In this document: positions 1 to 64,000 of the stretch, piece by piece
How the letters are laid out: every line of letters begins with the position of its first letter
Position numbering within the stretch: position 1 is the first letter of the stretch
Assembly (NCBI GenBank): GCA_963766885.1
Contig: CAVYBO010000002.1
Coordinates: 175,141 to 239,140 of the forward strand
Direction of reading: 5' to 3'
Source of the DNA: an uncultured bacterium
Lineage (GTDB): Bacteria > Patescibacteriota > Minisyncoccia > Phycocordibacterales > CAIRYW01
Length of the DNA: 64,000 nt
Made by a program: the position numbers and the translations under genes
The notes under the pieces: generated by a model
The model's input: only the letters and a program-made list of their open reading frames with translations
What the model was told of the DNA's origin: nothing
The model's database searches: none

Positions 1-178
1 CTTTGTCAAAAGATCATGGAGTGTGGTGGGAGCAGAAGAGCTTGCGAATGTAAATTCAGGCAATGCAAACAGCATCGCCCAAATGTAGGAAACATATATT
101 TTATTATTTTTCAATATTTTCATTGTTTGGTGCCATCAAACTATCGGGCTGCCTGAAGTTGACGGGCCACCGGTATCA

Positions 179-601
179 TCAACGCCAGGACCGGTTATCG
201 GGGTAGAGACCAGGATAAGAGTTATTGAGATTAAAGGTGGATATGAGCAGATTGACAAACCCCCACACCGAAACCATCACAAATATCACAATAATGCCGA
301 ATATTATCAAATCTCTTCCTTGGGCGCGCTTTTCTTCATTGTCTCCTGCCGCAACATACGCTACCAAGCCAATTAAAAATAACAACACTCCAAGTCCGAT
401 TATAAATGGTATTACACTGTTACTGATTACACATCCCGCATAATCAAAAACGCTTCCTATATCAGTTGGTTTTTTGCAAGAAGAGCTTGAAGAGGCAAAC
501 GTTGCAACTGGAGACAAAAACACCAAAAAAGACAAAGCAATAAAAAAATAAGCGCTGCCTTTTGATTTAAAATTACTTTTGCATAACCGATTGTTTTTCA
601 T
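179..601 (-). CDS. T4SS-type pilin-like small membrane protein (TrbC/VirB2-like), paralog 1
   Basis: Signal peptide followed by two hydrophobic helices around an acidic/basic loop, with an AAGDNEEKRAQ-type motif similar to the neighbouring paralogs. First of three tandem small pilin-like ORFs. Confidence 0.5.
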   Translation of the reverse strand: MKNNRLCKSNFKSKGSAYFFIALSFLVFLSPVATFASSSSSCKKPTDIGSVFDYAGCVISNSVIPFIIGLGVLLFLIGLVAYVAAGDNEEKRAQGRDLIIFGIIVIFVMVSVWGFVNLLISTFNLNNSYPGLYPDNRSWR

Positions 602-622
602 AAAATATTTAACTTTTAATTT

Positions 623-994
623 TTAACTTGAACCAGTTATACCCAAAACCGAGCTGCTGACAGCAGCAATTATAACCTGCGCTCCGATAAGAATACCGGT
701 GCCGATAGCAGCCCAAAGCAAAGTGTTTTTGGCTTTTTTTAGTTTTTCCTCATCTCCGAGCGCAGTAGCATAAAGAAATCCTGCGTAAATAATGGCAAGA
801 GTGCCGACAATTGTGCCGATTTCAACAGCCGCAGTAAGAATTGCTTGAAGAAATTGAGGTATGCTGTTTACGCCGTTTAGCGGATTGCAGATCTGTTTGG
901 TTGGATCGCAACCCCCGTTATTTGCAGCAGCAGCGATTGGAAGTAAAAAAGAAAGCGTATAAAATAAAATTTTTTTTGGTTTGATTTGCATCAT
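623..994 (-). CDS. T4SS-type pilin-like small membrane protein (TrbC/VirB2-like), paralog 2
   Basis: Signal peptide, Cys pair (CDPTKQIC), and the motif AGFLYATALGDEEKLKKAKNTLLWAAIG typical of CPR conjugative-type pilins. Confidence 0.6.
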   Translation of the reverse strand: MMQIKPKKILFYTLSFLLPIAAAANNGGCDPTKQICNPLNGVNSIPQFLQAILTAAVEIGTIVGTLAIIYAGFLYATALGDEEKLKKAKNTLLWAAIGTGILIGAQVIIAAVSSSVLGITGSS

Positions 995-1012
995 TATTAA
1001 TTATTGGATTAA

Positions 1013-1463
1013 TTATTTGGTCGCAACACTGTCAAAATTTACGAGGCTGTATGGTTCTTGCACTCCCAGAGTTTTGAGAACTGTCGCCACCAGAAGCCAA
1101 CCACCCCAGATAAATAATAACCCGATTATCGTATAATTAAAAATCCTATGAGCTTTTTCAACTTGTCCAGTATTTCCCATAGAAGAAGCATAAAGGAATC
1201 CCGCGTAAGCCAAGGATATTGCGCAAAAAGTGGTACCTATAAAAATCAAATAAGCTATTACTCTTTGAAAAAGCGCTATCAAATCTCGTCCACCCGCATT
1301 CAGTAACTCCAGAGCCATTTTGAGCTGTACCAGTGCATTGCTGAACAAGAAAAAATCCCGGTTGCGAGGCCTGCTGAACATTTTGAGCCGAAGAAACTAA
1401 TGGCATAAAACTGATTGTCAAAATTAAAACTAGAAAAAAAATTTGTACTTTTTTATTTTTCAT
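1013..1463 (-). CDS. T4SS-type pilin-like protein, paralog 3; apparent frameshift between the signal-peptide frame (1158..1463) and the pilin-domain frame (1013..1381)
   Basis: Signal peptide and Cys pair are in one frame; the AGFLYASSMGNTGQVEKAHR pilin core is in another. The switch point is near an A6/T6 homopolymer at about 1352..1357. Confidence 0.45.
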
Positions 1464-2749
1464 TTTAGAAATTCTTGCAAATTTGAATTAAAACCGCTTA
1501 CAGCATCCAAAACATCTGATGAGCCGCTTGTTACAGATTCTATCATTGTTTGAATTGCTGTATCCGTGTCCGCTTCGTCTGGATCAATCCATGTTTTGGA
1601 AATCAAAACTGATCGCCTGAAGGTTTCTGCTGATGCTGATGGCTCCACCGCAGAGAGCATATCATTTCTAACAGAAGGAATTCCGGACTCTGTGGAAAAA
1701 ACGGTCAAAAAGGCATTACCCACCAAAGATTGCGCTTGAGAAAACGCAGCGTTTTGATTTTTGGATGAAGCTAAAATACCAATACCGTAGACATTGGCAT
1801 AAGTGACAGAAGTGTTTGAATTGTCAGCTTGTGGAATCACAGCCACTCCAAAATTTAAGTTGGGATTTTCCGCTTGCAAATTTGCATACTCGCTTGCAAA
1901 GCCAATATATGTTGCGCTTTGGCCAAGCAGAAACATTTGATCGGAATTAGGCAGGGATCTGTTCCATGAATAATCCACTGAAGACGGGTTGGCAAACTCC
2001 GTATAAAAACTCAAAGCTGATTCAAAAGCATCCTCCTGGTTTCCTTCCACAACGCTAACTAAAGTGCCGCTTTGAAACTGGGTAATAGGATTACCAGCCT
2101 GAAAAGCAAGACAAGAAAGTATTGCAGAAGCATTTGGAACATTGGTATATTCTCCAAAAGAAACCGTACTTTGGCTGATGGTTTTATCAGAACTTATTTT
2201 TGAGAGTTTGGGCACCAAAGTCGTTAAGCCGCTCCATTTTGTTGGAGGCAGCGGCAAGCCTGCATTGGCAAAAATATCTTTGTTCCAATAAAGCACTAAA
2301 GGGTCAACAACAAACGGAATAGCCTGTATGCCGTTATCTGTTAGAAAAACATTTCCTACAGTTGCAAAGGTGTTTTCAAAAGTTCCTTGCGGAAAAACAG
2401 TATACGGAATTAAAGACAATAACTTGCTCTCTTTGTAGATATCATTTTGAGGCAAAATAACCATATCTGGCGCCTGCCCTTCAGCAACCGCATTAACAAG
2501 CTCGGAATCAAACTTGTCCAAGGGCACTTGTTGGTAAGATATATTCATGAGCGCAGGATTCGAGACTTGAAGTTTTGTAATTGTATCAGTAAAATAAGTT
2601 GCTGGTAAAACTCCCCAGATAATTATCGGAACGGATTGTGAATTGTTTGAATTTGTCGCGGTAAATCCGGCAAAGACCAAAACCCCTATCAAAAGAAAAA
2701 CTATAAACACTGCTAATATTATGTATTGTATAGTGCTGGTTTTTTGCAT
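1460..2749 (-). CDS. ABC transporter substrate-binding protein, family 1 (sugar-type), N-terminal membrane anchor
   Basis: N-terminal TM helix; motif VDPLVLYWNKDIFANAGLPLPPTKWSGL typical of SBP_bac_1. No permease or ATPase genes nearby. Confidence 0.55.
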   Translation of the reverse strand: MQKTSTIQYIILAVFIVFLLIGVLVFAGFTATNSNNSQSVPIIIWGVLPATYFTDTITKLQVSNPALMNISYQQVPLDKFDSELVNAVAEGQAPDMVILPQNDIYKESKLLSLIPYTVFPQGTFENTFATVGNVFLTDNGIQAIPFVVDPLVLYWNKDIFANAGLPLPPTKWSGLTTLVPKLSKISSDKTISQSTVSFGEYTNVPNASAILSCLAFQAGNPITQFQSGTLVSVVEGNQEDAFESALSFYTEFANPSSVDYSWNRSLPNSDQMFLLGQSATYIGFASEYANLQAENPNLNFGVAVIPQADNSNTSVTYANVYGIGILASSKNQNAAFSQAQSLVGNAFLTVFSTESGIPSVRNDMLSAVEPSASAETFRRSVLISKTWIDPDEADTDTAIQTMIESVTSGSSDVLDAVSGFNSNLQEFLK

Positions 2750-2815
2750 TAGTAATATTTTAAGATGAATACAAAAATATAGCTACTCATACATATCCAC
2801 TGCTTAGAACAAAAG

Positions 2816-3343
2816 CTAAGATTTTCTCAAAATCAATCCGTAATGATGATCTCCCGCATCAATTTTTTGGAAAACCGCAAGTCCAGCCTCTTCAAAAAGT
2901 TTTTTGGCATCCTCTTCTTTAAACAGGTGGTCTTTGTGCGGCCCGATTCCCGCAAAATTATCATTCCATTCAACAAAAAGTATTCTTCCTTTATTCTTAG
3001 TAATTCTTTTGGCTTCCTTGATTGCAGAATTTTTGTCTTCCAAAGAGAAAAAGGTGTTTGAAATAATTGTTAAATCTGCAATGTCATCCGCCAAGCTTGT
3101 GCCGCCGAGTTTTTCGATGTTTCCCGCTATAGGCCTGATGTTTTTGATATTTTGACTCTTGGCTTCGTTTTTTAATTTTGAAAGCAGGTCTTGATTTATG
3201 TCTATTGCATAAACAATTCCATCCACTCCAACCATAAGCGCCGCAGGAATTGAATAAAAGCCTGCGCCACTGCCAAGATCCGCAACCACAGCGGCTTTGC
3301 CCACCCCTGTCTGCAATAAATTTTTTTGAGGATTAGAAAACAT
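2816..3343 (-). CDS. class I SAM-dependent methyltransferase
   Basis: Motif I VADLGSGAGFYS and a downstream acidic loop (YAIDIN). Confidence 0.65.
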   Translation of the reverse strand: MFSNPQKNLLQTGVGKAAVVADLGSGAGFYSIPAALMVGVDGIVYAIDINQDLLSKLKNEAKSQNIKNIRPIAGNIEKLGGTSLADDIADLTIISNTFFSLEDKNSAIKEAKRITKNKGRILFVEWNDNFAGIGPHKDHLFKEEDAKKLFEEAGLAVFQKIDAGDHHYGLILRKS

Positions 3344-3465
3344 GACCTTAATTGTATCAGAAAAAATAGTTCGCGAGAACGAGCCTGGAGGCGCGGCGGA
3401 GCTGAAGAGTAAAAAATTCAGCAGAATTTTTTACATCGAAGTTTGAGTGAACTATTTTTTCTGGA

Positions 3466-5952
3466 TTATAGGCAAATCACGGATGCCAAAGAGTCCCCGT
3501 CGCGGAGCCGCATCACGCGCACACCTTGAGTATCCCTGCCTAAGTTTGGAATTTCTGAAAGCGAACATCGGATAACCTGGCTTTTTTTGGAAATCGCCAC
3601 AGCTTCTTCAACTTCCGCAGTTACAATATGAGCAGAAATCAATGAGCCGATTTTATCTGTAATTTTGATTGTTTTGATTCCCGAGCCGCCGCGGTTTTGG
3701 ATTTTGTATTCATTGATTGAAGTCTTTTTGCCATAACCCTTGGAAGACACCACAAAAACTTCTGCGTCTTTGCTATCTTTTTTGATTGCATCACTCCCGA
3801 CAACACTTACTCCTTTATCAAGTTTTATGACACGTACCCCGCCAGCAGCCCTGCCCATTTCGCGAACGCTCTTTTCCTCAAATCGGATTGACTGTCCGTC
3901 GCTTGAAACAACCATCACGCTGTCGCCTTTTTCTACAAAAAGAGCCGACACAAGTTCGTCACCAGCATCCAAGCGGATTGCAATGATTCCGCTGCGGCGC
4001 ACGTCATGAAAACTGTCTGCTGAAACTCTTTTGCCTGTGCCGTTTTTTGTAACAAGCATCATTGAAAGATTGCTACCCTTTTTGATATCTTTTGGCATTG
4101 GCAAAATTGAAGTGACTTTTTCGTCGCTTGAAAGAGTCAGGAAGTTCATTATTGATTTGCCTTTTGTAGCGCGCTTGCCTTCAGGGATTTCGTACATCTT
4201 GATTTGGTAAACTTTTCCGCGGTCGGTAAAGAATAAGAGGTCGCTATGATTTGTAGCCGTGACGAGGTGTGTTATGAAATCTTCTTCTTTTGTATCCAAA
4301 TCCACAACTCCAACTCCGCCGCGCTTTTGCTTGCGATATTCTTCAGGATCAGTTCGTTTGATGTATCCGCCAGCGGTGTAAACCAAAACACTTTCATCGT
4401 CCGGAACCAAATCTTCCATTGAAAAAGATTTCGCTTCGTGAGCAAAAACCTTTGTTCTTCTTTCGTCACCGAATTTTTCTTTGATTTCTTGGGTCTCAGT
4501 TTTTATTATCGCAGGAATTCGCTTTGGATTTTCCAAAATATCTTTGAGATCTTTGATCAAAACTCTTATCGCGTCCAATTCATCTTCAATCTTTTTCCTC
4601 TCTAAACCAGAGAGTTTTTGCAACCTCATTTCAAGAATTGCAATAGCTTGACGTTCAGAGAATTTAAAAGTTTTCATCAAACCTTCGCGCGCTTCGTCTA
4701 CGTTTTTGGACTTCTTGATCAGTTTGATAATTTCATCAATGTGATCAAGGGCTTTTTTTAAACCAAAAAGAATATGCTCTCGATCTAAGGCTTTGTTTAG
4801 ATCAAATTCCGTGCGTCTTTTGATAACTTCCCTTCTGTGCAAAATAAAAGATTCAAGAATTGATTTGACAGCCAAAGTCCTTGGAATGCCGTCAACAAGG
4901 GCGACAACGTTAAAGTGAAACGGCTCTTCAAGTCGAGTGTGCTTGTAGAGATAATTTAAAACCGCCTGCGGATGACTGCTTTTTTTCAGTTCAATTACTA
5001 TTCGGATATCTTTGGCAGATTCATCACGAATGTCTCTGATGCCATCGATTTTTTTATCACGGACCATATCAGCGATTGTGATGATAAGTTCAGCTTTGTT
5101 TACGCGATATGGAAGCGAAGTAACAATAATTGAAGAACCTGTTTTGTCTTCAACTATTTCAGCTTCTCCACGCACCGTGACACTTCCGCGTCCAGTGGTG
5201 TAAGCCGCTGCCAAATCTTTTTTGCCAAAAATCATTCCGCCGGTTGGAAAGTCAGGCGCTTTAATAAATTGAAGTAAATCTTCTGAAGTCGCGTCTTTGT
5301 TGTCAACTAAATATATTGTTGCATCGCAAATCTCTCGGAGATTGTGCGGAGGAATATTTGTGGCCATTCCCACAGCAATGCCAAGCGTGCCGTTTAACAA
5401 AAGATTCGGCACAGCTGTCGGCAAAACTGCTGGCTCTTTGCGAGTATTTTCATAGTTCGGTCTCCAATCCACGGACTGCTTTTCAATATCGCGAATCATT
5501 TCAAGAGCAATCCTAGACATTTTGGCTTCTGTGTATCTGTCTGCGGCAGGAGGATCGCCGTCAATGGATCCAAAGTTTCCTTGCCCGATTGCCAGCGGAT
5601 AACGCATTGAAAAATCCTGGGCAAGTTTTACCAAGGCTTCATAGGCCGCGACTGTGCCGTGCGGATGATAGTTACCAGTTACGTCTCCAATAATTTTGGA
5701 GCTCTTTCTTGTTTTGCCGCCAGGATTTAATCCGAGCTCATACATTGTATATAGGATCCTTCGGTGAACCGGTTTGAGGCCGTCGCGAACATCTGGAAGA
5801 GCGCGATCTGTGATAACAGACATGGCGTAGTCAATGTAGCTCTCGCGCATTTCGGAAACAATGTTTTGGTCAATTACGTTTTTTACATCAACAAGAGCAA
5901 TTGGATTTTGACCCTCTTCCGGATTTTCTTTTTTATTTTTTTTGTCTGGCAT
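3466..5952 (-). CDS. gyrA: DNA gyrase subunit A
   Basis: [28 protein letters not shown]-terminal signature and full-length C-terminal beta-pinwheel repeats. Confidence 0.95.
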
Positions 5953-5954
5953 TT

Positions 5955-6311
5955 TTAATTTTGTCTTGTCGTACTTGCCTCAATTGTAGTTGTTGCAGTT
6001 GAGGTGGATTGGATTTGCGCTGTTTGATTTTCTTGAACTGTGGTTGATGAAGTTGTAGACGCAACCTGAAAATAACTTTTCAAATTATTCATCTGTCCTG
6101 AAAACTGATCTGAATATGTGGAAATGTTTTTCTGAAATCCGCTCCAAATACTTGATCTTGCGTCTGACGTTCTATCAAGCTCGCTCTTTGAATCTTGAAT
6201 AAAAAAATACAGCCACGTGCCAAAAATCAAGACTGTGATTATAGCAGAAAAAATAATCGCCAGCTTCTTTTTTTGATCATTAGGCACGTTGTCTAAAAAG
6301 TTTGAAGACAT
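5955..6311 (-). CDS. hypothetical membrane-anchored Ser/Thr-rich protein
   Basis: N-terminal TM helix, low-complexity C-terminus; stop/start coupled to gyrA. Confidence 0.4.
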
Positions 6312-6329
6312 TTCTTGAAAATTAAGACC

Positions 6330-6935
6330 TTAAATAAACACCACGGAATTGTTTTTACCTTCAAGATCTTTTCTCTTGAGCGTTAATTTGTCAGTTTCTT
6401 CAGGCTTGGATCCAACTTCTTTGGCAAACTGCTTTTGATCCGAAAGTTCTCCGATTGGAATGATAAGCTTTGGCTCTAAAAAGACAGCGAGCTTGGCCGC
6501 TTGCGCAGGATTCAAAACTCCTTTACCTAGATGAACAATCAAAATATCAATTTCATTCAGCGCCTCGAGCGCTTCTTCAGACAATTTTTCTTCATCTAGT
6601 CCACCAAGATGCATCACGTTCAATCCATCCATCAATATTGCATAAATTGTGTTTATTCTTTCCTTACCTCCATAATTGCTTTTTGAAATAAAGCCCTTAA
6701 CAAAAACTCCTTTGACTTCATATTCACCAGGACCGGAAATAACAAACGGCTCACGTTCTCCAAAACCCAATTCTGAAACGCCATTAAAATCAGCATCATT
6801 CAAGGACAAAAGCGCCACATCCGCGCCAAATTTGCCGCCTTTTAGCTTTGAGTTTTTGGCAGGAGGGTTGATACCTAAAATAGTGTCCCCTGCCTGAATC
6901 TTCAATTCAAAATCACCCGCTCTTGTAATAATCAT
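6330..6935 (-). CDS. MBL-fold metal-dependent hydrolase (UPF0173-like)
   Basis: Pattern and length consistent with small beta-lactamase-fold hydrolases; weak motif support. Confidence 0.45.
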   Translation of the reverse strand: MIITRAGDFELKIQAGDTILGINPPAKNSKLKGGKFGADVALLSLNDADFNGVSELGFGEREPFVISGPGEYEVKGVFVKGFISKSNYGGKERINTIYAILMDGLNVMHLGGLDEEKLSEEALEALNEIDILIVHLGKGVLNPAQAAKLAVFLEPKLIIPIGELSDQKQFAKEVGSKPEETDKLTLKRKDLEGKNNSVVFI

Positions 6936-6993
6936 TTGTTAATTATAGCACAAAACAGATATTTTTTCATTAATAAATTTCAGAAATATCTCC

Positions 6994-7413
6994 TTATTCA
7001 GAAGTTTCTACAAAACCATTTTTACCAATTAAAAATCTCATTTGATTAGTACTCCCTTTAGGACCAACGCCTGGAGGAAAATTCATTTCTAGATAATAAG
7101 TAGAATTATTTATGTTAGCTGTAAAACCAAATTTGTATAATTGATTCCATCCTTGACTCTCTAAAAAAGAAGTCGTACTAGCAACATTCACCTCTTTATC
7201 AGATACGCAATCGTATATCTCATTTGAAAAAGGAAAATACTCTAAGTTACCGCAATTCATTCCTATTGTTTTCATTTCATTAATCGTTTGCGAAAAATTG
7301 TCTTCTACTATCAAATATTCAACGATGTATATAAAGCAAAAAACTAAAACGATTCCGCCAATCAAAGATAAAAAGTTTTCTTGCTTCTTGCTCCGGCTTC
7401 CTATATTTTTCAT
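6994..7413 (-). CDS. hypothetical protein with N-terminal TM anchor
   Basis: ORF with hydrophobic N-terminus; no recognisable motif. Confidence 0.35.
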   Translation of the reverse strand: MKNIGSRSKKQENFLSLIGGIVLVFCFIYIVEYLIVEDNFSQTINEMKTIGMNCGNLEYFPFSNEIYDCVSDKEVNVASTTSFLESQGWNQLYKFGFTANINNSTYYLEMNFPPGVGPKGSTNQMRFLIGKNGFVETSE

Positions 7414-7447
7414 ATATTAATTATACTCTATATTTATAAAATAATTG

Positions 7448-7477
7448 TTGCATTTTAGCTTCTGATACGTATATAAT
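7448..7477 (+). promoter_or_regulatory. sigma70-like promoter (TTGCAT-18 bp-TATAAT) for the downstream small RNA candidate
   Basis: -35 TTGCAT at 7448..7453 and -10 TATAAT at 7472..7477 with an 18-bp spacer. Predicted TSS about 7483, coinciding with the 5' closing stem of the structured element. Confidence 0.4.
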
Positions 7478-7482
7478 AAATG

Positions 7483-7570
7483 TATGCCTGTGGGCGCAAG
7501 CCCCGTTCAGCTAAGGAATTCCTAAGCCGAAGGCAGGCATAACAAAGATACCGCCTCTGGCGGTGTTTTT
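7483..7570 (+). ncRNA. candidate structured small RNA (~88 nt) with intrinsic terminator
   Basis: 8-bp closing stem tatgcctg(7483..7490)/caggcata(7534..7541) enclosing a GNRA-capped hairpin (gggc-GCAA-gccc) and a second hairpin around the aggaattcct palindrome. Followed by terminator accgcc-tctg-ggcggt + TTTTT (7550..7570). No + strand CDS follows. Confidence 0.35.
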
Positions 7571-7571
7571 G

Positions 7572-8039
7572 TTACTCGTCTTCTATTCCTTCGCTGAACA
7601 ATTTTTGATTTCCATTCTTCCTTTTTGAATAAAGCATCACACTCCAAAAAGTAATATTTCCGTCGCCAACTCTTCTTAACACTATTCTAACTTTTACTCT
7701 CTTTTCTCCAATTATTGCCACAAGACCCCAGTATTCAACTTCTTTCATTGGCGTAGCTCCATCTCTTGCTGACTTTTTACCGATTGGAGTGAGTAATTTT
7801 CTATATTCTTGAATTGTTGAAGATTTTCTTATAAGTTCCAAACCCAAAGGCAAAAGGCTGAATTTGAAAAGCTGTTCTTTTTTATCTCTCTCCCTCCTTG
7901 CTGAAAATTGCAGATGATGAAATCCATCGGAGTTTAAAATTACAGTAGTTTTAAAGTAAGGGTTGTAGATCTCCCTCTGAGCAGTAAAGAGTGCCTTCGC
8001 TTTTTCTTTTTGAATATCAAAATGGTTTCCGATCTCCAT
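7572..8039 (-). CDS. hypothetical protein
   Basis: 155-aa basic protein with no recognisable motif. Confidence 0.4.
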   Translation of the reverse strand: MEIGNHFDIQKEKAKALFTAQREIYNPYFKTTVILNSDGFHHLQFSARRERDKKEQLFKFSLLPLGLELIRKSSTIQEYRKLLTPIGKKSARDGATPMKEVEYWGLVAIIGEKRVKVRIVLRRVGDGNITFWSVMLYSKRKNGNQKLFSEGIEDE

Positions 8040-8146
8040 TACTGGTAATAATATATCTTTCTAAAGAAAATGGCTAGATTTTTAATTAAACTTGAACAAA
8101 TGTACAAATAATGTATACTGTCCGAACTTATTATTAGCAGTAAGGA

Positions 8147-9364
8147 ATGAAGATAATCTCGCTTTGTGCAACGGCTACGAGAAATTCAAGCGAAACTTCA
8201 TCCTTAAAAAAGCAAATGCCAACAATGACAAAAGAAGAGCCTAAAGTTAAAAAACTTAGCGAAGCTGCGGAAAAAATCGAAGAGGAGCAAAAATTAAAAA
8301 AGGAATCAATAATGGGCAGACTTTCTGCTCAGATTTCTAATCCTCCGGCAATTGGAAATATTGTTGAAGGCCCAGTCATCGCCAACGAACGCGGCGCTGT
8401 TTATGTTGACCTCTATCCTTATGGAACAGGAATTATTTTTGGAAAAGAATATTTGGCAGTTCGAGATATCGTCAAAAAAATCAATCCTGGCGACATCATC
8501 GCAGCCAAAGTCACCGACCTCAAAAATCCAGAGGGTTATATTGAAATTTCTCTAAAAGAAGCTAAGCAAGCTTTGATTTGGAGCGAGGCCGAAAAAGCGA
8601 TGAAAGAGCGCAAAACCCTGGAACTTGTTCCAACGGAAGCCAACAAAGGCGGACTTATCGTCTCTTGGCAAGGTATTACAGGGTTTCTTCCTGCATCTCA
8701 GCTTCGAAGTGAGCACTATCCTCGCGTGATGGACGGCGACAAGGACAGAATTCTTGAGGAATTAAAAAAACTTATCGGTCAAAAACTCTCTGTCTGCATC
8801 ATCTCTGCCAGCGCCAAAGAAAACAAGCTTATTTTTTCTGAAAAGAATCCTGAGGAAAAAGATCGCGATGTAATAGTCAACAAATATGCAATCGGAGATA
8901 TTGTGGAAGGCGAAATCACGGGCGTGGTTGACTTTGGAATCTTTATCAAGCTTGAAGAAGGCCTTGAAGGCTTGGTTCACATTTCTGAGCTTGACTGGGG
9001 GCTTGTTGAAGACCCTCGCTCGCTCTTCAAAGTTGGAGACAAAGTCAGCGCCAAAGTAATTGAAATCAAAGACGGCAAAATTTCCCTTTCAGTAAAATCA
9101 CTCAAACTAAATCCTTGGGTTGAAGCTGCAAAGAAATTCAAAAAAGACGACATCGTCCAGGCCGTTGTGATCAAATTCAACAAGCATGGCGCTTTGGCAT
9201 CAATTGAAGAAGGTGTTGCGGGACTTGTTCACATTTCAGAATTCGGAAGCGAGGACAAACTCCGCAATAACCTGGAACTTGGTAAATCATATCCATTCAA
9301 AATCACACTCTTTGATCCAAAAGATCAAAAGATGGCTCTCGCCTTCCAAGGAGAGAAGAAATAG
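8147..9364 (+). CDS. rpsA: 30S ribosomal protein S1 (short, four S1 domains); true start may be an internal Met
   Basis: Repeated S1-domain signatures, e.g. GDIVEGEITGVVDFGIFIKLEEGLEGLVHISEL. Confidence 0.85.
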   Translation: MKIISLCATATRNSSETSSLKKQMPTMTKEEPKVKKLSEAAEKIEEEQKLKKESIMGRLSAQISNPPAIGNIVEGPVIANERGAVYVDLYPYGTGIIFGKEYLAVRDIVKKINPGDIIAAKVTDLKNPEGYIEISLKEAKQALIWSEAEKAMKERKTLELVPTEANKGGLIVSWQGITGFLPASQLRSEHYPRVMDGDKDRILEELKKLIGQKLSVCIISASAKENKLIFSEKNPEEKDRDVIVNKYAIGDIVEGEITGVVDFGIFIKLEEGLEGLVHISELDWGLVEDPRSLFKVGDKVSAKVIEIKDGKISLSVKSLKLNPWVEAAKKFKKDDIVQAVVIKFNKHGALASIEEGVAGLVHISEFGSEDKLRNNLELGKSYPFKITLFDPKDQKMALAFQGEKK

Positions 9365-9372
9365 AAACTCCA

Positions 9373-9396
9373 AACCGTCCGCAAGGGCGGTTTTTA
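9373..9396 (+). terminator. rho-independent terminator after rpsA
   Basis: aaaccgtccgc-aag-ggcggttt hairpin followed by a T-run. Confidence 0.5.
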
Positions 9397-9435
9397 TTTG
9401 ACAGCCATTTTAAGATTTGAGAAAATAGTTCTTAA

Positions 9436-9675
9436 ATGGCAAAGAAAAAAATCACAATTGAAGATTTGGCTGTAATGACTCAAAAAGGTTTTGAGGAAAT
9501 GCATGAAAGATTCAAAGAAGTTGATAAGCAATTTGAAGCTGTTGACAAACGATTTGATCACATCGACAAACGATTTGATAAAATTGAAAACGGAATACTT
9601 GCCCGCCACGACAGAGAGATTGAATTATTTAGAGACAGAATTTTAAAAATAGAGACCACTATTCGTAAGAAATAA
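9436..9675 (+). CDS. small coiled-coil protein with VDKxF repeats
   Basis: FKEVDKQFEAVDKRFDHIDKRFDKIEN heptad-like repeats. Confidence 0.45.
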   Translation: MAKKKITIEDLAVMTQKGFEEMHERFKEVDKQFEAVDKRFDHIDKRFDKIENGILARHDREIELFRDRILKIETTIRKK

Positions 9676-9707
9676 AAAACCAGATGAGCTGGACTAACCT
9701 TAATTAA

Positions 9708-10096
9708 TTAAGGATTGTTTGAATTTAGGAATGTGCTGACAGTTAAACCATCTTTATTACAAATATCTGACTCATTTGAAGCACTCACACCAGTATTGCT
9801 TTGCGAGTCATTAATCATGACCTGACTTGCACTAGAACATGAAGTAGCAGCATTGATCATATCCTGAGCAGCTAGAGTATAGGGCTCTATATTAGAATTA
9901 CTATTGGAGTTAGATAAAAAACTAGCGTATGTAAGAGCTAGATTTGTTGCGTCTGAATCGTTTTTGTCAAAGATATTTTTTGCTTTTAAAAATTCACTTT
10001 GGGCAGTATAGGTTTCGCCAAGATCATAATCATCTATACCTTCATTGAAGTCAGCTATACCACCATTATTAAATGACAGCCAGATAGTATTTAAAT
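9708..10096 (-). pseudogene. 3' fragment of a secreted Ser/Asn-rich protein gene lacking a start; 5' part is probably the ORF at 12466..12861 across the inserted element
   Basis: Open frame of about 125 codons (…NGGIADFNEGIDDYDLGETYTAQSEF…NSNNP*) with no ATG near its 5' end. It is bounded upstream by an in-frame stop lying within the inverted repeat at 10097..10125. Confidence 0.4.
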
Positions 10097-10394
10097 TAGG
10101 GAACTATATACAATACTACCCTAATAAATAAACCCTACAACAATCACCATAATGACTACCCAAATAACAAGACCTATAATGATATTATTTTCAGTTATCA
10201 CTTCCTTTTTTGACTTTGGAAACAGCCAATGGATAAATTTAACAAAGTAATTTATAAGTATCATAATTATTTCTTCTTAGCTTTTAATTTTCTCCCTCTC
10301 CTTGTATCTTTTTTTGAGATAGCAATAATACCTAACGCCTCGTTAAAGGTTTCTTTTATGGGGTCGTGCTTTTTTATTATAGGTCTACCTCTTT

Positions 10395-11387
10395 TCATGC
10401 GGTTAAAGTCTTATAAGACATTTTACCACTTTTGGAGATACCTTGCACAGCACCCGCGAACAAGTCTTGTAAGTCTGCGTTGCGATTATTGAAACGATAG
10501 ACAAATTCATCTACATATCGCTGTAAGTGTTTCTTGCTCATAGAGTGATATGTTCCATGATAGCCACGCTTAAACAAAGCCCAAAAACTTTCTGCGCTGT
10601 TGGAGTGTATATCACCTCGTACATACTCATTCTTGCCATGTCTTACTACGCCATGATTGAAATGCTTTTTGAGCTTCATGTAGGAAAGAAAATCATCAGT
10701 GTAGACATTACTTCCTTTCTCCACATTTTCAAGGATATGTTTCTCAATCGTGCTGACTTTTACATCAGGAACAACTTTTGCCCTTACTTCGCCACCACGC
10801 TGAACAAGACCCATAACCGCAGTTTTCGTTTGTGTGCTTCTACCTTGAACATGTTTTGTTCTCTTGTTCCAATGCTTATTCTTTTCCTTTCCGCCGATGT
10901 ATGTTTCGTCAGTTTCTACCGAACCAAATAGTTTCCCTTTGTTTTGCTTCATAGCTTCTCTTATGCGGTGGTCAATGAACCAAGCTGTCTTTTGAGTGCA
11001 ACCAACTTGTTCTGCAAGCTCAATAGAGGATATACCTTTTTTGCGAGTAGAAAGTAAATATATAGCGATAAACCATTTTTGCATGGAAATTTTGCTCTCA
11101 CCAAATAATGTTCCAGTTTTAATTGTGAAGTCCCTCTTGCATTTATCACAGCGAAATCTTTTATGGTCTGCAAAGCGCATAATCCTATTGTGTCCGCAGT
11201 GAGGACAATACTCTCCATCTTTGAAGCGCATAGACTCAAAGTAATCACGACACACTTTCTCGTCTTTGAAATATCCCATGAACTCTGCTAAATTTTTGAA
11301 GTCTTTTATCATGCAATAAGTATATTCTATATGTTTAGGGTAGTCAAGTCTAATAATTAATATAAAATAGATACTTAAAAAAGTCAA
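10395..11387 (-). CDS. IS1595-family (ISXO2-like) DDE transposase with N-terminal zinc ribbon
   Basis: CPHCGHNRIMRF…FRCDKCKRDF zinc ribbon followed by an ISXO2-like transposase core (…KHWNKRTKHVQGRS…YTDDFLSY…HSNSAESFWALFKRGYHGTYHSMSKKHLQRYVDEF). Confidence 0.8.
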   Translation of the reverse strand: MTFLSIYFILIIRLDYPKHIEYTYCMIKDFKNLAEFMGYFKDEKVCRDYFESMRFKDGEYCPHCGHNRIMRFADHKRFRCDKCKRDFTIKTGTLFGESKISMQKWFIAIYLLSTRKKGISSIELAEQVGCTQKTAWFIDHRIREAMKQNKGKLFGSVETDETYIGGKEKNKHWNKRTKHVQGRSTQTKTAVMGLVQRGGEVRAKVVPDVKVSTIEKHILENVEKGSNVYTDDFLSYMKLKKHFNHGVVRHGKNEYVRGDIHSNSAESFWALFKRGYHGTYHSMSKKHLQRYVDEFVYRFNNRNADLQDLFAGAVQGISKSGKMSYKTLTA

Positions 11388-11476
11388 TTAATAATCCACA
11401 TTAATACCTAGCATGATACTTGACATATTAAGTAGAATGAATTACAATGACATGGTAATTTAGAAAGTCAATGTAC

Positions 11477-11558
11477 TGCCCCGAGTGGGACTTGAACCCG
11501 CATTCCGCCAGGAACTCGTTTTCAAAACGAGCGCGTCTACCAGTTTCGCCATCGGGGC
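11477..11558 (-). tRNA. tRNA-Ser (anticodon TGA), long variable arm
   Basis: Hand-folded cloverleaf: acceptor GCCCCGA/TCGGGGC, anticodon stem CTCGT/ACGAG with loop TTTGAAA, 12-nt variable arm. The T-stem has one C·A mismatch. Confidence 0.7.
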
Positions 11559-11690
11559 ATTACGCTGACTTCCTAGAATTAGTTGAGTGCTTTGTTCTGG
11601 TATCGTGTTATCTATTCAGTTCCATTATGGTCATCGACCATACCTCTGATTAGGTTCGATACCAGAGCAAAATATTCAACTCAGTAAAAA

Positions 11691-12086
11691 TTAACCAACC
11701 CCTTGCTCTGTTGAGTTAGGGGTTTCAGTTTTTGAACGTAAACGATATGTACCACGCTTTCCTTCTACACGCTCGAGTTTCTTTGCGTTATCAACCAAAT
11801 AAGTTGTGCGCAGAGAAATTGTTTCTTTGCTAGGGGAAAAATTGTATTTTGACGCTATGTGTTTAAAAATAGCTTCAGTATTAAACATCTGTAAAGGGTT
11901 TTCACCAAAGAGCTTCAAAATAGCTTCTTTGTAATCAAACCCATCAGGTTCAGGACTTATTTCTTGAAATTGAACAGATGCCAACTCATTCAGTTCGGTC
12001 TCTCGTTCTTTTATTTCTGCTCTGAGGATATTTATTCTATCAACGAGATCGAAAGCACTTCTAATTTTTGGGCGGTTATTTGTCAT
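11691..12086 (-). CDS. hypothetical protein (cargo of the IR-bounded element)
   Basis: 131-aa ORF with coiled-coil-like N-terminus, followed by a hairpin and T-run. Confidence 0.4.
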   Translation of the reverse strand: MTNNRPKIRSAFDLVDRINILRAEIKERETELNELASVQFQEISPEPDGFDYKEAILKLFGENPLQMFNTEAIFKHIASKYNFSPSKETISLRTTYLVDNAKKLERVEGKRGTYRLRSKTETPNSTEQGVG

Positions 12087-12272
12087 GCAATAAGAATAGC
12101 AGAAATAAAGTAGGAATGCAATGTAAAAGTAGGAGAAATAAGATAGTATAATACATTTTTTCTCACCATTCTTGTAGTAAACTTAATAAAAACCCTTATT
12201 TTAAGCTGTTTTTGACACAATCATATTTTTGTATCTTGATGTGGATATAGTTTAAAGTACTGAGAAATCTTG

Positions 12273-12281
12273 CTACAATTA
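12273..12281 (+). promoter_or_regulatory. extended -10 promoter (TGcTACAAT) upstream of the small ORF 12310..12462
   Basis: TGnTACAAT about 30 bp upstream of an ATG preceded by AAGGAG. Confidence 0.35.
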
Positions 12282-12309
12282 AGAAAATTAAAAGCTAAGG
12301 AGAAATAAT

Positions 12310-12462
12310 ATGTTATCAATAATTTTGATTTTGGTTGTTGTAAATATGATACTTGGATTTTTGTGGGTAAGAGGAATAAATCGGGGTCTTCACGTCATTG
12401 GAGATGCTCTTGCGGAGATAAAAGAAAAGACCGACAAATTAGGAACGTTTAATTATAAATAG
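12310..12462 (+). CDS. small single-TM membrane protein (50 aa), not in the ORF track
   Basis: Strong SD AAGGAG 7 nt upstream of the ATG. MLSIILILVVVNMILGFLWV hydrophobic helix followed by a charged tail. Confidence 0.4.
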   Translation: MLSIILILVVVNMILGFLWVRGINRGLHVIGDALAEIKEKTDKLGTFNYK

Positions 12463-12465
12463 TTT

Positions 12466-12861
12466 TTAGGGTAACTTTGTATATAGTTCCCTTAAATTAT
12501 TATAGAACCCTGTTTCTTGTTCTTTAAGTAAATCTGCAGGAGATGGTGTCTGTATTGATTGACTTTGTACAGGTTGAACTGGTTGAGCAATAACTGGTGT
12601 TGGCACAGAAACAGGAATATTCGGAACAGGCTGTGGAATTGCAACATTTACAACAGTTTGAGTATTTACCGTTGCACTTTGAAGAGGGTTGTTCTTTGCT
12701 TCTTTTGCTGATGTCGTCGCAGAGAGCGTGGTTTGCACTGTAGTCGTTGCTAATATATTAGTTGTTGATGTTGAAACAACAGATTGAGAATGAAAAGCTC
12801 CAGTAAAAGCCATAAATGCCGCTACAATTCCTATACTCAAACTATGAAAGAAATTAAACAT
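12466..12861 (-). CDS. N-terminal portion of a secreted Thr/Pro/Gln-rich protein, apparently truncated by the inserted element
   Basis: Signal or TM peptide followed by low-complexity sequence. The stop codon lies inside the right inverted repeat. Confidence 0.4.
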   Translation of the reverse strand: MFNFFHSLSIGIVAAFMAFTGAFHSQSVVSTSTTNILATTTVQTTLSATTSAKEAKNNPLQSATVNTQTVVNVAIPQPVPNIPVSVPTPVIAQPVQPVQSQSIQTPSPADLLKEQETGFYNNLRELYTKLP

Positions 12862-12901
12862 GATCTTTATTTTAATACTTATAAGTTAGTTAATTATATC
12901 A

Positions 12902-13492
12902 CTACGAATTATACAAACTCATTGCTTTGGACATTTCGTCGTCAACGATTAATTCCAAAGCCGCAGCTACATTTTTAGAAACTTTTTTGAGTTCTGCAAG
13001 TTCTTCTTTCTTGAAAACTTTTAAGATAAAATCTCCGACTTTATCGCCTTTTGGCTTTTTGGTAATGCCTTTTGGAGTTTTTGGGGAGATGCCGATGCGA
13101 ATACGAATGAATTTTTCTGTTTTTATAGCGCGGATGATTGATTCAATCCCCCTGTGACCACCAGCACCGCGGTTGAAATTTATTTTCATACTTCCAATTG
13201 GCAAATCCAAATCATCATGAATAACTATCAAATCTTTGGCCTTTTTTTCTGACGTAATTAAATTTTTGAGAGAGCCGCCTGATTTGTTCATAAAAGTCTC
13301 AGGCTCCATTGCAATTACTTTCTCTTTATTTATTTTTCCCTCCGCCGCAAGAGCTTGATTTTTCTTGTCTAAATGGAAATCACTGAACTTAAAGTTTTTT
13401 ATCGCCCACTCCAAAACAAGCCTCCCTGTGTTATGGCGAGTCTCTTTGTATTCTTCTCCAGGATTTCCTAAACCGACAATAATGATAGACAT
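12902..13492 (-). CDS. pth: peptidyl-tRNA hydrolase
   Basis: IIVGLGNPGEEYKETRHNTG N-terminal signature and GHRGIES motif. Start set at an internal Met. Confidence 0.9.
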   Translation of the reverse strand: MSIIIVGLGNPGEEYKETRHNTGRLVLEWAIKNFKFSDFHLDKKNQALAAEGKINKEKVIAMEPETFMNKSGGSLKNLITSEKKAKDLIVIHDDLDLPIGSMKINFNRGAGGHRGIESIIRAIKTEKFIRIRIGISPKTPKGITKKPKGDKVGDFILKVFKKEELAELKKVSKNVAAALELIVDDEMSKAMSLYNS

Positions 13493-13554
13493 AAAATAAA
13501 ATAATGGTTTTGTCCATTGCGCGTAGGCGCGACAATATATTATCATAACCGCGC

Positions 13555-14151
13555 ATGAATGAGGAAAAAAATAATTCCTTGGTTCAAAGTGAACAAAAAA
13601 AACCTTACTGGAAAGGTTTCATCAGAGAAATACTGGAGATAGCTTTTCTTGTGATTTTTGTTCTCCTCCCTATCAGATTTTTTGTAGTTCAGCCGTTTGT
13701 GGTAGTGGGCACTTCCATGTATCCAACATTCTCTAACGGGGATTATTTGATTATTGATGAAATTTCATACAGGTTTGAAAAACCGCAGCGCGGTGATGTT
13801 ATAGTGCTACGCCCTCCTGTGGATCTAAGTGAACACTATATTAAACGAATTGTAGGACTTCCTGGCGAAACTATTACCGTGGTTGGAAATAAAGTCACAA
13901 TTGTAAACAAAGAGCATCCGCAAGGTTTTGTATTAAGCGAACCCTATGTTTCTTCGGAAAGAGACGGCACGACATCAATGACACTAGGACCAAATCAGTA
14001 TTTTGTTATGGGCGACAACAGAGAAGTCAGCTCGGACTCAAGAGTTTGGGGCGAGGAGGATGGCAGCGAAATCACTGGCAAAGTGATGCTTCGGCTTTTT
14101 CCATTAAACGAAATCAGTTTGTGGCCCGGCGAGTATAAGTTCTCGGAGTAA
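13555..14151 (+). CDS. lepB: signal peptidase I
   Basis: GTSMYPT catalytic Ser box, RGDVIV, GDNREVSSDSRVWG box. Confidence 0.85.
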   Translation: MNEEKNNSLVQSEQKKPYWKGFIREILEIAFLVIFVLLPIRFFVVQPFVVVGTSMYPTFSNGDYLIIDEISYRFEKPQRGDVIVLRPPVDLSEHYIKRIVGLPGETITVVGNKVTIVNKEHPQGFVLSEPYVSSERDGTTSMTLGPNQYFVMGDNREVSSDSRVWGEEDGSEITGKVMLRLFPLNEISLWPGEYKFSE

Positions 14152-14192
14152 ACGTAGAGCAAAATATAAGCTAAACAAAATCAAACAGCGCT

Positions 14193-15434
14193 ATGAAAAA
14201 AACTCAACTAACAAAAGTAAAGGCGCCAAAAAAAGAACTTAGATTTTCTCCCGAAATAGACACGGCGGCCAGAACAGCAAGACATTATGGATTTTCTGAA
14301 ATGCCGGAAATCGGAGTGGGTAAAAAAGATGTTTTGTACGCCAAAAAATTTCATCTTGAATATTTGAAGCCGCTCCATCCGTTTTTTGAAAAGAGTGACA
14401 GGTTTGGCGGCTTTCTCGAAGAAAAAATTGCGCTCCTTAACGCTTTTTTTGATAAGAAGTTTGCACATCTAGGAGTGCCTGTCATGGGCTATTATCGCGG
14501 GCCACTCAAAGGTAATCCTCACATGAAAAAGAATTTTGAGGAAGAAACTTTTAACCTAGAAATTATTGGCGGCTCCAAAAGCATAAGCGAAGCGACAATT
14601 ATTGAAACAGCGATGATAATCCTCAAGGAACGTTATCCAAAAGTAGAATTTTCTGTAATCATCAATTCCATCGGCGACAAAGATTCCTATGCAAAATATT
14701 TAAAAGAGCTTGCGCATTATCTGTCCAAAACAAACCACATGCTTGAAAAAGTTTGTTCCGATAAAATCAAAAAAGACATCGGCGCTTTATTTAATTGCTA
14801 TCACGAAAGATGCAAAAGTGTCCAAGAAAGCGCGCCTCGTCCGATGGCATATTTGTCATCGCAGAGCCAAAAACATTTTAAAGAAGTCCTTGAATATCTG
14901 GAATCTTTAGGCATCCCTTACGAAATAGATCATTCACTGATCGGCTCGAGAAGCTATTGTTCAGACACTGTGTTTGAAATTGTCGGCAAGGAACCAAGCG
15001 AGACAGAAGACCGTGTGTTTTGCATCGGCGAGCGATACAACGGCTTGACTAAAAAAGCTCTGGGTAAAAAAGATCTCTCAGCAATCGGCGCAGCCATTTT
15101 AATTCATCCCCACTTTGTCAAAAGAAAGATGTTTCGGAAAAAGGAAGTCAAAGCCAAATTTTTCTACATTCAAATCGGTTTTGGCGCCAAACTTAAAAGC
15201 CTAGCTTTGATAGAAACCCTCCGCCAAGCGCAGATTCCCGTGGTTCAATCGCTTTCCAAAGACAAGCTTTCAGCTCAATTAGCGCAAGCGGAAAAAATGG
15301 CAATCCCCTACATTATTATGATGGGACAAAAGGAATCCAACGAAAACTCAGTCTTGATTCGCAATATGGAAACCATGGAGCAAGACACGGTAAATATCGA
15401 TTCTCTGGTTAAGTTTTTAGGAAAGTTGAAATGA
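14193..15434 (+). CDS. hisS: histidyl-tRNA synthetase-like class II aaRS with divergent N-terminal half
   Basis: GERYNGL motif-3-like, LEIIGG, LESLGIPYEIDHSLIGSRSYCSDTVFEIV, plus a C-terminal anticodon-binding-like domain. Motifs 1 and 2 are weak. Confidence 0.55.
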   Translation: MKKTQLTKVKAPKKELRFSPEIDTAARTARHYGFSEMPEIGVGKKDVLYAKKFHLEYLKPLHPFFEKSDRFGGFLEEKIALLNAFFDKKFAHLGVPVMGYYRGPLKGNPHMKKNFEEETFNLEIIGGSKSISEATIIETAMIILKERYPKVEFSVIINSIGDKDSYAKYLKELAHYLSKTNHMLEKVCSDKIKKDIGALFNCYHERCKSVQESAPRPMAYLSSQSQKHFKEVLEYLESLGIPYEIDHSLIGSRSYCSDTVFEIVGKEPSETEDRVFCIGERYNGLTKKALGKKDLSAIGAAILIHPHFVKRKMFRKKEVKAKFFYIQIGFGAKLKSLALIETLRQAQIPVVQSLSKDKLSAQLAQAEKMAIPYIIMMGQKESNENSVLIRNMETMEQDTVNIDSLVKFLGKLK

Positions 15435-15588
15435 TTTTTGACTAAAAAATATAGTCGAGTTAATATCACAGACGAACAAGAACCTATATGGCCAATACTA
15501 AGAAACAGTGGGTAGCCCACAGAATCGATAACTCAGAAATGGTTGAAGGGAATGTAATCAAATTTCTTGGTACTCACGATCTTTGGGC

Positions 15589-15798
15589 TTAAAAAGCAAA
15601 ATATGTATTGGCTTTTGGAGTTTTCATATACACAACCTTTTTTGCACCAATTTTCTTTTTAAGATCAAGAAGATTTGGAGAAAAATCTACGACTTTATTA
15701 TAGTCTTCAGAAAGAGCCGCCCACTTATCTTCGTGCTCTTTAGTAAGAATTTTTCTTAAATCGTTGTTCTTTTTCATAGATATATTATAACCTACCAT
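15589..15798 (-). CDS. hypothetical small protein
   Basis: ORF only. Confidence 0.3.
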   Translation of the reverse strand: MVGYNISMKKNNDLRKILTKEHEDKWAALSEDYNKVVDFSPNLLDLKKKIGAKKVVYMKTPKANTYFAF

Positions 15799-15904
15799 TT
15801 CAACTTGAAATCAAGACTTAATCCACACTTATAAATACGATTACTGTGCAACAATCTTTCCAAAATATTGCCAATTTTTGGCTGCTATGTTAGGATTTTG
15901 GACT

Positions 15905-16147
15905 ATGCAATCAGTAAATGTTGAAGTCACAAAAACAGGCACGGAGAATAATGCCAATATAATCAGAAGATTCACAAAGCGTGTTCAGGAAGCGGGCATT
16001 TTGAGGCGTGTCCGCGGCATTCGCTACAAAGACCGAAACCGCTCTAAATACGTCCGCAAGAAGAAAACTCTGGCTTCTCTGGAAAGACGAAAAGAAATTG
16101 AAGTCTTGATCAAGCTTGGCAAAAACATAGAGAAATCTCGCAGATAA
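15905..16147 (+). CDS. rpsU: 30S ribosomal protein S21
   Basis: IIRRFTKRVQEAGILRRVRGIRYKDRNRSK pattern typical of bS21; immediately precedes ybeY. Confidence 0.7.
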   Translation: MQSVNVEVTKTGTENNANIIRRFTKRVQEAGILRRVRGIRYKDRNRSKYVRKKKTLASLERRKEIEVLIKLGKNIEKSRR

Positions 16148-16542
16148 TGCCAGAAGTCAAAAACCGAATTCAAATATTTAACTCGCCAAAGGCCCCTAAA
16201 GTTAATTTGGGGCTTTTTACTTTAATCAAAGATTACACGCTTGGCAAAAAATATTCTCTGAACATAATTTTTGTTACTCCAAAAAAAATGCAGGGACTGA
16301 ATAATCAATATCGAAAAAAAGATTACGCCACGGATATTTTGAGCTTTCCTCTGGAAAAAAAATCCGGGGAGATATATTTATGCTGGAGTATTATAAAGAA
16401 AAAGAGCAAAGAATTTGGCAGAACGCCCGCTAATTATCTTGACTTTATTTTTATCCACGGATTACTGCATTTGAAAGGAATGCAACATGGGAGTAAAATG
16501 GAAAGCGAAGAAAAGCGTGTATGCCAAAAATTCGTAATTTAA
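16147..16542 (+). CDS. ybeY: rRNA maturation endoribonuclease YbeY
   Basis: HGLLHLKGMQH metal-binding motif. Confidence 0.8.
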   Translation: MPEVKNRIQIFNSPKAPKVNLGLFTLIKDYTLGKKYSLNIIFVTPKKMQGLNNQYRKKDYATDILSFPLEKKSGEIYLCWSIIKKKSKEFGRTPANYLDFIFIHGLLHLKGMQHGSKMESEEKRVCQKFVI

Positions 16543-17750
16543 TTTCTCCAAGCACGTCAGCAGAAAGGATTTCTGTTGGCATTGATATCGGAAGCCACAC
16601 CGTTAAGGTTATTGTCGCTGAATCTGAAAACGCCGAAGAAAGAGCCAGACCTAGAATCATAGGCGTGGGCTACGCTTCAATGAAAGCTCTCCGCAGAGGT
16701 TATGTCACAAACATAGAAGAAGCTGCTGAATCAATCAAAGAAGCGGTTTCAAACGCCGAAAAATCTTCAGGATACAGGATCACCAAAGCATATGTTGGAA
16801 TCGGAGGTATAGGAATATTTTGCTCCGCTTTTGCTGGATCAATAAATCTTGGCGACAAAGATACGGAAATATCAAACGCTGACGTAGCAAATCTGACGGA
16901 AGAAATTGAAAAAAATCTGCCCGATTCATTTACGCTAAACCGCCAAATTATCAATGCGGTGCCGCTTGGCTACAAAATTGACGGTAAGCCGCTTCCTGTC
17001 AAACCTGTAGGAACAATTGGCAAAGTTCTTGAAGCCAAAGTGCTTTTTGTTTCCTGCTTAACGCAGCATGTAAATGATTTGACCGAAGCTGTTCAAACTG
17101 CAGGAATTGATATTGAAGATGTGGTTGTTTCTCCTTTTGCTTCCAGCCTTGTCTGCCTCAACAAATCACAGCAAATTGCCGGGGTAGTGCTGATAAACAT
17201 CGGATCAGATACCACTTCTATTGCTGTTTTTGAAGATAACCATCCAATATCACTGGACGTTATACCTCTTGGATCTTCAGACATCACCAACGACCTGGCG
17301 CTAGCTTTTAAAGTCTCCTTAGACGAGGCGGAAAGAATAAAAATTTCAAGACCAGAGAGTTTGCCTTACCCACGCAAAAAAATTGAAGAAGTTGTAAGCG
17401 CAAGATTGTCGGATATTTTTGATGAGGTTGAAGCGCACCTCAAAAAAAACGGCCGAAGCGGTTTGCTTCCCGCCGGCGCAATTGTTACGGGCGTGGGAGC
17501 ATTGAGTCCATACGTTGAAGTGGTTGCAAAACATTCTCTGCGTCTTCCTGTTAAGAAAGCTGGAATTAAATTCGAAGGACAGGGCTCAGTAGTGGTAAAA
17601 GATGGATCTTGGTCTACAGCATACGGATTGACAATTCTTGGAATGAACAATACTTTGGAAAATTCATTTGTTGGACATATTTTTGCGGGAAGATTTGTCA
17701 AAAATGCTAAATCAAAATTCTTTAGCTGGATCAAAAATATTCTGCCCTAA
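16521..17750 (+). CDS. ftsA: cell division protein FtsA
   Basis: Actin-fold N-terminus VGIDIGSHTVKVIV; position upstream of ftsZ. Confidence 0.85.
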   Translation: MPKIRNLISPSTSAERISVGIDIGSHTVKVIVAESENAEERARPRIIGVGYASMKALRRGYVTNIEEAAESIKEAVSNAEKSSGYRITKAYVGIGGIGIFCSAFAGSINLGDKDTEISNADVANLTEEIEKNLPDSFTLNRQIINAVPLGYKIDGKPLPVKPVGTIGKVLEAKVLFVSCLTQHVNDLTEAVQTAGIDIEDVVVSPFASSLVCLNKSQQIAGVVLINIGSDTTSIAVFEDNHPISLDVIPLGSSDITNDLALAFKVSLDEAERIKISRPESLPYPRKKIEEVVSARLSDIFDEVEAHLKKNGRSGLLPAGAIVTGVGALSPYVEVVAKHSLRLPVKKAGIKFEGQGSVVVKDGSWSTAYGLTILGMNNTLENSFVGHIFAGRFVKNAKSKFFSWIKNILP

Positions 17751-17851
17751 AATGCTGAAAAATAAGGTTATTTCCCCAACCAAAATTTGCACACTTGCTA
17801 CTATTTGATCTCTTGTATATTATGTACCCATTACATAATTTATAAGTCTGA

Positions 17852-19021
17852 TTGCCAAACACAATGCCCCAAATAAAGCCAGAAATAGAAACATTCGCAA
17901 GAATTAAAGTGATAGGAGTTGGTGGTTCTGGAAAGAATGCCCTAAACCACATGATAAACGCAAAAGTCAAAGGCGTGGATTTTATTTCTGTAAATACTGA
18001 TTCGCAAGATCTGCACAACTCAATGGCCAAGCGAAAAATTCATATCGGTAAAAATTTGACCAAGGGACTTGGTGCAGGAATGAATCCAGAAATCGGAAAA
18101 CGTGCGGCTGAAGAAACCAAGGAGGAAGTCCAGGAATCAATCAAAGGCGCTGATATGGTTTTCATTGCTGGCGGCGAAGGCGGAGGCACAGGCACAGGCG
18201 CAGCGCCAGTTATTGCAAAAACTGCCAAAGAATTAGGAGTGCTGACAATTGCAGTGGTAACAAAACCGTTTTCATTTGAAGGAGCTCAGAGAACCCGTCT
18301 TGCGGAAATGGGAATCGATGAATTGCGAAAGTCTGTTGATGCGATTATCATCATCCCAAACGACAGACTGCTCACCACAATCAGCAAGGAAACTACCGCC
18401 AAACAGGCTTTTATGATGTGTGATGACGTCCTAAAACAAGCAGTTGAAGGCATTTCCGACCTGATTACTACACCAGGCACCATCGGCAACATTGATTTTG
18501 CCGATATTCGCACAGTTTTAGAAAACGCCGGCTCTGCCCTTATGGGCATAGGCACAGCGAGCGGAGAAAATCGCGCTTCTGAAGCTGCTAAATCGGCAAT
18601 CAATTCTCCCCTTTTGGACATTTCAATCCACGGCGCCAAAAGCGTTTTATTCTCAATTGCTGGAAGCGATGACCTGACAATGTTTGAAATCCAGGATGCG
18701 GCAAAAATCATTACCGAATCTGTCGATCCGTCAGCTAGGATTATTTTCGGAACAGTCCACGATGAAAAACTTAAGAAGGGTGAAGTCAGAGTGACTGTTG
18801 TTGCTGCAGGATTTCCAGAAAATACTCAAAGGAAAAATCTTTTTGAGAGCAAAGCTGTATCTGTACAAATTCCATCAAAGAAAGATTCTGCTCAAGAAAA
18901 ACCTGAAGAAAAAACTCCGCAAGTAGAAATGCCATCCTCCAACAAAGCAACAGAATCCAAGGCGGACGACGATGACTGGGGGGCAGTTCCAGCGTTTCTA
19001 AGGAGAAGTAAATTGAAGTAA
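17852..19021 (+). CDS. ftsZ: cell division GTPase FtsZ
   Basis: GVGGSGKNA and GGEGGGTGTGAAPVIA tubulin signatures. Confidence 0.95.
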   Translation: MPNTMPQIKPEIETFARIKVIGVGGSGKNALNHMINAKVKGVDFISVNTDSQDLHNSMAKRKIHIGKNLTKGLGAGMNPEIGKRAAEETKEEVQESIKGADMVFIAGGEGGGTGTGAAPVIAKTAKELGVLTIAVVTKPFSFEGAQRTRLAEMGIDELRKSVDAIIIIPNDRLLTTISKETTAKQAFMMCDDVLKQAVEGISDLITTPGTIGNIDFADIRTVLENAGSALMGIGTASGENRASEAAKSAINSPLLDISIHGAKSVLFSIAGSDDLTMFEIQDAAKIITESVDPSARIIFGTVHDEKLKKGEVRVTVVAAGFPENTQRKNLFESKAVSVQIPSKKDSAQEKPEEKTPQVEMPSSNKATESKADDDDWGAVPAFLRRSKLK

Positions 19022-19297
19022 TGGGTATACCTAGTCTATTTCCTTTCTTTTTTATTTCATTGATTGCAGCTCTAATTTTTTAGCAGCTACAATTATATAC
19101 GCTCTTTCTGCTCTGTTTTATTTGATAAAGAAAAATCAAGAAAAAAGATTAAGTACTTTTATTAGTTTCAAGAGAAGTTTATTGATATTTATTGTATGTG
19201 CAGTTATTGCAATACTATTTAAAGGTCCGGGTACTGGATATTAATTTAAGAGGTTGTGATTTGAGTATAGCGAAAATCGGGGTGTTATAATTCTGAT

Positions 19298-19651
19298 ATG
19301 CATTTGCACTCAGATCGGAAATTTTTAGATAGGAGAAGAGAATTAAGAAACAACACAACTCCACAAGAAAGGATTCTTTGGTCATATTTGAAAAATAAGC
19401 AACTTGCTTGCAAATTTCAAAGACAGCATAGCATCGGTCCATATATTGTTGACTTTTATTGTGCTCAAAAGAGATTAGTAATTGAAATTGACGGGAGTCA
19501 GCATAGTCAAACAGAAAATCAGCAATATGATAAATTACGTGCCGATTATTTGAAATCGGCAGGATGTGAAATTATACGATTTTGGAATAATGAAATTAAT
19601 ACAAATATAGAAGGAGTTTTAATGAAAATCACATCTAAATTGAATGAATAA
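19298..19651 (+). CDS. DUF559 endonuclease-like protein (Vsr/restriction-endonuclease-like fold)
   Basis: PQERILWSYLKN…VDFYC…IEIDGSQH…IIRFWNNEI pattern typical of DUF559. Confidence 0.65.
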   Translation: MHLHSDRKFLDRRRELRNNTTPQERILWSYLKNKQLACKFQRQHSIGPYIVDFYCAQKRLVIEIDGSQHSQTENQQYDKLRADYLKSAGCEIIRFWNNEINTNIEGVLMKITSKLNE

Positions 19652-19677
19652 TAACTCCCCCGCTCGCGTTGCTCGCA

Positions 19678-19700
19678 CCCCCTCTTAATTTAGGAGGGGG
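19678..19700. repeat. GC-rich perfect hairpin (ccccctc-N9-gaggggg) in an AT-rich context, no U-tract
   Basis: 7-bp G/C stem. Preceded by a gctcgc direct repeat and followed by ttggggg. Confidence 0.4.
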
Positions 19701-19720
19701 TTGGGGGTGTTACAAAATTC

Positions 19721-19729
19721 TGCTATAAT
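19721..19729 (+). promoter_or_regulatory. extended -10 promoter (TGcTATAAT) for trxB; transcript essentially leaderless
   Basis: The -10 ends 9 nt before the trxB ATG at 19739; no SD sequence. Confidence 0.4.
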
Positions 19730-19738
19730 TTCAAAACT

Positions 19739-20665
19739 ATGGAACAAATATACGACCTTACAATAATCGGCGGAGGACCAGCAGGAGTTGCGGCTGGAGT
19801 GTACGCTGCGCGCAAAAAAATCAAAACTGCTTTTTTGACGTATTCTTTTGAAAACCAAAGCACTGTTTCGGAAGGCATCCAAAACTGGATTGGTACAAGC
19901 TTAATTTCCGGAGCTGACCTTTCCAAAAACCTCGAACAACATTTGCGAGCGTACGCCGGCGAAAGTGTCACAATCAAAACTGGTTCCAAAGTCACAAACT
20001 TAAAAAAAGATGATGATGTTTTTATAACAGAAACTGATTCTGGTGAGTCATACAAATCCAAAACAGTTTTACTTGCAACAGGAAGCGTACGCCGAAAACT
20101 TGAAGTGCTAGGTGCAGATGTTTTTGAACATAAGGGACTTACCTACTGCGCATCTTGCGACGGACCGCTTTTTGACGGACAAGATGTAGTGGTAGTTGGC
20201 GGAGGCAATGCTGCATTTGAAAGCGCAGCTCAGCTTGCAGCATATTGCAAAACTGTATACATAATTACTCGCGGAGATTTCCGCGCTGATCCAATCACTG
20301 TGGAAAAAGTTCTAGCGAAACCAAATGTTAAAGGCATTCCAAACGGAACGCCTGTGGAAGTCAAAGGAGATAAATTCGTAAACAGATTTGTTTATCAGGA
20401 TCAAACTGGTCAAAATGTTTCTTTGAATGTTACAGGAATTTTTGTGGAAATCGGACTTCTGCCAAACACGGACTTTGTCAAAAACATTGTTGAGCTAAAT
20501 AAAGCCAATCAAATTATCGTTGATCCCAAAACACAACAAACCAAAACTCCAGGTATCTGGGCCGCAGGAGATTCTACAAACGGACTTTACCACCAAAACA
20601 ACATCGCCGCAGGCGACGCTGTCAAAGCTCTAGAAGACATTTACGTAAATTTGCATACGAAATAA
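19739..20665 (+). CDS. trxB: thioredoxin-disulfide reductase
   Basis: GGGPAGVAAGVYAAR FAD site, CASC redox motif, GGGNAA NADPH site. Confidence 0.9.
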   Translation: MEQIYDLTIIGGGPAGVAAGVYAARKKIKTAFLTYSFENQSTVSEGIQNWIGTSLISGADLSKNLEQHLRAYAGESVTIKTGSKVTNLKKDDDVFITETDSGESYKSKTVLLATGSVRRKLEVLGADVFEHKGLTYCASCDGPLFDGQDVVVVGGGNAAFESAAQLAAYCKTVYIITRGDFRADPITVEKVLAKPNVKGIPNGTPVEVKGDKFVNRFVYQDQTGQNVSLNVTGIFVEIGLLPNTDFVKNIVELNKANQIIVDPKTQQTKTPGIWAAGDSTNGLYHQNNIAAGDAVKALEDIYVNLHTK

Positions 20666-20670
20666 TCAAA

Positions 20671-20704
20671 CACCGGCGAGCATTTCTGCACGCCGGTGTT
20701 TTTA
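20671..20704 (+). terminator. rho-independent terminator after trxB
   Basis: caccggcg-N12-cgccggtg followed by TTTTT. Confidence 0.7.
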
Positions 20705-20971
20705 GGACAATCCGTCCTCTGGTGCCTCGACACCAACCTTTACCCGATTCCAAAAGCCGTGTACAAGCACTATCGCGTCGCCCGATTTCCCGCTTTCCGA
20801 GATATTCAGTTGGACATAGAAAGAGTAAAATTTTGTGTTGATGTAAAAGAATGCAAAGCGTCCGTCAATTTTTAAAACATCGACAGAATCAATATCGCAA
20901 AACAAAAAGTCATTTGCGATATTTTTGGCAAACCACAGGAGTTGCTGGTACATCAAGGGATGAATTTTCAT
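20702..20971 (-). CDS. hypothetical protein
   Basis: ORF only. Confidence 0.3.
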   Translation of the reverse strand: MKIHPLMYQQLLWFAKNIANDFLFCDIDSVDVLKIDGRFAFFYINTKFYSFYVQLNISESGKSGDAIVLVHGFWNRVKVGVEAPEDGLS

Positions 20972-20997
20972 TCGACACCCCTCCTTTCTGAAGTAAA

Positions 20998-21411
20998 TTA
21001 TAGCAAGTTATTTTTCATTCTTTTTATACCAATCAAAGTTTTATAACGCTCTCTTTTCTTAAATTCCAATAAGTCCCAAACCGTAGGATATCCAACCTCT
21101 TTTGATAAATGAATTACTTTATTTGATCCTATATAGATACCTAGATGTGCTCCATATGAATTATTATCTTCATTGAAAAACAATATATCTAATGGTCGTG
21201 GGGATTTTATTTGTTTGGTATAAATTTTGTCTTCCCATAAATCACTTGACCGAAAATCAGGAATTCTATACCCGAAATATCTTAAAAATTCATAAGCAAA
21301 GTATTGGCAATTTGCACCGTTTTTTAAACCAGTTAAATTTTTACTTCCTGGATATTTTGACCCATCATATTTTGAATCAAAAAATTCTATTGGTATTGAG
21401 ATTATTTTCAT
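20998..21411 (-). CDS. NlpC/P60- or CHAP-like cysteine peptidase (tentative)
   Basis: Spacing of Cys (ANCQYFAYEF) and His (GAHLGIYIGSNKVIHLS) is reminiscent of papain-like amidases. Confidence 0.4.
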   Translation of the reverse strand: MKIISIPIEFFDSKYDGSKYPGSKNLTGLKNGANCQYFAYEFLRYFGYRIPDFRSSDLWEDKIYTKQIKSPRPLDILFFNEDNNSYGAHLGIYIGSNKVIHLSKEVGYPTVWDLLEFKKRERYKTLIGIKRMKNNLL

Positions 21412-21412
21412 A

Positions 21413-22115
21413 TTATTTTAGTCTCTTAAAAAACGGTGCGTACATATCAGCCTTTAGACTTATTTTTATTTCATTTTTTCTTATTGTTTTATCCGTAAAT
21501 TCAATTCTTGAATTTGTAATTAGAGCCAAAGGTAATTTTTCATTTCCCTCGCCCATTTCTAAAACTGCAGCAGAAGCCAAGCCAGTCCGCAACATTTGTT
21601 CGAGAAAAGTGAAACTTCCTGCCAAAAATATCTTTATTCTTTCTGTAATCTCTAATTCCTTTAAAGCCCGCGTAACCAAGCGAAAGCCCTATAACACCAG
21701 CTCTTAGCGGTAAAGTTCTACTGTCTGTTATAAGTACCCCTAGATTTTTGATCTTATATATTTTCTTGAGTTTTTCCCTAATCATTTTTGCAGATTTAAA
21801 GCTATCTTTCGGTAAAAGAATTAGCTTACCGTTTCCGTTTGATTCATCAATACCCGCACTCGCCATAAACATTCCATCTTTGATAGTAAGCCACGCGTAT
21901 TTTGTTTTAATGGCGATATTGCTTTCTTTTTTGATTAATCGCTCTTTGGATTTTTCATCTGAAATTTCTGCGGTTCTTCTTTCTGCCAAAGCCACAATCT
22001 TTGAAGTCACAACGAGCACAGACTTTTCTGGAATTTTTTTAATTTGTTTTTTTATAAAAATAGTAACATCTTCTCCTTCTTTGAAGATTCTAGTTTTGAT
22101 TGGTTTGACTATCAT
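21413..22115 (-). pseudogene. CofE/FbiB-like gamma-glutamyl ligase domain protein split by a single-nucleotide frameshift near 21585
   Basis: N-terminal frame (21540..22115) carries VLVVTSKIVALAERR…MFMASAGIDESN…GVLITDSRT…GIRDYRKNKDIFGRKFHFSRTNVAD. A second frame (21413..21679) continues GLASAAVLEMGEGNEKLPLALI. Confidence 0.5.
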
Positions 22116-22734
22116 CTGATTTCTTTAGCCAATAAATATATCCATATGCAAGTGGTGTATAAAAGAAACTTATAATTACTTTGTAAATCCACCACGCAAG
22201 TCCAGCAAAGATAATTGTATGCCAAGAATATATTCCAACAAATGCAACAATCATAAATATATACGAGTCCAAAAACTGCGACCAGACGTTAGCAATATTT
22301 GATGTCAGCCAAAACATCTTTCCTCCAGTTTTAGCCTTGAAAAATATAAACGATAGAACATCTTGATATTCTCCAATTATATAAGCCAAGAGAGAAGCAA
22401 CAGAAACTCTGAACGTAATTCCAAAAACCGTATTATAAGCACTCTGAACCCAAGAAGCATCTGCTGACCATGGAGTAATCTCAGAGATAAAAGAGTAAAG
22501 AAGAAAGACTAGAATTGATAAAAATCCCATAAAGACAAAGTCCCTAGCTAGTTTTTTACCGAATACTTGTCCAATACAGTCAGTGGTAATATAGACAAAA
22601 GGAAAGAAAAAAATTGCAACCGAAAGATGTGTTCCGAAGATAAACGGCATAAGTTTTAATCCAAGAGTGTTTGAAGCGAAAAGAGAGGTTAGATACAAAG
22701 TTAACGCGAGAAATATTTTTTTATTTTGATCCAT
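22090..22734 (-). CDS. queuosine-precursor transporter-like (YhhQ/VUT family) membrane protein
   Basis: Multi-TM protein with FFFPFVYITTDCIGQVFG; general resemblance to DUF165/YhhQ. Confidence 0.45.
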   Translation of the reverse strand: MDQNKKIFLALTLYLTSLFASNTLGLKLMPFIFGTHLSVAIFFFPFVYITTDCIGQVFGKKLARDFVFMGFLSILVFLLYSFISEITPWSADASWVQSAYNTVFGITFRVSVASLLAYIIGEYQDVLSFIFFKAKTGGKMFWLTSNIANVWSQFLDSYIFMIVAFVGIYSWHTIIFAGLAWWIYKVIISFFYTPLAYGYIYWLKKSDDSQTNQN

Positions 22735-22894
22735 TTTATTTTAATTAATTTCGAGTAAAGAAAAAGCACCACAAAAACCGCTCAGGCTTTTTGTGGTGCT
22801 TGGATTTAATTAAAACTGGTCCAAATAGATTTTTGATTACTTAAAAGCATGGGATTTATTTCTAACACTTTTATTATACATTTATAACAAAATA

Positions 22895-22983
22895 CGGAAA
22901 GGGAGGGATTTGAACCCTCGATCCGCCTTTCGGCGGATGCAGGTTTTCGAAACCTGTGCATTCAACCGCTCTGCCACCTTTCC
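22895..22983 (-). tRNA. tRNA-Ser (anticodon CGA), long variable arm
   Basis: GGAAAGGTGGCAGAGCGGTTGAATGCA…CAGGT-TTCGAAA-ACCTG…; T arm GAGGG/CCCTC, acceptor GGAAAGG/CCTTTCC, discriminator G. Confidence 0.8.
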
Positions 22984-23068
22984 AAAAATTATACTGTGCA
23001 AAAATCCTAACAGCTTTTTGCCAAATTTACAAAAAATTGCTATATTTTGCTTTGTCTTAAAGCATAGC

Positions 23069-23140
23069 GGCCCCATCGTCTAATGGTTAGGACAGCAGGT
23101 TTTCAATCTGTTAACCGGAGTTCGACTCTCCGTGGGGTCA
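23069..23140 (+). tRNA. tRNA-Glu (anticodon TTC)
   Basis: 72-nt cloverleaf: acceptor GGCCCCA/TGGGGTC, anticodon loop TTTTCAA, T arm CGGAG-TTCGACT-CTCCG. Confidence 0.7.
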
Positions 23141-23173
23141 TAGATTTTTCTAACTATATTTTGCAATAGTTTT

Positions 23174-23926
23174 TTGGAGCAACCTAACGAGATATTTTAT
23201 GGATTTGGAAACAATACAATTTTGCCATTGACTAATTTGTTTTTAAATAGTAAAAATAATTTAGAATTTATGCAAATTGTACCCTTACAACAACTTCAGA
23301 CTTTGTCAGAGGTAACACCGGCTCAACTCACAACACTTCGTGAACAGTTCGTTACCCTAATCGACGAGGTTCAGGCGGGAAAACATAGCCCCGCCCAAAT
23401 CGCTTCTATTCTTAGGGCCATTTCTGATGGCACTTGGAGAGGGATTCACAAAAGCTGGCTTCAACTCCCAATTGGTGGTCATACAAAGGAGGCTATCATG
23501 GCATTCTTTGATGATGCGGATATTGGCGTTGGAGAAGTTTCCGAACTTGCGGAGAAAACCGAGTTTCCCACTTCGGTTGAACCGACTGAATTCGTCTGTG
23601 CAAGCCCTAAAGAATTTTTTGGGCTTACGGGGGAAACGAATTCAGGACTGCTTGAATCGGAGATCTTCCTCAACAAGCACGGACTTACCAAATGCAAACC
23701 GTATGATGCGTTCTATCTTCGGGCCGCATTCATGAGTCAGAGTAAGAACGGACCTGAAATTGAGGTAATATCTCCGTTTGGGAAACAGGATGGCAGGATG
23801 TATGTTCCGAGCCTCGAGAGAAACTCCTCCTACGGAAGAAGAATAAGTAACCGTGAGTGGGGCTTCTCAAAGGTACGTGATGACCGTGTCCTGTGTTATC
23901 GAATCGCAACAGAACCGCACACTTAA
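23174..23926 (+). CDS. hypothetical protein (higher G+C than surroundings)
   Basis: 250-aa ORF next to two tRNA genes; ends with terminator accgcac-N10-gtgcggt + T-run (23914..23945). Confidence 0.45.
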   Translation: MEQPNEIFYGFGNNTILPLTNLFLNSKNNLEFMQIVPLQQLQTLSEVTPAQLTTLREQFVTLIDEVQAGKHSPAQIASILRAISDGTWRGIHKSWLQLPIGGHTKEAIMAFFDDADIGVGEVSELAEKTEFPTSVEPTEFVCASPKEFFGLTGETNSGLLESEIFLNKHGLTKCKPYDAFYLRAAFMSQSKNGPEIEVISPFGKQDGRMYVPSLERNSSYGRRISNREWGFSKVRDDRVLCYRIATEPHT

Positions 23927-24109
23927 TCAGGTGCGGTATTTTTTATATAAAACTGATTTCTTTTATATCTTCCACTATCTGATTCCAATTCGCGACCACT
24001 TGGGTCAAAAGTGAACATTATGAATGTCGTTAACATTATACAGAATATCAATTCCCTATCAGAAAGGTTCTAGAACCTTCAACTATGAAAAGTAATTGTA
24101 ATACTTAGT

Positions 24110-24718
24110 TTATTTTATATCTTCAAATGGTATAGCAAACTTAATACCTCTTTCATCCTCGAAAATAGCACCCTCTCCATCCGTCCAAATCAATTTTGCA
24201 TCTATAGGTCCTTCGCTGTTTTCCCATCCAATTTTCTTAATATCAGAAAAATCTCTCTCAAATCTTTGCATTTTTTCAGTTCCTCTTTCTCCGCCGGCTC
24301 TTGTAAAATTTAATTTCCAATTTTCTTCTTTCAATATCCGAGCGCTTGTTGGCAATCTTTTATTTTCTTCTTCGCTTAATTCATTTTTCAAATTTTCCAT
24401 TCTAATCAAATCAAGAACTTTTTGCCTAAATCCAAAGGCACCAGTTAAAAGCTTTGGGGTTACCCCTTTTCTTACGGCAGATACAGATTCATGTAGCTCA
24501 TCAACATTATAAAATTTTTGAGAACCTTGGAGACCCCCTCTTTCATTTATTGTCGTCCAGAGACTTCTAAAATCACGAGCTTCTGAAATTGCGATGGCAA
24601 ATTTTTTATCTTCGAGAAAAACTTGTGCTTCAGGGTTTTGTTTAGGAACTATTTCTTCTGTGATTTGACCAATCCCCTCAATATTAGGCTCCGAAGGTTT
24701 TTTTTCTGGTGATTCCAT
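24110..24718 (-). CDS. hypothetical protein
   Basis: 202-aa ORF with no recognisable motif. Confidence 0.4.
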   Translation of the reverse strand: MESPEKKPSEPNIEGIGQITEEIVPKQNPEAQVFLEDKKFAIAISEARDFRSLWTTINERGGLQGSQKFYNVDELHESVSAVRKGVTPKLLTGAFGFRQKVLDLIRMENLKNELSEEENKRLPTSARILKEENWKLNFTRAGGERGTEKMQRFERDFSDIKKIGWENSEGPIDAKLIWTDGEGAIFEDERGIKFAIPFEDIK

Positions 24719-25001
24719 ATATATCTTTATTATTTAATGATTATTATAATTAAAGTATATCAAAAAAGAATTTATATTTTTAGCAAAGATTAAGAACTTC
24801 AATTAGGTATTAAAAGACTCAGTTCCTTAATTATTCCTATGATATAATCTCTCTCACCCAATAATTCTGAAAGCCACACTGTTTGGTCAACAGTTGGTTT
24901 TTGTTAGGTGTAAATTCCAAACAGCGCCTGAATGTCTTTTTTATAAAAACTAGCTTTTTAGTACATTATAAGATATATTCCTAATATGTCCGCTTACTTA
25001 T

Positions 25002-25301
25002 ATGATTAAAAAATCTATTATAACCATTGTTTTTCTAGTGATTCTAGGTTTAACCTATCCTCTTGTTTCCCATGCCTCCATCCAGCCCGACTCTTCATTG
25101 GCAGTTACCTCTCTGGAAAATCAGATTCTCAGTTTGAGCGCAGAGCTTGACCAACTACAGAATAGTTCGGGATCTACTACTGAAAATCAGACATCAACCA
25201 CTTCACCAAGTCTATACTACCTCTTCACTGCAAGTACTACTCCAAGCATAATCAGCAGCGAGATTACGGCTTTGCAGAATTTCCTCAATTATCTTAAGTA
25301 A
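25002..25301 (+). CDS. small secreted Ser/Thr-rich protein
   Basis: Signal peptide plus low-complexity sequence. Confidence 0.4.
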   Translation: MIKKSIITIVFLVILGLTYPLVSHASIQPDSSLAVTSLENQILSLSAELDQLQNSSGSTTENQTSTTSPSLYYLFTASTTPSIISSEITALQNFLNYLK

Positions 25302-25379
25302 AAGTTTACCTGGGAGTACTAATATTTGGTGTTTGAAACAACATTGCTAAAAGAGTAGATTTATTTTATACTTGTTAGT

Positions 25380-26831
25380 ATGAAGGTCACCAAATATTTG
25401 GAAATTTTTTTGTTCTGTTTAATTATAATTTTAATTGCGTTAGGGTTTTTTATTCTCTTTTCTAAAAATAACCAAAAAGAATCTATGGTTGAAAATAATG
25501 AAAACATAAAAGAAACCGCGACTAGTAGTTCAAATAATTCTCCTTCTTCTCAAACTAATAAAAAATATATCGGAACAAGTCTAAACGGAAAATTCATAAT
25601 TGGTTCCCAGAGCTACTTTTTTGGCTGCGGTTCACACTGGTTCTATGGAGGAGCAAAGAATGAGAGTGCTTCAACCGTTCTGGTAGACCAAACACCAGAT
25701 GTCAGTGATTTTGCTAGCAGTGCGCTATGCCCCACGCCATTTGTGACTAAATCTGGAAGTCCTGTTAATTTCTATTCAGATTTAGACCCAAGTGTGGCTA
25801 TGGCGCAGTTTGGTTGGCTAAAAGCCAATAATATAGACGGCATGTCGCCTGATGTGTTTGTGTCCAACCTATCCCCCTCAACTTTAAAGGCCGCTCAGTC
25901 TTGGGATACTGTCCTTGGAAATATAAAAGCTGGGGCTGAAGCCACTGGGAGAGTTTTCTACATAACCTTTGATCTAACTGGCAGCCCTTCTAACTATGCC
26001 GAGCTTGTTGAAAGCGAATGGAAACATTTGGCCGATACTGGCATTACCACGAGTCCAAACTATCTTCATGACAATAGCAAACTTGTTGTAGAAATTTGGG
26101 GTGTTGGATTTGTTGGAACTAATGGATATCCAAATAATCCGGAACAAATGCTCCAACTTATTAATGATCTAAAAACCGGAGCGAATGGCATGCTTCCGGC
26201 AACAGTTATCGGAGGAGTTCCTTCTCATTGGCGAACCCTAGATGGAGATTCTCAAACCGACCCTGAATGGCTAAACGTCTACGAAAGTTTTGATGTAATA
26301 AGTCCGTGGTCTCCTATACGATTCTCCAATAACTCTTCTTCTGGGCTTTTCTCTAAGCTACCTTCGGCTGATTCGTTTTTCGAAACCAGGATGCTTCCTG
26401 ATATCGCCTTTGCCAAAGAACATAATATTCGCTACATGCCCGTTGTATGGCCAGGAGCATCAACCTATAATCTTTGGAAAAATACACCCAGACTTAATAC
26501 CAAAGCGCCATCAGACAGATTCAATCAAATACCTTCGGAATGCGGTAATTTCTATTGGGAACAGCTATACAACATTTTAGCCAAATCTGGCGGAGTCTCA
26601 GCTATTTACGGCGCTATGTTGGATGATTACAACGAAGGTATGGTTTTGGGCAAAAGCACAGCAAATCAAGATGATTTACCAACAGACATTAAAGTTCTTC
26701 CTGTCAATTCGGGCAGTTGTTCAGGATTGCCAAGTGACTGGTTTCTTAAAATTACTGGAGTTGCGGCTGCTGCCCTCAGGTCTGGCAGTACGGTGCCTTC
26801 AAATCTGTCAGCAGCAATCTCTCCAAATTAA
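25380..26831 (+). CDS. large secreted/membrane-anchored protein of unknown function (possibly a carbohydrate-active enzyme)
   Basis: N-terminal TM anchor and Asn/Ser-rich linker, followed by a ~400-aa globular domain rich in Trp/Tyr/Asp. Confidence 0.4.
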   Translation: MKVTKYLEIFLFCLIIILIALGFFILFSKNNQKESMVENNENIKETATSSSNNSPSSQTNKKYIGTSLNGKFIIGSQSYFFGCGSHWFYGGAKNESASTVLVDQTPDVSDFASSALCPTPFVTKSGSPVNFYSDLDPSVAMAQFGWLKANNIDGMSPDVFVSNLSPSTLKAAQSWDTVLGNIKAGAEATGRVFYITFDLTGSPSNYAELVESEWKHLADTGITTSPNYLHDNSKLVVEIWGVGFVGTNGYPNNPEQMLQLINDLKTGANGMLPATVIGGVPSHWRTLDGDSQTDPEWLNVYESFDVISPWSPIRFSNNSSSGLFSKLPSADSFFETRMLPDIAFAKEHNIRYMPVVWPGASTYNLWKNTPRLNTKAPSDRFNQIPSECGNFYWEQLYNILAKSGGVSAIYGAMLDDYNEGMVLGKSTANQDDLPTDIKVLPVNSGSCSGLPSDWFLKITGVAAAALRSGSTVPSNLSAAISPN

Positions 26832-26885
26832 TAAAGTCTTTGTGGTATAATCCTTCTCGTTAAATAGCTGGAAAGCTGAAACCAA

Positions 26886-26958
26886 GCGCGGTTAGCTCAG
26901 TTGGTAGAGCGCAACATTGACGTTGTTGATGCCAGAGGTTCGAGTCCTCTACCGCGCA
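26886..26958 (+). tRNA. tRNA-Val (anticodon GAC)
   Basis: 73-nt cloverleaf: GCGCGGT acceptor, GCTC-AGTTGGTA-GAGC D arm, CAACA-TTGACGT-TGTTG anticodon arm, AGAGG-TTCGAGT-CCTCT T arm. Confidence 0.85.
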
Positions 26959-26961
26959 CAC

Positions 26962-28005
26962 ATGAAAATACTTTCAATAGAAACAAGCTGCGACGAAACT
27001 GCTGTGTGTGTTTTGGAAGGAATAGGAAATGCAAAGAATCCGAAATTCAAAATTCTTGGAAATGCCCTTTTTTCGCAAGCCAAACTTCATCAGGAATTCG
27101 GCGGAGTATTTCCTACTCTGGCAAAAAGAGAACATCAAAGAAATCTGCCGCGATTGCTTGCAAAAGCGCTCAAGGAAGCCAAATTAAGCTCTGAAACACC
27201 AAAAATAGATTTGATTGCTGTGACAGAAGGCCCGGGACTTGAACCAGCGCTTTGGGTGGGAATTGTTTTTGCTAAAGATTTGAGTGACAAGTGGAATGTA
27301 CCAGTAGTTGGAATAAATCACATGGAAGGACATATCCTTTCGCCATTTTTGGATAACGCCAAAATTGGCAAAATAAAATACCCCACGCTTTCGCTTCTCG
27401 TTTCTGGCGGGCACACTGAGCTTGTTTTGATCAAAAAGTTTCTAAATTATGAAATATTAGGCAAAACTCGCGACGATGCTGTTGGCGAAGCTTTTGACAA
27501 GGTTGCTAGAATTCTTGGACTTCCCTACCCGGGCGGTCCAGAAATTTCCAAACTGGCTGCTTTGGCAAGAAAAAAGAAAGTTAATTATGATTTTGTGCTT
27601 CCCCGTCCGATGATTTATTCCAAGGACTTGGATTTTTCTTTTTCTGGACTTAAAACAGCAGTCCTTTATTTGACCAGAAAAATTGGAAACCTATCCGAAC
27701 AAGATAAAAAAAATATAGCTTTAGAATTTGAAAATTCTGCGATTGATGTTTTAGAATCAAAAACAAAATCTGCAATTCAAAAATACAATATCAAAACACT
27801 AATTGTTGCCGGCGGCGTATCCGCAAACACAGAATTGCGAAAGAGATTCAAGAAACTAACAAAAGAAGAAGGTGCTAATTTGTATCTTCCAGATAAAAAA
27901 CTAACTACAGACAATGCAGTGATGATTGCTATTGCAGGATTTTTCAAAAAAGACAAAAAAAATCCTGCAAAAAATATCAAAGCCCAGGGTAATTTAGAGC
28001 TTTAA
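26962..28005 (+). CDS. tsaD: tRNA N6-adenosine threonylcarbamoyltransferase TsaD
   Basis: MKILSIETSCDETAVC N-terminus and HMEGH metal site. The ORF-track start at 26917 lies inside tRNA-Val, so the start is set at the ATG at 26962. Confidence 0.9.
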   Translation: MKILSIETSCDETAVCVLEGIGNAKNPKFKILGNALFSQAKLHQEFGGVFPTLAKREHQRNLPRLLAKALKEAKLSSETPKIDLIAVTEGPGLEPALWVGIVFAKDLSDKWNVPVVGINHMEGHILSPFLDNAKIGKIKYPTLSLLVSGGHTELVLIKKFLNYEILGKTRDDAVGEAFDKVARILGLPYPGGPEISKLAALARKKKVNYDFVLPRPMIYSKDLDFSFSGLKTAVLYLTRKIGNLSEQDKKNIALEFENSAIDVLESKTKSAIQKYNIKTLIVAGGVSANTELRKRFKKLTKEEGANLYLPDKKLTTDNAVMIAIAGFFKKDKKNPAKNIKAQGNLEL

Positions 28006-28036
28006 AAAGGGCTTAAAAAATAGTATTATTTGCCTT

Positions 28037-30190
28037 ATGAATGAAAAATTCCTGAAGCCCTATAATCCCGCTGAAACCGAAAAAAGAATATACAAACTCT
28101 GGGAAGAGAGTGGTTTTTTTAATCCGGATATTTGCATTGAAAAAGGCATCACCAAAAGTGATGCAGAAGTTTTTTCAATGGTCCTGCCGCCCCCAAACGT
28201 CACTGGCAGACTGCATTTGGGGCATGCTCTGGAACACAGTCTTCAAGACACTATTGTGCGATTTGAAAGAATGCGTGGCAAACGAACACTTTGGATCCCT
28301 GGTACAGACCACGCTGCAATTGCCACGCAAGCCAGATTTGAAAAAGATTTGAATTCAAAAGAGGGTAAAAGCCGTCACGACTTTTCCCGCGAAGAATTTT
28401 TTGAAATGGTTCATAAATTCGGACTTGAAAACCAAAAACATATGCAAGAGCAAATGCGGCTTCTAGGGTCATCACTTGATTGGAGCCGGGAAGCATTTAC
28501 TTTGGATGAAAAAAGAAGTTTGGCTGTTCGTACAGCTTTCAAGCAAATGTACGAAGAAAAGCTGATTTACAGAGGTCACAGGATTGTGAACTGGGATCCA
28601 AAAGGCCAGACCACAATTTCTGACGATGAAATAGTTTATGAGGAACAAAAAACTAATTTCTACTATTTTCAATACGGACCATTTGTAATCGGAACAGCGA
28701 GACCAGAAACGAAATTCGGTGATAAATATGTGGTCATGCACCCTGATGACAAGAGATATAAAAAATACAAACATGGAGACAAGGTCGAGCTTGAATGGAT
28801 AAGCGGGCCTATTACCGCCACAATCATCAAAGATAAAGCTATTGATATGAAATTCGGCACAGGTGTTATGACAATTACCCCGTGGCACGATGTTGTTGAT
28901 TTTGAGATTGCTGAGAGACATAATCTGGATAAGGAACAAATTATTGATAAATATGGAAAATTGCTTCCAATTGCAGGAGAATTTGCTGGAATGAAAATAA
29001 AAGACGCAAGAGAAAAGATGGTTGAAAAACTAAAAGCAAAAAACTTGTTAGTAAAAATTGAAGAAAATTATGTAAACAGGATTGCTACTGCTGAGAGAAC
29101 AGGAGGAATTATTGAACCGCAAATAATGCTTCAATGGTTTGTAAACGTAAACAAACCAATCCCTTCCCGCAAAAACAAATCATTAAAAAGCCTCATGCTA
29201 GAGCCGGTTGAAAAAAATGAAATAGAAGTTTTACCAGAACATTTTAAAAAAGTCTATTCAAACTGGATTGACAATCTCCACGATTGGTGTATTTCCCGAC
29301 AAATAATATATGGTCATCAAGTGCCTGTGTGGTATAGAGAAAAAGAGATTTACTGCGGTATTGATGCCCCATCTGTTGAAGGCTGGACACAAGACACCGA
29401 TACTTTGGATACGTGGTTTTCTGCAGGACTTTGGACATTTTCTACCTTAGGTTGGCCAGAAAAAACCAAAGACATGCAGACATTTCATCCGACATCCTTT
29501 ATGGATCCGGCATACGAAATACTTTTTTTCTGGGTAGCCAGAATGATTATGATGAGCCAGTATCTGCTTGGAGAAATTCCATTCAAAAAAGTTTACCTGC
29601 ATGGAATTGTCCGCGACAAAACTGGCAAAAAATTCAGCAAGTCAAATAAAAACGGTGTTGAACCTGAAGAGATAATTGCTCAATTTGGCACTGATGCGCT
29701 CAGAATGTCTATGCTTGTAGGCAATGCTCCAGGTATGGATATAAACTTTGATGTTCAAAAAGTAAAAGCATACAAGAACTTTGCAAACAAGCTTTGGAAT
29801 ATTGCCCGTTTTATACAATCCTCAGTAGAAAATACTGATATGGATTCTGTTCTTTCTCCAATAGATGATCGATTATATGAGAGATTTCAGGAAATACTTA
29901 AAGATTTCACCAAAGACATCGAAGCCCTTCGCCTGCATATTGCCTCAGAAAAAATCTACCACTATGTATGGCATGAGTTCGCAGATAAAATTATAGAGGA
30001 AAGCAAAGTGATTTTAAAAAATGAAAATCCTTCAAATCAGCTAGAAATTAATTCCAAAAAAAGATTGCTTCTGGAAATTTTTGAGGGGTCGCTCAAAGCT
30101 TTGCATCCTTTTATGCCATTTGTAACCGAAGAGATCTGGCAGAATATCGGCAAAGAGAAGTTACTTCTAGTTGAAAAATGGCCAGTTTGA
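28037..30190 (+). CDS. valS: valyl-tRNA synthetase (short form)
   Basis: PPPNVTGRLHLGHA HIGH region, KFSKS KMSKS-like motif, editing-domain TGV/WH motifs. Confidence 0.9.
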   Translation: MNEKFLKPYNPAETEKRIYKLWEESGFFNPDICIEKGITKSDAEVFSMVLPPPNVTGRLHLGHALEHSLQDTIVRFERMRGKRTLWIPGTDHAAIATQARFEKDLNSKEGKSRHDFSREEFFEMVHKFGLENQKHMQEQMRLLGSSLDWSREAFTLDEKRSLAVRTAFKQMYEEKLIYRGHRIVNWDPKGQTTISDDEIVYEEQKTNFYYFQYGPFVIGTARPETKFGDKYVVMHPDDKRYKKYKHGDKVELEWISGPITATIIKDKAIDMKFGTGVMTITPWHDVVDFEIAERHNLDKEQIIDKYGKLLPIAGEFAGMKIKDAREKMVEKLKAKNLLVKIEENYVNRIATAERTGGIIEPQIMLQWFVNVNKPIPSRKNKSLKSLMLEPVEKNEIEVLPEHFKKVYSNWIDNLHDWCISRQIIYGHQVPVWYREKEIYCGIDAPSVEGWTQDTDTLDTWFSAGLWTFSTLGWPEKTKDMQTFHPTSFMDPAYEILFFWVARMIMMSQYLLGEIPFKKVYLHGIVRDKTGKKFSKSNKNGVEPEEIIAQFGTDALRMSMLVGNAPGMDINFDVQKVKAYKNFANKLWNIARFIQSSVENTDMDSVLSPIDDRLYERFQEILKDFTKDIEALRLHIASEKIYHYVWHEFADKIIEESKVILKNENPSNQLEINSKKRLLLEIFEGSLKALHPFMPFVTEEIWQNIGKEKLLLVEKWPV

Positions 30191-30899
30191 TCTGATTTTT
30201 AAAATGCCAAGTATTGAAGAAATAATTTTGTTTGCAGTCATCGGGGGCATAGTGCCATCCGTAATTTGGCTTAAATTCTGGCTAAAAGAAGACAACCATC
30301 AAGAGCCAAGAAAAATTATTTCTGTAACTTTCATGTTTGGAATGATTTCGGTATTTTTTGCAATATTGATTGAGAAGTTAATTTCTCTAATTGTTCCCGA
30401 TTATACTTTTCTCTCCCTCTTGCTTTGGGCAGCAACGGAAGAAAATCTAAAGTTCCTGTGTGCTTACATTCCAGCCCTTCGGACCAGATTTGCTGACGAG
30501 CCGATTGACATGGTGGTATACATGGTCACCGCTGCTCTTGGATTTTCAGCAATGGAAAATTGCCTATTTTTGATAGGTCCGTTTGCAGATGGAAATATAA
30601 TGAAGGGTATTGCAACAATCGATTCGCGCTTTGTAGGAGCATCTCTTCTTCATATTTTAACTTCAGCAACATTGGGTATTTTTATGGCAGAATCATTTTT
30701 TAGCTCAAAAATTAAAAAGTGGAGCTACTTGATCAGCGGATTACTCCTAGCGACGATATTGCACGCGGCGTTTAATAATCTTATAATAAAGGCACAATCT
30801 GGAATAATGATTTCTTTCGGCTTAGTCTGGATAGGAATCATCGTGGTAGTTCTTATTCTAAATAAAATTAAAAGCGTTAAAAACATCAACCAAATATGA
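30171..30899 (+). CDS. PrsW-family intramembrane metalloprotease
   Basis: ATEENLKF (EExxK), FSAMENCLF (FxxxE) and conserved His motifs in a multi-TM protein. Confidence 0.6.
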   Translation: MKNGQFDLIFKMPSIEEIILFAVIGGIVPSVIWLKFWLKEDNHQEPRKIISVTFMFGMISVFFAILIEKLISLIVPDYTFLSLLLWAATEENLKFLCAYIPALRTRFADEPIDMVVYMVTAALGFSAMENCLFLIGPFADGNIMKGIATIDSRFVGASLLHILTSATLGIFMAESFFSSKIKKWSYLISGLLLATILHAAFNNLIIKAQSGIMISFGLVWIGIIVVVLILNKIKSVKNINQI

Positions 30900-31339
30900 A
30901 AAAATCTTTTTTTAAAAAATTAACCGGCATTGCAGACGAAGATGATTTTGAAGAAAAGGATGAGATTGAAAAATCTGGCCGTAAAGAGCTAACGGATGAC
31001 GACGATTCCGAAGGTGAGCTGACTGTTGATGTTTTTGAAACTCCAACTCATATTGTGCTCAAAACTATTGTTGCTGGAGTCAGAAAAGAAGACCTAGACA
31101 TTGGCCTTTCTCGCGATATGGTTTCAATCCGCGGACACAGAGAGTCAGAAAACACGGTTGATGAAAGCAATTATTTTCATAAAGAGCTTTATTGGGGATC
31201 ATTTTCCCGAACTATCCTTTTGCCACAAGAAGTTGATATTGAACGCGCAGAAGCTGTTGAAAATCAGGGATTACTGACAATCCGTCTTCCAAAGATTGAC
31301 AAAGGCAGGCAGACTAAATTGAAAGTTAAGTCGTTATAA
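30896..31339 (+). CDS. Hsp20/alpha-crystallin small heat-shock protein
   Basis: Alpha-crystallin domain (VDVFETPTHIVLKTIVAGVRKEDLDI…GLLTIRLPK). Confidence 0.85.
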   Translation: MKKSFFKKLTGIADEDDFEEKDEIEKSGRKELTDDDDSEGELTVDVFETPTHIVLKTIVAGVRKEDLDIGLSRDMVSIRGHRESENTVDESNYFHKELYWGSFSRTILLPQEVDIERAEAVENQGLLTIRLPKIDKGRQTKLKVKSL

Positions 31340-31513
31340 ATGAAAAAATATTTACTTTTATCTTTTACTTCTTTTGCTTTAGGGATAGGAATTTTTGTGA
31401 TAGGTATGTTGTTATCTTCTCATTTTAAAGTTCCTCATTATCCCAGTTACATAGGATTACTTCTTGCCTTCCCCATTATTATTTTATTTTATATCTTTCT
31501 TTTACCTAATTAA
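31340..31513 (+). CDS. small hydrophobic membrane protein (57 aa), not in the ORF track
   Basis: ATG directly after the hsp20 stop; two predicted TM helices. Confidence 0.3.
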   Translation: MKKYLLLSFTSFALGIGIFVIGMLLSSHFKVPHYPSYIGLLLAFPIIILFYIFLLPN

Positions 31514-31716
31514 AAGCGCGAGACATGAATCAACATCAGGATTAGTTGTATTCTTTCTCGACTTTTTCTTCGTCGCCACTCAGAAAAGTCTGGGCACCAG
31601 CTCGCTCGTTTTTTCTGCTGAAAAAACATAGCTGTGCTGTTCTCGCCCGCTCGAAAGCAAATAAATTTGCTTTCTCCCTCGGCAAACAAAAGACTCCCAA
31701 AAGGGAGTTTTTGTTT

Positions 31717-31792
31717 TGGTGCCGAGGGGCGGGCTCGAACCGCCGACCCCATGCTCTTCAGGCACATGCTCTACCAACTGAGCTACCTCGGC
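31717..31792 (-). tRNA. tRNA-Phe (anticodon GAA), CCA encoded
   Basis: GCCGAGG-TA-GCTCAGTTGGTAGAGC-A-TGTGC-CTGAAGA-GCATG-GGGTC-GGCGG-TTCGAGC-CCGCC-CCTCGGC-A-CCA. Confidence 0.85.
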
Positions 31793-31815
31793 ATTGATCT
31801 TAATTTTAAACTCTA

Positions 31816-32118
31816 CTACGGATTTGTTGTGGTACTTGATCCAAAAAAGAAATTCTTTATACTGTTCTCAAAAGAATTCTGCGTGCTCTGGATTTTAGTA
31901 TTTGTGTTCTGAATTTCTGCTGTCAATTGCATAACTGAATTCAAGTACGGCTGCAAATACACATAAGCTCCAACAGAAAGTCCAATAATGATTATCCAAT
32001 AAATAAATCTAAAAAACGAGCTGATTCTATTACTCCTCCTAATGCTTTTTAAGATTTTATTATTCTCTTCTGAAAGCTCTTTTATATGGTCAAGGTATGC
32101 TTTTATATCGTAATCCAC
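31816..32118 (-). CDS. hypothetical membrane protein
   Basis: ORF with one TM helix. Confidence 0.35.
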   Translation of the reverse strand: MDYDIKAYLDHIKELSEENNKILKSIRRSNRISSFFRFIYWIIIIGLSVGAYVYLQPYLNSVMQLTAEIQNTNTKIQSTQNSFENSIKNFFFGSSTTTNP

Positions 32119-32130
32119 GCCTTATTTATA

Positions 32131-32994
32131 TCAAAAAACTGACCATCTTGCAAAAATGCCGGCCGGCAAAAGCCGCTTAGAATCCGACTCTTCAATTGCT
32201 AATTCTCCAAAAGAAACGCCACCACCAAACTTGGTCAAATCAGATAAATGCTCTTTGTATGCAATTGAAGAGTAGCCTGAAGCATAACCGTTGATTAGAA
32301 AAAAAAGAGGCTTATCTAACAAAAGTTTTTTAGCAGCTTCAACAAGCGGCAAAAATCCTTCTTCAATTTTCCACACTTCACCCTCCGGTCCTCTGCCAAA
32401 GGCTGGAGGATCCATAATTATTGCGTTGTATTTATTTCCTCTCCTTAATTCCCTTTTTACAAAAGCCAATCCGTCATCCAAAATCCAGCGTACTTTTTTG
32501 TCTGTTAGACCAGAAATTTTTGCGTTTCTTTTAGCTTGTTCAATTGATGTTTTAGAAGCATCGACATGAACAACTTCTGCTCCAGCTTTGAGACAAGCAA
32601 GCGTTGCTCCCCCAGTATACCCAAAAAGATTCAAGACTTTTGTTGTTCCTTCTTTATTATTAGAAATTAAATCACTCATCCAATTCCAATTACTAATTTG
32701 TTCTGGAAAAATTCCAGTGTGTTTGAATTTGCTTAAATATATTTCAAAATTCAATCCGGCAAGTTCTATCTGCCATTTTTCTGGCACCTCCCCTTTCTTT
32801 TTCCAAATTGACTTCTCACCTTTTTGAAAAATAGCATCGGCAGAATTCCAAACACTTTCTGGCAGTCTTTTTCTCCACAGCGCCTGAGGATCTGGCCTAG
32901 ACAATACAAACTTGCCGTATCGTTCCAGTTTGCTGCCATCACCCGAATCAATCAGTTCATAATCTTTTTGTTTTTTCGTAATTTGAATTTCCAT
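32131..32994 (-). CDS. class I SAM-dependent rRNA methyltransferase (RlmI/RlmK-like)
   Basis: LNLFGYTGGATLA motif I and IIMDPPAFGRG motif IV, typical of 23S rRNA m5C/m2G methyltransferases. Confidence 0.65.
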   Translation of the reverse strand: MEIQITKKQKDYELIDSGDGSKLERYGKFVLSRPDPQALWRKRLPESVWNSADAIFQKGEKSIWKKKGEVPEKWQIELAGLNFEIYLSKFKHTGIFPEQISNWNWMSDLISNNKEGTTKVLNLFGYTGGATLACLKAGAEVVHVDASKTSIEQAKRNAKISGLTDKKVRWILDDGLAFVKRELRRGNKYNAIIMDPPAFGRGPEGEVWKIEEGFLPLVEAAKKLLLDKPLFFLINGYASGYSSIAYKEHLSDLTKFGGGVSFGELAIEESDSKRLLPAGIFARWSVF

Positions 32995-33007
32995 AGAATA
33001 AATCTTT

Positions 33008-33079
33008 TGCCCTTGTCCGGAATCGGACCGAAATCTATCCCTTAGGACGGGACTGTTCTATCCATTGAACTACAAGGGC
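33008..33079 (-). tRNA. tRNA-Arg (anticodon CCT), unusual T-loop TCCGATT (C at position 55)
   Basis: GCCCTTG acceptor, GTTC-AATGGATA-GAAC D arm, GTCCC-GTCCTAA-GGGAT anticodon arm, TTCGG-TCCGATT-CCGGA T arm. Confidence 0.6.
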
Positions 33080-33152
33080 TCCAGCGACAATAACAGCCAT
33101 AGAAATATACCAGAGCCCAACATGAATATAAAGCGAAATTTAAACCCTAAAA

Positions 33153-33386
33153 TTAAATTCCCAGAGATTGCGCAATCACTTTTTGATCAAAACCAACAAT
33201 AATATTTTCTCCGATTCCAATAACTGGCACGCCCATTTGGCCGCTTTTTTCTACCATTTCTTTTCTTTTTTCAATATCGGAAGCGACATTGTATTCTTCA
33301 TAAGAAACATTATTAGCTGTAAAATATTCTTTTGCCATTTTGCAGTATGTGCATGTTGGCGTGCTGTATATAACTACTTTTTTCAT
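33153..33386 (-). CDS. glutaredoxin / NrdH-like redoxin
   Basis: CTYC active site in a 77-aa thioredoxin-fold protein (VVIYSTPTCTYCKMAKEYF). Confidence 0.8.
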   Translation of the reverse strand: MKKVVIYSTPTCTYCKMAKEYFTANNVSYEEYNVASDIEKRKEMVEKSGQMGVPVIGIGENIIVGFDQKVIAQSLGI

Positions 33387-33487
33387 TTTTTTAGGCCGTA
33401 AAGTAGGCCGCTTAAACTTCTAACTAATACATTTTAGCATATTTTAAATAAAAAAATTGGACTTTTGATTAGTCCAAGTAAGATTGG

Positions 33488-34159
33488 CTATGGAAGTCTT
33501 CTTAGTCTCGGCCAGACAGTCTTTCCTTGCGTGGAATCGTAGAAGTACGTTCTTCCCCCATCGAGGGAGTAGGTAATTCCAGATACCTCAACAAAGTACG
33601 GACCCTGTACAAGAGGTCGATGATCCCTGCTTGAGAAGCTGAAAAAGAAATCTCTGATGATTCCTTCTTGTCCAGCCAATAATTCAAAGTGGTAAGGAAT
33701 GCTCCCGATTCTGAAGAACATATGTGGAGGCACAACGAATCCAGAACTGTTTAAAACAAGGGTCTTAGTAATGTCGTTACCGACACCATTCACCACCCTG
33801 AAGGTGAAGATTGGTGTTTCTGAACGCATGTCCCCTAGAATAACGTTGTCTGATCTCGCCAACACAGTGACGTTGAAGCTTCCACTAATTTTGGAGGAAT
33901 CTGTCCCTCCGAAATGATCTTTCTGACTTGCTGGTGGGCCTGTGGCATTGAATGTGAAGTTCGGCGGAGTATCAGTCAATTCCACCGGAGATGTCGCGAA
34001 CTTAAAAAAGCCGGCGATCAAGAACGACGCAACGACAAGCAAAGCGGTTTGAATAATTTTCAAGTAAATTCCTTTCTTTGCAGGACAACCACTACCATAG
34101 CAGTTGGTCACAGCAAGAAGATCTAAAATTTTTAGAGCTTTTTGCTGTGACCAAAGCAA
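33488..34159 (-). CDS. hypothetical membrane-anchored exported protein
   Basis: TM helix near the N-terminus; no recognisable motif. Confidence 0.35.
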   Translation of the reverse strand: MLWSQQKALKILDLLAVTNCYGSGCPAKKGIYLKIIQTALLVVASFLIAGFFKFATSPVELTDTPPNFTFNATGPPASQKDHFGGTDSSKISGSFNVTVLARSDNVILGDMRSETPIFTFRVVNGVGNDITKTLVLNSSGFVVPPHMFFRIGSIPYHFELLAGQEGIIRDFFFSFSSRDHRPLVQGPYFVEVSGITYSLDGGRTYFYDSTQGKTVWPRLRRLP

Positions 34160-34253
34160 ATCTTATTATCAAAAAACTATTCTTTAAAGATATAGTAAGA
34201 ATTATATTGCATCATGTCAAGAGCCTACTTAATCAAGCGATTTTCAATTTTAT

Positions 34254-34631
34254 TTAAAAAATCTGCTTCATTTTTTGGAGAAAATTCACATACCAAGAGT
34301 TTTCTGTGGTTGTTGATGTAAGAGAATATTCCGGTTCAACCACAATAAGCTCCTCTCCTGGCTTTACAACCCCGAATTTTTGCCTCAACTCTTCCTCAAC
34401 TCCTTGATTTGTATTTAATCTCTGAATTTGCGAATCAAGCTGGCTTTGTTCGTCTGCAAGGGCGCTGAGCTTCTGTTTTGATTCAGTGTCAAGAATTGCG
34501 CTTTCTTTTTCCTTTTGGTAAATATTCCAAACTCCTTTTAAAAAAAACAAGAATACAAAAAAGATCAGAAGTACACTCCAGAAAGAATACATCCTTTCGC
34601 GCCTTTTTCTTTTATCCTTAAATACTTTCAT
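34254..34631 (-). CDS. septum formation initiator (FtsB/DivIC-like)
   Basis: N-terminal TM followed by a coiled coil (LSALADEQSQLDSQIQRLNTNQG…). Confidence 0.5.
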   Translation of the reverse strand: MKVFKDKRKRRERMYSFWSVLLIFFVFLFFLKGVWNIYQKEKESAILDTESKQKLSALADEQSQLDSQIQRLNTNQGVEEELRQKFGVVKPGEELIVVEPEYSLTSTTTENSWYVNFLQKMKQIF

Positions 34632-34837
34632 TCAGATTTTCAAACTATTCTTAATTATGATAATATCATAACACTATGTTTATGCAGGGTAAAAAAGTCC
34701 AAAAAAGAATGCGCCTTATTTTTGCCATCTTTTGCGTGCTTATGATTGCCAGCATGATTATCCTCTACTTCCCAGCTTTGAGTATGCAGTAAACCCTAAT
34801 TTGTAAGAAGTTATTAGGTGTGCTAGTTTTAGTCTGA

Positions 34838-35125
34838 ATGGAAAAAGATATTTTACACAAAACAAAAGTCTGGATCAGGATTTCCGTCAATGGTCCGGCG
34901 CTCAAGCAAGGCAGTCCTTATGGTTGGCGTTTCTTTATCAACAAAAAGACTCCAATGATACAAATCAAAGATTGGAATCCTTTCATAGGCACGGCAACTA
35001 AGACAAATTTTGTCCCGGGCACAAGCAACACACCAGACGAAAATGATCTTGTTGGCTGGATTGACGTATTTGGAGACATCGTCGTCGAAAATGACATAGC
35101 AACCATCACGTTACTCGAACCCTAA
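34838..35125 (+). CDS. hypothetical protein
   Basis: 95-aa ORF followed by terminator (aatcgcc…ggcgaatt + T-run, 35124..35158). Confidence 0.35.
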   Translation: MEKDILHKTKVWIRISVNGPALKQGSPYGWRFFINKKTPMIQIKDWNPFIGTATKTNFVPGTSNTPDENDLVGWIDVFGDIVVENDIATITLLEP

Positions 35126-35176
35126 TCGCCTTTTAACTGATAGGCGAATTTTTATTTTAGATTTTCATTATTTAGA

Positions 35177-36982
35177 CTAGCTTTCCCTCTTCATCATTTT
35201 CAAAAACACATCTTGGGGAATGTTTACAGAGCCTCTTGCCTGCATTTTTTTCTTGCCTTTCTTTTGTTTTTCGCGAAGCTTCATTTTTCTGGTAATATCG
35301 CCTCCGTACATATGCTGAGTCACGTCTTTCTTCATAGCTGAAATGCTTCTGGAAGCGATTATACGCCCCATAGCCTGCGCCTGTATCTTGGTGGCAAACA
35401 TTTGTCTTGGAAGCACGGCATGGAGCTTATCCACCGCTTTATTGGCTTCCTCATCCACCCTCCTTTTGGCAATAACTGACGCAAAAGCAATCACCGGTTC
35501 ATCGGCCACTAATATGTCCAGCCTGCAAACATCCGCATCGCGCATTCCATCAAATTCATAAGATAACGATGCAAATCCGGAAGAGATGCTTTTAAGCTCA
35601 TCAAAAAAGTTTCTCATAAGCTCGCGAAGCGGCATAAGCAAGATCAGAGAATTTCTGCCGTCTGCAAAAGTTTCTGAATCAAAAAGTTCGGCTTCATGTT
35701 CATAAAAAAGTTGGTAAACCGCGCCAGTGTATTTTTCTGGACAAATTATCGTAGTCTTGACCCAAGGTTCGCGAATACTTTCAATTAAATGCTCGTCTGG
35801 AAAAAGCGATGGTGAATAAATTGTTTCTTTTTTCTGATTTTTAAAAAGAATTTCATAAGTGATGCTTGGTGTTGCAATTACAAGATCAAGACTGAATTCT
35901 CTTTTTAATCTCTCTGTTATAATTTCCAAATGAAGCAAACCTAAAAATCCGCACCTAAATCCTCGTCCTAAAGATCCTGAAGATTCTTCTTCAAAAGTAA
36001 AAGCTGAATCTGAAAGCCTGAGCCTTTTAAGCGCATGCTTTAAGTCTTCAAAATTATCCGCGCTTTGCGGAAAGACAGAAGCCCAGACAACAGGCTTCGG
36101 TTCAACATATCCAGGCAGCGCTTCTGCAGGATTTTTAACGGAAACAATCGTATCTCCCACAGAGGCAACACCAGGCTGTTTGATTCCTGTAACGATATAT
36201 CCAATCTGACCTTCGGTTAATTTATCACAGGCAACTTCTTCGGGAGCAAAAATTCCAACTTCCAAAGACTCGAACTGTTCTTTGGAAACAGAAAATGAGA
36301 GCTTCTCTCCTTTTGAAACACTCCCGGACATAATTCGCACAAAAACAATCACTCCTTTGTGAGTCGTGAATTGAAAATCAAAAACAAGAGCCTGGAGTTT
36401 CTGAGAATTGGTTTCTTCATCTAACTCTTTGGGCGCTGGAATACTCTCAACTATTTTTTCCAAAAGTTTTGAAACCCCTTCACCGGTTTTTCCAGATACT
36501 TCTAAAATTTCACTTTTATCAACTCCAAGCACTCTGGAAATTTCTCCTTTGACTTCATCGATCATTGCAATCGGTGAATCAATTTTTGTAACAACAGGAA
36601 TAATTTTGAGTCCTGTTTTTTTGGCAGCATCAAGCACAGTCAGAGTCTGGGCTTGTATGCCTTGTGTTGCATCCACAAGAAGCAAGCAGCCTTCCACAGC
36701 TTTGAGCGCTCGAGAAACTTCATATGAAAAATCAATATGGCCTGGAGTATCAATCAAATTAAGCAAATAATCCTCTCCTTTATATTTATAAATCATCCTA
36801 ACCGGACGCATTTTGATTGTAATACCCTTTTCTCTTTCAAGCTCCATATCATCCAGAATCTGGTCGCGCATTTTTCGCTTTTCAATAGTATTGGTAGCTT
36901 CAAGAAGCCTGTCGGCAAGAGTAGATTTGCCATGGTCAATGTGGGCAATAATGCTGAAATTTCTTATATTGATTCTTTCCAT
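35177..36982 (-). CDS. lepA: elongation factor 4 (LepA)
   Basis: IIAHIDHGKSTLADRL G1 motif, DTPGH, and a LepA-specific C-terminal domain. Confidence 0.95.
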   Translation of the reverse strand: MERINIRNFSIIAHIDHGKSTLADRLLEATNTIEKRKMRDQILDDMELEREKGITIKMRPVRMIYKYKGEDYLLNLIDTPGHIDFSYEVSRALKAVEGCLLLVDATQGIQAQTLTVLDAAKKTGLKIIPVVTKIDSPIAMIDEVKGEISRVLGVDKSEILEVSGKTGEGVSKLLEKIVESIPAPKELDEETNSQKLQALVFDFQFTTHKGVIVFVRIMSGSVSKGEKLSFSVSKEQFESLEVGIFAPEEVACDKLTEGQIGYIVTGIKQPGVASVGDTIVSVKNPAEALPGYVEPKPVVWASVFPQSADNFEDLKHALKRLRLSDSAFTFEEESSGSLGRGFRCGFLGLLHLEIITERLKREFSLDLVIATPSITYEILFKNQKKETIYSPSLFPDEHLIESIREPWVKTTIICPEKYTGAVYQLFYEHEAELFDSETFADGRNSLILLMPLRELMRNFFDELKSISSGFASLSYEFDGMRDADVCRLDILVADEPVIAFASVIAKRRVDEEANKAVDKLHAVLPRQMFATKIQAQAMGRIIASRSISAMKKDVTQHMYGGDITRKMKLREKQKKGKKKMQARGSVNIPQDVFLKMMKRES

Positions 36983-37025
36983 AGATAGACTATATCAAAA
37001 AGTAAGATTATCTGACAGAAGAAAC

Positions 37026-38702
37026 TTAAATATCTATTTGTTCTGGAGAAATAATCGGCACTTTCCAAATTGATTTTTTAAGACCAGCCACAAGCTCATC
37101 AAACTCCTCGCTTCTCAAAATATAAAAACCTAGTACACAAGCTATAATTCCAAAAATTCCAGCGATAAACCCCTGCAAAAATACACCGAGAGAAGTTTGC
37201 AGATTCAAATAATCTCCAAATACATCAAGTCCTATATAGGACACAACACTAGAAACCAAAGCTACAACAAGGCTTTGGATTGAAACTCGAAGCATCCCGA
37301 TTCTTGTTCTTGAAAAATCTTTGACCGAATAAAAGAAGAAAACGATTGCCTGTATTGTCATTCCAATTGAATATCCCAAAGGCACCGCAATGACTTCTCT
37401 TCCCGGCACATCATCAACTTTAAAAAGAGCGGCAGAGAATGTTAGGAATGACGGAAACATATTAAACAGCCAAGTTAAGACAAACGGCAAAATCATTACA
37501 ACGGGCATTGTCCAAAGAGTTATATAAAGAGGCTTTTTGGTAAGGCCTGCGGCATAATAAGCTCTGGCGATAAGCATGGAATAGCATTGAAAAACTACCG
37601 ACAAGCAAAATATTGCCAAAGCTGCTGCAGTCAGTCGGGTGTCGTTCCAAGTAAAAGCTCCCGAACCAAGAATTACACGCACAATCTGAGCTCTCAATAC
37701 CACAAACAAGGCCGTCACAGGCACAGCATAAAAAATAATATGCCTTGCTGCGGCAGAAATCAGATCTTCAAATTCATCTTTTTTTCCAGTTACAAACAGA
37801 GTAGAAAGAATAGGAAAAGCTGCCATAGCATAACTTACGCCGATGATTGAAAGCGGCACAGATTCCAAATTCATCGAAAAATTAAGAACGGAGATTGATC
37901 CAACGGCCATTTGAGAAGCTAGAGAAACGAGAGCAATCAAGGCCAAGTTTGCCGCGGACAATGTAAATGTCCTGGGTAATGAATGTGCAGTGATTTTAAT
38001 AACTTCCTTTTTATCGACAGGAAAAGAAACTCTTGGCATTAAGCCGGATCTTTTTACAAATGGAACCTGGCAAAGCCCGTGAAGCAATGCCCCGAGAACC
38101 ACACCCAAAGCAATTCCCATTGTTCCAAAATATGGAACCAAAAAAATTGCTCCCAGGACAATTGAAAAATTGTAAAGCACAGGCATCAGAGCATAAATAA
38201 TAAACCTTCTTTCAAGTTGGGTAACTGTAGCGATAAGATTTGAAAAACCAAGAAGAATTGGTGACAAAAGCAGAAGCCTTGAAATTTCAACTGTTTTATT
38301 TAAAGCATAAGGAGAAAAAGACGGATACAAAAATTTCTCTATTTCGGGCATCACTATAAAAGCAACGGCGCATGCGAAAACTGTGATTATTAAAAAGGCG
38401 GTGAAAGCTGTGTCCATAAACTTTACTCCATTTTTTTTGTCGATTCTGAGCTTTTCGTCTAAAAACGGAATTAAAACTGAAAAAGAAAATAGGGACGCCG
38501 CAGCCGCAAAAATAAAATCAGGAACCCTGAAAGCTGCATAATAAATATCAAGCTCACGGCCAGCGCCAAAAGAATGGGCCAAAACCCTGTCTCGAAGCAA
38601 ACCTAAGATATCAGCAAGAAAAGAAAAGAACGCCAGAATATATGCTGCGCTATGTATACCGCTTATCTCCCTACTGAATACGCTGAGGAACCTTTTTACC
38701 AT
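37026..38702 (-). CDS. murJ: lipid II flippase MurJ
   Basis: 14-TM MviN/MurJ pattern with conserved N-terminal …LLRDRVLAHSFGAGRELDIYYAAFRVPDF…. Confidence 0.85.
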   Translation of the reverse strand: MVKRFLSVFSREISGIHSAAYILAFFSFLADILGLLRDRVLAHSFGAGRELDIYYAAFRVPDFIFAAAASLFSFSVLIPFLDEKLRIDKKNGVKFMDTAFTAFLIITVFACAVAFIVMPEIEKFLYPSFSPYALNKTVEISRLLLLSPILLGFSNLIATVTQLERRFIIYALMPVLYNFSIVLGAIFLVPYFGTMGIALGVVLGALLHGLCQVPFVKRSGLMPRVSFPVDKKEVIKITAHSLPRTFTLSAANLALIALVSLASQMAVGSISVLNFSMNLESVPLSIIGVSYAMAAFPILSTLFVTGKKDEFEDLISAAARHIIFYAVPVTALFVVLRAQIVRVILGSGAFTWNDTRLTAAALAIFCLSVVFQCYSMLIARAYYAAGLTKKPLYITLWTMPVVMILPFVLTWLFNMFPSFLTFSAALFKVDDVPGREVIAVPLGYSIGMTIQAIVFFFYSVKDFSRTRIGMLRVSIQSLVVALVSSVVSYIGLDVFGDYLNLQTSLGVFLQGFIAGIFGIIACVLGFYILRSEEFDELVAGLKKSIWKVPIISPEQIDI

Positions 38703-38721
38703 TTTGTATATCCTCTAATAA

Positions 38722-41118
38722 TTATTTAGAAATAGTCTTTTTGCTTTTTTTTGATGTGATTGTAGCTGCTGTAGTAGATGATGCCGTCTCTGTTGGAGCC
38801 TGCTCGGACGCAACAATCGGTTCTCCGTTTTGCATTTTTTGGAGTAATGCCTTAGTGCTGTCGTTAGCTTGACCCGAAGCAATAACGACAGACATTTCAT
38901 TAATTGCATCTTCTTTGAAACCAAGATTGTAAAGGGCCAGCGCCAGATTTAACCTTGCTTGCATCTGATACGGATTATATTTAACTGACTGATACAAGAA
39001 GTTTGCTGCGTCTTGATAATCTGCATTCGAATATTCAATTAATCCAGCCTGATAAGTTAGATCTGCATTATAGGGATAAGAAGTTGCTGCCTGGATTATT
39101 AAATCCTCGGCGCCCTTGGTATCGTTTTGCTTGACTTTTATTTCTGCTTCAAGCATATATGCATCGTAGTAATCCGGTTTAAGAGAAAACACTTGATTCA
39201 GATAAATTTGTCCTTGACTAAGGTTATTTTGTTCCACTTCAACCCTAGCCATTAAAACCAGCGGCAGTGGATTTCGTGGCGCAAGCGCAGCGGCTTTTTT
39301 ATACCCATCAAAAGCGTTTGTATAGAAACTTGGAGCGCCAAATGACGCAAGAGATTCATACAAACCGCCGGATGATATATATGTCCTGAAGTTTTGGAAA
39401 TCGTATTTTTCAGAAAGATTTATCGCCGCTACCGTTTTATTTGCGTCGCTGATTAAAGCATTTGATGCTTCTGGAGACAATTGACCGCTGCCACTTGCGT
39501 TTGAAGATTTAAATATTTGATTGATATCATATATATATATACCAGCCAGAGTTCTATAGTAAGAACCCTCAGGATCAATTGCTATTGCTTTTAAAGTTTC
39601 ATTTGCCGCTTCCTGCGCATTATTTTTTAACAAAGCATCATTGGCAAAATAATATGCAACAGACTTTCTGACCATTACAATTCCCCAATAAGCGCACACC
39701 ACTATGAGCGCAATTCCAGCAATGCTTATAAACGCTTTTGGATAATTGCTAAAATCTTTTTTTGAAGCTTTTTTCTTATAAATTTCGTCAAGCAAAAACG
39801 CAGCACAAGCCGTGAAAGTAAAAAGCCCTAAAATAATAGGAGAACTGGGATTATAGAAAACCGCGGCAACAAGAAGATATAAAAGTGAGGATACAGATAT
39901 AAAAACTATTGCTCGATTTCTTCTATCTTTATAATTTTGTCTCAAAAGTTCAAAAGAAACATATAAAATCAGCCCCACAAAACCAAGCCATGCCAAAACA
40001 CCAAAAGCGCCTTCGGTTACAATTTCTGTCGGAATATAGCCGACGCCGCCATAAAAATCAGTATTCCAATAATTACTAGCGTTAATTGACTCTGGTTTAT
40101 ATAGATCCCAATCAAGATCAAAAGTTGCCGGTCCGGTTCCAAGAATTGGCTTTTGGAGCAAAACATTATCAGCAACAGTCATTGTGCTTTGCCATGAAAG
40201 ATTGGTTTCAGAAAAATACTCACTAAAATATGAACTGATCATTGAAGATATGTTTCCTCCAAAAAAGATCAAAGCAACGGAAACAATCAAAAAAGAAATT
40301 AATATCCAGTGCTTCTGCTTGGTTTGATTTGGAATAACGTCTTCCGAATAAGTTTTTCTCTCCGAGGCATATAAAACATAAAGTAAAACCAAAAAAATAA
40401 AGGCGATAAAGCTAACAAGCGGTATGGCAAAAAAATAAAGATTCAGCTTGAAATTCACAAAAACAACCACCACCAAGGAAATCAAAGCGAAGACCGACAA
40501 TACCGCCTTAGCGGCTTTTTTCATGGAAAAGAGCTCAGCGCTTAAAACAAAAACAACCGTCAGTAATCCCGCCATCAAGCCCAGATCATTTAGGCTTCCC
40601 AATATTGATCCAGAATTAATACCCCAAATTCCGGATAGATTATAGAAGTCCTTTATCGTAAACCTCAAGATGTCAAATATGACAGCCAAAAAAGAAGAAA
40701 GGAGAAAAACAAACATTAAGGAAAGGACATCTTTTTTCTTTTTTAAAACTCCGTTTATTAGAATTAAATATAAGACAGAAACAATTAAAAGAAAATTTGT
40801 AGAATAGACGCCGAAGTTTGTTCCGAAAAAGGATTTCAAGGGATCTATGCTAAAAATTGAAGAGGCAATAAGAACTAAGTCTAAAATAATGACTGGCACA
40901 CTCAAGAGAGGACGGATGGTGATTTTGTGATGCCTTAATTTGTCTAACAAAAATAAAATTGCAGAAGCAATAACTCCAAGCGATAAAAACGCTATCTTTG
41001 CATAAGAAGTATCAATGATGCCTTTTGGGAAAAAAGCTAAAGGCACCAAGAAGACAAATATACTGGCAACGATCAATGCGCAAGTTTCCAGAAAGTGGTC
41101 TTGAATTTTCATGTTCAT
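38722..41118 (-). CDS. O-antigen ligase/polymerase-like polytopic membrane protein with C-terminal TPR repeats
   Basis: About 12 TM helices including a Wzy_C-like loop, followed by several TPR-like repeats (…YNPYQMQARLNLALALYNLGFKEDAINEM…). Confidence 0.55.
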   Translation of the reverse strand: MNMKIQDHFLETCALIVASIFVFLVPLAFFPKGIIDTSYAKIAFLSLGVIASAILFLLDKLRHHKITIRPLLSVPVIILDLVLIASSIFSIDPLKSFFGTNFGVYSTNFLLIVSVLYLILINGVLKKKKDVLSLMFVFLLSSFLAVIFDILRFTIKDFYNLSGIWGINSGSILGSLNDLGLMAGLLTVVFVLSAELFSMKKAAKAVLSVFALISLVVVVFVNFKLNLYFFAIPLVSFIAFIFLVLLYVLYASERKTYSEDVIPNQTKQKHWILISFLIVSVALIFFGGNISSMISSYFSEYFSETNLSWQSTMTVADNVLLQKPILGTGPATFDLDWDLYKPESINASNYWNTDFYGGVGYIPTEIVTEGAFGVLAWLGFVGLILYVSFELLRQNYKDRRNRAIVFISVSSLLYLLVAAVFYNPSSPIILGLFTFTACAAFLLDEIYKKKASKKDFSNYPKAFISIAGIALIVVCAYWGIVMVRKSVAYYFANDALLKNNAQEAANETLKAIAIDPEGSYYRTLAGIYIYDINQIFKSSNASGSGQLSPEASNALISDANKTVAAINLSEKYDFQNFRTYISSGGLYESLASFGAPSFYTNAFDGYKKAAALAPRNPLPLVLMARVEVEQNNLSQGQIYLNQVFSLKPDYYDAYMLEAEIKVKQNDTKGAEDLIIQAATSYPYNADLTYQAGLIEYSNADYQDAANFLYQSVKYNPYQMQARLNLALALYNLGFKEDAINEMSVVIASGQANDSTKALLQKMQNGEPIVASEQAPTETASSTTAATITSKKSKKTISK

Positions 41119-41147
41119 ATCTTATTGTTTCTAAAATTATACCTCAT

Positions 41148-41177
41148 ATTAAAATCAGGATGCAAATGCATCCTGAT
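41148..41177 (-). terminator. rho-independent terminator immediately downstream of rnpB
   Basis: Perfect 11-bp stem atcaggatgca/tgcatcctgat followed by TTTTAAT on the minus strand. A TATAAT for the downstream membrane-protein gene follows. Confidence 0.65.
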
Positions 41178-41180
41178 AAA

Positions 41181-41530
41181 CATTCGCGCCTATAAGCCGA
41201 ATTCTGTCATCAACAGCCATTAATCTGCCCAATTTGTTGCCAAAATGGATCAAGCGGTTCTCTGAACTCTTTGGCCATGGGACAAATAGTTCAGCTCGAC
41301 TTTGCACACAAGTAAGGATTTAGCCGTTTCATTTTCTGCATTGCTGCAGAACTCATCCAATCTTTCGAATGGATGGTTTTGTCTTTTCAAACAAAACCGT
41401 CTCTGTTCGCACCTCGTGATCGCTGCTTAACGATCAGACGGGAATTACCCGCTACCCTTTTTGTATTTAAACAAACGTGTGTTCGGACTTTCCTCCCTTC
41501 GCTTACGCGAAGAGTAGCTGTTCGGCACTT
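41181..41530 (-). ncRNA. rnpB: RNase P RNA (bacterial type), ~350 nt
   Basis: Minus strand contains the universally conserved P4 strands GGGAGGAAAGTCCGAACAC (near the 5' end) and ACAGAATTCGGCTTATAG (near the 3' end). The region is G+C-richer than its surroundings and has no credible ORF. Confidence 0.8.
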
Positions 41531-41536
41531 CAAAAA

Positions 41537-42016
41537 TTATAACACAGATTTTATACTGCCGCACGACAAAGTGTACCCTTCAAAAATATTTTTGGCAGCG
41601 TTAAGCGGAAGCTCAATTGCATACTCTGCCGGATAATCTGGATAGAAAATTTTTGGATAAGATTGCGGGGTCATAGAAGTTTTGCCGACAACCATGCAGG
41701 ATTGATCCAGCCAAATAATATCAATTGGAAAACTCATATCTGGCATCCAAAATCCGTAGGTGCCCGGCTTATCAAAAACAAAAAGCATTCCTGTGTCTGG
41801 CGCAAGCGATGATCTGCCGCTAAGGCCTTTTTCCTTCTCTGCATCAGTCAAAGCCACATCAAGAAAATAAACTTGGCCGCCTATACTTTCTGAAATTTTA
41901 GATGCATCAGATCTGGTTTGACCTTTCTCAGCATAAAAAATAAAAAGCCAAAGAAAAACTAAAATTGTCAAAAATAGAAACAAAACTTTTATTGCGATAT
42001 TTGTTGTGCGTATCAT
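41537..42016 (-). CDS. DUF192 domain protein
   Basis: …GLSGRSSLAPDTGMLFVF…FWMPDMSFPIDIIWLD… typical of DUF192 (COG1430); N-terminal TM. Confidence 0.65.
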   Translation of the reverse strand: MIRTTNIAIKVLFLFLTILVFLWLFIFYAEKGQTRSDASKISESIGGQVYFLDVALTDAEKEKGLSGRSSLAPDTGMLFVFDKPGTYGFWMPDMSFPIDIIWLDQSCMVVGKTSMTPQSYPKIFYPDYPAEYAIELPLNAAKNIFEGYTLSCGSIKSVL

Positions 42017-42822
42017 TTGAAATGGACTTTTTTGACTTTTATTTTTGATCCAAAAAACCTGCTTCCTAAAATTTTGAATCTGTCTGTAATGTCCGTCGAA
42101 TAGAAAATCCTCTGCTTCTTCTTTGAAAGTTTTTTTTCAATCTCATGATGGCGCTTTAAATAATCTTGAAGCTTTCCTCCTATTATATCCTCTTCAGAAA
42201 TTATTTGAACACTTTTTGGAATATGCTTTTTGATTTTTGATTTCAAAATCCCATAATGAGTGCAGCCCAATATAAGCGTATCGATTTTATTTTTATAAAC
42301 AAAAGGCAGGTATTTTTTTACAATATCATCGGCAATTATGGACTTCTCTTCTCCCGCTTCAACAATTGGCACAAAAAGCGGTGCAGATTTTTGAAAGATT
42401 TTAATTTTGGGATCGAGTTTCAAAATCTCGCGTTTAAAAGATTCTGAAGAAACAGTGGCTTCTGTTGCGAGAATGCCAATTCTTTTGTTTTTAGTTTTAT
42501 TCGCTGCAACTTCACTTGCCGGAATTAGCACCCCAAGAACTTTCCTTTCTGGATATTTTTTAGGTAAATACTCCATCTGGATTTTGCGAAGCGCATCGCT
42601 TGAAGCGGTATTGCAAGCCAAAATAATTATTTGGCAGTTTTGCTTGAAAAGAAATTCAACCGATTGCTTGGTAAATTCAAAAATAGTTTCAGGCGATCTT
42701 GTGCCGTAAGGATTGCGAGCAGAATCCCCAAGATAAATGTAATCGTACTGCGGAAGAGTTTTAACAATTCCCTTCAAAATATTAATACCGCCAAAACCAG
42801 AATCAAAAACACCTATTTTCAT
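42013..42822 (-). CDS. murI: glutamate racemase
   Basis: IGVFDSGFGGI and ILACNTAS catalytic-Cys motifs. Confidence 0.85.
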   Translation of the reverse strand: MKIGVFDSGFGGINILKGIVKTLPQYDYIYLGDSARNPYGTRSPETIFEFTKQSVEFLFKQNCQIIILACNTASSDALRKIQMEYLPKKYPERKVLGVLIPASEVAANKTKNKRIGILATEATVSSESFKREILKLDPKIKIFQKSAPLFVPIVEAGEEKSIIADDIVKKYLPFVYKNKIDTLILGCTHYGILKSKIKKHIPKSVQIISEEDIIGGKLQDYLKRHHEIEKKLSKKKQRIFYSTDITDRFKILGSRFFGSKIKVKKVHFK

Positions 42823-42827
42823 AGCCT

Positions 42828-43151
42828 CTATTGCTTTATTTCTTTGACCAATTCTATCAATTCGTCCCTTTCTGCTTTAGTTGCATCACTTCCTCCGCTT
42901 TCTAATCTTTCTCTTATTTCGTCTGCTTTTTGTTTAATTTTATCAAAAGCACCCGCACCCATAGCAGCAGACTGGCACGCAAACCATATTAGGCCAAATT
43001 TATTGTTGAAACTGTCAATCCAATTTTTTCTTTTACCGGAATTTAAATCTTCTGTTATTTCTTGTTCGAGACCATCGATACCAACAATCGCAGCTTCAGG
43101 ATATCTCTGTTCGCGTATTAAATCTAAAAAACTTTTCTTAGCAGATTCCAT
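42828..43151 (-). CDS. hypothetical protein
   Basis: ORF only. Confidence 0.35.
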   Translation of the reverse strand: MESAKKSFLDLIREQRYPEAAIVGIDGLEQEITEDLNSGKRKNWIDSFNNKFGLIWFACQSAAMGAGAFDKIKQKADEIRERLESGGSDATKAERDELIELVKEIKQ

Positions 43152-43159
43152 AAAATTAA

Positions 43160-43774
43160 TTATTGAATTACATCTGCTAAGAAGTTAAATAAACGAAGTG
43201 TCAGATGTCGTCGGAAAGAATGTTTTTTCAGTTTCTGAAGAAATACAGCCCGTTCTGCATCATCTTTAAATCCCCTATTTCTTATGACATTAAATCCATT
43301 GACTTTTACTCCGCAAAAAACAAGGATTCCAGCCACCCACACAGTAAAATACGGCACCGCCAAAAAAAGATAAAGCATTTTGGGAGCGTCGCAAGTTACA
43401 TAAATTCGGGCAGTTTTGCCTTTGAGCATCCCCATTCTTTTGCCGTCAACATATTTGTAAGCAAATTTGGCGCTTATGTTATTGTCTACAAAATTCTTCA
43501 TTATTGCTGGCATAGAAAGCCACCAGACAGGATGCACAAAAACAAGCTCGTCCGCTTGCATGATCTTTTTTTGCAATTCATCCCTATGCGGGTCAATAGG
43601 AATTTGGTGTATATCCTCAAACCGCAAAAAATCTTGGGTAAGGTTGGTTGTGTAAAGATTTAAAATTTCAACATCAATTCCTTTTTCTTTGCGCGCTTCA
43701 GCGACAATATTAGCAATTCCATGAGTAAATCCTTTGGAGCTTGGATGAGCGGTTATTATGAGTGTTTTTGACAT
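43160..43774 (-). CDS. flavodoxin-like fold NAD(P)H-dependent oxidoreductase
   Basis: LIITAHPSSKGFTHG…FVHPVWWLSMPAIMKNFVDN pattern typical of NQO/MdaB/YwrO-type FMN reductases. Confidence 0.6.
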   Translation of the reverse strand: MSKTLIITAHPSSKGFTHGIANIVAEARKEKGIDVEILNLYTTNLTQDFLRFEDIHQIPIDPHRDELQKKIMQADELVFVHPVWWLSMPAIMKNFVDNNISAKFAYKYVDGKRMGMLKGKTARIYVTCDAPKMLYLFLAVPYFTVWVAGILVFCGVKVNGFNVIRNRGFKDDAERAVFLQKLKKHSFRRHLTLRLFNFLADVIQ

Positions 43775-43807
43775 TATGGATCAATTCTAACATTTTTTTG
43801 CAAAAAT

Positions 43808-44926
43808 TTAAAAGTTAACTGTCTTTGGAGTTCCAAGTCCTGTGATGTAATCATAATGCTTACGCGCATCGCAATAATATGTGCAATCTCCGTTTGAACC
43901 GCTAGTGATGTCAGTAAAAAATTCAGAATAATTAATTGAGGCTTTGTCTGAATAAAAATTTTTATTTCCCGCGCCTTTGCCCAAATCCGCAATTGCGGCC
44001 CATTGAGGCGCGCCAGCAGACGTGCCGCCGACTTTATACCACTTGCCTTTGCTTATGATTGAAAAGCCAGACGCTGGATCTGCATCGTAGGAAACGTCGG
44101 GAATTGCGCGCATTCCGGAAGACTTTGGAATGCTGTAAGCAATCTGGAATTCAGGCTCTTTTTCATAAGCGCTCACACCTCCGCCGCTTCCGGCCCATGC
44201 TGTTTGCTTTAGTACATTGCCTTTTAAGTCCAAAGCAACTGACGTGCCGCCAACACCCACAACATTTACTGATGCGGCTGGCCAGCTCGCCCCCGCTCCG
44301 TTGTCGCCTGAAGAGGCAAAGAAGACTGCTCCAGATTTGGAAACAAAATGACTGTCGAGAGAGGTCTCTTCAGGAAACTCTCCTCCGCCCCAGCTCATTG
44401 AAATTGCCACAACATCGCTCCTGCCAGCTGCATAATCCACAGCTTTAAGAAGATTTGATCCGCTCTGAGTTGTAGCTTCCACCAAAAGAATTTTGGCATT
44501 CGGCGCAATGGCATGAGCCCATTCCACATCAAGCGAAGTTTCCATCGCCCAGCCGCTGTTTGAACTAATTGTTGAACTCATTTTGTATTTTTCAAAGCAT
44601 CCGTTTGAAGTGGTGCAGCTAGGCAAACCGAACTGCAAATTAAAAGCATTTAAATCATTTTCAATAGATGCATCATCGTATGCGCCGATAAGCGCGATTG
44701 TTCCGCGACCGCCGGTTTGAGGAAGATTATAAATTTTTTTGACCTGATTAGGTGTTAATCCTGTTGGAGACTTCGTAGAAGATCTGTAAATATGAATTGG
44801 CGGCCTGCCTTTATAATTTGAGAAATGATAACTGGCTTCAGCTTTTTGTGTTTGAAATAAAAATACGGTTATTGATAAACTTACAACCACAAAAGTGAAG
44901 AAAATAGATTCCGATCTTTTTTTCAT
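43808..44926 (-). CDS. secreted S8/S53-family serine peptidase (sedolisin-like)
   Basis: Signal peptide; SSGDNGAG and GGTSAGAPQWAAIADL catalytic-Ser region. Confidence 0.55.
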   Translation of the reverse strand: MKKRSESIFFTFVVVSLSITVFLFQTQKAEASYHFSNYKGRPPIHIYRSSTKSPTGLTPNQVKKIYNLPQTGGRGTIALIGAYDDASIENDLNAFNLQFGLPSCTTSNGCFEKYKMSSTISSNSGWAMETSLDVEWAHAIAPNAKILLVEATTQSGSNLLKAVDYAAGRSDVVAISMSWGGGEFPEETSLDSHFVSKSGAVFFASSGDNGAGASWPAASVNVVGVGGTSVALDLKGNVLKQTAWAGSGGGVSAYEKEPEFQIAYSIPKSSGMRAIPDVSYDADPASGFSIISKGKWYKVGGTSAGAPQWAAIADLGKGAGNKNFYSDKASINYSEFFTDITSGSNGDCTYYCDARKHYDYITGLGTPKTVNF

Positions 44927-44977
44927 GCAATTATTTTATCATCATTTAAAAAATTGCAAAGCTCCGGCCCAATTCTT

Positions 44978-45556
44978 CTAGACTTTGCCTTTTGTGTGAT
45001 GACGGCGAAAAAAATAAAGAAGAATCAGGAGAACGTATCCTGTAAGCGACATCATCGGAATAGTAATGTATCCAAAATTAACAAAAAAAATCTGTGCGCA
45101 TGACGGGCCAACTGCCGCGCAGCCTCCCAAAATATCCGGATTAAACATCTGCCCGTAATAGTTAAATAAAGCAATCGCTCCTCCGATAATGGAAAATATA
45201 AGGCTGTATAGAAAAACAAAATCATCCTGCACTTTATTCACTTTTTCATTATAAAGAGCGACAGCAAACAAAATGGCTTGAGGATACCAAAATATTCTTT
45301 GCCACCAGCAAAGCTCGCACGGCGGAAAACCAATAATGTTTGAATAAATCAAGCTTGATACAACAGAAACAAGACTGATCAAAAATCCGATCCAGAGTGC
45401 GTGATCAGAAGCTTTTCTGGAAAGTTTATGCAGACTTTGATTTGGATGCTCAAGGATTACCGCTGTCAAAATCACTGCACCAATTAAAATAAATATTTGC
45501 AGAACCAGTGTTCCGATAGATAAAAGCTCGCTTAAGTTGGTTGCAAAAGGCGTCAT
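44978..45556 (-). CDS. DsbB/BdbC-like membrane disulfide oxidoreductase
   Basis: 4-TM protein with PPCELCWWQRIFWYP (CxxC at the membrane edge). Start moved to an internal Met. Confidence 0.55.
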   Translation of the reverse strand: MTPFATNLSELLSIGTLVLQIFILIGAVILTAVILEHPNQSLHKLSRKASDHALWIGFLISLVSVVSSLIYSNIIGFPPCELCWWQRIFWYPQAILFAVALYNEKVNKVQDDFVFLYSLIFSIIGGAIALFNYYGQMFNPDILGGCAAVGPSCAQIFFVNFGYITIPMMSLTGYVLLILLYFFRRHHTKGKV

Positions 45557-45596
45557 GAAAATATAATAACATTTTTTAGGACTTGAGCTAGCTGTC

Positions 45597-46715
45597 AATG
45601 GCGGTGTGTCGGAGTTAAGTACCTGTGAGTCCAATCCCTATAAGCATCTTCTGACATCTTTTTGGAAATTAATTTGAAGGATCAGAGTCTACATCAATAT
45701 TTTAAAAATGAGACAAATGAAACATTAATTATCAGTGTGAGAAAAACGCCTCCGTATAAATTTTTTCTTCAGAGATTTTAAAAGATCGCAAATCACGCCA
45801 AATATCTCGAGTAAAAGATATAGAGCCGCAAATCAGAAATTCAGTATCTGAATCAATCGGAATACTTTCAATAATTTTTTGTCCGGTAATTCTACCTTCA
45901 AAAATTTTCTCTGAAACCTTTTCTCTTGTTATAAAATAATTCACCTTAAAATTTTTATACTGATTTTGAAGTTCATCAAAAGTTTTTCTAAAAATTATAT
46001 CCTGAAGCGTTTTGTTGCTATAAAAAAGAGTCATTTTTCTTAATGGGTTATTCAAAAGAGCTGAAATAATCATGCTCCTGAAAGGAGCGATACCAATGCC
46101 GGCAGCAACCATAACCAAATGGCTTTTTTCAGATTCGCTGTAGAAAAATCCATATGGCAAAGAAGCTATGATTCTATCTCCTGTTTTTTTCGCTACAAGA
46201 CTATTTGAAAACTCACCAATAGCTTTGACTGTAATACTAATTAATCTTTCCTTTGGAGAGCTGGATATGCTGTATGCTTTGCCCTCTGGCGTGTTGGTCT
46301 CAGGAAAATAGACAGTTATGAATTGCCCAGGAACATAGTGCGGGCAAACTTTATTCCAATTAATAAGTCTTAACGTGGAAACCCCCTTTGCTTCCATTAT
46401 ATTGCTTTGCACCATGTATGTTTCTTTAATTTCTCTTTTCATCGCTGTTTTCGTAATCTTCAATTGCTTCTCGTAAAGCCTCATGCCCCAAGACCGAGCA
46501 GTGATATTTCCTGTCTGGAAGGCCACCAAGGCGATCAATTATTGATTCCGGGGTCAGCCGCTTTGCCCGATCAACAGTCATGCCACTGTTTTCAGTTGCC
46601 ATAACTGACATCATTGATGTCGAAGCGATTGCTGAGGCACAACCAAATGTTCGCCATTTGCATTCGCTGATTTTTTTTGTTTTCTTATCTACTCTAATCC
46701 AAACAATCATCATGT
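45597..46715. repeat. ~1.1 kb segmental duplication, copy 1 (FNR-like gene plus 3' part of iscU); near-identical to 56293..57418
   Basis: Identical 268-aa ORFs and identical flanking nucleotide sequence; I saw one mismatch (gaaggatcag vs gaagggtcag). Confidence 0.85.
45732..46538 (-). CDS. FNR-like FAD/NAD(P)-binding oxidoreductase (PyrK-like, no Fe-S Cys cluster), copy 1
   Basis: GKAYSISSSP (RxYS-type FAD site) and VMVAAGIGIAPFRSM (GxGxxP NAD site). Confidence 0.6.
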   Translation of the reverse strand: MIALVAFQTGNITARSWGMRLYEKQLKITKTAMKREIKETYMVQSNIMEAKGVSTLRLINWNKVCPHYVPGQFITVYFPETNTPEGKAYSISSSPKERLISITVKAIGEFSNSLVAKKTGDRIIASLPYGFFYSESEKSHLVMVAAGIGIAPFRSMIISALLNNPLRKMTLFYSNKTLQDIIFRKTFDELQNQYKNFKVNYFITREKVSEKIFEGRITGQKIIESIPIDSDTEFLICGSISFTRDIWRDLRSFKISEEKIYTEAFFSH

Positions 46716-46866
46716 CTCCGCAAGCCGGACTACCGACAATACCAACGCCATCTGCTTGATAATCTGCTTCGTTGATTAAAATATTCCGAGGATTGAAAAA
46801 GTGATCCTTGACCACATCGCTATATAGCCAATCTTCCACATCACATGTCAGATTTTTTATTTTCAT
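46426..46866 (-). CDS. iscU: Fe-S cluster assembly scaffold IscU/NifU-like
   Basis: GSPACGDMM, TFGCASAIASTS, KYHCSVL conserved Cys motifs. True start may be an internal Met. Confidence 0.85.
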   Translation of the reverse strand: MKIKNLTCDVEDWLYSDVVKDHFFNPRNILINEADYQADGVGIVGSPACGDMMIVWIRVDKKTKKISECKWRTFGCASAIASTSMMSVMATENSGMTVDRAKRLTPESIIDRLGGLPDRKYHCSVLGHEALREAIEDYENSDEKRN

Positions 46867-48062
46867 ATTTTTACTGTTAATGCTGATAATTTTCTTAATC
46901 TTTTTACAACACCCGTCAAAACATTCATCACCGAATCAATTTCTTCTCGAGTGCTATATTTACCCAATGAAAATCTCAAACTGCCGTGACAGAGATTTGT
47001 ATCTTGGCCTATAGCAAGCAGAACATGCGAAGGCTTGAGATCATAGGTAGAGCAAGCTGAACCGGTCGATGCTTCAATTCCGAATTTATCAAGCATCAGA
47101 AGAATTGACTCGCCTTCAATGTCTGGAATGGAAATATGAACATTATTAGGCAGCCTTATTTGATGATGTCCGTTTAAGCAAGCGCCAGGAATTTCATTTA
47201 GAAGTCTTTCAATAAAATAATCACGGAGGGCTGTAAGCCTCTCTGATTCTTTTTCTCTGGCATTATCAACTTTTTTGAGTGCCTCGCTAAATCCAACGAT
47301 GAGAGGAACACTCTCAGTGCCCGCCCGAAGATGCATTTCTTGTTCGCCTCCCCAAATTATTGGCTCTATTTTCATACTTGTCCTTTTATAAAGAATACCT
47401 ACCGCTTTGGGGCCATATATTTTTGATCCATTAACAGTCATGAGATCAACACCCGAATCTTCCACATCTAAAGAAAGAAACCCTGTCGCTTGGCAAGCAT
47501 CTGTATGAATAAGTGGTAAACCCCCATTTCGCCTTATTTTTCTTATGGCGCCGGATAACTCCTTTATCGGCTGAATAGTGCCAATCTCATTATTGGCATA
47601 CATAACAGAAATAAGAATAGTAGAGTCATCAACAAGCTTTATACATTCTTTAACATCAATTCTGCCGTCTTTTGCTACAGGTAACAGGCTCACTCTAAAT
47701 CCCTCCTTTTCAAGTTCTCTGGCAGGCTCAAGAACCGCCTTATGTTCTATACTCGAAATAATAATGTGATTTCCATAGGCACGATTTGCTCTGGCTACTC
47801 CAAGAATAGCCAGATTATCGGATTCAGTTCCGGAACCCGTAAAAATAATTTCTCCAGGCAAACAATTTAAAATTTTTGCTACCTCAAACCTCGCTTTTCT
47901 TATGGCCTGTCCTGCCAGTCGGCCGCTTCTGTGCATTGAAGACGGGTTTCCATATTTGGAATCAAAATATGGAAGCATTTTTTGTAGAATTTCTGGATCA
48001 GTCGGAGTAGTAGCGGCATAATCCATATATATTCTTTTATCTGATTCCGCAGTATTGTACAT
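46863..48062 (-). CDS. iscS: cysteine desulfurase
   Basis: Class V aminotransferase fold; SIEHKAV PLP-Lys region and SGSACS active-site Cys loop. Confidence 0.9.
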   Translation of the reverse strand: MYNTAESDKRIYMDYAATTPTDPEILQKMLPYFDSKYGNPSSMHRSGRLAGQAIRKARFEVAKILNCLPGEIIFTGSGTESDNLAILGVARANRAYGNHIIISSIEHKAVLEPARELEKEGFRVSLLPVAKDGRIDVKECIKLVDDSTILISVMYANNEIGTIQPIKELSGAIRKIRRNGGLPLIHTDACQATGFLSLDVEDSGVDLMTVNGSKIYGPKAVGILYKRTSMKIEPIIWGGEQEMHLRAGTESVPLIVGFSEALKKVDNAREKESERLTALRDYFIERLLNEIPGACLNGHHQIRLPNNVHISIPDIEGESILLMLDKFGIEASTGSACSTYDLKPSHVLLAIGQDTNLCHGSLRFSLGKYSTREEIDSVMNVLTGVVKRLRKLSALTVKI

Positions 48063-48723
48063 GTTTTTTTAATGAACGCTGAAAAATTTTAAATTCTTCA
48101 TCACTATAAGTTACTTTTCTTCGGAACTGAGGATTGAGAAGTTTTGTTGGGATAAATTTCTGAAGATAGTATTTTTTGGCACCATGAATTTGCCTGCCGA
48201 TTTCTTCTATATCTTTCTCAGAAAGAAGTGATTTAATTACAGTCGTCCTAAACTCATACTCAATTTTTGATGACATCAAAAGGTTGATACTTTTTTGTAT
48301 TGATTCCACATCAACGGGCCGCGCTACAGTTTGGCTGTATTTGGACATTGGCGATTTAATATCCATAGCAACATAATCAACAAGATTTTTATTGATGGCT
48401 TTTTTCAACATTTCAAAATTAGTTCCGTTTGAATCAAGCTTTACTAGAAATCCGAGATCTTTAACTTTTTTCATAAAATCCAAAAGATCATCATGAATAG
48501 TTGGCTCTCCTCCTGTTATTACAATCCCGTCAAGAATCTTTTTTCTTTTTTTGAGAAAATCAATTATTTCCTGTTCGGAAAATCTAATCTCTACTGTTTC
48601 ATCAACAAGCTCCGGATTGTGGCAATAAGGACATCTGAAATTGCAACCGATTGTATAAACCATGCAGGCGATTTTGCCGGGGTAATCAATAAGGGTAAAT
48701 TTTTCAAATCCTCCAAAAACCAT
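48037..48723 (-). CDS. nrdG: anaerobic ribonucleoside-triphosphate reductase activating protein (radical SAM)
   Basis: CNFRCPYCHNPE radical-SAM CxxxCxxC motif; immediately downstream of nrdD. Start set at an internal Met. Confidence 0.75.
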   Translation of the reverse strand: MVFGGFEKFTLIDYPGKIACMVYTIGCNFRCPYCHNPELVDETVEIRFSEQEIIDFLKKRKKILDGIVITGGEPTIHDDLLDFMKKVKDLGFLVKLDSNGTNFEMLKKAINKNLVDYVAMDIKSPMSKYSQTVARPVDVESIQKSINLLMSSKIEYEFRTTVIKSLLSEKDIEEIGRQIHGAKKYYLQKFIPTKLLNPQFRRKVTYSDEEFKIFQRSLKKHVQYCGIR

Positions 48724-48724
48724 T

Positions 48725-50890
48725 CTATGATTTGATGACCTCTTCAGCTTCGACCTTTGAGTTAACTGTGGGAGCATATGTTTTGCGTAGATCATACTCT
48801 GCTTGTTTACCAACATTCCATTGACTGACTGGGCGCAAATAGCCGACAATTCTCGAATAGACTTCGCATTCATTTTGACAGCTTGGGCACAAAAAATGCT
48901 CCCCTGTTATATAGCCGTGGGAACGGCACACACTAAATGTTGGCGTTAGAGTGAAATACGGCAGATGATAATTTTCGCAAATTTTCTTGACAAGTTGAGG
49001 CACCGCTTGAGCATCAGCAATCCTTTCTCCAAGAAACAAATGAATAACTGTTCCTCCTGTATATTTGGTTTGGAGAGGGTCTTGAATATTTAAGGTTTCG
49101 ACTATGTCTTCTGTGTAATGAACTGGAAGATGAGAGGAGTTTGTGTAGAATGGTTCAGCTCCCTTTTTATATTCCTCTTCATTAGCAACGATAATTTCCG
49201 GATATTGTTTTTTATCTTTCAAAGCCAAGCGATAAGCTGTGCCTTCAGCGGGAGTTGCTTCAAGATTGTAAAGATTTCCTGTTTCTTTTTGGTAAGAGAT
49301 TAATCGCTTTCGCATAAAATCAAGGACTTCTTTAGCAAAAGCTTGGCCATTTTCGCTTCCAATATCTTTTCCCAAAAGATTCAAAGCTGCTTCATTCATA
49401 CCAACAAGACCGATAGTTGAAAAGTGATTGTACCAATATTTACCAAATCCGGTTTTGATATTACGTAAATAGAACTTTGTATATGGGTAAAGATTGGCAT
49501 CAGTTAACCGCTCCAAAACTTTTCGCTTAATTTCCAAGCTCTCTTTAGCGATATCCATTTTCAAAGCGAGATTGCTAAAGAATTCTGATTTTCCTTTTTT
49601 CTTGGAAACATAAGCAAGCTTAGGCAGATTTATAGTGACTACTCCAACCGAGCCGGTTAAAGCGTTAGCTCCGAAAAGCCCCCCTCCACGTCGATCAAGC
49701 TCTTCAAGGTCAAGTCTCAGCCGACAACACATCGATCTAGTATCTTCAGGCTTCATATCTGAGTTTATGAAATTACTGAAATATGGCACACCGTACTTGG
49801 CGGTAATCTCCCATAATCCTTTCAGATTTTGGTTACCCCAATCAAAATCTCGAGTAACATTGACTGTTGGAATAGGAAAAGTAAAAACTCTTCCTGCAGC
49901 ATCGCCTTCAGCCATTACTTCAAAGAAAGCTTTATTAAAGAGATCCATTTCGTGCTGAAAGTCTCCATATTTTTCTTCTTTGATTTTTCCTCCTATAACG
50001 ACTCCCTGATTCTTGAAATTCGGCGACGGTGTCAGATCAAGAGTAACGTTTGAAAAAGGGGTCTGAAAGCCTACGCGTGTCGGAACATTCATATTAAAGA
50101 TAAACTCTTGGAGACCCTGTTTAACTTCCTTAAAAGATAATTTATCGAATCGAATAAACGGGGCAAGCAGCGTGTCAAAGTTTGAAAATGCAATAGCGCC
50201 AGCCGCTTCTCCTTGCAAGGTGTACATAAAATTAACGACCTGTCCCAAGGCAGTACGAAAATGCTTCGGTGGAGCAGATTCAATCTTGTCAGGTGTGCCA
50301 CGAAATCCCTCAAGTAAAAGATCCATCAAGTCCCAGCCCACACAATAAATAGAAAGGGTTCCTAAATCGTGAAGATGCAAATCTCCATTTTCGTAAGCAA
50401 CTCTGATTTCCTTTGGATAAATTTTGTTAAGCCAGTAAATTTTGCTCTGTTCTGAAAAAATATAATTATTAAGACCCTGAAGCGAGTAACCCATATTGCT
50501 ATTCTCCTTAACCTGCCAATCAAGCTTGTCTAAATAGCTATCAATCAAATTAAGCGACACAGTTGTGGCAAAAGCCCTCATTTCAGCGTGCTGCCTGCGG
50601 TAAATGATGTATGCCTTGGCGGTTTGTTTAAAGCGCGATTTCAGCAGTACCTTTTCCACCAAATCCTGAACAAATTCAACATTCAAATCTTGTTTTAGAG
50701 GTTTGTTTTTGAGATCAAAAATAATTTTTTTGCCAAGTTCATTGGCCTCTTTTTTACCAAACTCACCAGTGGCAATGGCAGCCTTTTCAATAGCTCTGAT
50801 TATTTTCTTCTTTTTAAAAATTTCTTCCCTGCCGTCGCGCTTTATTATTTTTTTAAGCATAGTTTGAGCGTTGGATTGATAATAATTCAA
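48725..50890 (-). CDS. nrdD: anaerobic ribonucleoside-triphosphate reductase (class III)
   Basis: N-terminal ATP-cone, large class III barrel, C-terminal CPSCQNEC zinc site and glycyl-radical region RIVGY. Confidence 0.9.
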   Translation of the reverse strand: MNYYQSNAQTMLKKIIKRDGREEIFKKKKIIRAIEKAAIATGEFGKKEANELGKKIIFDLKNKPLKQDLNVEFVQDLVEKVLLKSRFKQTAKAYIIYRRQHAEMRAFATTVSLNLIDSYLDKLDWQVKENSNMGYSLQGLNNYIFSEQSKIYWLNKIYPKEIRVAYENGDLHLHDLGTLSIYCVGWDLMDLLLEGFRGTPDKIESAPPKHFRTALGQVVNFMYTLQGEAAGAIAFSNFDTLLAPFIRFDKLSFKEVKQGLQEFIFNMNVPTRVGFQTPFSNVTLDLTPSPNFKNQGVVIGGKIKEEKYGDFQHEMDLFNKAFFEVMAEGDAAGRVFTFPIPTVNVTRDFDWGNQNLKGLWEITAKYGVPYFSNFINSDMKPEDTRSMCCRLRLDLEELDRRGGGLFGANALTGSVGVVTINLPKLAYVSKKKGKSEFFSNLALKMDIAKESLEIKRKVLERLTDANLYPYTKFYLRNIKTGFGKYWYNHFSTIGLVGMNEAALNLLGKDIGSENGQAFAKEVLDFMRKRLISYQKETGNLYNLEATPAEGTAYRLALKDKKQYPEIIVANEEEYKKGAEPFYTNSSHLPVHYTEDIVETLNIQDPLQTKYTGGTVIHLFLGERIADAQAVPQLVKKICENYHLPYFTLTPTFSVCRSHGYITGEHFLCPSCQNECEVYSRIVGYLRPVSQWNVGKQAEYDLRKTYAPTVNSKVEAEEVIKS

Positions 50891-50981
50891 TTATCAATCT
50901 AATTTAATAATTTCGCAATTACTAAACCAGTGGATAACAGAGTTCAACACGCAAATCGTAAGATTGCAAATTCAATCTCCC

Positions 50982-51007
50982 AAATTACCAGTATTTACAG
51001 GTAATTT
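50982..51007. promoter_or_regulatory. palindromic operator candidate AAATTACC-N10-GGTAATTT between the ArsR-like regulator and nrdD
   Basis: Perfect 8-bp inverted arms about 92 bp upstream of the nrdD start and 12 bp after the arsR-like stop. Confidence 0.4.
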
Positions 51008-51018
51008 CTAGACAATCT

Positions 51019-51387
51019 TTAGACCACCATTCTACGGTGTCTTAGGTTGTGCAATATCTTACAAGGCTCAACGATCCTAGGATCAACGATTTTATAGAAA
51101 ATATTTAGCCCGTGTCGGCGAGTTTTTACCAGTCCGTTGTGTCGAAGAAGTGCCAAGTGTTGGGAAAGATTAGCTTTTGATATTTTGGTGATTTTCAGAA
51201 GCTCATCAACACCCACTTCCCTTTTCTTCAAAATATTAAGCACCTCAAGGCGTTTTGGGTTGGCCAATATCTTGTAGATATCTGCATTTTTATTATAAGC
51301 TTCTTGCGGTAGTGGTGATTTCATAATTGCGATACTTAGTAATTTAAGTATATCAGTCTCAAGATATAATTCAAATCGTGTCTTCAA
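51019..51387 (-). CDS. ArsR/SmtB-family winged-helix transcriptional regulator
   Basis: ILANPKRLEVLNILKK…ISKANLSQHLALLRHNGLV HTH signature. Confidence 0.7.
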   Translation of the reverse strand: MKTRFELYLETDILKLLSIAIMKSPLPQEAYNKNADIYKILANPKRLEVLNILKKREVGVDELLKITKISKANLSQHLALLRHNGLVKTRRHGLNIFYKIVDPRIVEPCKILHNLRHRRMVV

Positions 51388-52615
51388 TTTCCATCAATCT
51401 GTTGTATTTAGAGACCCTTTCTCCCCTTACCAATGACCCTGATTTTATATAATCACACGATAGCCCGACGGCAAGATCTGCAATAAATGTGTCCGTTGTC
51501 TCACCCGAACGATGCGAGACAAAAGGTGTCCAACCTTGTTTTTTTGTCATTTCAACCGCTCTTATTGTTTCAGTGAGCGTTCCTATTTGGTTGAGTTTGA
51601 TAAGAACAGAATTAATAGCTTCCTTTTCAGTTGCTTTTTGAATTCTCTTTATGTTTGTGACGGTCAAATCATCCCCTACTATTTTTATTTTATCTCCAAG
51701 AGTTCTATTCATTTCTGAAAAACCCTCCCAATCATCTTCAGCCAGCCCATCTTCAATTGAGATAATCGGATAAGTGTTAACCATCTTTTCATACCAATCA
51801 ATTAAGCCAGAAGTATTTATACTTCTCTTATGCCCATCAATTCTGAGCCAATACGCGTCGTCATTATAAAAAGTTGAGGCCGCCGCATCTATTCCTATTT
51901 TTATTTTTTCAGTTGAATATCCAGAATCTTTAATCGCCCGAACTATAAGTTCTAGAGCTTCTTCATTTGAAGAAAGTTTAGGAGCGAATCCCCCCTCGTC
52001 TCCAACACTTACAGCATATCCTTTTGACATCAAAATTTTTCTTAGTGCTGAAATTACTTCTGAGGCTGCACGTACTTTCTCCTTAAAAGAATCGAAATTA
52101 ATTGGACCAATCATAAATTCTTGAATATCAAGCCCACTGTCGGAATGTTTGCCGCCGTTTATAATATTAAACATCGGCTGAGGAAGTTTAAAAGTTTTAT
52201 TTTCTGCCAAATTACCAATGTATTCGTATAGTTCAATCTTTTCTTCTCTGGCTTTAGCCCGAGCAAACGAGAGCGACACAGAAAGAATAGTGTTGGCACC
52301 AAGTCTTGATTTATTTTCTGTTCCATCGAGATCAATTAACGCTTTATCCAGTGTATTCTGATTAAACTCATTATTTTGAATACATAAGTTTATTTCATCA
52401 TTAACATTTTTTACTGCTATAAGTACACCAAACCCGTTGTATCGCTTTTTGTCGCCGTCTCTTAGTTCTAGAGCCTCGTGAATACCCGTGCTTGCTCCTG
52501 ACGGCACTGATGCAACTTCTGTAATTCCACTTGAGAGTTCACACATAGTTTCTATCGTCGGATTGCCTCTTGAATCAATAATTTCTCTTGCTTTAACTGA
52601 TTTTATTTTTGTCAT
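51371..52615 (-). CDS. eno: enolase
   Basis: Full-length enolase signatures (SRGNPTIE…, IKLNQIGTLTET, SHRSGETED-like). Confidence 0.95.
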   Translation of the reverse strand: MTKIKSVKAREIIDSRGNPTIETMCELSSGITEVASVPSGASTGIHEALELRDGDKKRYNGFGVLIAVKNVNDEINLCIQNNEFNQNTLDKALIDLDGTENKSRLGANTILSVSLSFARAKAREEKIELYEYIGNLAENKTFKLPQPMFNIINGGKHSDSGLDIQEFMIGPINFDSFKEKVRAASEVISALRKILMSKGYAVSVGDEGGFAPKLSSNEEALELIVRAIKDSGYSTEKIKIGIDAAASTFYNDDAYWLRIDGHKRSINTSGLIDWYEKMVNTYPIISIEDGLAEDDWEGFSEMNRTLGDKIKIVGDDLTVTNIKRIQKATEKEAINSVLIKLNQIGTLTETIRAVEMTKKQGWTPFVSHRSGETTDTFIADLAVGLSCDYIKSGSLVRGERVSKYNRLMEIEDTI

Positions 52616-53424
52616 TATAAAAGATGAAAGTTATCAATTATGTGTTTTTCGGCTTCAACCAATATTTTTTCCATCATCTTCACTGCTTCAACAGGATATT
52701 TACCTTTTGTTGTTTCTTCTGAGAGCATTACAGCATCAGAACCTTGAATAATAGCGTTAGCCACATCAGTAACCTCCGCCCTAGTTGGGGTGGGATTTTC
52801 TACCATCGACAAAAGCATTTGTGTGGCAGTAATGACCGGTTTTCCAGCTTCTTTACACTTCTTAATTATATCCGCTTGCACAAAAGGTATTTGCTCAAGA
52901 GGTACTTCGTTTCCCAGATCGCCACGAGCTACCATAACAGCGTCTGTCACTTCAATAATCTGGTTAATTTTTTCAACACCAACGGCACGTTCTATTTTTG
53001 CAACTATTTTTTGGGTACCAGAACATTCTTTTATTATTTTTCTACAAAGATTTATGTCTTCTGGACCGCCAACAAATGAAACCGCTATATAATCAACATT
53101 TTGCTCAGCTGCGAATTTTATAAATTCTTTGTCATTGTCAGTAATTGCAGAAACTGCGCTGTGATTATATGTATGCTCCGCACTTTCCTGAATTCTTGGC
53201 CCAGGTAGATCAATTAAGATAAGAATCTTTCGTCCGCATTCTTTTTCAAGCTCTCGGATAAGTTTAATTTGACGCACCCTTTCATCAAGATGACTCCAGG
53301 AAAAGTTAAACCTGACCACATCAAGCTCGTGTTCGATCATCGCCTTAAGAGTTTCCCTATTATCAGATGCCGGGCCTATAGTCGCTACTATTTGTGCTTT
53401 TGAATTTGTTTGAAAATTTGTCAT
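52615..53424 (-). CDS. truncated pyruvate kinase: A-domain barrel only, lacking B (lid) and C-terminal domains
   Basis: [69 protein letters not shown] are all PK-specific. Only 269 aa, and the K+/substrate loop jumps directly to the second barrel half. Confidence 0.55.
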
Positions 53425-54065
53425 GCGTTTACTTTGGATTCCACTTTTTTAATCTGCTTTTTAATCATTTTTCCTTGACTATCAACATCATATATTAAAA
53501 CGGCACCGAAAAGCATCTCAACATTCTTTATTTTCTCATCAGATATATTTTCAATGTATTTCATCAAGGCTCTGATCGCATTGCCATGAGAGACAATCAA
53601 AACATTTTTATCGTTATTAAGTAGCGGGACAATATGCTCTTGGTAATACGGCACGGCTCTTTCATACACCATTTTCAGAGTCTCCCCGTTCGGTACCGGG
53701 CAATCCCAGTCTCTTCTTATGCAATCAAATTTCTCTTCACCGAACAGCTTTTCCATTTCCCATTTATTTTTTCCCGTGTAATCTCCGTAATCTCTTTCAT
53801 TCAAAGCGGCAGAAAATTCCACAGGCACATCAAGGTCTTTGGCTTTTTCCTCCATTCCAAGAAGTGTTTCGTACGAGCGAATTTGAGCCGAAGCAAAAGC
53901 TTGATCAATGTGAATTACCTCGATCAACTCTCCCATTTCTTCAGATTTTCTGAATCCATATTCGGTCAAATGCACATCTCGGCTTCCAGTCCATTTTCCA
54001 AGTTTGTTCCATTCCGATTCATGATGTCTTGCGATTATAAGCTTCCCTGTTTTTTTAAATTGCAT
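53421..54065 (-). CDS. gpmA: 2,3-bisphosphoglycerate-dependent phosphoglycerate mutase
   Basis: RHHESEWN (RHGxxxWN) catalytic motif. Confidence 0.8.
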
Positions 54066-54066
54066 T

Positions 54067-55041
54067 TTATTTGTTTATAATATTTTTCGGCATCTTTCCG
54101 TCAAAAAAATCAATAATGTTTTGAGCGGCAAGCTCTGCCATCTGATTGCGCGTTTCGATGCTTGCAGATGCGATATGAGGAGTTAGAATCACATTCTGAA
54201 GTTTGATCAGACCTTTGGAAATATTTGGCTCAAATTCAAAAACATCCAAAGCCGCTCCGGCAATAATTTCTTCTCTTAGACATTTTTCCAAGGCAACTTC
54301 ATCAATAACAGGACCGCGGGAAGTGTTGATTAGAAAGCTGGTTGGCTTCATCATTTTTAATCTGGCTTCATTGATAAGATGCTTCGTTGAATCCATAAGA
54401 GGAACATGAAGTGAAATTACATCAGCTCTTTGCAAAACTTCTTCTGGTGAAACGCAATACGTTGCTCCGCAATTTTCTTCAATTCTGCTATTTCTAACAA
54501 CATCTGTATAAATAATCCTCATACCCAGTCCTTGGGCGTAATGTGCAACCCTTTCTCCGATTCTACCAGCACCGATGAGACCCAGTGTTTTGCCAATAAT
54601 ATCTGTACCTATAAAATTCATCGGCGCCCAGCCTTTGTACTTTCCATCCCGAACAAATTGGTCTGCCTCAACGATTCGCCCTGCAAGAGCAAGCATTAAA
54701 GCAATGGCGTGCTCTGCAACAGATTCGGAAGTTTGCTCTGCCGGAGCGTTTGTTATTACAATTCCTCTTTTTTTGGCTTCTACGAGATCAATATTGTCAA
54801 AACCAGTTGCGTAGTTAGCATATATTTTTACACTAGGTGCCACATCAAAAACAGAAGCATCAATTTTGTCAGTCAACAAAGAAAGCACTCCGTCATAGTT
54901 TCCGTTTTTTAAATTCTTGATCAGATCTCTTTGGCTCAAGATTTCATCTTTTGGATATATTTCCAACTGATATCCCTTATCAGCAAGCATCTTGATTCCA
55001 ATGTCTGGAATCTTTCTTGTTACAAAAATTTTTTTGGTCAT
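54067..55041 (-). CDS. D-isomer-specific 2-hydroxyacid dehydrogenase (glycerate/hydroxypyruvate reductase-like)
   Basis: GLIGAGRIGERVA NAD site and catalytic His region (PHIASAS). Confidence 0.8.
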   Translation of the reverse strand: MTKKIFVTRKIPDIGIKMLADKGYQLEIYPKDEILSQRDLIKNLKNGNYDGVLSLLTDKIDASVFDVAPSVKIYANYATGFDNIDLVEAKKRGIVITNAPAEQTSESVAEHAIALMLALAGRIVEADQFVRDGKYKGWAPMNFIGTDIIGKTLGLIGAGRIGERVAHYAQGLGMRIIYTDVVRNSRIEENCGATYCVSPEEVLQRADVISLHVPLMDSTKHLINEARLKMMKPTSFLINTSRGPVIDEVALEKCLREEIIAGAALDVFEFEPNISKGLIKLQNVILTPHIASASIETRNQMAELAAQNIIDFFDGKMPKNIINK

Positions 55042-55051
55042 TTATTATATA

Positions 55052-56185
55052 TTAACAATTATCAGCTCCAATTGCTTGGCTTATGTTAGTAAATCCATCT
55101 CTTTTGAGAAGTTTAGCCAAACCCTGGTTTATCTCACTTATAACCTGCGGGCCTTCAAATATCATTCCTGTAATCATCTGGATAAGCGTCGCACCGAGGC
55201 GGATTTTTTTATATGCATCTTCAGCAGTAAATACTCCACCGCATCCTACAAGCACAAACCTTTTCCCTTCTCTCTTATAAATATATGCAAGCATATTATC
55301 AGCAAGATCCTGAACGACTTTCCCGCTCATTCCACCCACATCAGGAATTGAACTGTCTTTGATTTTCGGGTTGTCCTTTTTCTTAGTGAGATTGGCGCAA
55401 ATAATTCCTTGGATACGATGGTTTCGCGCAACATCAAGAATAGCGTCAAGCTGTGAATGATTGAGGTCCGGAGACATTTTTATAAAAACAGGTTTTTTGG
55501 TTGGAATCTCATCCAGAATATCAAAAAGGTAATCTAGTTTATGCGGCGCAACAAAAGACTGCCCACCTATAGCATTTGGACAGCTAATATTTACCGTAAT
55601 GTAGTTGGCTACAGGTTCCATGATTCTGAAAGCTTTTGCAAAATCTTTGATACCATCTTTAAGCACAAGATTCTCTTTGCAATTAGTCATAGCTATTGAG
55701 ATACCTATTGGGATATTGAATTTTTTATCTTTAAGCTTTTGCAATATTGCTTCGCAGCCATCATTTTTAAGACCGTAATAAACTACAAGGCTTTTTGATT
55801 TTGGTAGACGCCAAAGCCGAGGTTTTGGATTGCCCTCATATTTTTCTCCCGTGATTGATCCAACTTCAGAGAAACCAAAGCCAACATCAGCAATAATGTC
55901 AGTAAGTTCTGCATTTTTGTCAAAACCGGCGGAAAGCCCTATTGGATTTTTAAAATTTATACCGAGGACTTCTTGTTCCAATACAGGATTGTTATAACCA
56001 AATAATCCTCGCGTTAATTTCTGGCAAAAAGAATATTTACCCATCCGCGCACCAAGTTTTGTCATTCTGTCGTGTATTGTTTCCGGATCATTCAGGAAAA
56101 AAACAGGTTTGAGGATACCAGAATATAATACATGATTTATCTTGTTTCTATAGTATGTGGCTTTTTCATTCATATATAGTTTCAA
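55052..56185 (-). CDS. pyrD: dihydroorotate dehydrogenase with class-2-like N-terminal extension but Cys catalytic base (NISCPN)
   Basis: GLSAGFDKNAE, GFGFSEVGSIT, PRLWRL, NISCPN, GCGGV motifs; N-terminal ~40-aa helical extension. Confidence 0.75.
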   Translation of the reverse strand: MKLYMNEKATYYRNKINHVLYSGILKPVFFLNDPETIHDRMTKLGARMGKYSFCQKLTRGLFGYNNPVLEQEVLGINFKNPIGLSAGFDKNAELTDIIADVGFGFSEVGSITGEKYEGNPKPRLWRLPKSKSLVVYYGLKNDGCEAILQKLKDKKFNIPIGISIAMTNCKENLVLKDGIKDFAKAFRIMEPVANYITVNISCPNAIGGQSFVAPHKLDYLFDILDEIPTKKPVFIKMSPDLNHSQLDAILDVARNHRIQGIICANLTKKKDNPKIKDSSIPDVGGMSGKVVQDLADNMLAYIYKREGKRFVLVGCGGVFTAEDAYKKIRLGATLIQMITGMIFEGPQVISEINQGLAKLLKRDGFTNISQAIGADNC

Positions 56186-56434
56186 AGTTAATTGATTACT
56201 TGATTATAATATAACACAAATAAAAATGAAAACCATATTCCGAACATGAAATCTAAGGTCTTGCTTATCGGGCATCAGGGTCTTCCGATACTAAATACTC
56301 TTGGCGGTGTGTCGGAGTTAAGTACCTGTGAGTCCAATCCCTATAAGCATCTTCTGACATCTTTTTGGAAATTAATTTGAAGGGTCAGAGTCTACATCAA
56401 TATTTTAAAAATGAGACAAATGAAACATTAATTA

Positions 56435-57241
56435 TCAGTGTGAGAAAAACGCCTCCGTATAAATTTTTTCTTCAGAGATTTTAAAAGATCGCAAATCACG
56501 CCAAATATCTCGAGTAAAAGATATAGAGCCGCAAATCAGAAATTCAGTATCTGAATCAATCGGAATACTTTCAATAATTTTTTGTCCGGTAATTCTACCT
56601 TCAAAAATTTTCTCTGAAACCTTTTCTCTTGTTATAAAATAATTCACCTTAAAATTTTTATACTGATTTTGAAGTTCATCAAAAGTTTTTCTAAAAATTA
56701 TATCCTGAAGCGTTTTGTTGCTATAAAAAAGAGTCATTTTTCTTAATGGGTTATTCAAAAGAGCTGAAATAATCATGCTCCTGAAAGGAGCGATACCAAT
56801 GCCGGCAGCAACCATAACCAAATGGCTTTTTTCAGATTCGCTGTAGAAAAATCCATATGGCAAAGAAGCTATGATTCTATCTCCTGTTTTTTTCGCTACA
56901 AGACTATTTGAAAACTCACCAATAGCTTTGACTGTAATACTAATTAATCTTTCCTTTGGAGAGCTGGATATGCTGTATGCTTTGCCCTCTGGCGTGTTGG
57001 TCTCAGGAAAATAGACAGTTATGAATTGCCCAGGAACATAGTGCGGGCAAACTTTATTCCAATTAATAAGTCTTAACGTGGAAACCCCCTTTGCTTCCAT
57101 TATATTGCTTTGCACCATGTATGTTTCTTTAATTTCTCTTTTCATCGCTGTTTTCGTAATCTTCAATTGCTTCTCGTAAAGCCTCATGCCCCAAGACCGA
57201 GCAGTGATATTTCCTGTCTGGAAGGCCACCAAGGCGATCAA
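56435..57241 (-). CDS. FNR-like FAD/NAD(P)-binding oxidoreductase, copy 2 (identical protein), directly upstream of pyrD
   Basis: Identical 268-aa translation to 45732..46538. Confidence 0.6.
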   Translation of the reverse strand: MIALVAFQTGNITARSWGMRLYEKQLKITKTAMKREIKETYMVQSNIMEAKGVSTLRLINWNKVCPHYVPGQFITVYFPETNTPEGKAYSISSSPKERLISITVKAIGEFSNSLVAKKTGDRIIASLPYGFFYSESEKSHLVMVAAGIGIAPFRSMIISALLNNPLRKMTLFYSNKTLQDIIFRKTFDELQNQYKNFKVNYFITREKVSEKIFEGRITGQKIIESIPIDSDTEFLICGSISFTRDIWRDLRSFKISEEKIYTEAFFSH

Positions 57242-57417
57242 TTATTGATTCCGGGGTCAGCCGCTTTGCCCGATCAACAGTCATGCCACTGTTTTCAGTT
57301 GCCATAACTGACATCATTGATGTCGAAGCGATTGCTGAGGCACAACCAAATGTTCGCCATTTGCATTCGCTGATTTTTTTTGTTTTCTTATCTACTCTAA
57401 TCCAAACAATCATCATG
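57129..57417 (-). pseudogene. 5'-truncated iscU copy (C-terminal ~96 codons) abutting the IS3 element
   Basis: Identical to the 3' part of iscU at 46426..46866; the reading frame upstream is replaced by IS sequence. Confidence 0.7.
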
Positions 57418-57478
57418 TGGCCCTCCCCCCAAATTTCATACACCAACCTTGTATAATTAGAAGCTAATATACAAGCAT

Positions 57479-57733
57479 ATGAAAAGACAAAAAATAGCCC
57501 CTGAAATAAAGGAGCAGATTATTAACAGAATCAAGAATGATGGTATCAGTGTAGTCCAAGCAGCCAAAGAGCATGGCATCAGCGATGTCACCATATATGG
57601 GTGGATAGCCAAGAAAACCAAAGGTCAGCCAACTCTTTCAGAGGTAATTAAACTCAAGCGAGAAAATGCTCAACTGCTTCAGTTAGTTGGAGAAATTACT
57701 CTAAAGCTCTCAGAAACCCAAAAAAAGAATTGA
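57479..57733 (+). CDS. IS3-family transposase OrfA (HTH)
   Basis: HTH plus leucine-zipper-like C-terminus; ends at the AAAAAAG frameshift motif (about 57717..57724). Confidence 0.8.
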   Translation: MKRQKIAPEIKEQIINRIKNDGISVVQAAKEHGISDVTIYGWIAKKTKGQPTLSEVIKLKRENAQLLQLVGEITLKLSETQKKN

Positions 57734-58551
57734 AAGAAAATAGTGAGACTCCCAAAACTCTTCGGGCCAGAGAGCTTGGGATCTCCCGCAGCACTCTCTA
57801 CTACAAACCAAAGAAACCTGACAAAGATTGGGAACTAAAATGTCAGATTGAAGAAGTTCTCAGAGAGCATCCTTCATATGGTTCTCCACGCATCGCCCTT
57901 GCCCTCAAAAGAAACCACAAACCGATTGAACGAGTGATGAAACTTTTCGGTATCAAGGCATATCGCAGACGTGGTAGAAGATGGAAAAAATCGAAGAATA
58001 TCAAAGTTATTTACCCAAATCTTCTTTTGACTAATTATCCCCAATATGAAAATCATATCTGGGTGACAGACTTCACCCGCATACCCTTTGAAAACAAAAC
58101 CATCTATGTGGCTACAGTCGAAGATTTGTTCACCAGAAAAATTGTTGGGTTGTCAGTATACACCACCCATGCTGTTCAATTGGTTTTAGCATCATTCATG
58201 TCGGCTCTTCAAAATAATCCCAGACCAAAAATTTTCCACTCTGACAACGGCAGTGAATACAACTCGGAGGTGTTCATTCAGGCGCTGCAGACCGTCGGGG
58301 TATTGATTTCTCGTTCTGCTCCAGGTTGTCCGTGGGAGAATGGGTACCAGGAATCTTTCTACGACAAATTCAAAATTGATCTTGGGGATTCTTCCCGATT
58401 CAAAACATTGGGAGAGCTGGTGTTCGCTATTTACCAAACAATTTACATTTACAACAACACCAGGATTCATACCGCCCTCAAAATGTCACCCGTGCAATTT
58501 GCACTTTCGTCGGCTCGAGAATACAATTCAGCTAACAAGGTTAGTGTCTGA
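57730..58551 (+). CDS. IS3-family transposase OrfB (rve integrase core, DDE)
   Basis: HIWVTDFT (D), HSDNGSEY (D), PWENGYQESF (E) integrase-core motifs. Confidence 0.85.
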   Translation: MKENSETPKTLRARELGISRSTLYYKPKKPDKDWELKCQIEEVLREHPSYGSPRIALALKRNHKPIERVMKLFGIKAYRRRGRRWKKSKNIKVIYPNLLLTNYPQYENHIWVTDFTRIPFENKTIYVATVEDLFTRKIVGLSVYTTHAVQLVLASFMSALQNNPRPKIFHSDNGSEYNSEVFIQALQTVGVLISRSAPGCPWENGYQESFYDKFKIDLGDSSRFKTLGELVFAIYQTIYIYNNTRIHTALKMSPVQFALSSAREYNSANKVSV

Positions 58552-58616
58552 TGAAATGGGGGAAGTACAGTGAATCAAAGGAATCCTTCCAGAGATGTCT
58601 AAAGCGTGAGTGAGTT

Positions 58617-59690
58617 ATGAATGCAAATCCGCAGCTTGCTGTATCAGTACAGACAGGTCTGGTCCGCTGGTTTGACCGCCGCCTCGATAAGAGGTTCGGC
58701 TTCATTACCTTGGACTGGAAAAACCCAAAGGAGGAAGACATTTTCTTCCACCTCAACGACAACGCCATCGTCTACGGAGACGCTGGTCAACCATACTTCC
58801 GGACTGACCCGGCGAACAAACCGGCTAGGCTCCCTGAAGAGGGTGACCTGGTGGTGTTTGAAACTCAGCATCCTCCACGTGGTCCGAAGGCCAAGCCTTG
58901 GGCTTACCTTCATGACTACGAGGCGATCGTGCGCGGTATTTCTCCGCAGCCGCTGTACCGACTGGTCGGGCACTACCATATTTCAGACGGCGGCAAGGAG
59001 AAAAAAGGTCCTCGGATTATCTTCTGGGGCGGCCTGTCTCTCGACTCGCTGTATCTCCGGTATCCGGACTGTCGAGCGGATCTCGCAGCCATCAAGTGGT
59101 GCTTCCGGTTGCCCTGCTCGAAAGTCGAAGGTATCCATCTGGAAGTTCTGCCCGCGGAAGCGGACAAGTACGACGACTCGGCGTGGATGCCTTACGAAAT
59201 TCCGGAAGATGCGGACGACGATGTCGTTCTCATTACAGAACCGAAGCTCAAGATCACCGCTGAGTACGGCCACGGTGGTCACGAAACCGAGTACGTCATC
59301 CGACTCTGGGAGGAAGAACCGGGACACCCCGGCCATTACCTCAAGTGTCTCGACTTCCCGAAGGAGTTTTCCGACGAGTTCGAGATCGTGGCCAGAGCCG
59401 AGCCGAAGCGGTGGGCAGTATATCCCCGCGGTGTTCGGATCGAGGTGTACTTCACGGATCAGCTCCGGACCGAAGAGCCGGTTCCCTACGGGACACCGGG
59501 TTTCGTTAGCTTCTCTTCCAATCATTTCGAATGCAAGCGTCTCATTGAGACGACTCTGCAGCGGCTGAAAACGAAGCTCGCCAAGCTTCGCAAGGAGAAG
59601 ATCCTGGACATCTGGGCCGACGATTTAACTTCGCCCCTCATCAAGGAGCGCAAGCTTACGTTCCATGTGAACGAGGTCGTCGTGGAGTAA
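58617..59690 (+). CDS. cold-shock-domain (CSD) N-terminal fusion protein with a ~280-aa C-terminal domain of unknown function; G+C-rich foreign gene
   Basis: N-terminus GLVRWFDRRLDKRFGFITLDW…DIFFHLND matches the CSD RNP1/RNP2-like pattern. The rest is unrecognised. Abrupt rise in G+C and GC3 relative to the host. Confidence 0.45.
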   Translation: MNANPQLAVSVQTGLVRWFDRRLDKRFGFITLDWKNPKEEDIFFHLNDNAIVYGDAGQPYFRTDPANKPARLPEEGDLVVFETQHPPRGPKAKPWAYLHDYEAIVRGISPQPLYRLVGHYHISDGGKEKKGPRIIFWGGLSLDSLYLRYPDCRADLAAIKWCFRLPCSKVEGIHLEVLPAEADKYDDSAWMPYEIPEDADDDVVLITEPKLKITAEYGHGGHETEYVIRLWEEEPGHPGHYLKCLDFPKEFSDEFEIVARAEPKRWAVYPRGVRIEVYFTDQLRTEEPVPYGTPGFVSFSSNHFECKRLIETTLQRLKTKLAKLRKEKILDIWADDLTSPLIKERKLTFHVNEVVVE

Positions 59691-59766
59691 CAGGTTCACA
59701 CAATATATTAAAGGTTTGTCCCCGCCCTGAAATTCGGAGAGCCTAGAGGAAGCAGAGCCTCAAAAC

Positions 59767-59802
59767 AAAGCCGTCGCCCACAAGCGCGGCTTTTGTCTTT
59801 TT
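59767..59802 (+). terminator. rho-independent terminator after the CSD-fusion gene
   Basis: aaagccgtcgcccacaagcgcggcttt hairpin followed by TTTTGTCTTTTT. Confidence 0.6.
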
Positions 59803-59838
59803 ATATTTTATTGTAATGTCTTACCATCTGTACTTTAT

Positions 59839-60300
59839 ATGATCCAAAACAGATTACGCATCCTGTGTCTATACAACGACCAGGAACCAAGCTATCTGGA
59901 AGCGGATCCAGAATTCGAACTTCGAGATCACGAAGTAACAATCTTCGAAACGTATGTGGAAGCGAAGACAGCAATTCAGGATAGCACAAGAGGAATACCT
60001 CCTTTCGATGTTGTCCTTGCAGATGTGTCAGTGCCTGGAGGAAAATTCGAAGACGGTTTTGACGACTTCCCTTTCTCTCCAGTATTGCTTCAACCCTATC
60101 TGAGCCAAGTACTTGTGCGAGGTTTAGGCGTCTTTGCTCCGGAAGATTTCGAAACAACCTTTGAGTCCTCAGATGGATTTGCTGTGCTAGTTGCTTCGAA
60201 AGAATGTCGAACACCATTCGGCACTCGAGACTGGAGGAAACTTTTGGAACTTGTTCTCAAGGCTTCGGATGAAGCTGACCAATTCAGAGTCCGTGACTAA
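59839..60300 (+). CDS. stand-alone receiver (REC)-like domain protein with atypical acidic pocket (NDQE in place of DD); G+C-rich
   Basis: RILCLYNDQE…YVEAKTAI…FDVVLADVSVPGG…FAVLVASKE follows the CheY-like beta-alpha layout with a conserved phospho-acceptor-position Asp. Confidence 0.35.
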   Translation: MIQNRLRILCLYNDQEPSYLEADPEFELRDHEVTIFETYVEAKTAIQDSTRGIPPFDVVLADVSVPGGKFEDGFDDFPFSPVLLQPYLSQVLVRGLGVFAPEDFETTFESSDGFAVLVASKECRTPFGTRDWRKLLELVLKASDEADQFRVRD

Positions 60301-60322
60301 CCCGCTATGCGGGTATTTTTTA
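60301..60322 (+). terminator. terminator after the REC-like gene
   Basis: cccgc-tat-gcggg followed by TATTTTTTA. Confidence 0.55.
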
Positions 60323-60343
60323 TAGAAAATATTTTTTAATTTA

Positions 60344-60376
60344 AATAAAAAAATCGAGCCGCATTTCTGCAAGCTC
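60344..60376 (-). terminator. terminator of the convergent minus-strand gene 60378..61262
   Basis: cgagc-N13-gctcg hairpin followed by an A-run on + (a T-run on the minus strand). Confidence 0.55.
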
Positions 60377-60377
60377 G

Positions 60378-61262
60378 TTACTTTCGATTCATGAACATCG
60401 ATGCCGCTGCGGCCAGACCACAGAGAAGGATGAGTTCTTGATACCAGCCGTCCACATTGTGACAAGTGAACTCAACACCATATCCTCGACGAATGTCGTG
60501 AACATGCGGAGACGGATGAATTCCACAAGCATCACCTGGACAGTCGATGATCAGGTTGCCACCTGTAACCCAGGAATGGAAGGAATGTTGATGGAAGTCT
60601 TCCACCTCTCCGAACATTTGCCTGTAGGCAGATTTCTCTGCCTCAACCACTATGGGAAGCTCAACATCACTGCCGCGAGATACGGAACGCAGTAGGTCAA
60701 CGAAATCCGGACTCATCTGTCCTCCAAGGAAGTGGCGACCAGCCTGTCCCCCAAGAAGCAGAGTAAACCACTGCTTTTCCTCCGATTGGATATCCACTTC
60801 AGGTGAGAACTCGATGGCAGAAAAGAGAACCGAGAGCGAGATGCAGAGCAACCGCGCTTTGTCCCAATCACGAACCCTCTGCCATCCTGTGCCACGACAG
60901 TCCATGCAATCTCCCATGATTTCTCCGCAGCTAATTCGGTTGCGAGTTCCCTGACATTCCGGACAGACCATGCCGGTTTGGTGAATCACATGAGGAATCC
61001 TGATCCGATAGGTTATCCAGTCAGCATCAGTTTCTTCTCTGACGATAACCTCGTCAAAGCCGAAGGTGTCCTGACCAAGTCTCGTTTCGCAACGAAGGAA
61101 AAGGTCACGTTCAACACCAAAAAGCTTGAAGTGTTTGGCAGTTTCTCTGTATGGAGCTGTTTCGATGAACTTTCGATGAATCTTCAGAAACAGAGACTCT
61201 TCGTCCCTGTCCCACCACAAACCATACCACTTGGGTATGTCTTCAAAGGCGAGTACTTTCAT
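60378..61262 (-). CDS. Cys-rich zinc-ribbon (CxxCxGxG DnaJ-type repeat) protein of unknown function with C-terminal hydrophobic tail; G+C-rich
   Basis: CPECQGTRNRISCGEIMGDCMDCRGTG; C-terminal LILLCGLAAAASMF. Confidence 0.4.
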   Translation of the reverse strand: MKVLAFEDIPKWYGLWWDRDEESLFLKIHRKFIETAPYRETAKHFKLFGVERDLFLRCETRLGQDTFGFDEVIVREETDADWITYRIRIPHVIHQTGMVCPECQGTRNRISCGEIMGDCMDCRGTGWQRVRDWDKARLLCISLSVLFSAIEFSPEVDIQSEEKQWFTLLLGGQAGRHFLGGQMSPDFVDLLRSVSRGSDVELPIVVEAEKSAYRQMFGEVEDFHQHSFHSWVTGGNLIIDCPGDACGIHPSPHVHDIRRGYGVEFTCHNVDGWYQELILLCGLAAAASMFMNRK

Positions 61263-61301
61263 ATCTGACTGGATATTACTACAACGCGTTTACTGTGCAA
61301 G

Positions 61302-61751
61302 TTATAGAGTGTCCAAAGCTTTTACAGCAAAGAATTTAATATCTTCTCTCAAATCCATATTTTGCAATTCTTCTTTGTTAAGCCACTTCCACTCATCTTC
61401 TGGTTTTTCTGGGATAACTTTGTCTGTATTTGAACTGGCAAAATAGACATTAACCACATGTTCATGAGTATTTGTTATATTGTGTCTGCCTAAAGAAATC
61501 GGAGGAATTAATTGCTTGTTTTCTTTGTCTTCATGATGAAATACTTGGTTACCGTTCCATAATTTCACATCCAACCCAACTTCTTCTTTCACTTCTCTTA
61601 AAGCTGCTTGATTTGGATCTTCATCAAGTTCAATATGTCCACCAACACTTAACCAGATTTTGTATTTATCGTGCAGTCTAAGCAGAACTTTGTTTTTATG
61701 AACAACAAAGACCTCAACAACAAAATCAATTTTTTCGTGGATGTGGGGCAT
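61302..61751 (-). CDS. NUDIX hydrolase
   Basis: Nudix box GGHIELDEDPNQAALREVKEEVGL. Confidence 0.7.
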   Translation of the reverse strand: MPHIHEKIDFVVEVFVVHKNKVLLRLHDKYKIWLSVGGHIELDEDPNQAALREVKEEVGLDVKLWNGNQVFHHEDKENKQLIPPISLGRHNITNTHEHVVNVYFASSNTDKVIPEKPEDEWKWLNKEELQNMDLREDIKFFAVKALDTL

Positions 61752-61752
61752 A

Positions 61753-62190
61753 TTATTTATCCCACCCAAACTCCGAGTAAAAGATTCCTTTCCTGTAACA
61801 TTCGATAGCTTCTCTGATATATGGGATAGTGTTTTCTGGCAGATTGCTAATATCAAACCAGCTAAGATCACTGCATTTGTCTGATTCAATGTTTGTGATC
61901 TCACCTTTCCACTTTTTTGGTTCAAAGAAGAAATCCATTCGTTCATCATTACCTATTCTGTGCATTACTACTTTTAAGTCTAAATCATTAGGATTAATAT
62001 CTACACCACTTTCTTCTTTTGCTTCTCTGACAGCTGCGGAAGTCATAGCTTCATTTCCATCTACGTGTCCAGCGACAAGACTATAGTTTCCATCTTCGTA
62101 TCCTGTGTTCGCTCTACGAAGGAGCAAGATTTTCTCTTCTTTTCTGAAGAATAGATAGACTGAAGCGATTAATTTGAATTTTTCTTTCAT
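61753..62190 (-). CDS. NUDIX hydrolase
   Basis: Nudix box AGHVDGNEAMTSAAVREAKEESGV. Confidence 0.75.
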   Translation of the reverse strand: MKEKFKLIASVYLFFRKEEKILLLRRANTGYEDGNYSLVAGHVDGNEAMTSAAVREAKEESGVDINPNDLDLKVVMHRIGNDERMDFFFEPKKWKGEITNIESDKCSDLSWFDISNLPENTIPYIREAIECYRKGIFYSEFGWDK

Positions 62191-62195
62191 AATAA

Positions 62196-63050
62196 TTAAC
62201 TCACATTATGTGGATTCCACGCCTCATGAGCATTCTCATTCAGATCATCAAGTTTCTTCATGTCTTCTGGTTCAAGTTCAAAGTTGAAGACGCTGATGTT
62301 TTGTTCAATTCTACCTTTGTGAACAGACTTTGGTATTGGTACACAGCCGTGTTGAATGCTCCAGCGAATTAATACTTGTGCGTTGGTCTTGTTGTACTTT
62401 TGTGCGATAGCAGTGATACGTTCATCTTCTAGTTTTCTTCCTTTGATTAGTGGGCTATAGGCTTCTAGTACTATGTCGTGTTTTTTACAATAGTTTAATA
62501 GTTCTTCTTGATATAGGAATGGATGAAATTCTACTTGGTTTACTGTAGGATGGACATTCTGGTATTTTTTCATTTCTTCCAGATGGGAAATTGTGTAATT
62601 TGATACTCCGATCGCTTTGGCCTTTCCAGATCGGTATATCTCTTCCATAGCTCTCCAAGTTTCTGCTCTCTTGTTTATACTTACAGTCCTATCTCCACTA
62701 GCGCTTGGCCAGTGAATTAAATAGAGATCAACGTATTTGAGATCTAGTCTTTCAAGAGAAGCGTCAATGGCTTTTAGTGCACTTTCATATCCATGATCTT
62801 CGTTCCAGAGTTTAGTAGTAACAAAGATTTCTTCTCTTGGTAATTTAGACTTCTTTATAGCTTTCCCTACTCCTACTTCATTACCATATATCATTGCGGT
62901 ATCAATCATTCGGTATCCTGCTTCAAGTGCCCATTCTATTGCATTTTCTACTTCATCTCCTTCCTGGGATTGATATACACCGAGACCCATTACAGGAATT
63001 TCTGTTTGGTTGTTTAGAGTTATTTTTGAGTTGGGGTTTAGTTTGTTCAT
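62196..63050 (-). CDS. aldo/keto reductase
   Basis: GLGVYQS…GYRMIDTAMIYGNE…LWNEDHGYE…LDLKYVDLYLIHWP canonical AKR motifs. Confidence 0.85.
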   Translation of the reverse strand: MNKLNPNSKITLNNQTEIPVMGLGVYQSQEGDEVENAIEWALEAGYRMIDTAMIYGNEVGVGKAIKKSKLPREEIFVTTKLWNEDHGYESALKAIDASLERLDLKYVDLYLIHWPSASGDRTVSINKRAETWRAMEEIYRSGKAKAIGVSNYTISHLEEMKKYQNVHPTVNQVEFHPFLYQEELLNYCKKHDIVLEAYSPLIKGRKLEDERITAIAQKYNKTNAQVLIRWSIQHGCVPIPKSVHKGRIEQNISVFNFELEPEDMKKLDDLNENAHEAWNPHNVS

Positions 63051-63072
63051 GGAGTGATTATATCAAGAATTT

Positions 63073-63462
63073 TTAACCCCTAGCTTCAAGAATAGTTTTG
63101 AGCTTTTCTAGGTTTTCCATTTCAAAGGGATTATTTAGGCCACCTCCTTCTACCCATTCGAAATATTCAAGTTCAGTTTCATTTTCTGAAATAGACGTGT
63201 ACGTATATCGAACAGTATAGATAGGTGGAATTGATTTCAATTCAAAAACTTTATCGTCTTTAAACTGAGATACTTCATATATATTTATATTTCCTTGTTT
63301 GTCTTGGTTTGTATAGCGAGTTCCAATTCCCATTACATTTCCCTCAATTGATTCACTTGAAATAGAATCAATCCATTGGGGTGTATTAGATGGAGTAATT
63401 GTGAAATCAAAAACTTCCGAGACAGGTCGATTAATTCTGATTGTTAATTTATTTTCTTTCAT
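63073..63462 (-). CDS. hypothetical protein (possibly SRPBCC/Bet v1-like fold)
   Basis: 129-aa beta-rich pattern; weak. Confidence 0.3.
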   Translation of the reverse strand: MKENKLTIRINRPVSEVFDFTITPSNTPQWIDSISSESIEGNVMGIGTRYTNQDKQGNINIYEVSQFKDDKVFELKSIPPIYTVRYTYTSISENETELEYFEWVEGGGLNNPFEMENLEKLKTILEARG

Positions 63463-63797
63463 TAGAACAACTTTCCACCAATAACAGGAGTGTCTTTGTC
63501 AGGAGTCATAAGAATTACTTTACCTTCACTATCAGGTACACCAAGGGTAAGGACTTCAGATTCAAATGGTCCGATTTTTCTTGGAGGAAAATTTACTACA
63601 CCCATTACTAGTTTGTCTTTCAATTCTTCTTTCTTATATAGAGCTACGATTTGGACAGAAGAGTTTTTGATTCCTATCTCTGATCCAAAATCTATCTTCA
63701 GTTTGTATGCCGGTTTCTTTGCTTCCGGGAAATCGTTTACCTCTATTATTTTGCCTACTCTAATATCCAGTTTCTGGAAATCTTCTATTGTTGCCAT
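63462..63797 (-). CDS. tRNA-binding domain protein (CsaA/Trbp111/EMAP-like)
   Basis: IEDFQKLDIRVGKIIEV…KPAYKLKIDFG…VQIVALY…LVMGVVNFPPRKIG OB-fold tRNA-binding signature. Start moved to an internal Met. Confidence 0.7.
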   Translation of the reverse strand: MATIEDFQKLDIRVGKIIEVNDFPEAKKPAYKLKIDFGSEIGIKNSSVQIVALYKKEELKDKLVMGVVNFPPRKIGPFESEVLTLGVPDSEGKVILMTPDKDTPVIGGKLF

Positions 63798-63825
63798 ATT
63801 ATTGTTTAGTTTAAGTTTTTTAATA

Positions 63826-64000
63826 CTACCAAGGTAGTTTTTCTTGCTTGAACCAGAATTGTCCTGTCTCAGGTTTTGATTCAGCAAATTTGAAGATATC
63901 TTCTGCTGATTCTTTAGTTTCCATTGGGGCATCAGCTCCGCCCATATCAGTTTTTACCCAACCGGGATGAATTGAAGATACTAGTATTTTTCCTTGTAGG
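63826..64000 (-). CDS. short-chain dehydrogenase/reductase, 3' end only (gene continues beyond the window)
   Basis: C-terminal …IHPGWVKTDMGG… SDR motif. Confidence 0.5.
   Translation of the reverse strand, partial: LQGKILVSSIHPGWVKTDMGGADAPMETKESAEDIFKFAESKPETGQFWFKQEKLPW

Follow-up and report, generated by a model that had tools for sequence, protein, structure and literature searches.

Several bacterial systems in which a small RNA (sRNA) is paired with a protein gene have been described. In the convergent type I pairs bsrG/SR4 and txpA/RatA of Bacillus, a small hydrophobic peptide serves as the toxin, and the RNA works through base pairing. Other structured RNAs, such as the DUF3800-associated motifs and HEARO, are orphans known by a fixed neighbouring protein family. 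In the type III systems ToxIN, CptIN, and TenpIN, the RNA directly binds and neutralises the protein (PMC5772629, PMC8860590). AvcID, which is also classed as type III, consists of a non-repetitive sRNA and a protein effector, a deoxycytidylate deaminase (PMC10511110). AbiF is reported to pair a single sRNA with an Abi_2-type protein, and is again classed as type III (bioRxiv 10.1101/2025.04.15.648962). The LPD3 domain (PF18798) is uncharacterised and belongs to polyvalent proteins of phages and conjugative elements, some of which also contain predicted PBECR RNase domains; an RNA partner is not mentioned in the retrieved passages of its defining paper (PMC5512222).

The locus described here, an sRNA next to the gene of a 155-aa protein, lies in the window, i.e., the whole 64-kb stretch of DNA that was analysed. 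By analogy, the pair would be most like a type III toxin-antitoxin system in its working, yet it is without the defining features of the known families. Like ToxIN, CptIN, and TenpIN, it is a two-gene module of a non-coding RNA and a protein, with a terminator separating the genes; the RNA partner is retained when the protein is lost, and the order RNA-terminator-protein is found in a minority of loci. The differences are that the RNA is a single 57-nt three-way junction instead of a tandem-repeat array processed by the toxin, that the protein does not belong to the ToxN/AbiQ family (Pfam, NCBIfam, PADLOC), and that the two genes have separate promoters and usually converge. AvcID and AbiF share with this locus a non-repetitive small RNA paired with a protein effector. 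However, their effectors are unrelated to the LPD3-like protein found here, and the RNAs have no sequence or Rfam relationship.

Locus Architecture

The features of the locus in the window are as follows.

7448..7453, plus strand: −35 hexamer TTGCAT of the predicted sRNA promoter, read in the sequence; TTGACx or TTGCxx stands at the equivalent position in ~75 related loci
7472..7477, plus strand: −10 hexamer TATAAT of the same promoter, 6 nt 5' of the first P1 base; relatives have (TG)nTAnAAT at the same distance
7484..7540, plus strand: sRNA core, a 57-nt three-way junction (fold, covariation, covariance model)
7484-7490/7534-7540, plus strand: P1, seven conserved pairs, ATGCCTG/CAGGCAT
7491, plus strand: U joining P1 to P2
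7492-7495/7500-7503, plus strand: P2, 4 bp, GGGC/GCCC, with the GNRA loop GCAA at 7496-7499
7504-7505 and 7532-7533, plus strand: J2/3 (CG) and J3/1 (GG)
7506-7531, plus strand: P3, pairing 7506-7512/7525-7531 plus 7514-7516/7521-7523
7541..7573, plus strand: 3' part of the sRNA, with a conserved AACAAAGAU tract, the terminator hairpin (7550-7564) and the U-tract (7565-7573)
7572..8039, minus strand: gene of the 155-aa basic protein, a stand-alone LPD3-like domain and probable partner of the sRNA (homologs, profile and fold matches)
8048..8076, minus strand: predicted promoter of the protein gene, TAGCCA-17-TATTAT, its −10 hexamer ending 8 nt before the ATG

The earlier note on this DNA had proposed a near-consensus promoter for the sRNA. 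Both hexamers are in place, separated by an 18-nt spacer, and their position is conserved, although the −35 element matches TTGACA at only 3 of 6 positions. This low match is why a scan for consensus promoters did not list it. The promoter is taken as real because ~75 related loci keep a TTGAC or TTGC hexamer, a spacer of 17 or 18 nt, and a (TG)nTAnAAT box at the same distance, with the start 6-7 nt downstream and P1 directly after it. In the window, transcription is predicted to start at ~7484. The note had placed it at ~7483, at the closing helix. This helix, given as 8 bp, has seven conserved pairs; the eighth, U7483-A7541, is possible in the window only.

P3 reads TTCAGCT-A-AGG-AATT-CCT-A-AGCC-GAA and includes the palindrome AGGAATTCCT at 7514-7523, a conserved A-A mismatch (7513/7524), and a variable loop (7517-7520). 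The three-way junction, the GCAA tetraloop hairpin, and the hairpin built on the 10-bp palindrome were all placed correctly in the note, as was the canonical intrinsic terminator. The latter is formed by the hairpin ACCGCC-TCT-GGCGGT, preceded by AACAAAGAT and followed by GTTTTTGTT. It appears to be bidirectional, as the promoter/terminator scan detects the same hairpin on the minus strand.

The 90-nt transcript folds at −46.9 kcal/mol (z = −6.3), and none of 200 shuffled sequences is as stable. The 57-nt core folded alone has z = −3.8. The reverse complement of the transcript folds too (z = −5.2), so energy alone does not settle the strand. A covariance model of the sRNA scores the window copy at 90.3 bits (E = 4e-25). 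The sequence is single-copy in the 64-kb window and no repeat family covers it, the two repeats reported by Tandem Repeats Finder being trivial, AT-rich, and outside the RNA; the match to a repeat family that the note had allowed for was thus not found. Contrary to the statement that no open reading frame is present, there is a 41-codon TTG ORF on the minus strand (7522-7647) and a 13-codon ATG ORF on the RNA strand, though neither is conserved.

The flagged region is very probably a real sRNA gene. Judged by predicted signals that are conserved in position in ~75 loci, it is an independent gene with its own promoter and intrinsic terminator.

Structural Conservation of the RNA

The comparative search that the note had called for recovers the motif from about 200 loci, and its conservation is accompanied by compensatory base changes. 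The structure has been tested on an alignment of 76 sequences, 75 of them distinct. Across the 21 base pairs, 97.0% of cells are paired, and 9 of the 21 pairs show compensatory changes (75-76 sequences); these values are reached in 0 of 500 alignment shuffles. Sliding the pairing partners by one to three columns lowers pairing to 21-53%. In P1, 100% of cells are paired and three positions covary. The covariation of this helix is extended in distant copies, e.g., GUGCGGCGG/CCGCCGCAC and GACUUCUUG/CAAGGAGUC. The second base of the P2 loop is free (GCAA, GAAA, GUAA, and GGAA), as expected of a GNRA tetraloop. The invariant part of the RNA, U-GGGC-GNRA-GCCC-CG-UUCAG...CUGAA-G, comprises the junction, P2, and the base of P3. 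By comparison, distal P3 tolerates deletions and insertions of up to ~30 nt in distant copies.

Read on the plus strand, the alignment has 29 G-U cells versus 8 A-C cells. The plus strand is assigned as the RNA strand because of this excess and because of the orientation of the promoter and the terminator in all relatives. A minus-strand RNA has been considered, since P3 in the window pairs slightly better there (G-U for A-C). This candidate was ruled out: most relatives have A-U at that position, and the other G-U pairs, the promoter, and the terminator favour the plus strand.

In ~75 loci, the sequence of the terminator hairpin varies while the hairpin itself is kept, with an A-tract and a T-tract on its flanks. 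The best explanation for the conserved AACAAAG tract is that the convergent mRNA requires a U-tract at this terminator, to which AACAAAG is the complementary sequence.

The same alignment bears on the 13-codon ORF. The transcript could be read as a leaderless mRNA for a 13-residue peptide, MPVGASPVQLRNS, starting with the ATG at 7484, given that an ATG or GTG is found at the predicted 5' end and that the 13 codons are open in the window. However, the free 'N' of the GNRA loop changes the fifth codon, the changes in P1 are compensated on the other arm and are not synonymous, and one-nucleotide insertions in the P3 loop of ~17 sequences shift the frame before the stop. A coding function of this kind is hence very improbable.

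The proposed check against known RNA families has been made with Rfam 15. Across the whole window, only six tRNAs reach the gathering score, and the sRNA has no match. A permissive scan of 7300-7700 returns chance matches only, the best being isrK, which at 16.8 bits (gathering score 50) covers just P3 and the terminator. The variant RNAs of the divergent cassettes described below also have no Rfam match. Like the DUF3800-associated motifs and HEARO, the sRNA is a covarying structured RNA whose neighbouring protein family is the only functional clue. The models of those motifs should, we assume, all be in Rfam 15, and none matches the sRNA. By eye, the RNA has also been compared with SRP RNA, 5S rRNA, tRNA-like folds, the hammerhead, the L11-binding rRNA domain, and the 11-nt tetraloop receptor, and no membership is claimed. 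The P3 element CCUAAG/CUAAGG bears, by eye, what we take to be a loose resemblance to the last of these, again with no claim of membership. A literature search for an earlier description of this RNA or of the RNA-protein pair found nothing specific. The structured RNA is previously uncatalogued, and represents a new sRNA family tied to an uncharacterised protein family. With this, the note's view of a functional, self-contained, novel sRNA is supported by conservation, covariation, and the lack of an Rfam match.

An Autonomous Two-Gene Cassette

The note had described the 155-aa protein gene as divergent from the sRNA. The gene is in fact convergent (tail-to-tail) with it, and its stop codon (7572-7574) overlaps the terminator U-tract. 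The functional link that was suggested for the two has been followed up in 80 genomic loci, which were fetched via homologs of the 155-aa protein and searched with the 57-nt core. The RNA is present beside the gene in 80 of 80 loci, as a rule on the strand opposite to the gene and ~40 nt after its stop codon; in four of them, the RNA is cut by the contig end. Across these loci, the RNA is 87-100% identical and the protein 49-83% identical. The convergent arrangement with a shared terminator is found in >90% of loci. No protein gene without the RNA was seen among the loci examined, and the linkage is essentially obligate from the protein's side. The sRNA is probably the specific partner of the 155-aa protein.

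Since the RNA core lies directly 5' of a terminator, a riboswitch or another cis-regulatory leader might be considered, with the compact three-way junction as the aptamer and the terminator as the expression platform. The gene orientation contradicts this in >90% of loci: in the window, as in most loci, the RNA strand carries no downstream gene, and the terminator abuts a convergent stop codon. In addition, no alternative pairing to P1 and the terminator is evident and no Rfam riboswitch matches, which makes a leader function extremely doubtful.

When all ORFs of the 80 loci are clustered, no gene family other than that of the 155-aa protein is common to them. Among the 147 genes immediately next to the cassette, 135 Pfam families are represented, most of them housekeeping, e.g., EF-G/LepA, SecA, ribonucleotide reductase, PheRS, and enolase; four of the 147 are large serine recombinases. 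No recognisable defence islands are seen among these neighbours, the cassette sitting instead among housekeeping genes. In the window, it is flanked by an S1-domain protein and a small membrane protein. The sRNA and the protein gene make up an autonomous cassette of two genes, which moves from one genomic context to another.

The hosts are mostly Patescibacteria metagenome-assembled genomes. Some of the host records are labelled Holophagales (an 8.4-Mb contig), Blastocatellia (2.9 Mb), Alphaproteobacteria, and Thermoanaerobaculum, and the cassette is therefore not confined to candidate phyla. It is widespread in Patescibacteria and present too in Acidobacteriota and Proteobacteria. Phage and plasmid collections contain no match to the cassette, either by protein or by DNA; a single IMG/VR contig (L082) has the RNA and lacks the protein. 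In 63 of 169 loci, the sRNA promoter directly adjoins a DnaA box.

Loci have also been collected through the RNA, by a metagenome scan that required an exact 21-nt match and returned at least 121 loci, including the IMG/VR contig. Among the matches listed, these are distributed as follows.

Protein gene present and convergent: at least 83 loci
Protein gene present, RNA upstream on the same strand: at least 6 loci
No family protein (tblastn, confirmed by the family HMM): at least 25 loci
Too close to a contig end: at least 7 loci

Among the matches listed, the family protein is thus absent by HMM in 25 of the 114 loci with enough flank, an asymmetry of loss that is biased because an exact 21-mer finds intact RNAs only and leaves decayed ones invisible. 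At seven of the orphan RNAs (L100, L119, L125, L135, L146, L156, and L180), the last protein codons (...DE*) remain beside the terminator, and four loci have split protein ORFs. A 136-aa ORF beside another orphan RNA (L111/L193) has an HFMSVFP motif that looks similar by eye; it is not detected by the family HMM or Pfam and has been set aside.

The same-strand order with the RNA upstream is seen, among the matches listed, in L085, L117, L121, L123, L183, and L155. It is also present in three protein-anchored loci (L054, L058, and L069), in which the terminator of the RNA sits between the genes. Because the RNA is upstream on the same strand in these loci, the antisense overlap is dispensable.

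These loci are relevant to a cis-antisense reading, in which the complementary 3' ends would pair and control the stability or translation of the protein mRNA. The convergent order, the bidirectional terminator shared in >90% of loci, and the conserved AACAAAG tract speak for such a reading, and the convergent type I systems of Bacillus resemble this arrangement. As in bsrG/SR4 and txpA/RatA, the sRNA and the protein gene lie tail-to-tail with overlapping 3' ends. However, the tandem loci have no overlap, orphan RNAs persist without a protein gene, and the conserved, covarying three-way junction lies outside the overlap. The sole complementarity is the shared terminator (~30 nt), with no cognate-specific pairing to the 5' region of the mRNA: over the first 60 nt of the mRNA, the sRNA pairs at −16.9 kcal/mol with the cognate mRNA, −16.8 with non-cognate mRNAs, and −17.3 with shuffled mRNA. 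The protein also differs from a type I toxin, a hydrophobic peptide of <60 aa, in being 155 aa long, basic, and soluble. Control by antisense pairing is accordingly improbable.

RNA and protein variants are found together. One locus (L012, on the same contig as L090 and L110) contains two tandem cassettes, each with its own RNA variant. The second encodes a paralogous 159-aa protein, and its RNA keeps the same helices but has GUCA as a loop, UA at the junction, and a short P3. Another locus (L086) resembles this tandem arrangement. A further example is a family member, P0255, that is 25% identical to the window protein and belongs to a Patescibacteria subfamily whose members are ~70-80% identical to each other. 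In three contexts, next to the MreBC, PurP, and MnmA genes, this subfamily has a convergent RNA gene in the 150-200-nt gap after the stop codon. The RNA has the promoter, the three-way junction, AACAAAG, and the terminator, with a different sequence, a P1 of 9 bp, and a UUCG loop on P2. Since an RNA of the same design and different sequence accompanies this subfamily, the design is a property of the whole family, each subfamily having its own RNA.

The Protein Family

The 155-aa protein has >1000 homologs. A profile search against 1.84 billion representative proteins defines a family of 827 clusters at 50% identity, with no annotation. The residues G39, H42, and R51 are invariant, and P27, Q77, G127, F131, and S133 are nearly so. 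In most related loci, a −10-like box is found 7-10 nt before the ATG. In the window, the mRNA is probably leaderless, because the predicted −10 hexamer ends 8 nt before the ATG.

Searches of the window protein against Pfam, NCBIfam, PHROGs, PADLOC, and PDB sequences, with single sequences and two profiles, gave nothing significant. This includes LPD3, which the window protein itself does not match at the Pfam gathering score of 27 bits. Across the family, sub-threshold LPD3 matches over the full length are found in 24 of 74 diverse members, with a best E-value of 2.6e-5. They extend over the whole 114-position model and reach 15-18 bits in individually scanned members, versus the gathering score of 27. 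One of the 74 members has a sub-threshold match to PBECR4.

An AlphaFold2 model built with 57 homologs is confident (pLDDT 86.5) and predicts an alpha+beta globular protein made up of a helix at the N-terminus, a small hairpin, a pair of helices, and a sheet of four strands. A Foldseek search of the PDB with this model was negative and uninformative. Against BFVD, a collection of viral models, the top five matches are annotated LPD3 proteins (E 3.5e-3 to 4.9e-2, probability 0.85-1.0, TM-score of the query 0.34-0.49). The model may also bear a weak fold resemblance to RNases of the RelE/colicin type, which belong to the BECR-fold toxins (RelE, colicin D/E5, CdiA-CT, and BrnT). Going by the model, the protein is predicted to share its fold with annotated LPD3 proteins, and it is distantly related to LPD3, the nearest relative that can be detected. 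The setting is different, as the proteins described here are stand-alone, chromosomal, and mainly from Patescibacteria, whereas LPD3 is a domain of giant injected proteins.

Possible Mechanism of the Cassette

Based on these observations, we tentatively propose that the RNA acts as the antitoxin of a type III-like module, a reading to which we give slightly less than even confidence and in which we infer binding, inhibition, toxicity, and RNase activity. A sigma-70-type promoter would start an sRNA of ~90 nt at ~7484, and the transcript would fold into the 57-nt three-way junction. An intrinsic terminator would end the sRNA and also the convergent protein gene. The RNA may bind its cognate protein through the invariant core of the junction, P2, and proximal P3. 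Binding may in turn, and less securely, keep inactive a potentially harmful protein that probably targets RNA. In that case, the cassette would resemble a type III toxin-antitoxin system or work in the style of abortive infection, one structured RNA taking the role of the repeat array.

The obligate linkage, the cognate variants, and the asymmetric loss suggest this role. In particular, neutralisation is suggested because the protein is never found alone and the RNA is often alone, because the cassette is patchy, mobile, and sometimes duplicated, because the protein resembles domains of conflict systems, and because cognate-specific pairing to the mRNA 5' region is not detectable. Against it stand the surroundings of housekeeping genes and the lack of PADLOC, phage, and plasmid matches. 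Subfamilies that are ~70-80% identical across candidate phyla are unusually conserved for a toxin, which would fit a beneficial ribonucleoprotein too. LPD3, moreover, is without known function (PMC5512222).

In such a non-toxic ribonucleoprotein, the RNA would be the cofactor, scaffold, substrate, or regulator of a beneficial LPD3-like protein, e.g., in RNA processing or replication-coupled control. The high conservation of both RNA and protein and the chromosomal position among housekeeping genes would agree with this, as would the absence of defence-system and mobile-element matches, and the DnaA box at the sRNA promoter suggests physiological control. We consider it rather unlikely, since the cassette is patchily distributed in varying contexts and occurs in several copies and as tandem paralogs, and since the protein gene has been repeatedly deleted or broken with the RNA retained. 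The protein is also related to a domain of conflict proteins from phages and conjugative elements (PMC5512222).

The antitoxin reading can be taken a step further. It is possible, at lower confidence than the antitoxin role itself, that the cassette represents a new class of conflict or control module, in which a stand-alone LPD3-like effector is held in check by a dedicated, non-repetitive three-way-junction sRNA. In many lineages the promoter of this sRNA would be wired to DnaA, and the release of the effector would depend on the state of replication or on the interference of phages with replication.

Implications

The locus would add a well-supported structured RNA family with hundreds of members and clear covariation, and with no Rfam entry, from candidate-phyla bacteria, the RNA biology of which is almost unexplored. 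The family is carried in a small cassette of ~650 bp. It also gives a partner and a testable hypothesis to an unannotated protein family of 827 clusters at 50% identity. More than a third of loci have a DnaA box by the sRNA promoter, a hint of regulatory input of a kind seldom seen in such modules.

Through the protein family, the finding bears on the LPD3 domain, which phages inject as part of polyvalent proteins. Should the antitoxin reading be true, the type III-like systems would be extended by a new protein fold, a one-junction RNA architecture, and a convergent arrangement with a shared terminator. If the reading as a conflict or control module is true, the cassette would offer a first way into the function of LPD3 in phage polyvalent proteins.

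Organization of the cassettes in related loci

In two of the related loci, the cassette made up of the gene for the LPD3-like protein, the conserved partner of the sRNA, and the three-way-junction RNA itself occurs as a head-to-tail pair of paralogs. In both tandem arrangements a separate variant of the junction RNA comes after each of the two proteins:

L012, 1681-2300 and 2453-3047: tandem cassettes (L012 is the same contig as L090 and L110)
L086, 945-2369: tandem cassettes

Orphan junction RNAs, which have no gene for an LPD3-like protein beside them, have also been observed. In L103, L166, and L198, the orphan RNA is located immediately upstream of, and on the same strand as, different nuclease or toxin genes. 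The downstream gene in L103 encodes a HicA toxin by a Pfam match slightly under the Pfam cutoff (E = 1.8e-5); the 120-aa ORF preceding it has no Pfam match, and the RNA has lost its terminator. In L198 the downstream ORF contains an NYN domain (Pfam E = 1.6e-15), and the corresponding ORF in L166 resembles it, as judged by eye. The only match from a viral collection, a contig of IMG/VR, retains the RNA core with its promoter, and neither the terminator nor an LPD3-like gene is present.

L103, 799-1470: orphan RNA and HicA-toxin gene
L082, 488-555: RNA core and promoter on the IMG/VR contig, identical in sequence to L199

Other features of the window

Several additional features have been identified in the window. 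Nested inverted repeats enclose an IS1595-family transposase gene and a tRNA-Ser gene:

10098-12492: region enclosed by the nested inverted repeats
10098-10130 and 12460-12492: inverted repeat pair, 85%
10266-10293 and 12282-12309: inverted repeat pair, 96%
10395-11387, minus strand: IS1595-family transposase gene (DDE_Tnp_IS1595, E = 6e-44, and a zinc ribbon)
11476-11559: tRNA-Ser

A direct repeat of 300 nt is present in two copies with 100% identity and a spacing of 10,703 nt (45599-45898 and 56302-56601), flanked by shorter similar segments of families D2, D5, and D11. A near-perfect inverted repeat of 25 nt, with arms that are 92% complementary and separated by 1 nt, is located at 34104-34154; matches of the sRNA covariance model in its vicinity are weak and at chance level. 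The G+C content is 0.50 at 58001-60000, compared with ~0.38 elsewhere in the window, and this segment has no rRNA and no other Rfam match.

Expression signals of the protein gene and the sRNA

The gene for the LPD3-like protein appears to be leaderless. In the window and in ~60 loci, a -10-like box (TATGAT, TATAAT, or TATTAT) ends 7-10 nt upstream of its start codon, ATG, and a Shine-Dalgarno sequence cannot be seen.

8040-8053 of the window, and the equivalent position in ~60 loci: region of the -10-like box

The upstream regions of the sRNA in related loci were searched for the DnaA box, TTATNCACA or its complement, in both orientations with at most one mismatch. Of the 169 distinct upstream regions, 63 have the 9-mer directly next to the -35 hexamer of the promoter for the sRNA, 27 of them with a perfect match, and the remainder of the upstream 300 nt has only 1-5 matches per 10-nt bin. 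The equivalent position in the window, 7422-7440, has no DnaA box.

-62 to -44 relative to the RNA 5' end: DnaA box (for example in L030, L035, L037, L038, L046, L054, L058, L064, and L076)

The box at the promoter is single and does not form an oriC-type cluster. Its position abutting the sRNA promoter suggests that the sRNA is under DnaA control in many lineages.

Follow-up and report, generated by a model that had tools for sequence, protein, structure and literature searches.

In the window (the whole 64-kb stretch of DNA that was analysed), a single structurally intact IS1595-family element bounded by terminal inverted repeats (IRs) is inserted into a single 250-aa secreted ORFan gene, with duplication of 6 bp, TAAATT (Table 1). 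The IR core, AGGGAACTATATACAA, is perfect over 16 nt and is followed by three mismatches and then by TACCCTAA; it occurs exactly twice in the window, in inverted orientation. A first-pass annotation of this DNA, made from the letters alone, listed features that are all present, with small corrections to their coordinates. Its IRs (10097..10125 and 12475..12500, about 28 bp with a 15-nt core) are real but are 33 nt long and lie as given in Table 1, and the TAAATT that it saw beside both is a perfect duplication. It also took the flanking ORFs for halves of one secreted gene. In agreement with this, in silico excision of 10098..12498 fused 12861..12499 in frame to 10097..9708, and the restored 250-aa ORF has a hydrophobic signal-like segment at its N-terminus. 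Homologues of this ORF were not found among 5.8 billion proteins, nor did the search that the annotation had proposed find an empty site or an uninterrupted homologue; the duplication and the frame restoration alone are the evidence for insertion into the split gene.

Table 1. Features of the element and its insertion site (positions in the window)
Feature	Position	Strand	Remarks
IS1595-family element	10098-12492		2,395 bp
Left terminal IR	10098..10130	+	33 nt, begins AGGGAACTATATACAATACTACCCTAA, 85% to right IR
Right terminal IR	12460..12492	-	partner of left IR
Left target-site duplication	10092..10097	.	TAAATT, 6 bp, identical to 12493-12498
Right target-site duplication	12493..12498	.	TAAATT, 6 bp
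Interrupted secreted ORF, C-terminal half	9708..10097	-	open up to IR; holds left TAAATT; low-complexity
Interrupted secreted ORF, N-terminal half	12493..12861	-	now reads into IR, stop at 12466
orf47	10121..10264	-	small hydrophobic/membrane ORF, 47 aa; faces outward to left end
Internal 28-nt repeat	10266..10293	.	RBS region of orf47; 96% to inverted partner 12282-12309
orf43	10267..10398	-	small basic ORF, 43 aa (KRGRP... FNEALGI); start overlaps transposase stop (ATGA)
Transposase	10395..11312	-	305 aa; zinc ribbon and DDE domain (Pfam, NCBIfam)
Two promoter-like sites	11319..11387	-	TTGACT-17-TATATT and TTGACT-17-TATACT; just upstream of transposase ATG; consensus scan only
tRNA-enclosing stem, 3' arm	11461..11475	-	TACATTGACTTTCTA, 15 nt; pairs with 11561-11575
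Class-II tRNA	11477..11558 (ARAGORN 11476-11559)	-	anticodon UGA; no encoded CCA
tRNA-enclosing stem, 5' arm	11561..11575	-	TAGGAAGTCAGCGTA; pairs with 11461-11475
Long hairpin H1	11581..11681	-	about 100 nt, between ORF131 and tRNA; repeat pair and folding z = -4.2
ORF131, accessory protein	11691..12086	-	long N-terminal helix/coiled coil and C-terminal winged-helix domain
Internal 28-nt repeat	12282..12309	.	RBS region of orf50; inverted partner of 10266-10293
orf50	12310..12462	+	small hydrophobic/membrane ORF, 50 aa; faces outward to right end; AAGGAG 7 nt upstream

The transposase is intact and matches the Pfam families Zn_ribbon_IS1595 (PF12760; 1.4e-10) and DDE_Tnp_IS1595 (PF12762; 4.8e-44) and the NCBIfam model transpos_IS1595 (NF033547; 206 bits against a cut-off of 75). 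Its family-conserved residues are present, including D135, D206, E241, and Cys36/39/55, and its relatives number more than 7,900, with identities of up to 76%. The promoter-like sites 5' of the gene were not enriched relative to shuffled sequence; the end of the second -10 box lies 6 nt from the ATG, a spacing with which a leaderless mRNA would be compatible. Homologues of orf43, which had no protein family match, follow the transposase in most relatives (tblastn), and many relatives have outward-facing small membrane ORFs at their ends. Most relatives do not have the second, internal 28-nt IR. The 131-aa and 50-aa ORFs, the latter with its AAGGAG, had been annotated in the first pass; orf43, orf47, the internal IR, and the 15-nt stem of the tRNA flanks came in addition.

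The suggested search for other copies found relatives in CPR/Patescibacteria metagenomes, about 30 in all (L002-L013 and about 20 metagenome loci). These share the ends NGGGAACTATATAC-N5-TACCCT and 6-bp duplications, are 2.2 to 3.6 kb long, and enclose the same tRNA. Two loci, L020 and L022, carry an identical 3,290-bp element at different sites with 0 mismatches and unrelated flanks. Since the ends and duplications recur in about 30 relatives and one relative is unchanged at two sites, the IR-to-IR unit moves whole. Two 997-bp nonautonomous copies (L080 and L081) have kept the tRNA, and one relative has a cointegrate-like arrangement. The window element belongs to a CPR/Patescibacteria-specific IS1595 subgroup and is a "transporter IS" with 27- to 33-bp imperfect terminal IRs; the first-pass proposal of one element of about 2.4 kb with passenger genes stands.

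The annotation had also offered the alternative that the repeats are coincidental and that a conventional IS of about 1.1 kb inserted next to two resident host genes, one for tRNA-Ser and one for the 131-aa protein. Such an IS would agree with the usual single-gene organization and 8-bp duplications of IS1595 members (PMC8101967), and short-range IRs around the transposase were never needed to explain the locus. However, the IR core is found at only these two places in the window, the 6-bp duplication is perfect, and the flanking reading frame is restored exactly. Furthermore, about 30 relatives have the same ends around the same gene set, homologues of ORF131 are confined to such elements, and the tRNA belongs to an IS-specific family that is distinct from the host tRNA-Ser. 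We give this alternative almost no credence: the shared ends, the 6-bp duplications, and the tRNA enclosed in relatives rule it out. The 8-bp direct repeat AATACCTA noted in the first pass plays no role.

Next, we examined the tRNA. It scored 53.2 bits against Rfam RF00005 (cut-off, 29) and has G1-C72, C2-G71, A73, a Leu-type D-arm, A15-U48, a 4-bp variable arm, and one C.A mismatch in the T stem. Besides the window copy, 25 distinct elements carry it. In 24 distinct IS tRNA sequences, 98.5% of the pairs were formed and 18 of 20 had changes on both sides, which 0 of 500 shuffles matched; U8, A14, A15, G18, G19, A21, U48, and A73 were invariant. A family model gave IS tRNAs 76.6 to 96 bits (window copy, 80.9), and the best non-IS score was that of a genuine CPR tRNA-Leu(CAA) at 59.6 bits, with 47 for the host tRNA-Ser. 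Against E. coli, the only matches were tRNA-Leu genes, including a 23-nt exact match in the D-arm. The host tRNA-Ser(CGA) at 22894-22984 has G2-C71, A3-U70, G73, a 7-bp variable arm, and G15-C48; an encoded CCA is mostly absent from host tRNAs as well. Under the E. coli identity rules, C2-G71 is an antideterminant against SerRS and G73 one against LeuRS, whereas A73 and A14 confer Leu identity (PMC9976931). By these features, the body of the IS-borne tRNA is of the tRNA-Leu type. The window tRNA has C2-G71 and A73, unlike the host tRNA-Ser, and thus the earlier name tRNA-Ser(TGA) is a label of the anticodon alone, which ARAGORN confirmed as TGA. In these comparisons the tRNA is a conserved part of the IS clade, carried by almost all CPR relatives, and not a borrowed host serine tRNA. 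Its presence, which the annotation had thought would be unusual for this family, is no one-off capture but the rule in the clade, where the anticodon is UGU.

This anticodon (Thr) is found in all 25 other intact versions, although nucleotides 32, 33, and 37 vary, and UGA is found in the window copy alone. The transposase tree places the window copy inside a group of UGU bearers, and the UGA of this copy is a derived single-base change at position 36 (U36A). Within the element's own genes, ACA makes up 27.5 per 1000 codons and UCA just 6.9 per 1000, as expected if the change to UGA is recent. However, the enrichment of ACA is no greater than that of other A-ending codons, so codon usage lends a decoding role no specific support. 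In a test for recoding, ACA codons in 41 transposase genes aligned with Thr, not Leu. If the tRNA is charged with Leu, it would mistranslate the element's own genes.

The window copy might nevertheless be a working tRNA-Ser(UGA), charged after U36A by SerRS through the extra arm and supplying or supplementing UCA decoding in the host; if so, the element would be hard to lose. The tRNA is of class II and has an extra arm, the anticodon is not read by SerRS (PMC9976931, PMC7609411), the cloverleaf is otherwise intact and scores inside the family range, and in host genes UCA accounts for 18 of every 1000 codons. No other tRNA-Ser(UGA) gene lies in the window, and as judged from 64 kb of a genome of about 596 kb, this tRNA could be the host's only UCA reader. 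However, about 90% of the genome lies outside the window, and a canonical tRNA-Ser(UGA) is thus probably located elsewhere. The C2-G71 antideterminant, A73 instead of G73, a variable arm of 4 bp rather than 7 bp, the Leu-type D-arm and A15-U48 in place of the host's Ser-type G15-C48, the T-stem mismatch, and the avoidance of UCA by the element's own genes all stand against serine charging, which we consider quite improbable.

The anticodon change and the T-stem mismatch may instead mark decay, with the family tRNA functional and selection lapsed in the window lineage. Besides being the sole UGA version, the window copy is one of only 2 of the 24 aligned tRNAs in which position 50-64 is unpaired, and the element's codon usage still fits UGU rather than UGA. 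In the sister clade, the tRNA is degenerate in L084 (35 bits) and L087 (20 bits) and lost outright from L002, L026, L027, and L053. Yet there are only two deviations, a C.A pair is tolerable, and no damage is seen in the remaining 19 pairs, the elbow nucleotides, the hairpin, or the flanking stem, with a score within the family range. A decaying pseudogene is possible but less likely than not.

To place the tRNA in its context, we considered the adjoining hairpin and gene. The hairpin annotated at 11590..11690 was confirmed with slightly shifted limits (Table 1), and the 251-nt region of hairpin and tRNA had a folding z-score of -7.1. A comparable hairpin was present in 17 of 17 relatives examined (z, -3.8 to -8.5); its apical sequence is conserved between the window and L088, with compensatory changes in the stem, although the transposases are only 60% identical. 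Where the enclosing stem of relatives is mismatched, the tRNA-sense strand has G.U, and compensatory changes are found in L008 and L043. The AlphaFold2 model of ORF131 (pLDDT 73) has a winged helix-turn-helix topology, and its fold gave weak matches only, all to DNA-binding winged helices. In place of the ORF131 family, other members have DUF5343 as the accessory gene. The order of accessory gene, hairpin of about 100 nt, and stem-enclosed tRNA is constant, the hairpin occupying a constant gap of 102 to 142 nt from the accessory-gene stop to the tRNA, and the block as a unit changes side and strand relative to the transposase. Because tRNA-less relatives (L002, L009, L026, and L066) keep perfect duplications, the module is probably dispensable cargo and not transposition machinery.

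These features would also suit an RNA without a role in translation, in which cloverleaf, hairpin, and enclosing stem form one structure. Its role might be in cis, as a signal for processing or punctuation and for stabilization, or in trans, in a ribonucleoprotein with the winged-helix or DUF5343 protein that regulates transposition or serves as addiction or defence cargo. The constant order of a block that is itself mobile and the conserved hairpin apex fit such an RNA. In L084, of the sister lineage, G18G19 and C56 are lost and the anticodon is UCU, and cloverleaf, hairpin, and flanking stem are kept, a pattern that a role as structured RNA explains no less well than one in decoding. Furthermore, the DUF5343 partner matches the PADLOC defence-candidate family PDC-M34A (8.9e-11), the cargo of other relatives is defence-like in L002 (a Dam-like methylase) and L016 (a Schlafen/AlbA_2 ATPase), and earlier work has proposed allo-tRNA-like genes linked to transposons or toxin-antitoxin systems (PMC7609411). 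However, all 24 of the 24 tRNAs keep the nucleotides of a canonical L-shape and an anticodon loop of 7 nt with A37, and the triplet is fixed while its neighbours vary, which a pure processing signal would not need. No Rfam family matched the hairpin, and no known defence model covers the RNA or ORF131. Since tRNA-less relatives have still transposed, the module is not a necessary cofactor of transposition. Given these points, we regard an RNA without a role in translation as unlikely.

We consider it probable overall that the locus holds one IR-bounded IS1595-family element with a conserved module of tRNA, hairpin, and accessory gene, whose Leu-type tRNA mutated from UGU to UGA. In this reading, the DDE transposase would bind both IRs and move the unit, and the cointegrate-like relative hints at replicative transposition or recombination. 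The module would be cargo or a regulator, kept because the element or the host gains from it. Once transcribed, the tRNA would be cut out by RNase P and a 3' nuclease and then receive its CCA from the CCA-adding enzyme, as host tRNAs do, giving a real tRNA that may pair with ACA codons (UCA for the window copy). The conserved features of the family tRNA are those that LeuRS, which ignores the anticodon, would read under the E. coli rules; because ThrRS reads G35-U36, those rules would make the family tRNA a Leu/Thr chimera. In the window copy, U36 is no longer available to ThrRS, and antideterminants against SerRS are present. This copy is most likely a low-activity Leu-accepting UCA reader or a decaying copy and not a working tRNA-Ser.

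A conserved tRNA gene in an IS family appears in no report that we found, nor did we find a prior description of this one. "Transporter IS" with passenger genes between the IRs are attributed to Siguier, Gagnevin & Chandler 2009, as cited in PMC3129680 and PMC8101967. The window clade resembles them and other IS1595 members in its N-terminal zinc ribbon and DDE_Tnp_IS1595 domain, single unframeshifted transposase gene, terminal IRs with a G-rich tip, and target-site duplication. It differs in its clade-wide noncoding cargo (tRNA and hairpin) and in the conserved small basic ORF coupled to the transposase stop. Like tRNAs of phages, plasmids, and integrative elements, this tRNA is brought by the element, is cloverleaf competent, and has normal elbow nucleotides and anticodon loop, and the carrier's genes are more A/T-ending than those of the host. 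In contrast to those systems, the carrier is a 2- to 3-kb insertion sequence with a single tRNA species of one fixed anticodon (UGU), body and anticodon have different amino acid identities, and no tRNA-specific codon bias was found. The likeness to bacterial tRNA-Leu extends beyond the acceptor stem and short extra arm to a 3-bp D stem and the D-arm GGCGGAAYUGGUAKACGC, whereas the anticodon is never Leu and sits in a U36-A37-A38 context typical of readers of ANN codons.

Mistranslating tRNAs are described as anticodon variants of tRNA-Ser, -Ala, and -Leu and include the allo-tRNAs of Mukai et al. 2017 (PMC7609411, PMC11028032, PMC11415595). They likewise join the body of an anticodon-blind synthetase's tRNA (here Leu-type, with A73, A14, and A15-U48) to another amino acid's anticodon, and an overlap with a transposon ORF has been noted for one allo-tRNA(UAU) pseudogene. 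However, the IS tRNA has a standard 7/5 acceptor/T arrangement, not 8/4 or 9/3, is kept across a deep mobile-element clade rather than as sporadic variants, lies within a hairpin-plus-stem module adjoining a dedicated protein gene, and is only a candidate for mischarging. The omega-RNA of IS200/IS605, the bridge RNA of IS110, and type III toxin-antitoxin RNAs also place a conserved structured RNA beside a small protein gene, but here the transposase is a classical DDE enzyme, and the RNA lies away from the element ends and is missing from relatives still transposing. No guide-like complementarity of the IS RNA to ends or targets was seen, and the resemblance is organizational only. A further departure concerns the insertion itself: the duplication is 6 bp in more than 25 elements of the clade, versus the 8 bp usual for IS1595 (PMC8101967).

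The features that the first-pass annotation described at 9690-12861 are all present, with small corrections to their coordinates (see the table), and its main claim, that one element bounded by inverted repeats (IRs) is inserted in a single secreted-protein gene, is borne out. The left end reads AGGGAACTATATACAATACTACCCTAA from 10098, and the right end, the reverse complement of 12466-12492, reads AGGGAACTATATACAAAGTTACCCTAA; their alignment consists of a perfect 16-nt core, 3 mismatches, and 8 further matches. A repeat search extended the pair to 33 nt at 85%, giving IRs of 27-33 nt, and the 16-mer core occurs at just these two places in the 64 kb. TAAATT adjoins both ends (10092-10097 and 12493-12498). 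When 10098-12498 is deleted, the minus-strand ORF fragments 12861-12499 and 10097-9708 are fused in frame into one 250-aa protein with a hydrophobic N terminus and Ser/Thr/Asn/Gln-rich low-complexity sequence, and the empty-site junction expected at 10097/12499 is ...GTATTTAAATT joined directly to ATTATAGAACC... Together, the IRs, the duplicated TAAATT, and the restored frame are the hallmarks of transposon insertion, here with 6 bp of the target duplicated. The uninterrupted homolog of the split gene that the annotation had proposed looking for did not turn up: the restored 250-aa protein had no homolog at E <= 0.001. No empty site was found either: exact protein look-ups of the neighboring ORF79 and LepB returned no records, and the sole other contig with the element's proteins (locus L001) has the same insertion.

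Features of the 2,395-bp element in window coordinates, listed in the transposase reading direction
Feature	Coordinates	Strand	Remarks
Right IR	12460-12492		First in transposase reading direction (window minus strand)
orf50	12310-12462	+	Hydrophobic, facing outward
ORF131	12086-11691	-	
Hairpin, ~100 nt	11681-11581	-	
15-nt stem around tRNA, from its flanks	11575-11561 pairing with 11475-11461	-	
Class-II tRNA	11558-11477	-	
Two promoter-like sites	Between tRNA and transposase		Consensus matches, no better than shuffle expectation
Transposase, 305 aa	11312-10395	-	Single uninterrupted ORF
orf43, 43-aa basic ORF	10398-10267	-	ATG overlaps transposase stop
orf47	10264-10121	-	Hydrophobic, facing outward
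Left IR	10098-10130		Last in transposase reading direction

At E <= 1e-20, more than 7,900 proteins are related to the transposase; identity to the closest is 76%, and several carry names that mark them as MAG proteins of Paceibacterota or 'Pacebacteria'. We fetched 12 loci from species-representative genomes, 65 from metagenomes, and a dozen via exact-protein look-up. Wherever both ends lay on the contig, they were always NGGGAACTATATAC-N5-TACCCT ends with identical 6-bp direct repeats, a consensus common to about 30 relatives of 2.2 to 3.6 kb. Examples of the duplications are TATTTA, TATACC, AATCAG, ATAAAA, TTCGCT, TCTTGG, TTCTTT, CTTAAT, ATTAAA, AAATTG, GTTGAT, AAAGAA, CTTGAC, AGATAA, and TTTGAG. 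One 3,290-bp element occurs with 0 mismatches and unrelated flanks on two contigs (L020:2523-5812 and L022:2523-5812), and this is direct evidence that the entire unit from IR to IR moves, together with its tRNA. The alternative raised in the first-pass annotation, that the repeats are coincidental and a conventional 1.1-kb IS lies beside resident genes, is excluded by this pair and by the common ends and duplications, which in the relatives enclose the whole unit.

Two 997-bp nonautonomous derivatives lie on one 378-kb contig (Ga0207952_1000011), about 48 kb apart in the same orientation and 99.8% identical (L080:3486-4482 and L081:3486-4482). Each consists of an IR, the tRNA and hairpin, a 58-aa transposase remnant, orf43, and an IR. 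Their 6-bp flanks are swapped (AAATTT[el]AACCTA ... AACCTA[el]AAATTT), the mark of a cointegrate formed by replicative transposition or by recombination between copies on two replicons, and the 48 kb that separate them may represent a plasmid or phage that has integrated. At a further locus (L090:4260-4329), two element ends face each other 70 bp apart in flanks without a clean duplication; this arrangement could be what a deletion left behind or a miniature derivative reduced to the two IRs. Another relative (L017:7250-10918) adjoins a run of small ORFs, including RusA, with the look of a prophage or phage genome, and therefore CPR phages may spread these IS. Among viral contigs, four carried the IR pattern, of which one is an element already known and the other three have solo ends, and a search for DUF5343 relatives there found none.

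By its proteins, the element belongs to the IS1595 family. The transposase scores 206 bits against NCBIfam NF033547 (cutoff, 75), and its catalytic domain matches DDE_Tnp_IS1595 over the full length (PF12762, 4.8e-44, 2-153/153). In an alignment with 49 relatives, conservation is at least 97% in the columns of D135, D206, and E241, and the window transposase retains every residue that is conserved among those relatives. The N-terminal zinc ribbon, which is found in all ISfinder groups of the family except IS1016, is also present (Zn_Tnp_IS1595, PF12760, 1.4e-10, residues 17-61), with Cys36, Cys39, and Cys55 conserved. The IS1595 target duplication is usually 8 bp (PMC8101967), and we found 6 bp in the window and in more than 25 relatives. 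Because 8 bp is described as usual, we treat the 6-bp duplication as a subgroup trait and not as grounds for exclusion. IS1595 members with passenger genes are termed transporter IS where PMC3129680 and PMC8101967 cite Siguier et al. (2009), and with passenger ORFs and RNA between its IRs, the element, an IS1595 member by every protein criterion, is one of these. Its own departures from the family are the 6-bp duplication, the conserved basic ORF coupled to the transposase, and the module of tRNA, hairpin, and accessory gene.

ORF131, orf43, orf47, and orf50 had no significant match when compared with Pfam, PHROGs, NCBIfam, and PADLOC. Homologs of orf43 are kept across most of the clade, with overlapping stop and start and the motifs RGRK/RGRP and F(D/N)EVLGAI; the peptide looks like a DNA-binding peptide of the AT-hook-like type and may assist transposition as an accessory factor. 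The transposase and ORF131 begin in one 20-nt context, TATwCTTATTGCATGA, which is 90% identical between 11305-11324 and 12079-12098. Both starts lack a Shine-Dalgarno sequence and have a -10-like box (TATACT/TATTCT) ending 6 nt before the ATG, which suggests that both mRNAs are leaderless. A second, internal inverted repeat of 28 nt (10266-10293 and 12282-12309, 96%) spans the ribosome-binding region and start of orf47 and orf50, whose peptides are dissimilar. It is not a family feature: apart from the window copy, the one relative with anything similar is L013, in which a weak version covers 15 nt. Gene conversion between the ends may have produced this repeat, or it may be a regulatory site that the two ends share.

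Next, we examined the tRNA. The window copy scores 53.2 bits against Rfam RF00005 (threshold, 29; relatives, 50-56 bits) and has the cloverleaf, U8, A14, G18G19, T-loop, and 7-nt anticodon loop of a canonical tRNA, with one C.A mismatch in the T stem. ARAGORN called an 84-92-nt 'tRNA-Thr(TGT)' within most relatives. A covariance model made from 24 distinct IS-borne sequences found the tRNA in every ARAGORN-positive element and at four loci that ARAGORN missed (L005, L038, L040, and L042), which are one element at the same site, with the same duplication, in four samples. Against this model, IS tRNAs score 76.6-96 bits (window copy, 80.9), the best non-IS match, a genuine tRNA-Leu(CAA), scores 59.6 bits, and the window's resident tRNA-Ser(CGA) scores 47.2 bits. 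In the named cloverleaf, 98.5% of cells are paired and 18 of the 20 pairs have changes on both sides, with nothing close in 500 shuffles or in any slid register; U8, A14, A15, G18, G19, A21, U48, and A73 are invariant (24/24). CCA is not encoded in the IS tRNA or in most host tRNA genes. The 64-kb window shows a part of the host's tRNA set, on a contig of ~596 kb.

The first-pass annotation had called this gene a tRNA-Ser. The anticodon UGA is indeed that of serine, but the build is Leu-type, as the family-model scores also indicate. Where the window copy has C2-G71, C3-G70, A73, A15-U48, and a 4-bp extra arm, the host tRNA-Ser(CGA) has G2-C71, A3-U70, G73, G15-C48, and 7 bp; the host tRNA-Ser(GGA) likewise has G73, G2-C71, and an arm longer than that of the IS tRNA. 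ARAGORN drew the acceptor stem with 8 bp and a G as the discriminator, an artifact of counting a 5' leader T as pairing with A73; alignment with the relatives places G1 at 11558 and A73 at 11477. A15-U48 was reportedly a criterion for tRNA-Leu in the work of Asahara et al. in 1993. In E. coli genomes, the IS tRNA matches tRNA-Leu genes alone, through a 23-nt exact match in the D arm. By the identity rules applied here (PMC9976931, PMC7609411), which are those of E. coli and may not hold in CPR bacteria, A73 and A14 specify leucine (Giegé & Eriani 2023, PMC9976931), the pair C2-G71 in tRNA-Leu acts as an antideterminant against SerRS, and G73 in tRNA-Ser does so against LeuRS (PMC9976931). The Leu body features are present (A73, A14, a Leu-type D-loop with its tertiary pairs, and a class-II extra arm), and a Leu anticodon (NAG or NAA) is absent: the anticodon is UGA in the window, UGU in 25 relatives, and UCU in two degenerate copies. 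Threonine identity lies in acceptor pairs and the anticodon (PMC9976931), and a tRNA-Thr would be expected to have a class-I body with a short variable loop. On class-II bodies, the relatives have G35-U36, G1-C72 (21/24), and C2-G71 (18/24); with A36, the window copy has lost the Thr anticodon determinant.

The other intact sequences, 25 in number, all have UGU, including those with variation at position 32, 33, or 37, and UGA is found in the window copy alone. Because the window element sits inside a UGU-bearing group (L019, L021 = L020, L015 = L014, and L018 = L017) on a transposase tree, which is a quick neighbor-joining distance tree without support values, its UGA is probably derived from UGU. 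The element's own genes still favor ACA (27.5 per 1000) and avoid UCA (6.9 per 1000, versus 18.1 in the host), and thus the change would be recent on the scale of codon-usage drift.

In each of 17 elements that we examined, an accessory gene precedes the tRNA on the same strand with 102-142 nt between them, and this gap is filled by a hairpin with a 25-30-bp stem and a folding z of -3.8 to -8.5; in the window, against shuffled sequence, z is -4.2 for the hairpin alone and -7.1 with the tRNA and its stem. The hairpin stems vary in sequence among elements, and a few sequence types can be told apart among their apical parts. One apical type, with compensatory stem changes, is shared by the window and L088, whose transposases are just 60% identical. 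The sequences directly on either side of the tRNA form a stem (consensus TTAGGAAGTCAA ... TTGACTTTCTAA). Because mismatches in this flanking stem are G.U on the tRNA-sense strand and compensatory substitutions occur in L008 and L043, the comparison points to a stem acting at the RNA level. In Rfam 15, the tRNA was the sole match in the module at E <= 1 (window and eight related loci), and no family was found for the hairpin. We also considered a T-box-like pairing of the anticodon with an 'ACA' motif in the hairpin's internal loop. ACA is there in the window, L088, L003, L008, and L084, and it is absent in L010, L087, L004, L006, and L017; the idea was rejected.

The accessory gene is of two kinds. 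The first encodes a coiled-coil and winged-helix protein (the ORF131/ORF112 family), with homologs of ORF131 found inside these elements only. AlphaFold2 predicts an H-H-H-beta-hairpin topology for ORF131 (pLDDT, 73), and Foldseek against the PDB returned only nonsignificant matches, to DNA-binding winged helices; PDB sequence searches returned none, and neither ORF131 nor ORF112 matched a PADLOC defense model. The second kind, which takes the place of ORF131 in many members, encodes a ~250-aa DUF5343 protein (Pfam, 1.5e-12; e.g., L003:4605-5375 and L005:3043-3810), for which our literature search found neither a mention nor a report of function. It matches the PADLOC candidate family PDC-M34A (8.9e-11), from a system that is itself a candidate. 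A profile comparison of ORF131 with DUF5343 detected no kinship (probability, 1.2%). The block behaves as a cassette: it occurs on both sides of the transposase and on both strands.

The module is absent from outgroup elements with the same ends (L009, L054-L062, and L066) and also from a subclade within the tRNA-bearing clade (L002, L026, L027, and L053), and duplications are perfect in the module-less L002, L009, L026, and L066. These distributions argue that the module is cargo and not transposition machinery. In place of the module, L002 carries a Dam-like adenine methylase and a 178-aa ORF (L002:5325-8299), a possible mini restriction-modification pair, and a Schlafen/AlbA_2-HATPase_c_4 ATPase gene adjoins the transposase at L016:10-1380. 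These IS are vehicles for small accessory modules and seem to ferry defense-type genes. Neighboring the tRNA-less subclade are the closest ORF131-bearing relatives (L084:3031-3111, also L085 and L086, and L087:557-625), which keep ORF131, the hairpin, and the flanking stem around a tRNA that has drifted to 35 (L084) and 20 (L087) bits. Their anticodon loop is CUUCUAA (UCU), and L084 lacks G18G19 and C56 and has a T-loop of UUUGAAU and C73. This divergence is either decay or the use of a cloverleaf outside translation.

What the tRNA does may be approached from what is conserved together: the requirements of a ribosomal tRNA (L-shape nucleotides, 7-nt loop, A37, and A73), the Leu identity set, and the UGU triplet. 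On that evidence, the simplest reading would be a real, processed tRNA pairing with ACA and charged either by LeuRS, which is blind to the anticodon, or by ThrRS, which reads G35-U36. A nontranslational role, as a processing signal or as a ribonucleoprotein with the winged-helix or DUF5343 protein, has in its favor the tight architecture of the module and the state of L084; we consider it a serious rival, if the less likely one. In the window copy, U36A takes away the ThrRS determinant, and C2-G71, A73, and the short arm speak against SerRS; this copy is therefore most likely either a weak Leu-accepting reader of UCA or a decaying copy.

Codon usage bears on two further proposals. Recoding of ACA to leucine in the transposase was rejected: the 284 ACA codons of 41 distinct transposase genes stand opposite Thr at a fraction (0.47) similar to that of ACT, ACC, and ACG, and Leu is outside the top six residues. 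The element does not rely on such recoding. Codon compensation was considered as well, and ACA is enriched in element genes versus host flanks (odds ratio, 1.84; p = 1.5e-6). However, GCA (2.05), GTA (1.86), CTA (1.85), and CCA (1.63) are likewise enriched and GC3 is lower in the elements; the enrichment is a composition effect and not a tRNA-specific adaptation.

Insertion sequences are usually viewed as minimal, a transposase and two ends. Here, a tRNA gene is retained clade-wide through deep divergence (transposases down to ~56% identity) in many CPR/Patescibacteria lineages, with covariation in every stem of the tRNA. A Leu body combined with a Thr anticodon corresponds to the design by which experimenters force mistranslation, since LeuRS does not read the anticodon. 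If charged with leucine, the tRNA would be a natural mobile mistranslation device in ~600-kb genomes with single-copy tRNA sets; if charged with threonine, it would be a class-II tRNA-Thr, of which we know no example; and if uncharged, it would be a structured RNA of a new kind, borne by a transposon and partnered by a protein. The chimeric tRNA thus poses a concrete and cheap biochemical question. In its fullest form, the reading is that a deep CPR IS1595 clade keeps a Leu-body/UGU (here UGA) tRNA as selected cargo, coexpressed with the protein and hairpin, which mis-decodes ACA (UCA) as leucine or acts uncharged as a ribonucleoprotein switch, in an addiction, stress-response, or anti-phage device; we hold this composite to be unlikely. 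If its mis-decoding part were true, this would be the first insertion sequence with a payload acting on the genetic code. Anticodon-based callers will label such genes tRNA-Thr or tRNA-Ser, and these labels are then counted, possibly wrongly, as decoding capacity of the genome.

In a full-text literature search, neither an IS family with a conserved tRNA nor a class-II tRNA with a Thr anticodon was found. The nearest precedent is an allo-tRNA(UAU) pseudogene overlapping a transposon ORF, reported with a remark on possible links to transposons and toxin-antitoxin systems (PMC7609411). Host genomes at three of our loci have a tRNA-Ile with the anticodon UAU (L003:8647-8721, L005:6117-6189, and L029:7069-7142); this trait and the lack of an encoded CCA should be borne in mind when the tRNA sets of such genomes are assessed. 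Finally, an array of 11 tRNAs lies about 2 kb upstream of a tRNA-less IS relative (L055:14-1919): two called Asn, then Val, Ile, Cys, Leu, an 82-nt 'Thr-UGU', Val, Thr, Leu, and Met. Some of its lengths are odd for the isotype (75-nt Leu-UAA and 82-nt Thr-UGU), and the array may be a phage or plasmid tRNA island.

What the first reader, a model, noticed from the sequence alone, without database searches (positions are those of the whole stretch)
52615..53424. Minimal pyruvate kinase consisting of the A-domain barrel only
All the signature motifs of the PK catalytic barrel are present: K+/PEP-binding GPRIQ loop, [14 protein letters not shown]…PTRAEV.DVANA, and [12 protein letters not shown]. 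The protein is only 269 aa. The ~100-aa B (lid) domain that normally follows the GPEIR loop is absent, and so is the C-terminal allosteric domain. It sits in a lower-glycolysis cluster with enolase, gpmA and a glycerate-type dehydrogenase. Either this is a streamlined PK that functions without the lid, or a PK-derived enzyme with altered activity, or a pseudogene.
Basis: partly seen in the sequence, partly recalled or inferred. Interest (0 to 1): 0.5.

Follow-up and report, generated by a model that had tools for sequence, protein, structure and literature searches.

The report
Lid-less, barrel-only pyruvate kinase
This gene encodes a pyruvate kinase reduced to its catalytic barrel, lacking both the lid and regulatory domains; the form is conserved in hundreds of tiny-genome Paceibacteria/Parcubacteria bacteria and always sits in, or is fused to, the last steps of glycolysis, so it is probably a working minimal enzyme, not a broken gene.

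Summary
ORF 52615-53424 (-) encodes a 269-aa protein that is a complete pyruvate kinase (PK) A-domain (beta/alpha)8 barrel. It scores Pfam PF00224 6.9e-80 and TIGR01064 324 bits (cutoff 306). The AF2 model has pLDDT 92, and the top 50 PDB fold hits are all PKs at TM about 0.9.

The roughly 93-residue B (lid) domain is replaced by a 12-residue beta-hairpin, and there is no C domain. Frameshift, assembly error, pseudogene and HpcH/HpaI aldolase are all rejected:
- Start and stop codons overlap those of gpmA and enolase.
- No B or C homology exists anywhere in the 64-kb window.
- More than 230 homologues of 255-290 aa (42-72% identical) keep every PEP, Mg2+ and proton-transfer residue.

The family descends from K+-independent PKs: Arg77 sits at rabbit position 117 and Leu73 at 113. 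The lid's nucleotide contacts (R119, K206, D177) are gone, but His84 and Tyr/Phe86 in the hairpin are near-invariant.

The gene always lies beside a glyoxylate/hydroxypyruvate-reductase-like dehydrogenase, usually with gpmA and enolase. Relatives are fused to gpmA, enolase or glycerate kinase.

The best reading is a genuine, unregulated, K+-independent minimal PK (about 0.68, activity untested). I found no published description. It is a new variant of a known kind, of moderate interest.

The parts
52615..53424 (-). Short pyruvate kinase, 269 aa: a complete (beta/alpha)8 A-domain barrel with no B (lid) domain and no C (allosteric/tetramerisation) domain
   Evidence: ORF. PF00224 at 6.9e-80 and TIGR01064 at 324 bits against a cutoff of 306.4. 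AF2 pLDDT 92.1 and pTM 0.90, with eight strand/helix pairs. Foldseek PDB top 50 are all PKs, TMq 0.86-0.92.
53152..53196 (-). Residues 77-91 ([15 protein letters not shown]): a beta-hairpin between beta3 and alpha3 that replaces the roughly 93-residue B domain. It carries Arg77 (rabbit position 117), Gln79 (position 119), near-invariant His84 and aromatic residue 86
   Evidence: Alignment to E. coli PykF. Strands 77-79 and 84-86 in the model, with lower pLDDT (76) for residues 81-90. Among 230 short PKs: R77 in 229, H84 in 229, Y/F86 in 226.
53421..54065 (-). 2,3-BPG-dependent phosphoglycerate mutase (gpmA-type, 214 aa). Its stop codon overlaps the PK start (ATGA)
   Evidence: PF00300 at 4.4e-35; TIGR01258 at 157 bits against a cutoff of 81.7. 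Junction sequence.
51371..52615 (-). Enolase (414 aa). Its start overlaps the PK stop (TAATG)
   Evidence: Enolase_N and Enolase_C at 1e-108. Junction sequence.
54067..55041 (-). D-2-hydroxyacid dehydrogenase closest to archaeal glyoxylate/hydroxypyruvate reductases. It is the constant neighbour of the short PK in all related loci examined
   Evidence: PF02826/PF00389. NF009714 glyoxylate reductase at 365 bits, below its cutoff of 455. PDB 5aov and 2dbq at E about 1e-87. Synteny in 7 of 7 loci.
55052..56185 (-). Dihydroorotate dehydrogenase-family gene 10 nt upstream on the same strand, probably the first gene of the same transcription unit
   Evidence: PF01180 at 2.4e-69. A DHODH homologue also lies inside the cluster in L006. 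A promoter-like site lies at 56232-56203, though promoter-like sites are not enriched over shuffles.
51019..51387 (-). ArsR-family HTH regulator at the 3' end of the cluster
   Evidence: PF01022 at 8.2e-11. ArsR homologues flank the same cluster in L004 and L006.

Best explanation
The gene encodes a genuine but minimal pyruvate kinase that converts the PEP made by the adjacent enolase into pyruvate while phosphorylating ADP (or another NDP). It uses only the A-domain barrel.

Shown: the barrel is complete, and all residues that bind PEP and Mg2+ and protonate the enolate are invariant. These are Arg38, Asn40, Ser42, Asp72, Lys143, Glu145, Asp169, Thr201, Ser235 and Glu237, equivalent to rabbit R72, N74, S76, D112, K269, E271, D295, T327, S361 and E363.

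Inferred:
- Arg77, at rabbit position 117, supplies the positive charge that K+ supplies in K+-dependent PKs, as Lys117 does in K+-independent PKs. The enzyme would therefore be K+-independent.
- Because it comes from the K+-independent branch, where the active conformation is reported to be reached without lid closure, loss of the lid was tolerable.
- The short beta-hairpin with near-invariant His84 and Tyr/Phe86 sits on the active-site rim, where the lid hinge was. Together with Trp/His43 (the His77 adenine-pocket position), it partly replaces the lost nucleotide contacts R119, K206 and D177.
- With no C domain the enzyme is not allosterically regulated and cannot form the C-C tetramer interface, so it is probably a monomer or an A-A dimer.
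- It works as the last step of a co-transcribed, and in some relatives physically fused, module. The module is (glycerate kinase or gpmA) to enolase to PK, plus a glyoxylate/hydroxypyruvate-reductase-like dehydrogenase.
For: Family membership and fold:
- PF00224 at 6.9e-80 and the TIGR01064 equivalog above its cutoff.
- PDB sequence hits are all PKs.
- AF2 model pLDDT 92.1, and the Foldseek top 50 are all PKs, for example P. aeruginosa PykA 6qxl_J at rmsd 1.5 A over 260 columns.

Not an artefact:
- Overlapping start and stop codons with the neighbours.
- No B or C homology in the window.
- All 120 best homologues in one search and all 120 in a second carry the short, B-less form. They are 235-315 aa long, apart from three 464-471-aa fusions to His_Phos_1.

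Purifying selection on catalysis:
- In 230 short PKs, R38, N40, D72, K143, E145, D169, T201 and S235 are 230/230.
- R77 and H84 are 229/230.

K+-independent ancestry:
- The nearest B-containing PKs have K (88) or R (12) at position 117 together with L113.
- The signature and the lid-independent activation of K+-independent PKs are described in PMC8835810, PMC4284704 and PMC4374775.

Pathway link:
- The same operon, 2-Hacid_dh / gpmA / PK / enolase, occurs in a complete 808-kb Nomurabacteria genome.
- A 2-Hacid_dh neighbour is found in 7 of 7 A-only loci, and most also carry gpmA and/or enolase.
- Rosetta-stone fusions exist: gpmA-PK, PK-gpmA, PK-enolase, glycerate kinase-PK and glycerate kinase-enolase-PK.
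- In the glycerate kinase fusions a phosphatase would make glycerate catabolism a net ATP loss, whereas a kinase recycles the ADP (inference).

Precedent:
- An engineered lid-less E. coli PK retains low activity: Sugrue et al. 2020, Eur Biophys J 49:761. The title was seen in the reference list of PMC10176505; the details are from my own knowledge.
Against: - No activity has been measured for any member.
- The three lid residues that contact the nucleotide in the closed canonical enzyme are absent or changed. These are R119 to the beta-phosphate, K206 to the ribose, and D177 to Mg-water (PMC8835810). Position 119 is Arg in 128/128 B-containing relatives but Gln or Lys here.
- The engineered lid-less E. 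coli enzyme is only weakly active (own knowledge).
- An open active site could favour hydrolysis of PEP.
- I could not test whether the same genomes also carry a full-length PK, PPDK or PEP synthase. Full-length 471-aa PKs do exist in related Nomurabacteria/Paceibacterota.
- The role proposed for His84 and Tyr86 rests on sequence position and conservation only, because model coordinates could not be inspected.
Confidence: 0.68

Rival explanations
1. A PK-derived enzyme with a changed reaction on the same C3 substrates. Candidates are PEP phosphatase (PEP + H2O to pyruvate + Pi), transfer to a different phosphoryl acceptor, or the oxaloacetate decarboxylase or enolisation side reactions of PK. 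Each would use the intact PEP/Mg2+ site but no longer bind ADP in the canonical way.
For: The canonical nucleotide contacts are lost. R119 becomes Q or K, K206 and D177 are deleted with the lid, and His77 becomes Trp in about half the family (roles from PMC8835810). The PEP, Mg2+ and proton-donor residues are invariant. An open site gives water access (inference).
Against: The constant association with enolase, gpmA and glycerate kinase, including fusions, points to PEP as the substrate within an energy-yielding pathway. A phosphatase would discard one of the few substrate-level ATPs available to these fermenters and would make the glycerate kinase-enolase-PK fusion a net ATP consumer (inference). 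Pro18 and Thr15 of the nucleotide-side loop and an aromatic or His at position 43 are retained.
Confidence: 0.17
2. The short PK is a true kinase but needs a partner to close its active site. Enolase, gpmA or glycerate kinase would bind over the open barrel, giving a 'lid in trans' or metabolon. This would explain why these genes are translationally coupled and repeatedly fused.
For: Overlapping start and stop codons with gpmA and enolase. Independent fusions to three different pathway enzymes. The partner set is conserved in 7 of 7 loci, whereas full-length Patescibacteria PKs have none of these neighbours.
Against: Fusions occur in both orders (gpmA-PK and PK-gpmA; PK-enolase and enolase-PK) and with different partners, which fits proximity or co-regulation better than one specific lid-like interface. 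The neighbouring enolase (414 aa) and gpmA (214 aa) carry no extra domain. L007 has the short PK with only the dehydrogenase beside it.
Confidence: 0.12
3. Pseudogene, frameshifted or misassembled full-length pyk, or a member of another barrel family such as HpcH/HpaI aldolase.
For: It is only 269 aa against about 470 for normal PKs. There is a weak HpcH_HpaI hit at E=0.006.
Against: There is no room for more sequence, since the start and stop codons overlap the neighbours. No B or C remnants exist in the 64-kb window. The same architecture is found in more than 230 proteins from independent assemblies, with invariant catalytic residues. The HpcH hit is below cutoff, and PK scores 269 bits. 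The top 50 fold matches listed are all PKs.
Confidence: 0.02

Closest known systems
K+-independent bacterial pyruvate kinases (Lys117/Leu113 branch; e.g. M. tuberculosis PykA, P. aeruginosa PykA, PDB 6qxl)
   Same: The same A-domain barrel, 45-50% identical over the barrel, rmsd about 1.5 A. All PEP, Mg2+ and proton-donor residues are the same, with a positive residue at position 117 and Leu at 113. The reaction is presumably the same.
   Different: The B lid (about 93 residues) and the C domain (about 125 residues) are missing. Position 117 is Arg rather than Lys. Arg119 is lost. The insertion point carries a 12-residue hairpin with an invariant His. There is no allosteric site and no C-C tetramer interface.
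Engineered lid-less E. coli PykF (PK TIM+Reg; Sugrue et al. 2020, Eur Biophys J 49:761)
   Same: A PK barrel with the B domain removed, shown to keep some catalytic activity. The title was seen; the details are from my own knowledge.
   Different: That construct is artificial, derives from a K+-dependent FBP-activated enzyme, keeps the C domain and the tetramer, and is poorly active. The protein here is natural, also lacks the C domain, comes from the K+-independent branch, and has had evolutionary time to acquire compensating residues (R77, H84, Y/F86, W43).
Naturally C-domain-less PKs of about 340-350 aa (e.g. NCBIfam PRK06739, profile length 352)
   Same: PKs that have lost a whole accessory domain. 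Such A+B forms occur in contigs labelled Saccharibacteria (L012, L057) and among the representative hits. The review PMC10176505 notes that some isozymes lack the C domain.
   Different: They retain the lid. The present family has lost both accessory domains.
B-less PKs that retain the C domain (L022 Solirubrobacterales; P0178, 377 aa) and the CPR3 barrel (L032)
   Same: Natural PKs without a lid whose catalytic residues are retained.
   Different: They fall outside the A-only clade in the NJ tree and have no His-containing hairpin, or no linker at all, so they appear to be independent losses. They are not next to enolase, gpmA or a dehydrogenase.
HpcH/HpaI aldolase / citrate lyase beta family (PF03328)
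   Same: A related PEP/pyruvate-binding (beta/alpha)8 barrel of similar size with no lid domain.
   Different: The sequence match is only 16.3 bits (E=0.006), below the cutoff of 25. The PK motifs and PK-specific catalytic residues are present instead.

Membership tests
Pyruvate kinase (EC 2.7.1.40; Pfam PF00224, TIGR01064) | Sequence score above the curated family thresholds | tested here: met
   PF00224 scores 269 bits (cutoff 30). TIGR01064 equivalog scores 324 bits (cutoff 306.4). The subfamily models PRK05826, PRK06354 and PykF all score below their cutoffs.
Pyruvate kinase (EC 2.7.1.40; Pfam PF00224, TIGR01064) | Complete (beta/alpha)8 A-domain barrel with the PK fold | tested here: met
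   The AF2 model (pLDDT 92.1, pTM 0.90) shows eight strand/helix pairs. The Foldseek PDB top 50 are all PKs at TMq 0.86-0.92.
Pyruvate kinase (EC 2.7.1.40; Pfam PF00224, TIGR01064) | PEP, divalent-metal and proton-transfer residues (rabbit R72, K269, E271, D295, T327, S361, E363) | tested here: met
   R38, K143, E145, D169, T201, S235 and E237 are present. They are 229-230/230 in the short family.
Pyruvate kinase (EC 2.7.1.40; Pfam PF00224, TIGR01064) | B (lid) domain inserted between beta3 and alpha3, with the nucleotide contacts R119, D177 and K206 | tested here: not met
   A 12-residue hairpin stands in place of about 93 residues. Position 119 is Gln. K206 and D177 have no counterpart. Their roles are taken from PMC8835810.
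Pyruvate kinase (EC 2.7.1.40; Pfam PF00224, TIGR01064) | C-terminal alpha/beta domain (PF02887) for allostery and tetramer formation | tested here: not met
   There is no PF02887 hit. The protein ends about 10 residues after alpha8, and the stop codon overlaps the enolase start. No C-domain homology exists in the window.
Pyruvate kinase (EC 2.7.1.40; Pfam PF00224, TIGR01064) | Catalyses PEP + ADP to pyruvate + ATP | not testable with these tools
   Support is contextual only: the operon with enolase and gpmA, and the fusions.
K+-independent PK branch (Lys117 cluster) | A positively charged residue at rabbit position 117 with Leu at 113 (signature L113/Q114/K117) | tested here: met
   L73 and R77, with Arg instead of Lys. 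Position 114 is Pro, Ser or Ala, not Gln. The nearest B-containing relatives have K or R at 117 together with L113 in 100 of 128. The signature is from PMC8835810 and PMC4284704.
HpcH/HpaI aldolase / citrate lyase (PF03328) | Score above the Pfam gathering threshold, aligned end to end | tested here: not met
   16.3 bits against a cutoff of 25, E=0.006, covering residues 90-170 only.

The most novel reading that the evidence does not exclude
The barrel-only PK is not a crippled enzyme. It would be an efficient kinase that replaces a 93-residue mobile lid either with a 12-residue His/Tyr hairpin or with a neighbouring pathway enzyme (enolase, gpmA or glycerate kinase) docking over the open site, forming a channelled lower-glycolysis particle. 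This would show that lid closure and the allosteric tetramer are dispensable for PK chemistry, and would define the smallest natural PK. A related reading is that the phosphoryl acceptor has changed from ADP.
Probability: 0.2. Interest if true: 0.75.

Novelty: new variant of a known kind. Interest (0 to 1): 0.55.

Why it matters
Textbook PK mechanism gives the B domain a catalytic role: it closes on the nucleotide and contributes R119, K206 and D177. It gives the C domain the regulatory role. A large, conserved natural family with neither domain is a ready-made test of what the barrel alone can do, and it complements the single engineered lid-less E. coli construct.

The finding also bears on metabolic reconstructions of Patescibacteria/CPR. 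One survey detected PK in only about a third of CPR genomes and called it 'highly patchy' (PMC7304191). Several members of this short family are deposited as 'hypothetical protein'. Part of that patchiness may therefore reflect annotation thresholds rather than absence of the step.

A 27-30 kDa unregulated, K+-independent PK could also be useful as a compact ATP-regeneration enzyme if it proves active.

Tried and rejected
1. Frameshift or split gene. The junction sequences show ATGA and TAATG overlaps. tblastn with B, C and full-length sequences from seven PKs found only the barrel itself in the window. Rejected.
2. HpcH/HpaI aldolase. Below threshold. Rejected.
3. 'MLSEE' (Glu for the Gly of MLSGE) as a compensating change for lid loss. 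Rejected, because 39 of 128 lid-containing relatives also have Glu there.
4. Trp43 as a universal hallmark. Only partly true: 128 W against 99 H among 230 short PKs, and the Kaiserbacteria-type subclade keeps His.
5. Single origin of all lid-less PKs. The 29 A-only sequences form one clade in the NJ point tree, but with only 28/100 bootstrap support. L022, P0178, L032 and the second barrel of P0134 fall elsewhere. So there were several independent losses, and monophyly of the A-only group is not firmly established.
6. A second PK or a PPDK in the window. The ten largest ORFs are gyrA, a tRNA synthetase, LepA, MurJ and similar, and there is no second PK hit.
7. Co-occurrence of short and full-length PK on one contig. 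I compared the 'longest contig' lengths of short-PK clusters with those of full-length Paceibacteria PK clusters and found no shared contig. This includes the 808,221-bp (short) and 800,830-bp (full-length) Nomurabacteria contigs. The evidence is weak because each list shows only the best 120 hits.
8. Literature. Searches on lid-less, B-domain-less or truncated PK, combined with Patescibacteria/CPR/Parcubacteria terms, found no description of a natural lid-less PK.
9. The afdb50 fold library was not available.
10. Sugrue et al. 2020 is not held in the library.
Full report
**Observation**

Pfam PF00224 (PK barrel) matches at 6.9e-80, but in two pieces. The N-terminal piece matches the start of the profile, and residues 91-248 match profile positions 171-328. 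Profile positions of about 70-170, the B domain, are skipped, and there is no PK_C hit. The NCBIfam equivalog TIGR01064 scores 324 bits against a cutoff of 306.4.

Against solved structures the best hits are all pyruvate kinases. For S. aureus PK (3t05), query 9-79 aligns to chain 24-94 and query 91-259 to chain 188-356. About 93 lid residues are therefore replaced by about 11, and nothing follows the barrel.

**Not an artefact**

The gpmA stop overlaps the PK start (GCATGA), and the PK stop overlaps the enolase start (TAATG). No adjacent frame can hold the missing domains. tblastn with the B domain, C domain and full length of seven PKs, including full-length Patescibacteria PKs, finds only the barrel itself in the 64-kb window. 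All other hits have E>0.1. None of the ten largest ORFs in the window is a PPDK, a PEP synthase or a second PK.

**Structure**

An AlphaFold2 model built on 58 homologues has mean pLDDT 92.1 and pTM 0.90. It shows a complete (beta/alpha)8 barrel: beta1 11-15 through alpha8 244-259. The only extra element is a small beta-hairpin (strands 77-79 and 84-86) between beta3 and alpha3, exactly where the B domain is normally inserted. That segment has lower confidence, with pLDDT 76 for residues 81-90.

The Foldseek top 50 against the PDB are all PKs (TMq 0.86-0.92). An example is P. aeruginosa PykA 6qxl_J, at rmsd 1.5 A over 260 columns and 45% identity.

**Conservation**

The best 120 database homologues are all the same short form. 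They are 243-315 aa long, with 63 of them exactly 267 aa, apart from three 464-471-aa proteins that are fusions to a His_Phos_1 (gpmA) domain. Where named, they come from Paceibacteria, Nomurabacteria, Taylorbacteria or 'Patescibacteria group'.

A second search, seeded with a divergent member from locus L008, returns another 120 short proteins of 235-285 aa. These are mostly labelled Kaiserbacteria. Several members are deposited as 'hypothetical protein'.

Across 230 short PKs, 42-72% identical to the query, conservation at key positions is as follows:

| Residue (query numbering) | Count out of 230 |
|---|---|
| R38, N40, D72, K143, E145, D169, T201, S235 | 230 each |
| S42, R77, H84, E237 | 229 each |
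| Y or F at 86 | 226 |

This pattern rules out a pseudogene.

**Catalytic inventory**

The comparison used the alignment to E. coli PykF and, through it, rabbit numbering.

Retained residues:
- R72, N74, S76 and D112, which form the phosphate and monovalent-cation site.
- K269, E271 and D295, which bind Mg2+ and the phosphoryl group.
- T327, the proton donor.
- S361 and E363.

Lost or changed residues:
- The whole lid, including K206 and D177.
- R119, which becomes Gln79. It is Arg in 128/128 lid-containing relatives.
- E117, which becomes Arg77.
- T113, which becomes Leu73.
- His77, which becomes Trp43 in the query and in 128 of 230 family members; 99 keep His.

According to PMC8835810, R119 contacts the nucleotide beta-phosphate, K206 the ribose hydroxyls, and D177 a water on the Mg of MgATP. 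His77 bounds the adenine pocket. The same paper and PMC4284704 and PMC4374775 establish that Glu117/Thr113 marks K+-dependent PKs. Lys117/Leu113 marks K+-independent PKs, in which the lysine replaces the cation.

PMC8835810 further reports that in the K+-independent M. tuberculosis enzyme the B domain does not move on substrate binding. The active conformation is reached by Lys117 flipping in.

The nearest lid-containing relatives of the query have K (88) or R (12) at position 117 together with L113. The short family therefore derives from the K+-independent branch, the branch in which lid closure seems least important. Positions that distinguish the A-only family from 200 lid-containing PKs are Q11, W43, R77 and H84. 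The Glu in 'MLSEE' is not distinctive, because 39 lid-containing relatives share it.

**Context**

The cluster on the minus strand runs as follows, with gaps of 10 nt or less or overlaps:

| Coordinates | Gene |
|---|---|
| 55052-56185 | DHODH-family gene |
| 54067-55041 | 2-hydroxyacid dehydrogenase |
| 53421-54065 | gpmA |
| 52615-53424 | short PK |
| 51371-52615 | enolase |
| 51019-51387 | ArsR-family regulator |

The dehydrogenase is closest to the Pyrococcus/Thermococcus glyoxylate/hydroxypyruvate reductases 5aov and 2dbq (E about 1e-87). It scores below the NCBIfam equivalog cutoff, so its substrate is open.

The four-gene block dehydrogenase / gpmA / PK / enolase recurs in the complete 808,221-bp Nomurabacteria genome CP064958.1. 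In seven related A-only loci:
- The dehydrogenase is adjacent in all seven.
- Enolase is present in five and gpmA in five.
- L008 replaces gpmA with a MOFRL-type glycerate kinase, giving dehydrogenase / glycerate kinase / enolase / PK.

Six loci with full-length or A+B PKs from Patescibacteria, and the full-length PK of an 800,830-bp Nomurabacteria scaffold, have none of these neighbours.

In the 50%-identity representative library, lid-less barrels occur fused to pathway partners:

| Protein | Fusion |
|---|---|
| P0122 | gpmA-PK |
| P0123 | PK-gpmA |
| P0125 | PK-enolase |
| P0135 | glycerate kinase-PK |
| P0259 | glycerate kinase-enolase-PK |

These repeated, independent fusions tie the short barrel to PEP produced by enolase.

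**Evolution**

An NJ tree on 235 barrel columns of 234 sequences recovers the 29 A-only sequences as one clade, but with bootstrap support of only 28/100. Other lid-less forms fall elsewhere, so lid loss has happened more than once:
- L022 from a Solirubrobacterales MAG and P0178, both A+C.
- L032 from a CPR3 MAG, about 239 aa with no linker.
- The degenerate second barrel of P0134.

A+B forms lacking only the C domain (about 340-350 aa) occur in contigs labelled Saccharibacteria (L012, L057). A full-length 471-aa clade exists in Nomurabacteria/Paceibacterota. No contig length is shared between the short-PK and full-length-PK hit lists. This is only weak evidence that the two forms are alternatives rather than companions.

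**Interpretation**

The most economical reading is a working, K+-independent, unregulated PK that consists of the barrel alone. I put this at about 0.68.

- Shown: the architecture, the fold, the conservation, the ancestry and the pathway linkage.
- Inferred: that Arg77 replaces the cation, that the His84/Tyr86 hairpin and residue 43 compensate for lost nucleotide contacts, that the oligomer is smaller than a tetramer, and that the activity is PEP + NDP to pyruvate + NTP.

An engineered lid-less E. coli PK retains low activity: Sugrue et al. 2020. The title was confirmed; the details are from memory, and the paper is not held.

Rivals are:
- A changed reaction at the same site, such as PEP phosphatase or another acceptor (0.17).
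- A requirement for a partner enzyme to cap the site (0.12).
- Artefact or pseudogene (0.02, effectively refuted).

**Novelty**

Six targeted full-text searches found no description of a natural lid-less PK. A recent PK review mentions isozymes lacking or duplicating the C domain, but not the B domain (PMC10176505). A CPR-wide metabolic survey reports PK as patchy, found in about a third of genomes, without comment on architecture (PMC7304191).

The sequences themselves have been public since about 2015, labelled 'pyruvate kinase' or 'hypothetical protein'. I therefore classify this as a new variant of a known kind. It would interest PK enzymologists and people who reconstruct CPR metabolism, but it is not a new kind of system.

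Noticed in passing
window 57479-58551 (+): A two-ORF IS3-type transposase (HTH_Tnp_1 orfA of 84 aa, then an rve integrase-core orfB of 273 aa whose start overlaps the orfA end). It lies immediately downstream of the metabolic cluster region.
   Followed up: partly
window 58617-59690 (+): G+C jumps to about 0.50 against a background of about 0.38. The region holds a 357-aa ORF of unknown function with only a sub-threshold cold-shock-domain hit at its N-terminus and no tandem repeats. It sits next to the IS element, so it may be horizontally acquired.
   Followed up: partly
window 55052-56185 (-) and 56435-57241 (-); also L006 6567-7925: A DHODH-family gene lies 10 nt upstream of the glycolytic cluster, and an FNR-like NAD-binding oxidoreductase lies further upstream. 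In L006 a DHODH homologue sits between the short PK and gpmA, so the link of DHODH to this module recurs. No explanation was tested.
   Followed up: no
P0134 (691 aa), P0127 (1051 aa), P0132 (1280 aa), P0156 (1147 aa): Unusual PK architectures among the representative hits. P0134 is an A+B PK followed by a second lid-less barrel whose catalytic residues are degenerate (HHRHEF..KDCGEQN at the key positions). P0127 is two tandem PK barrels plus an adenylate kinase domain. P0132 and P0156 are tandem PKs.
   Followed up: partly
L022 2661-4010 (+), Solirubrobacterales MAG; P0178: Lid-less PKs that keep the C domain occur outside Patescibacteria, with no linker hairpin (DTDGPNDLDW). They appear to be independent B-domain losses.
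   Followed up: partly
L008 2494-6804: A contig labelled Saccharibacteria carries dehydrogenase / MOFRL glycerate kinase / enolase / short PK. Its short PK's closest named relatives are Kaiserbacteria, so the taxonomic label of this MAG may be wrong.
   Followed up: no
window 46863-50890 (-): Anaerobic ribonucleotide reductase NrdD (with an ATP-cone), its radical-SAM activase, and (from the translation, not scanned) a cysteine desulfurase-like gene lie just downstream. This is consistent with an anaerobic fermentative lifestyle.
   Followed up: no
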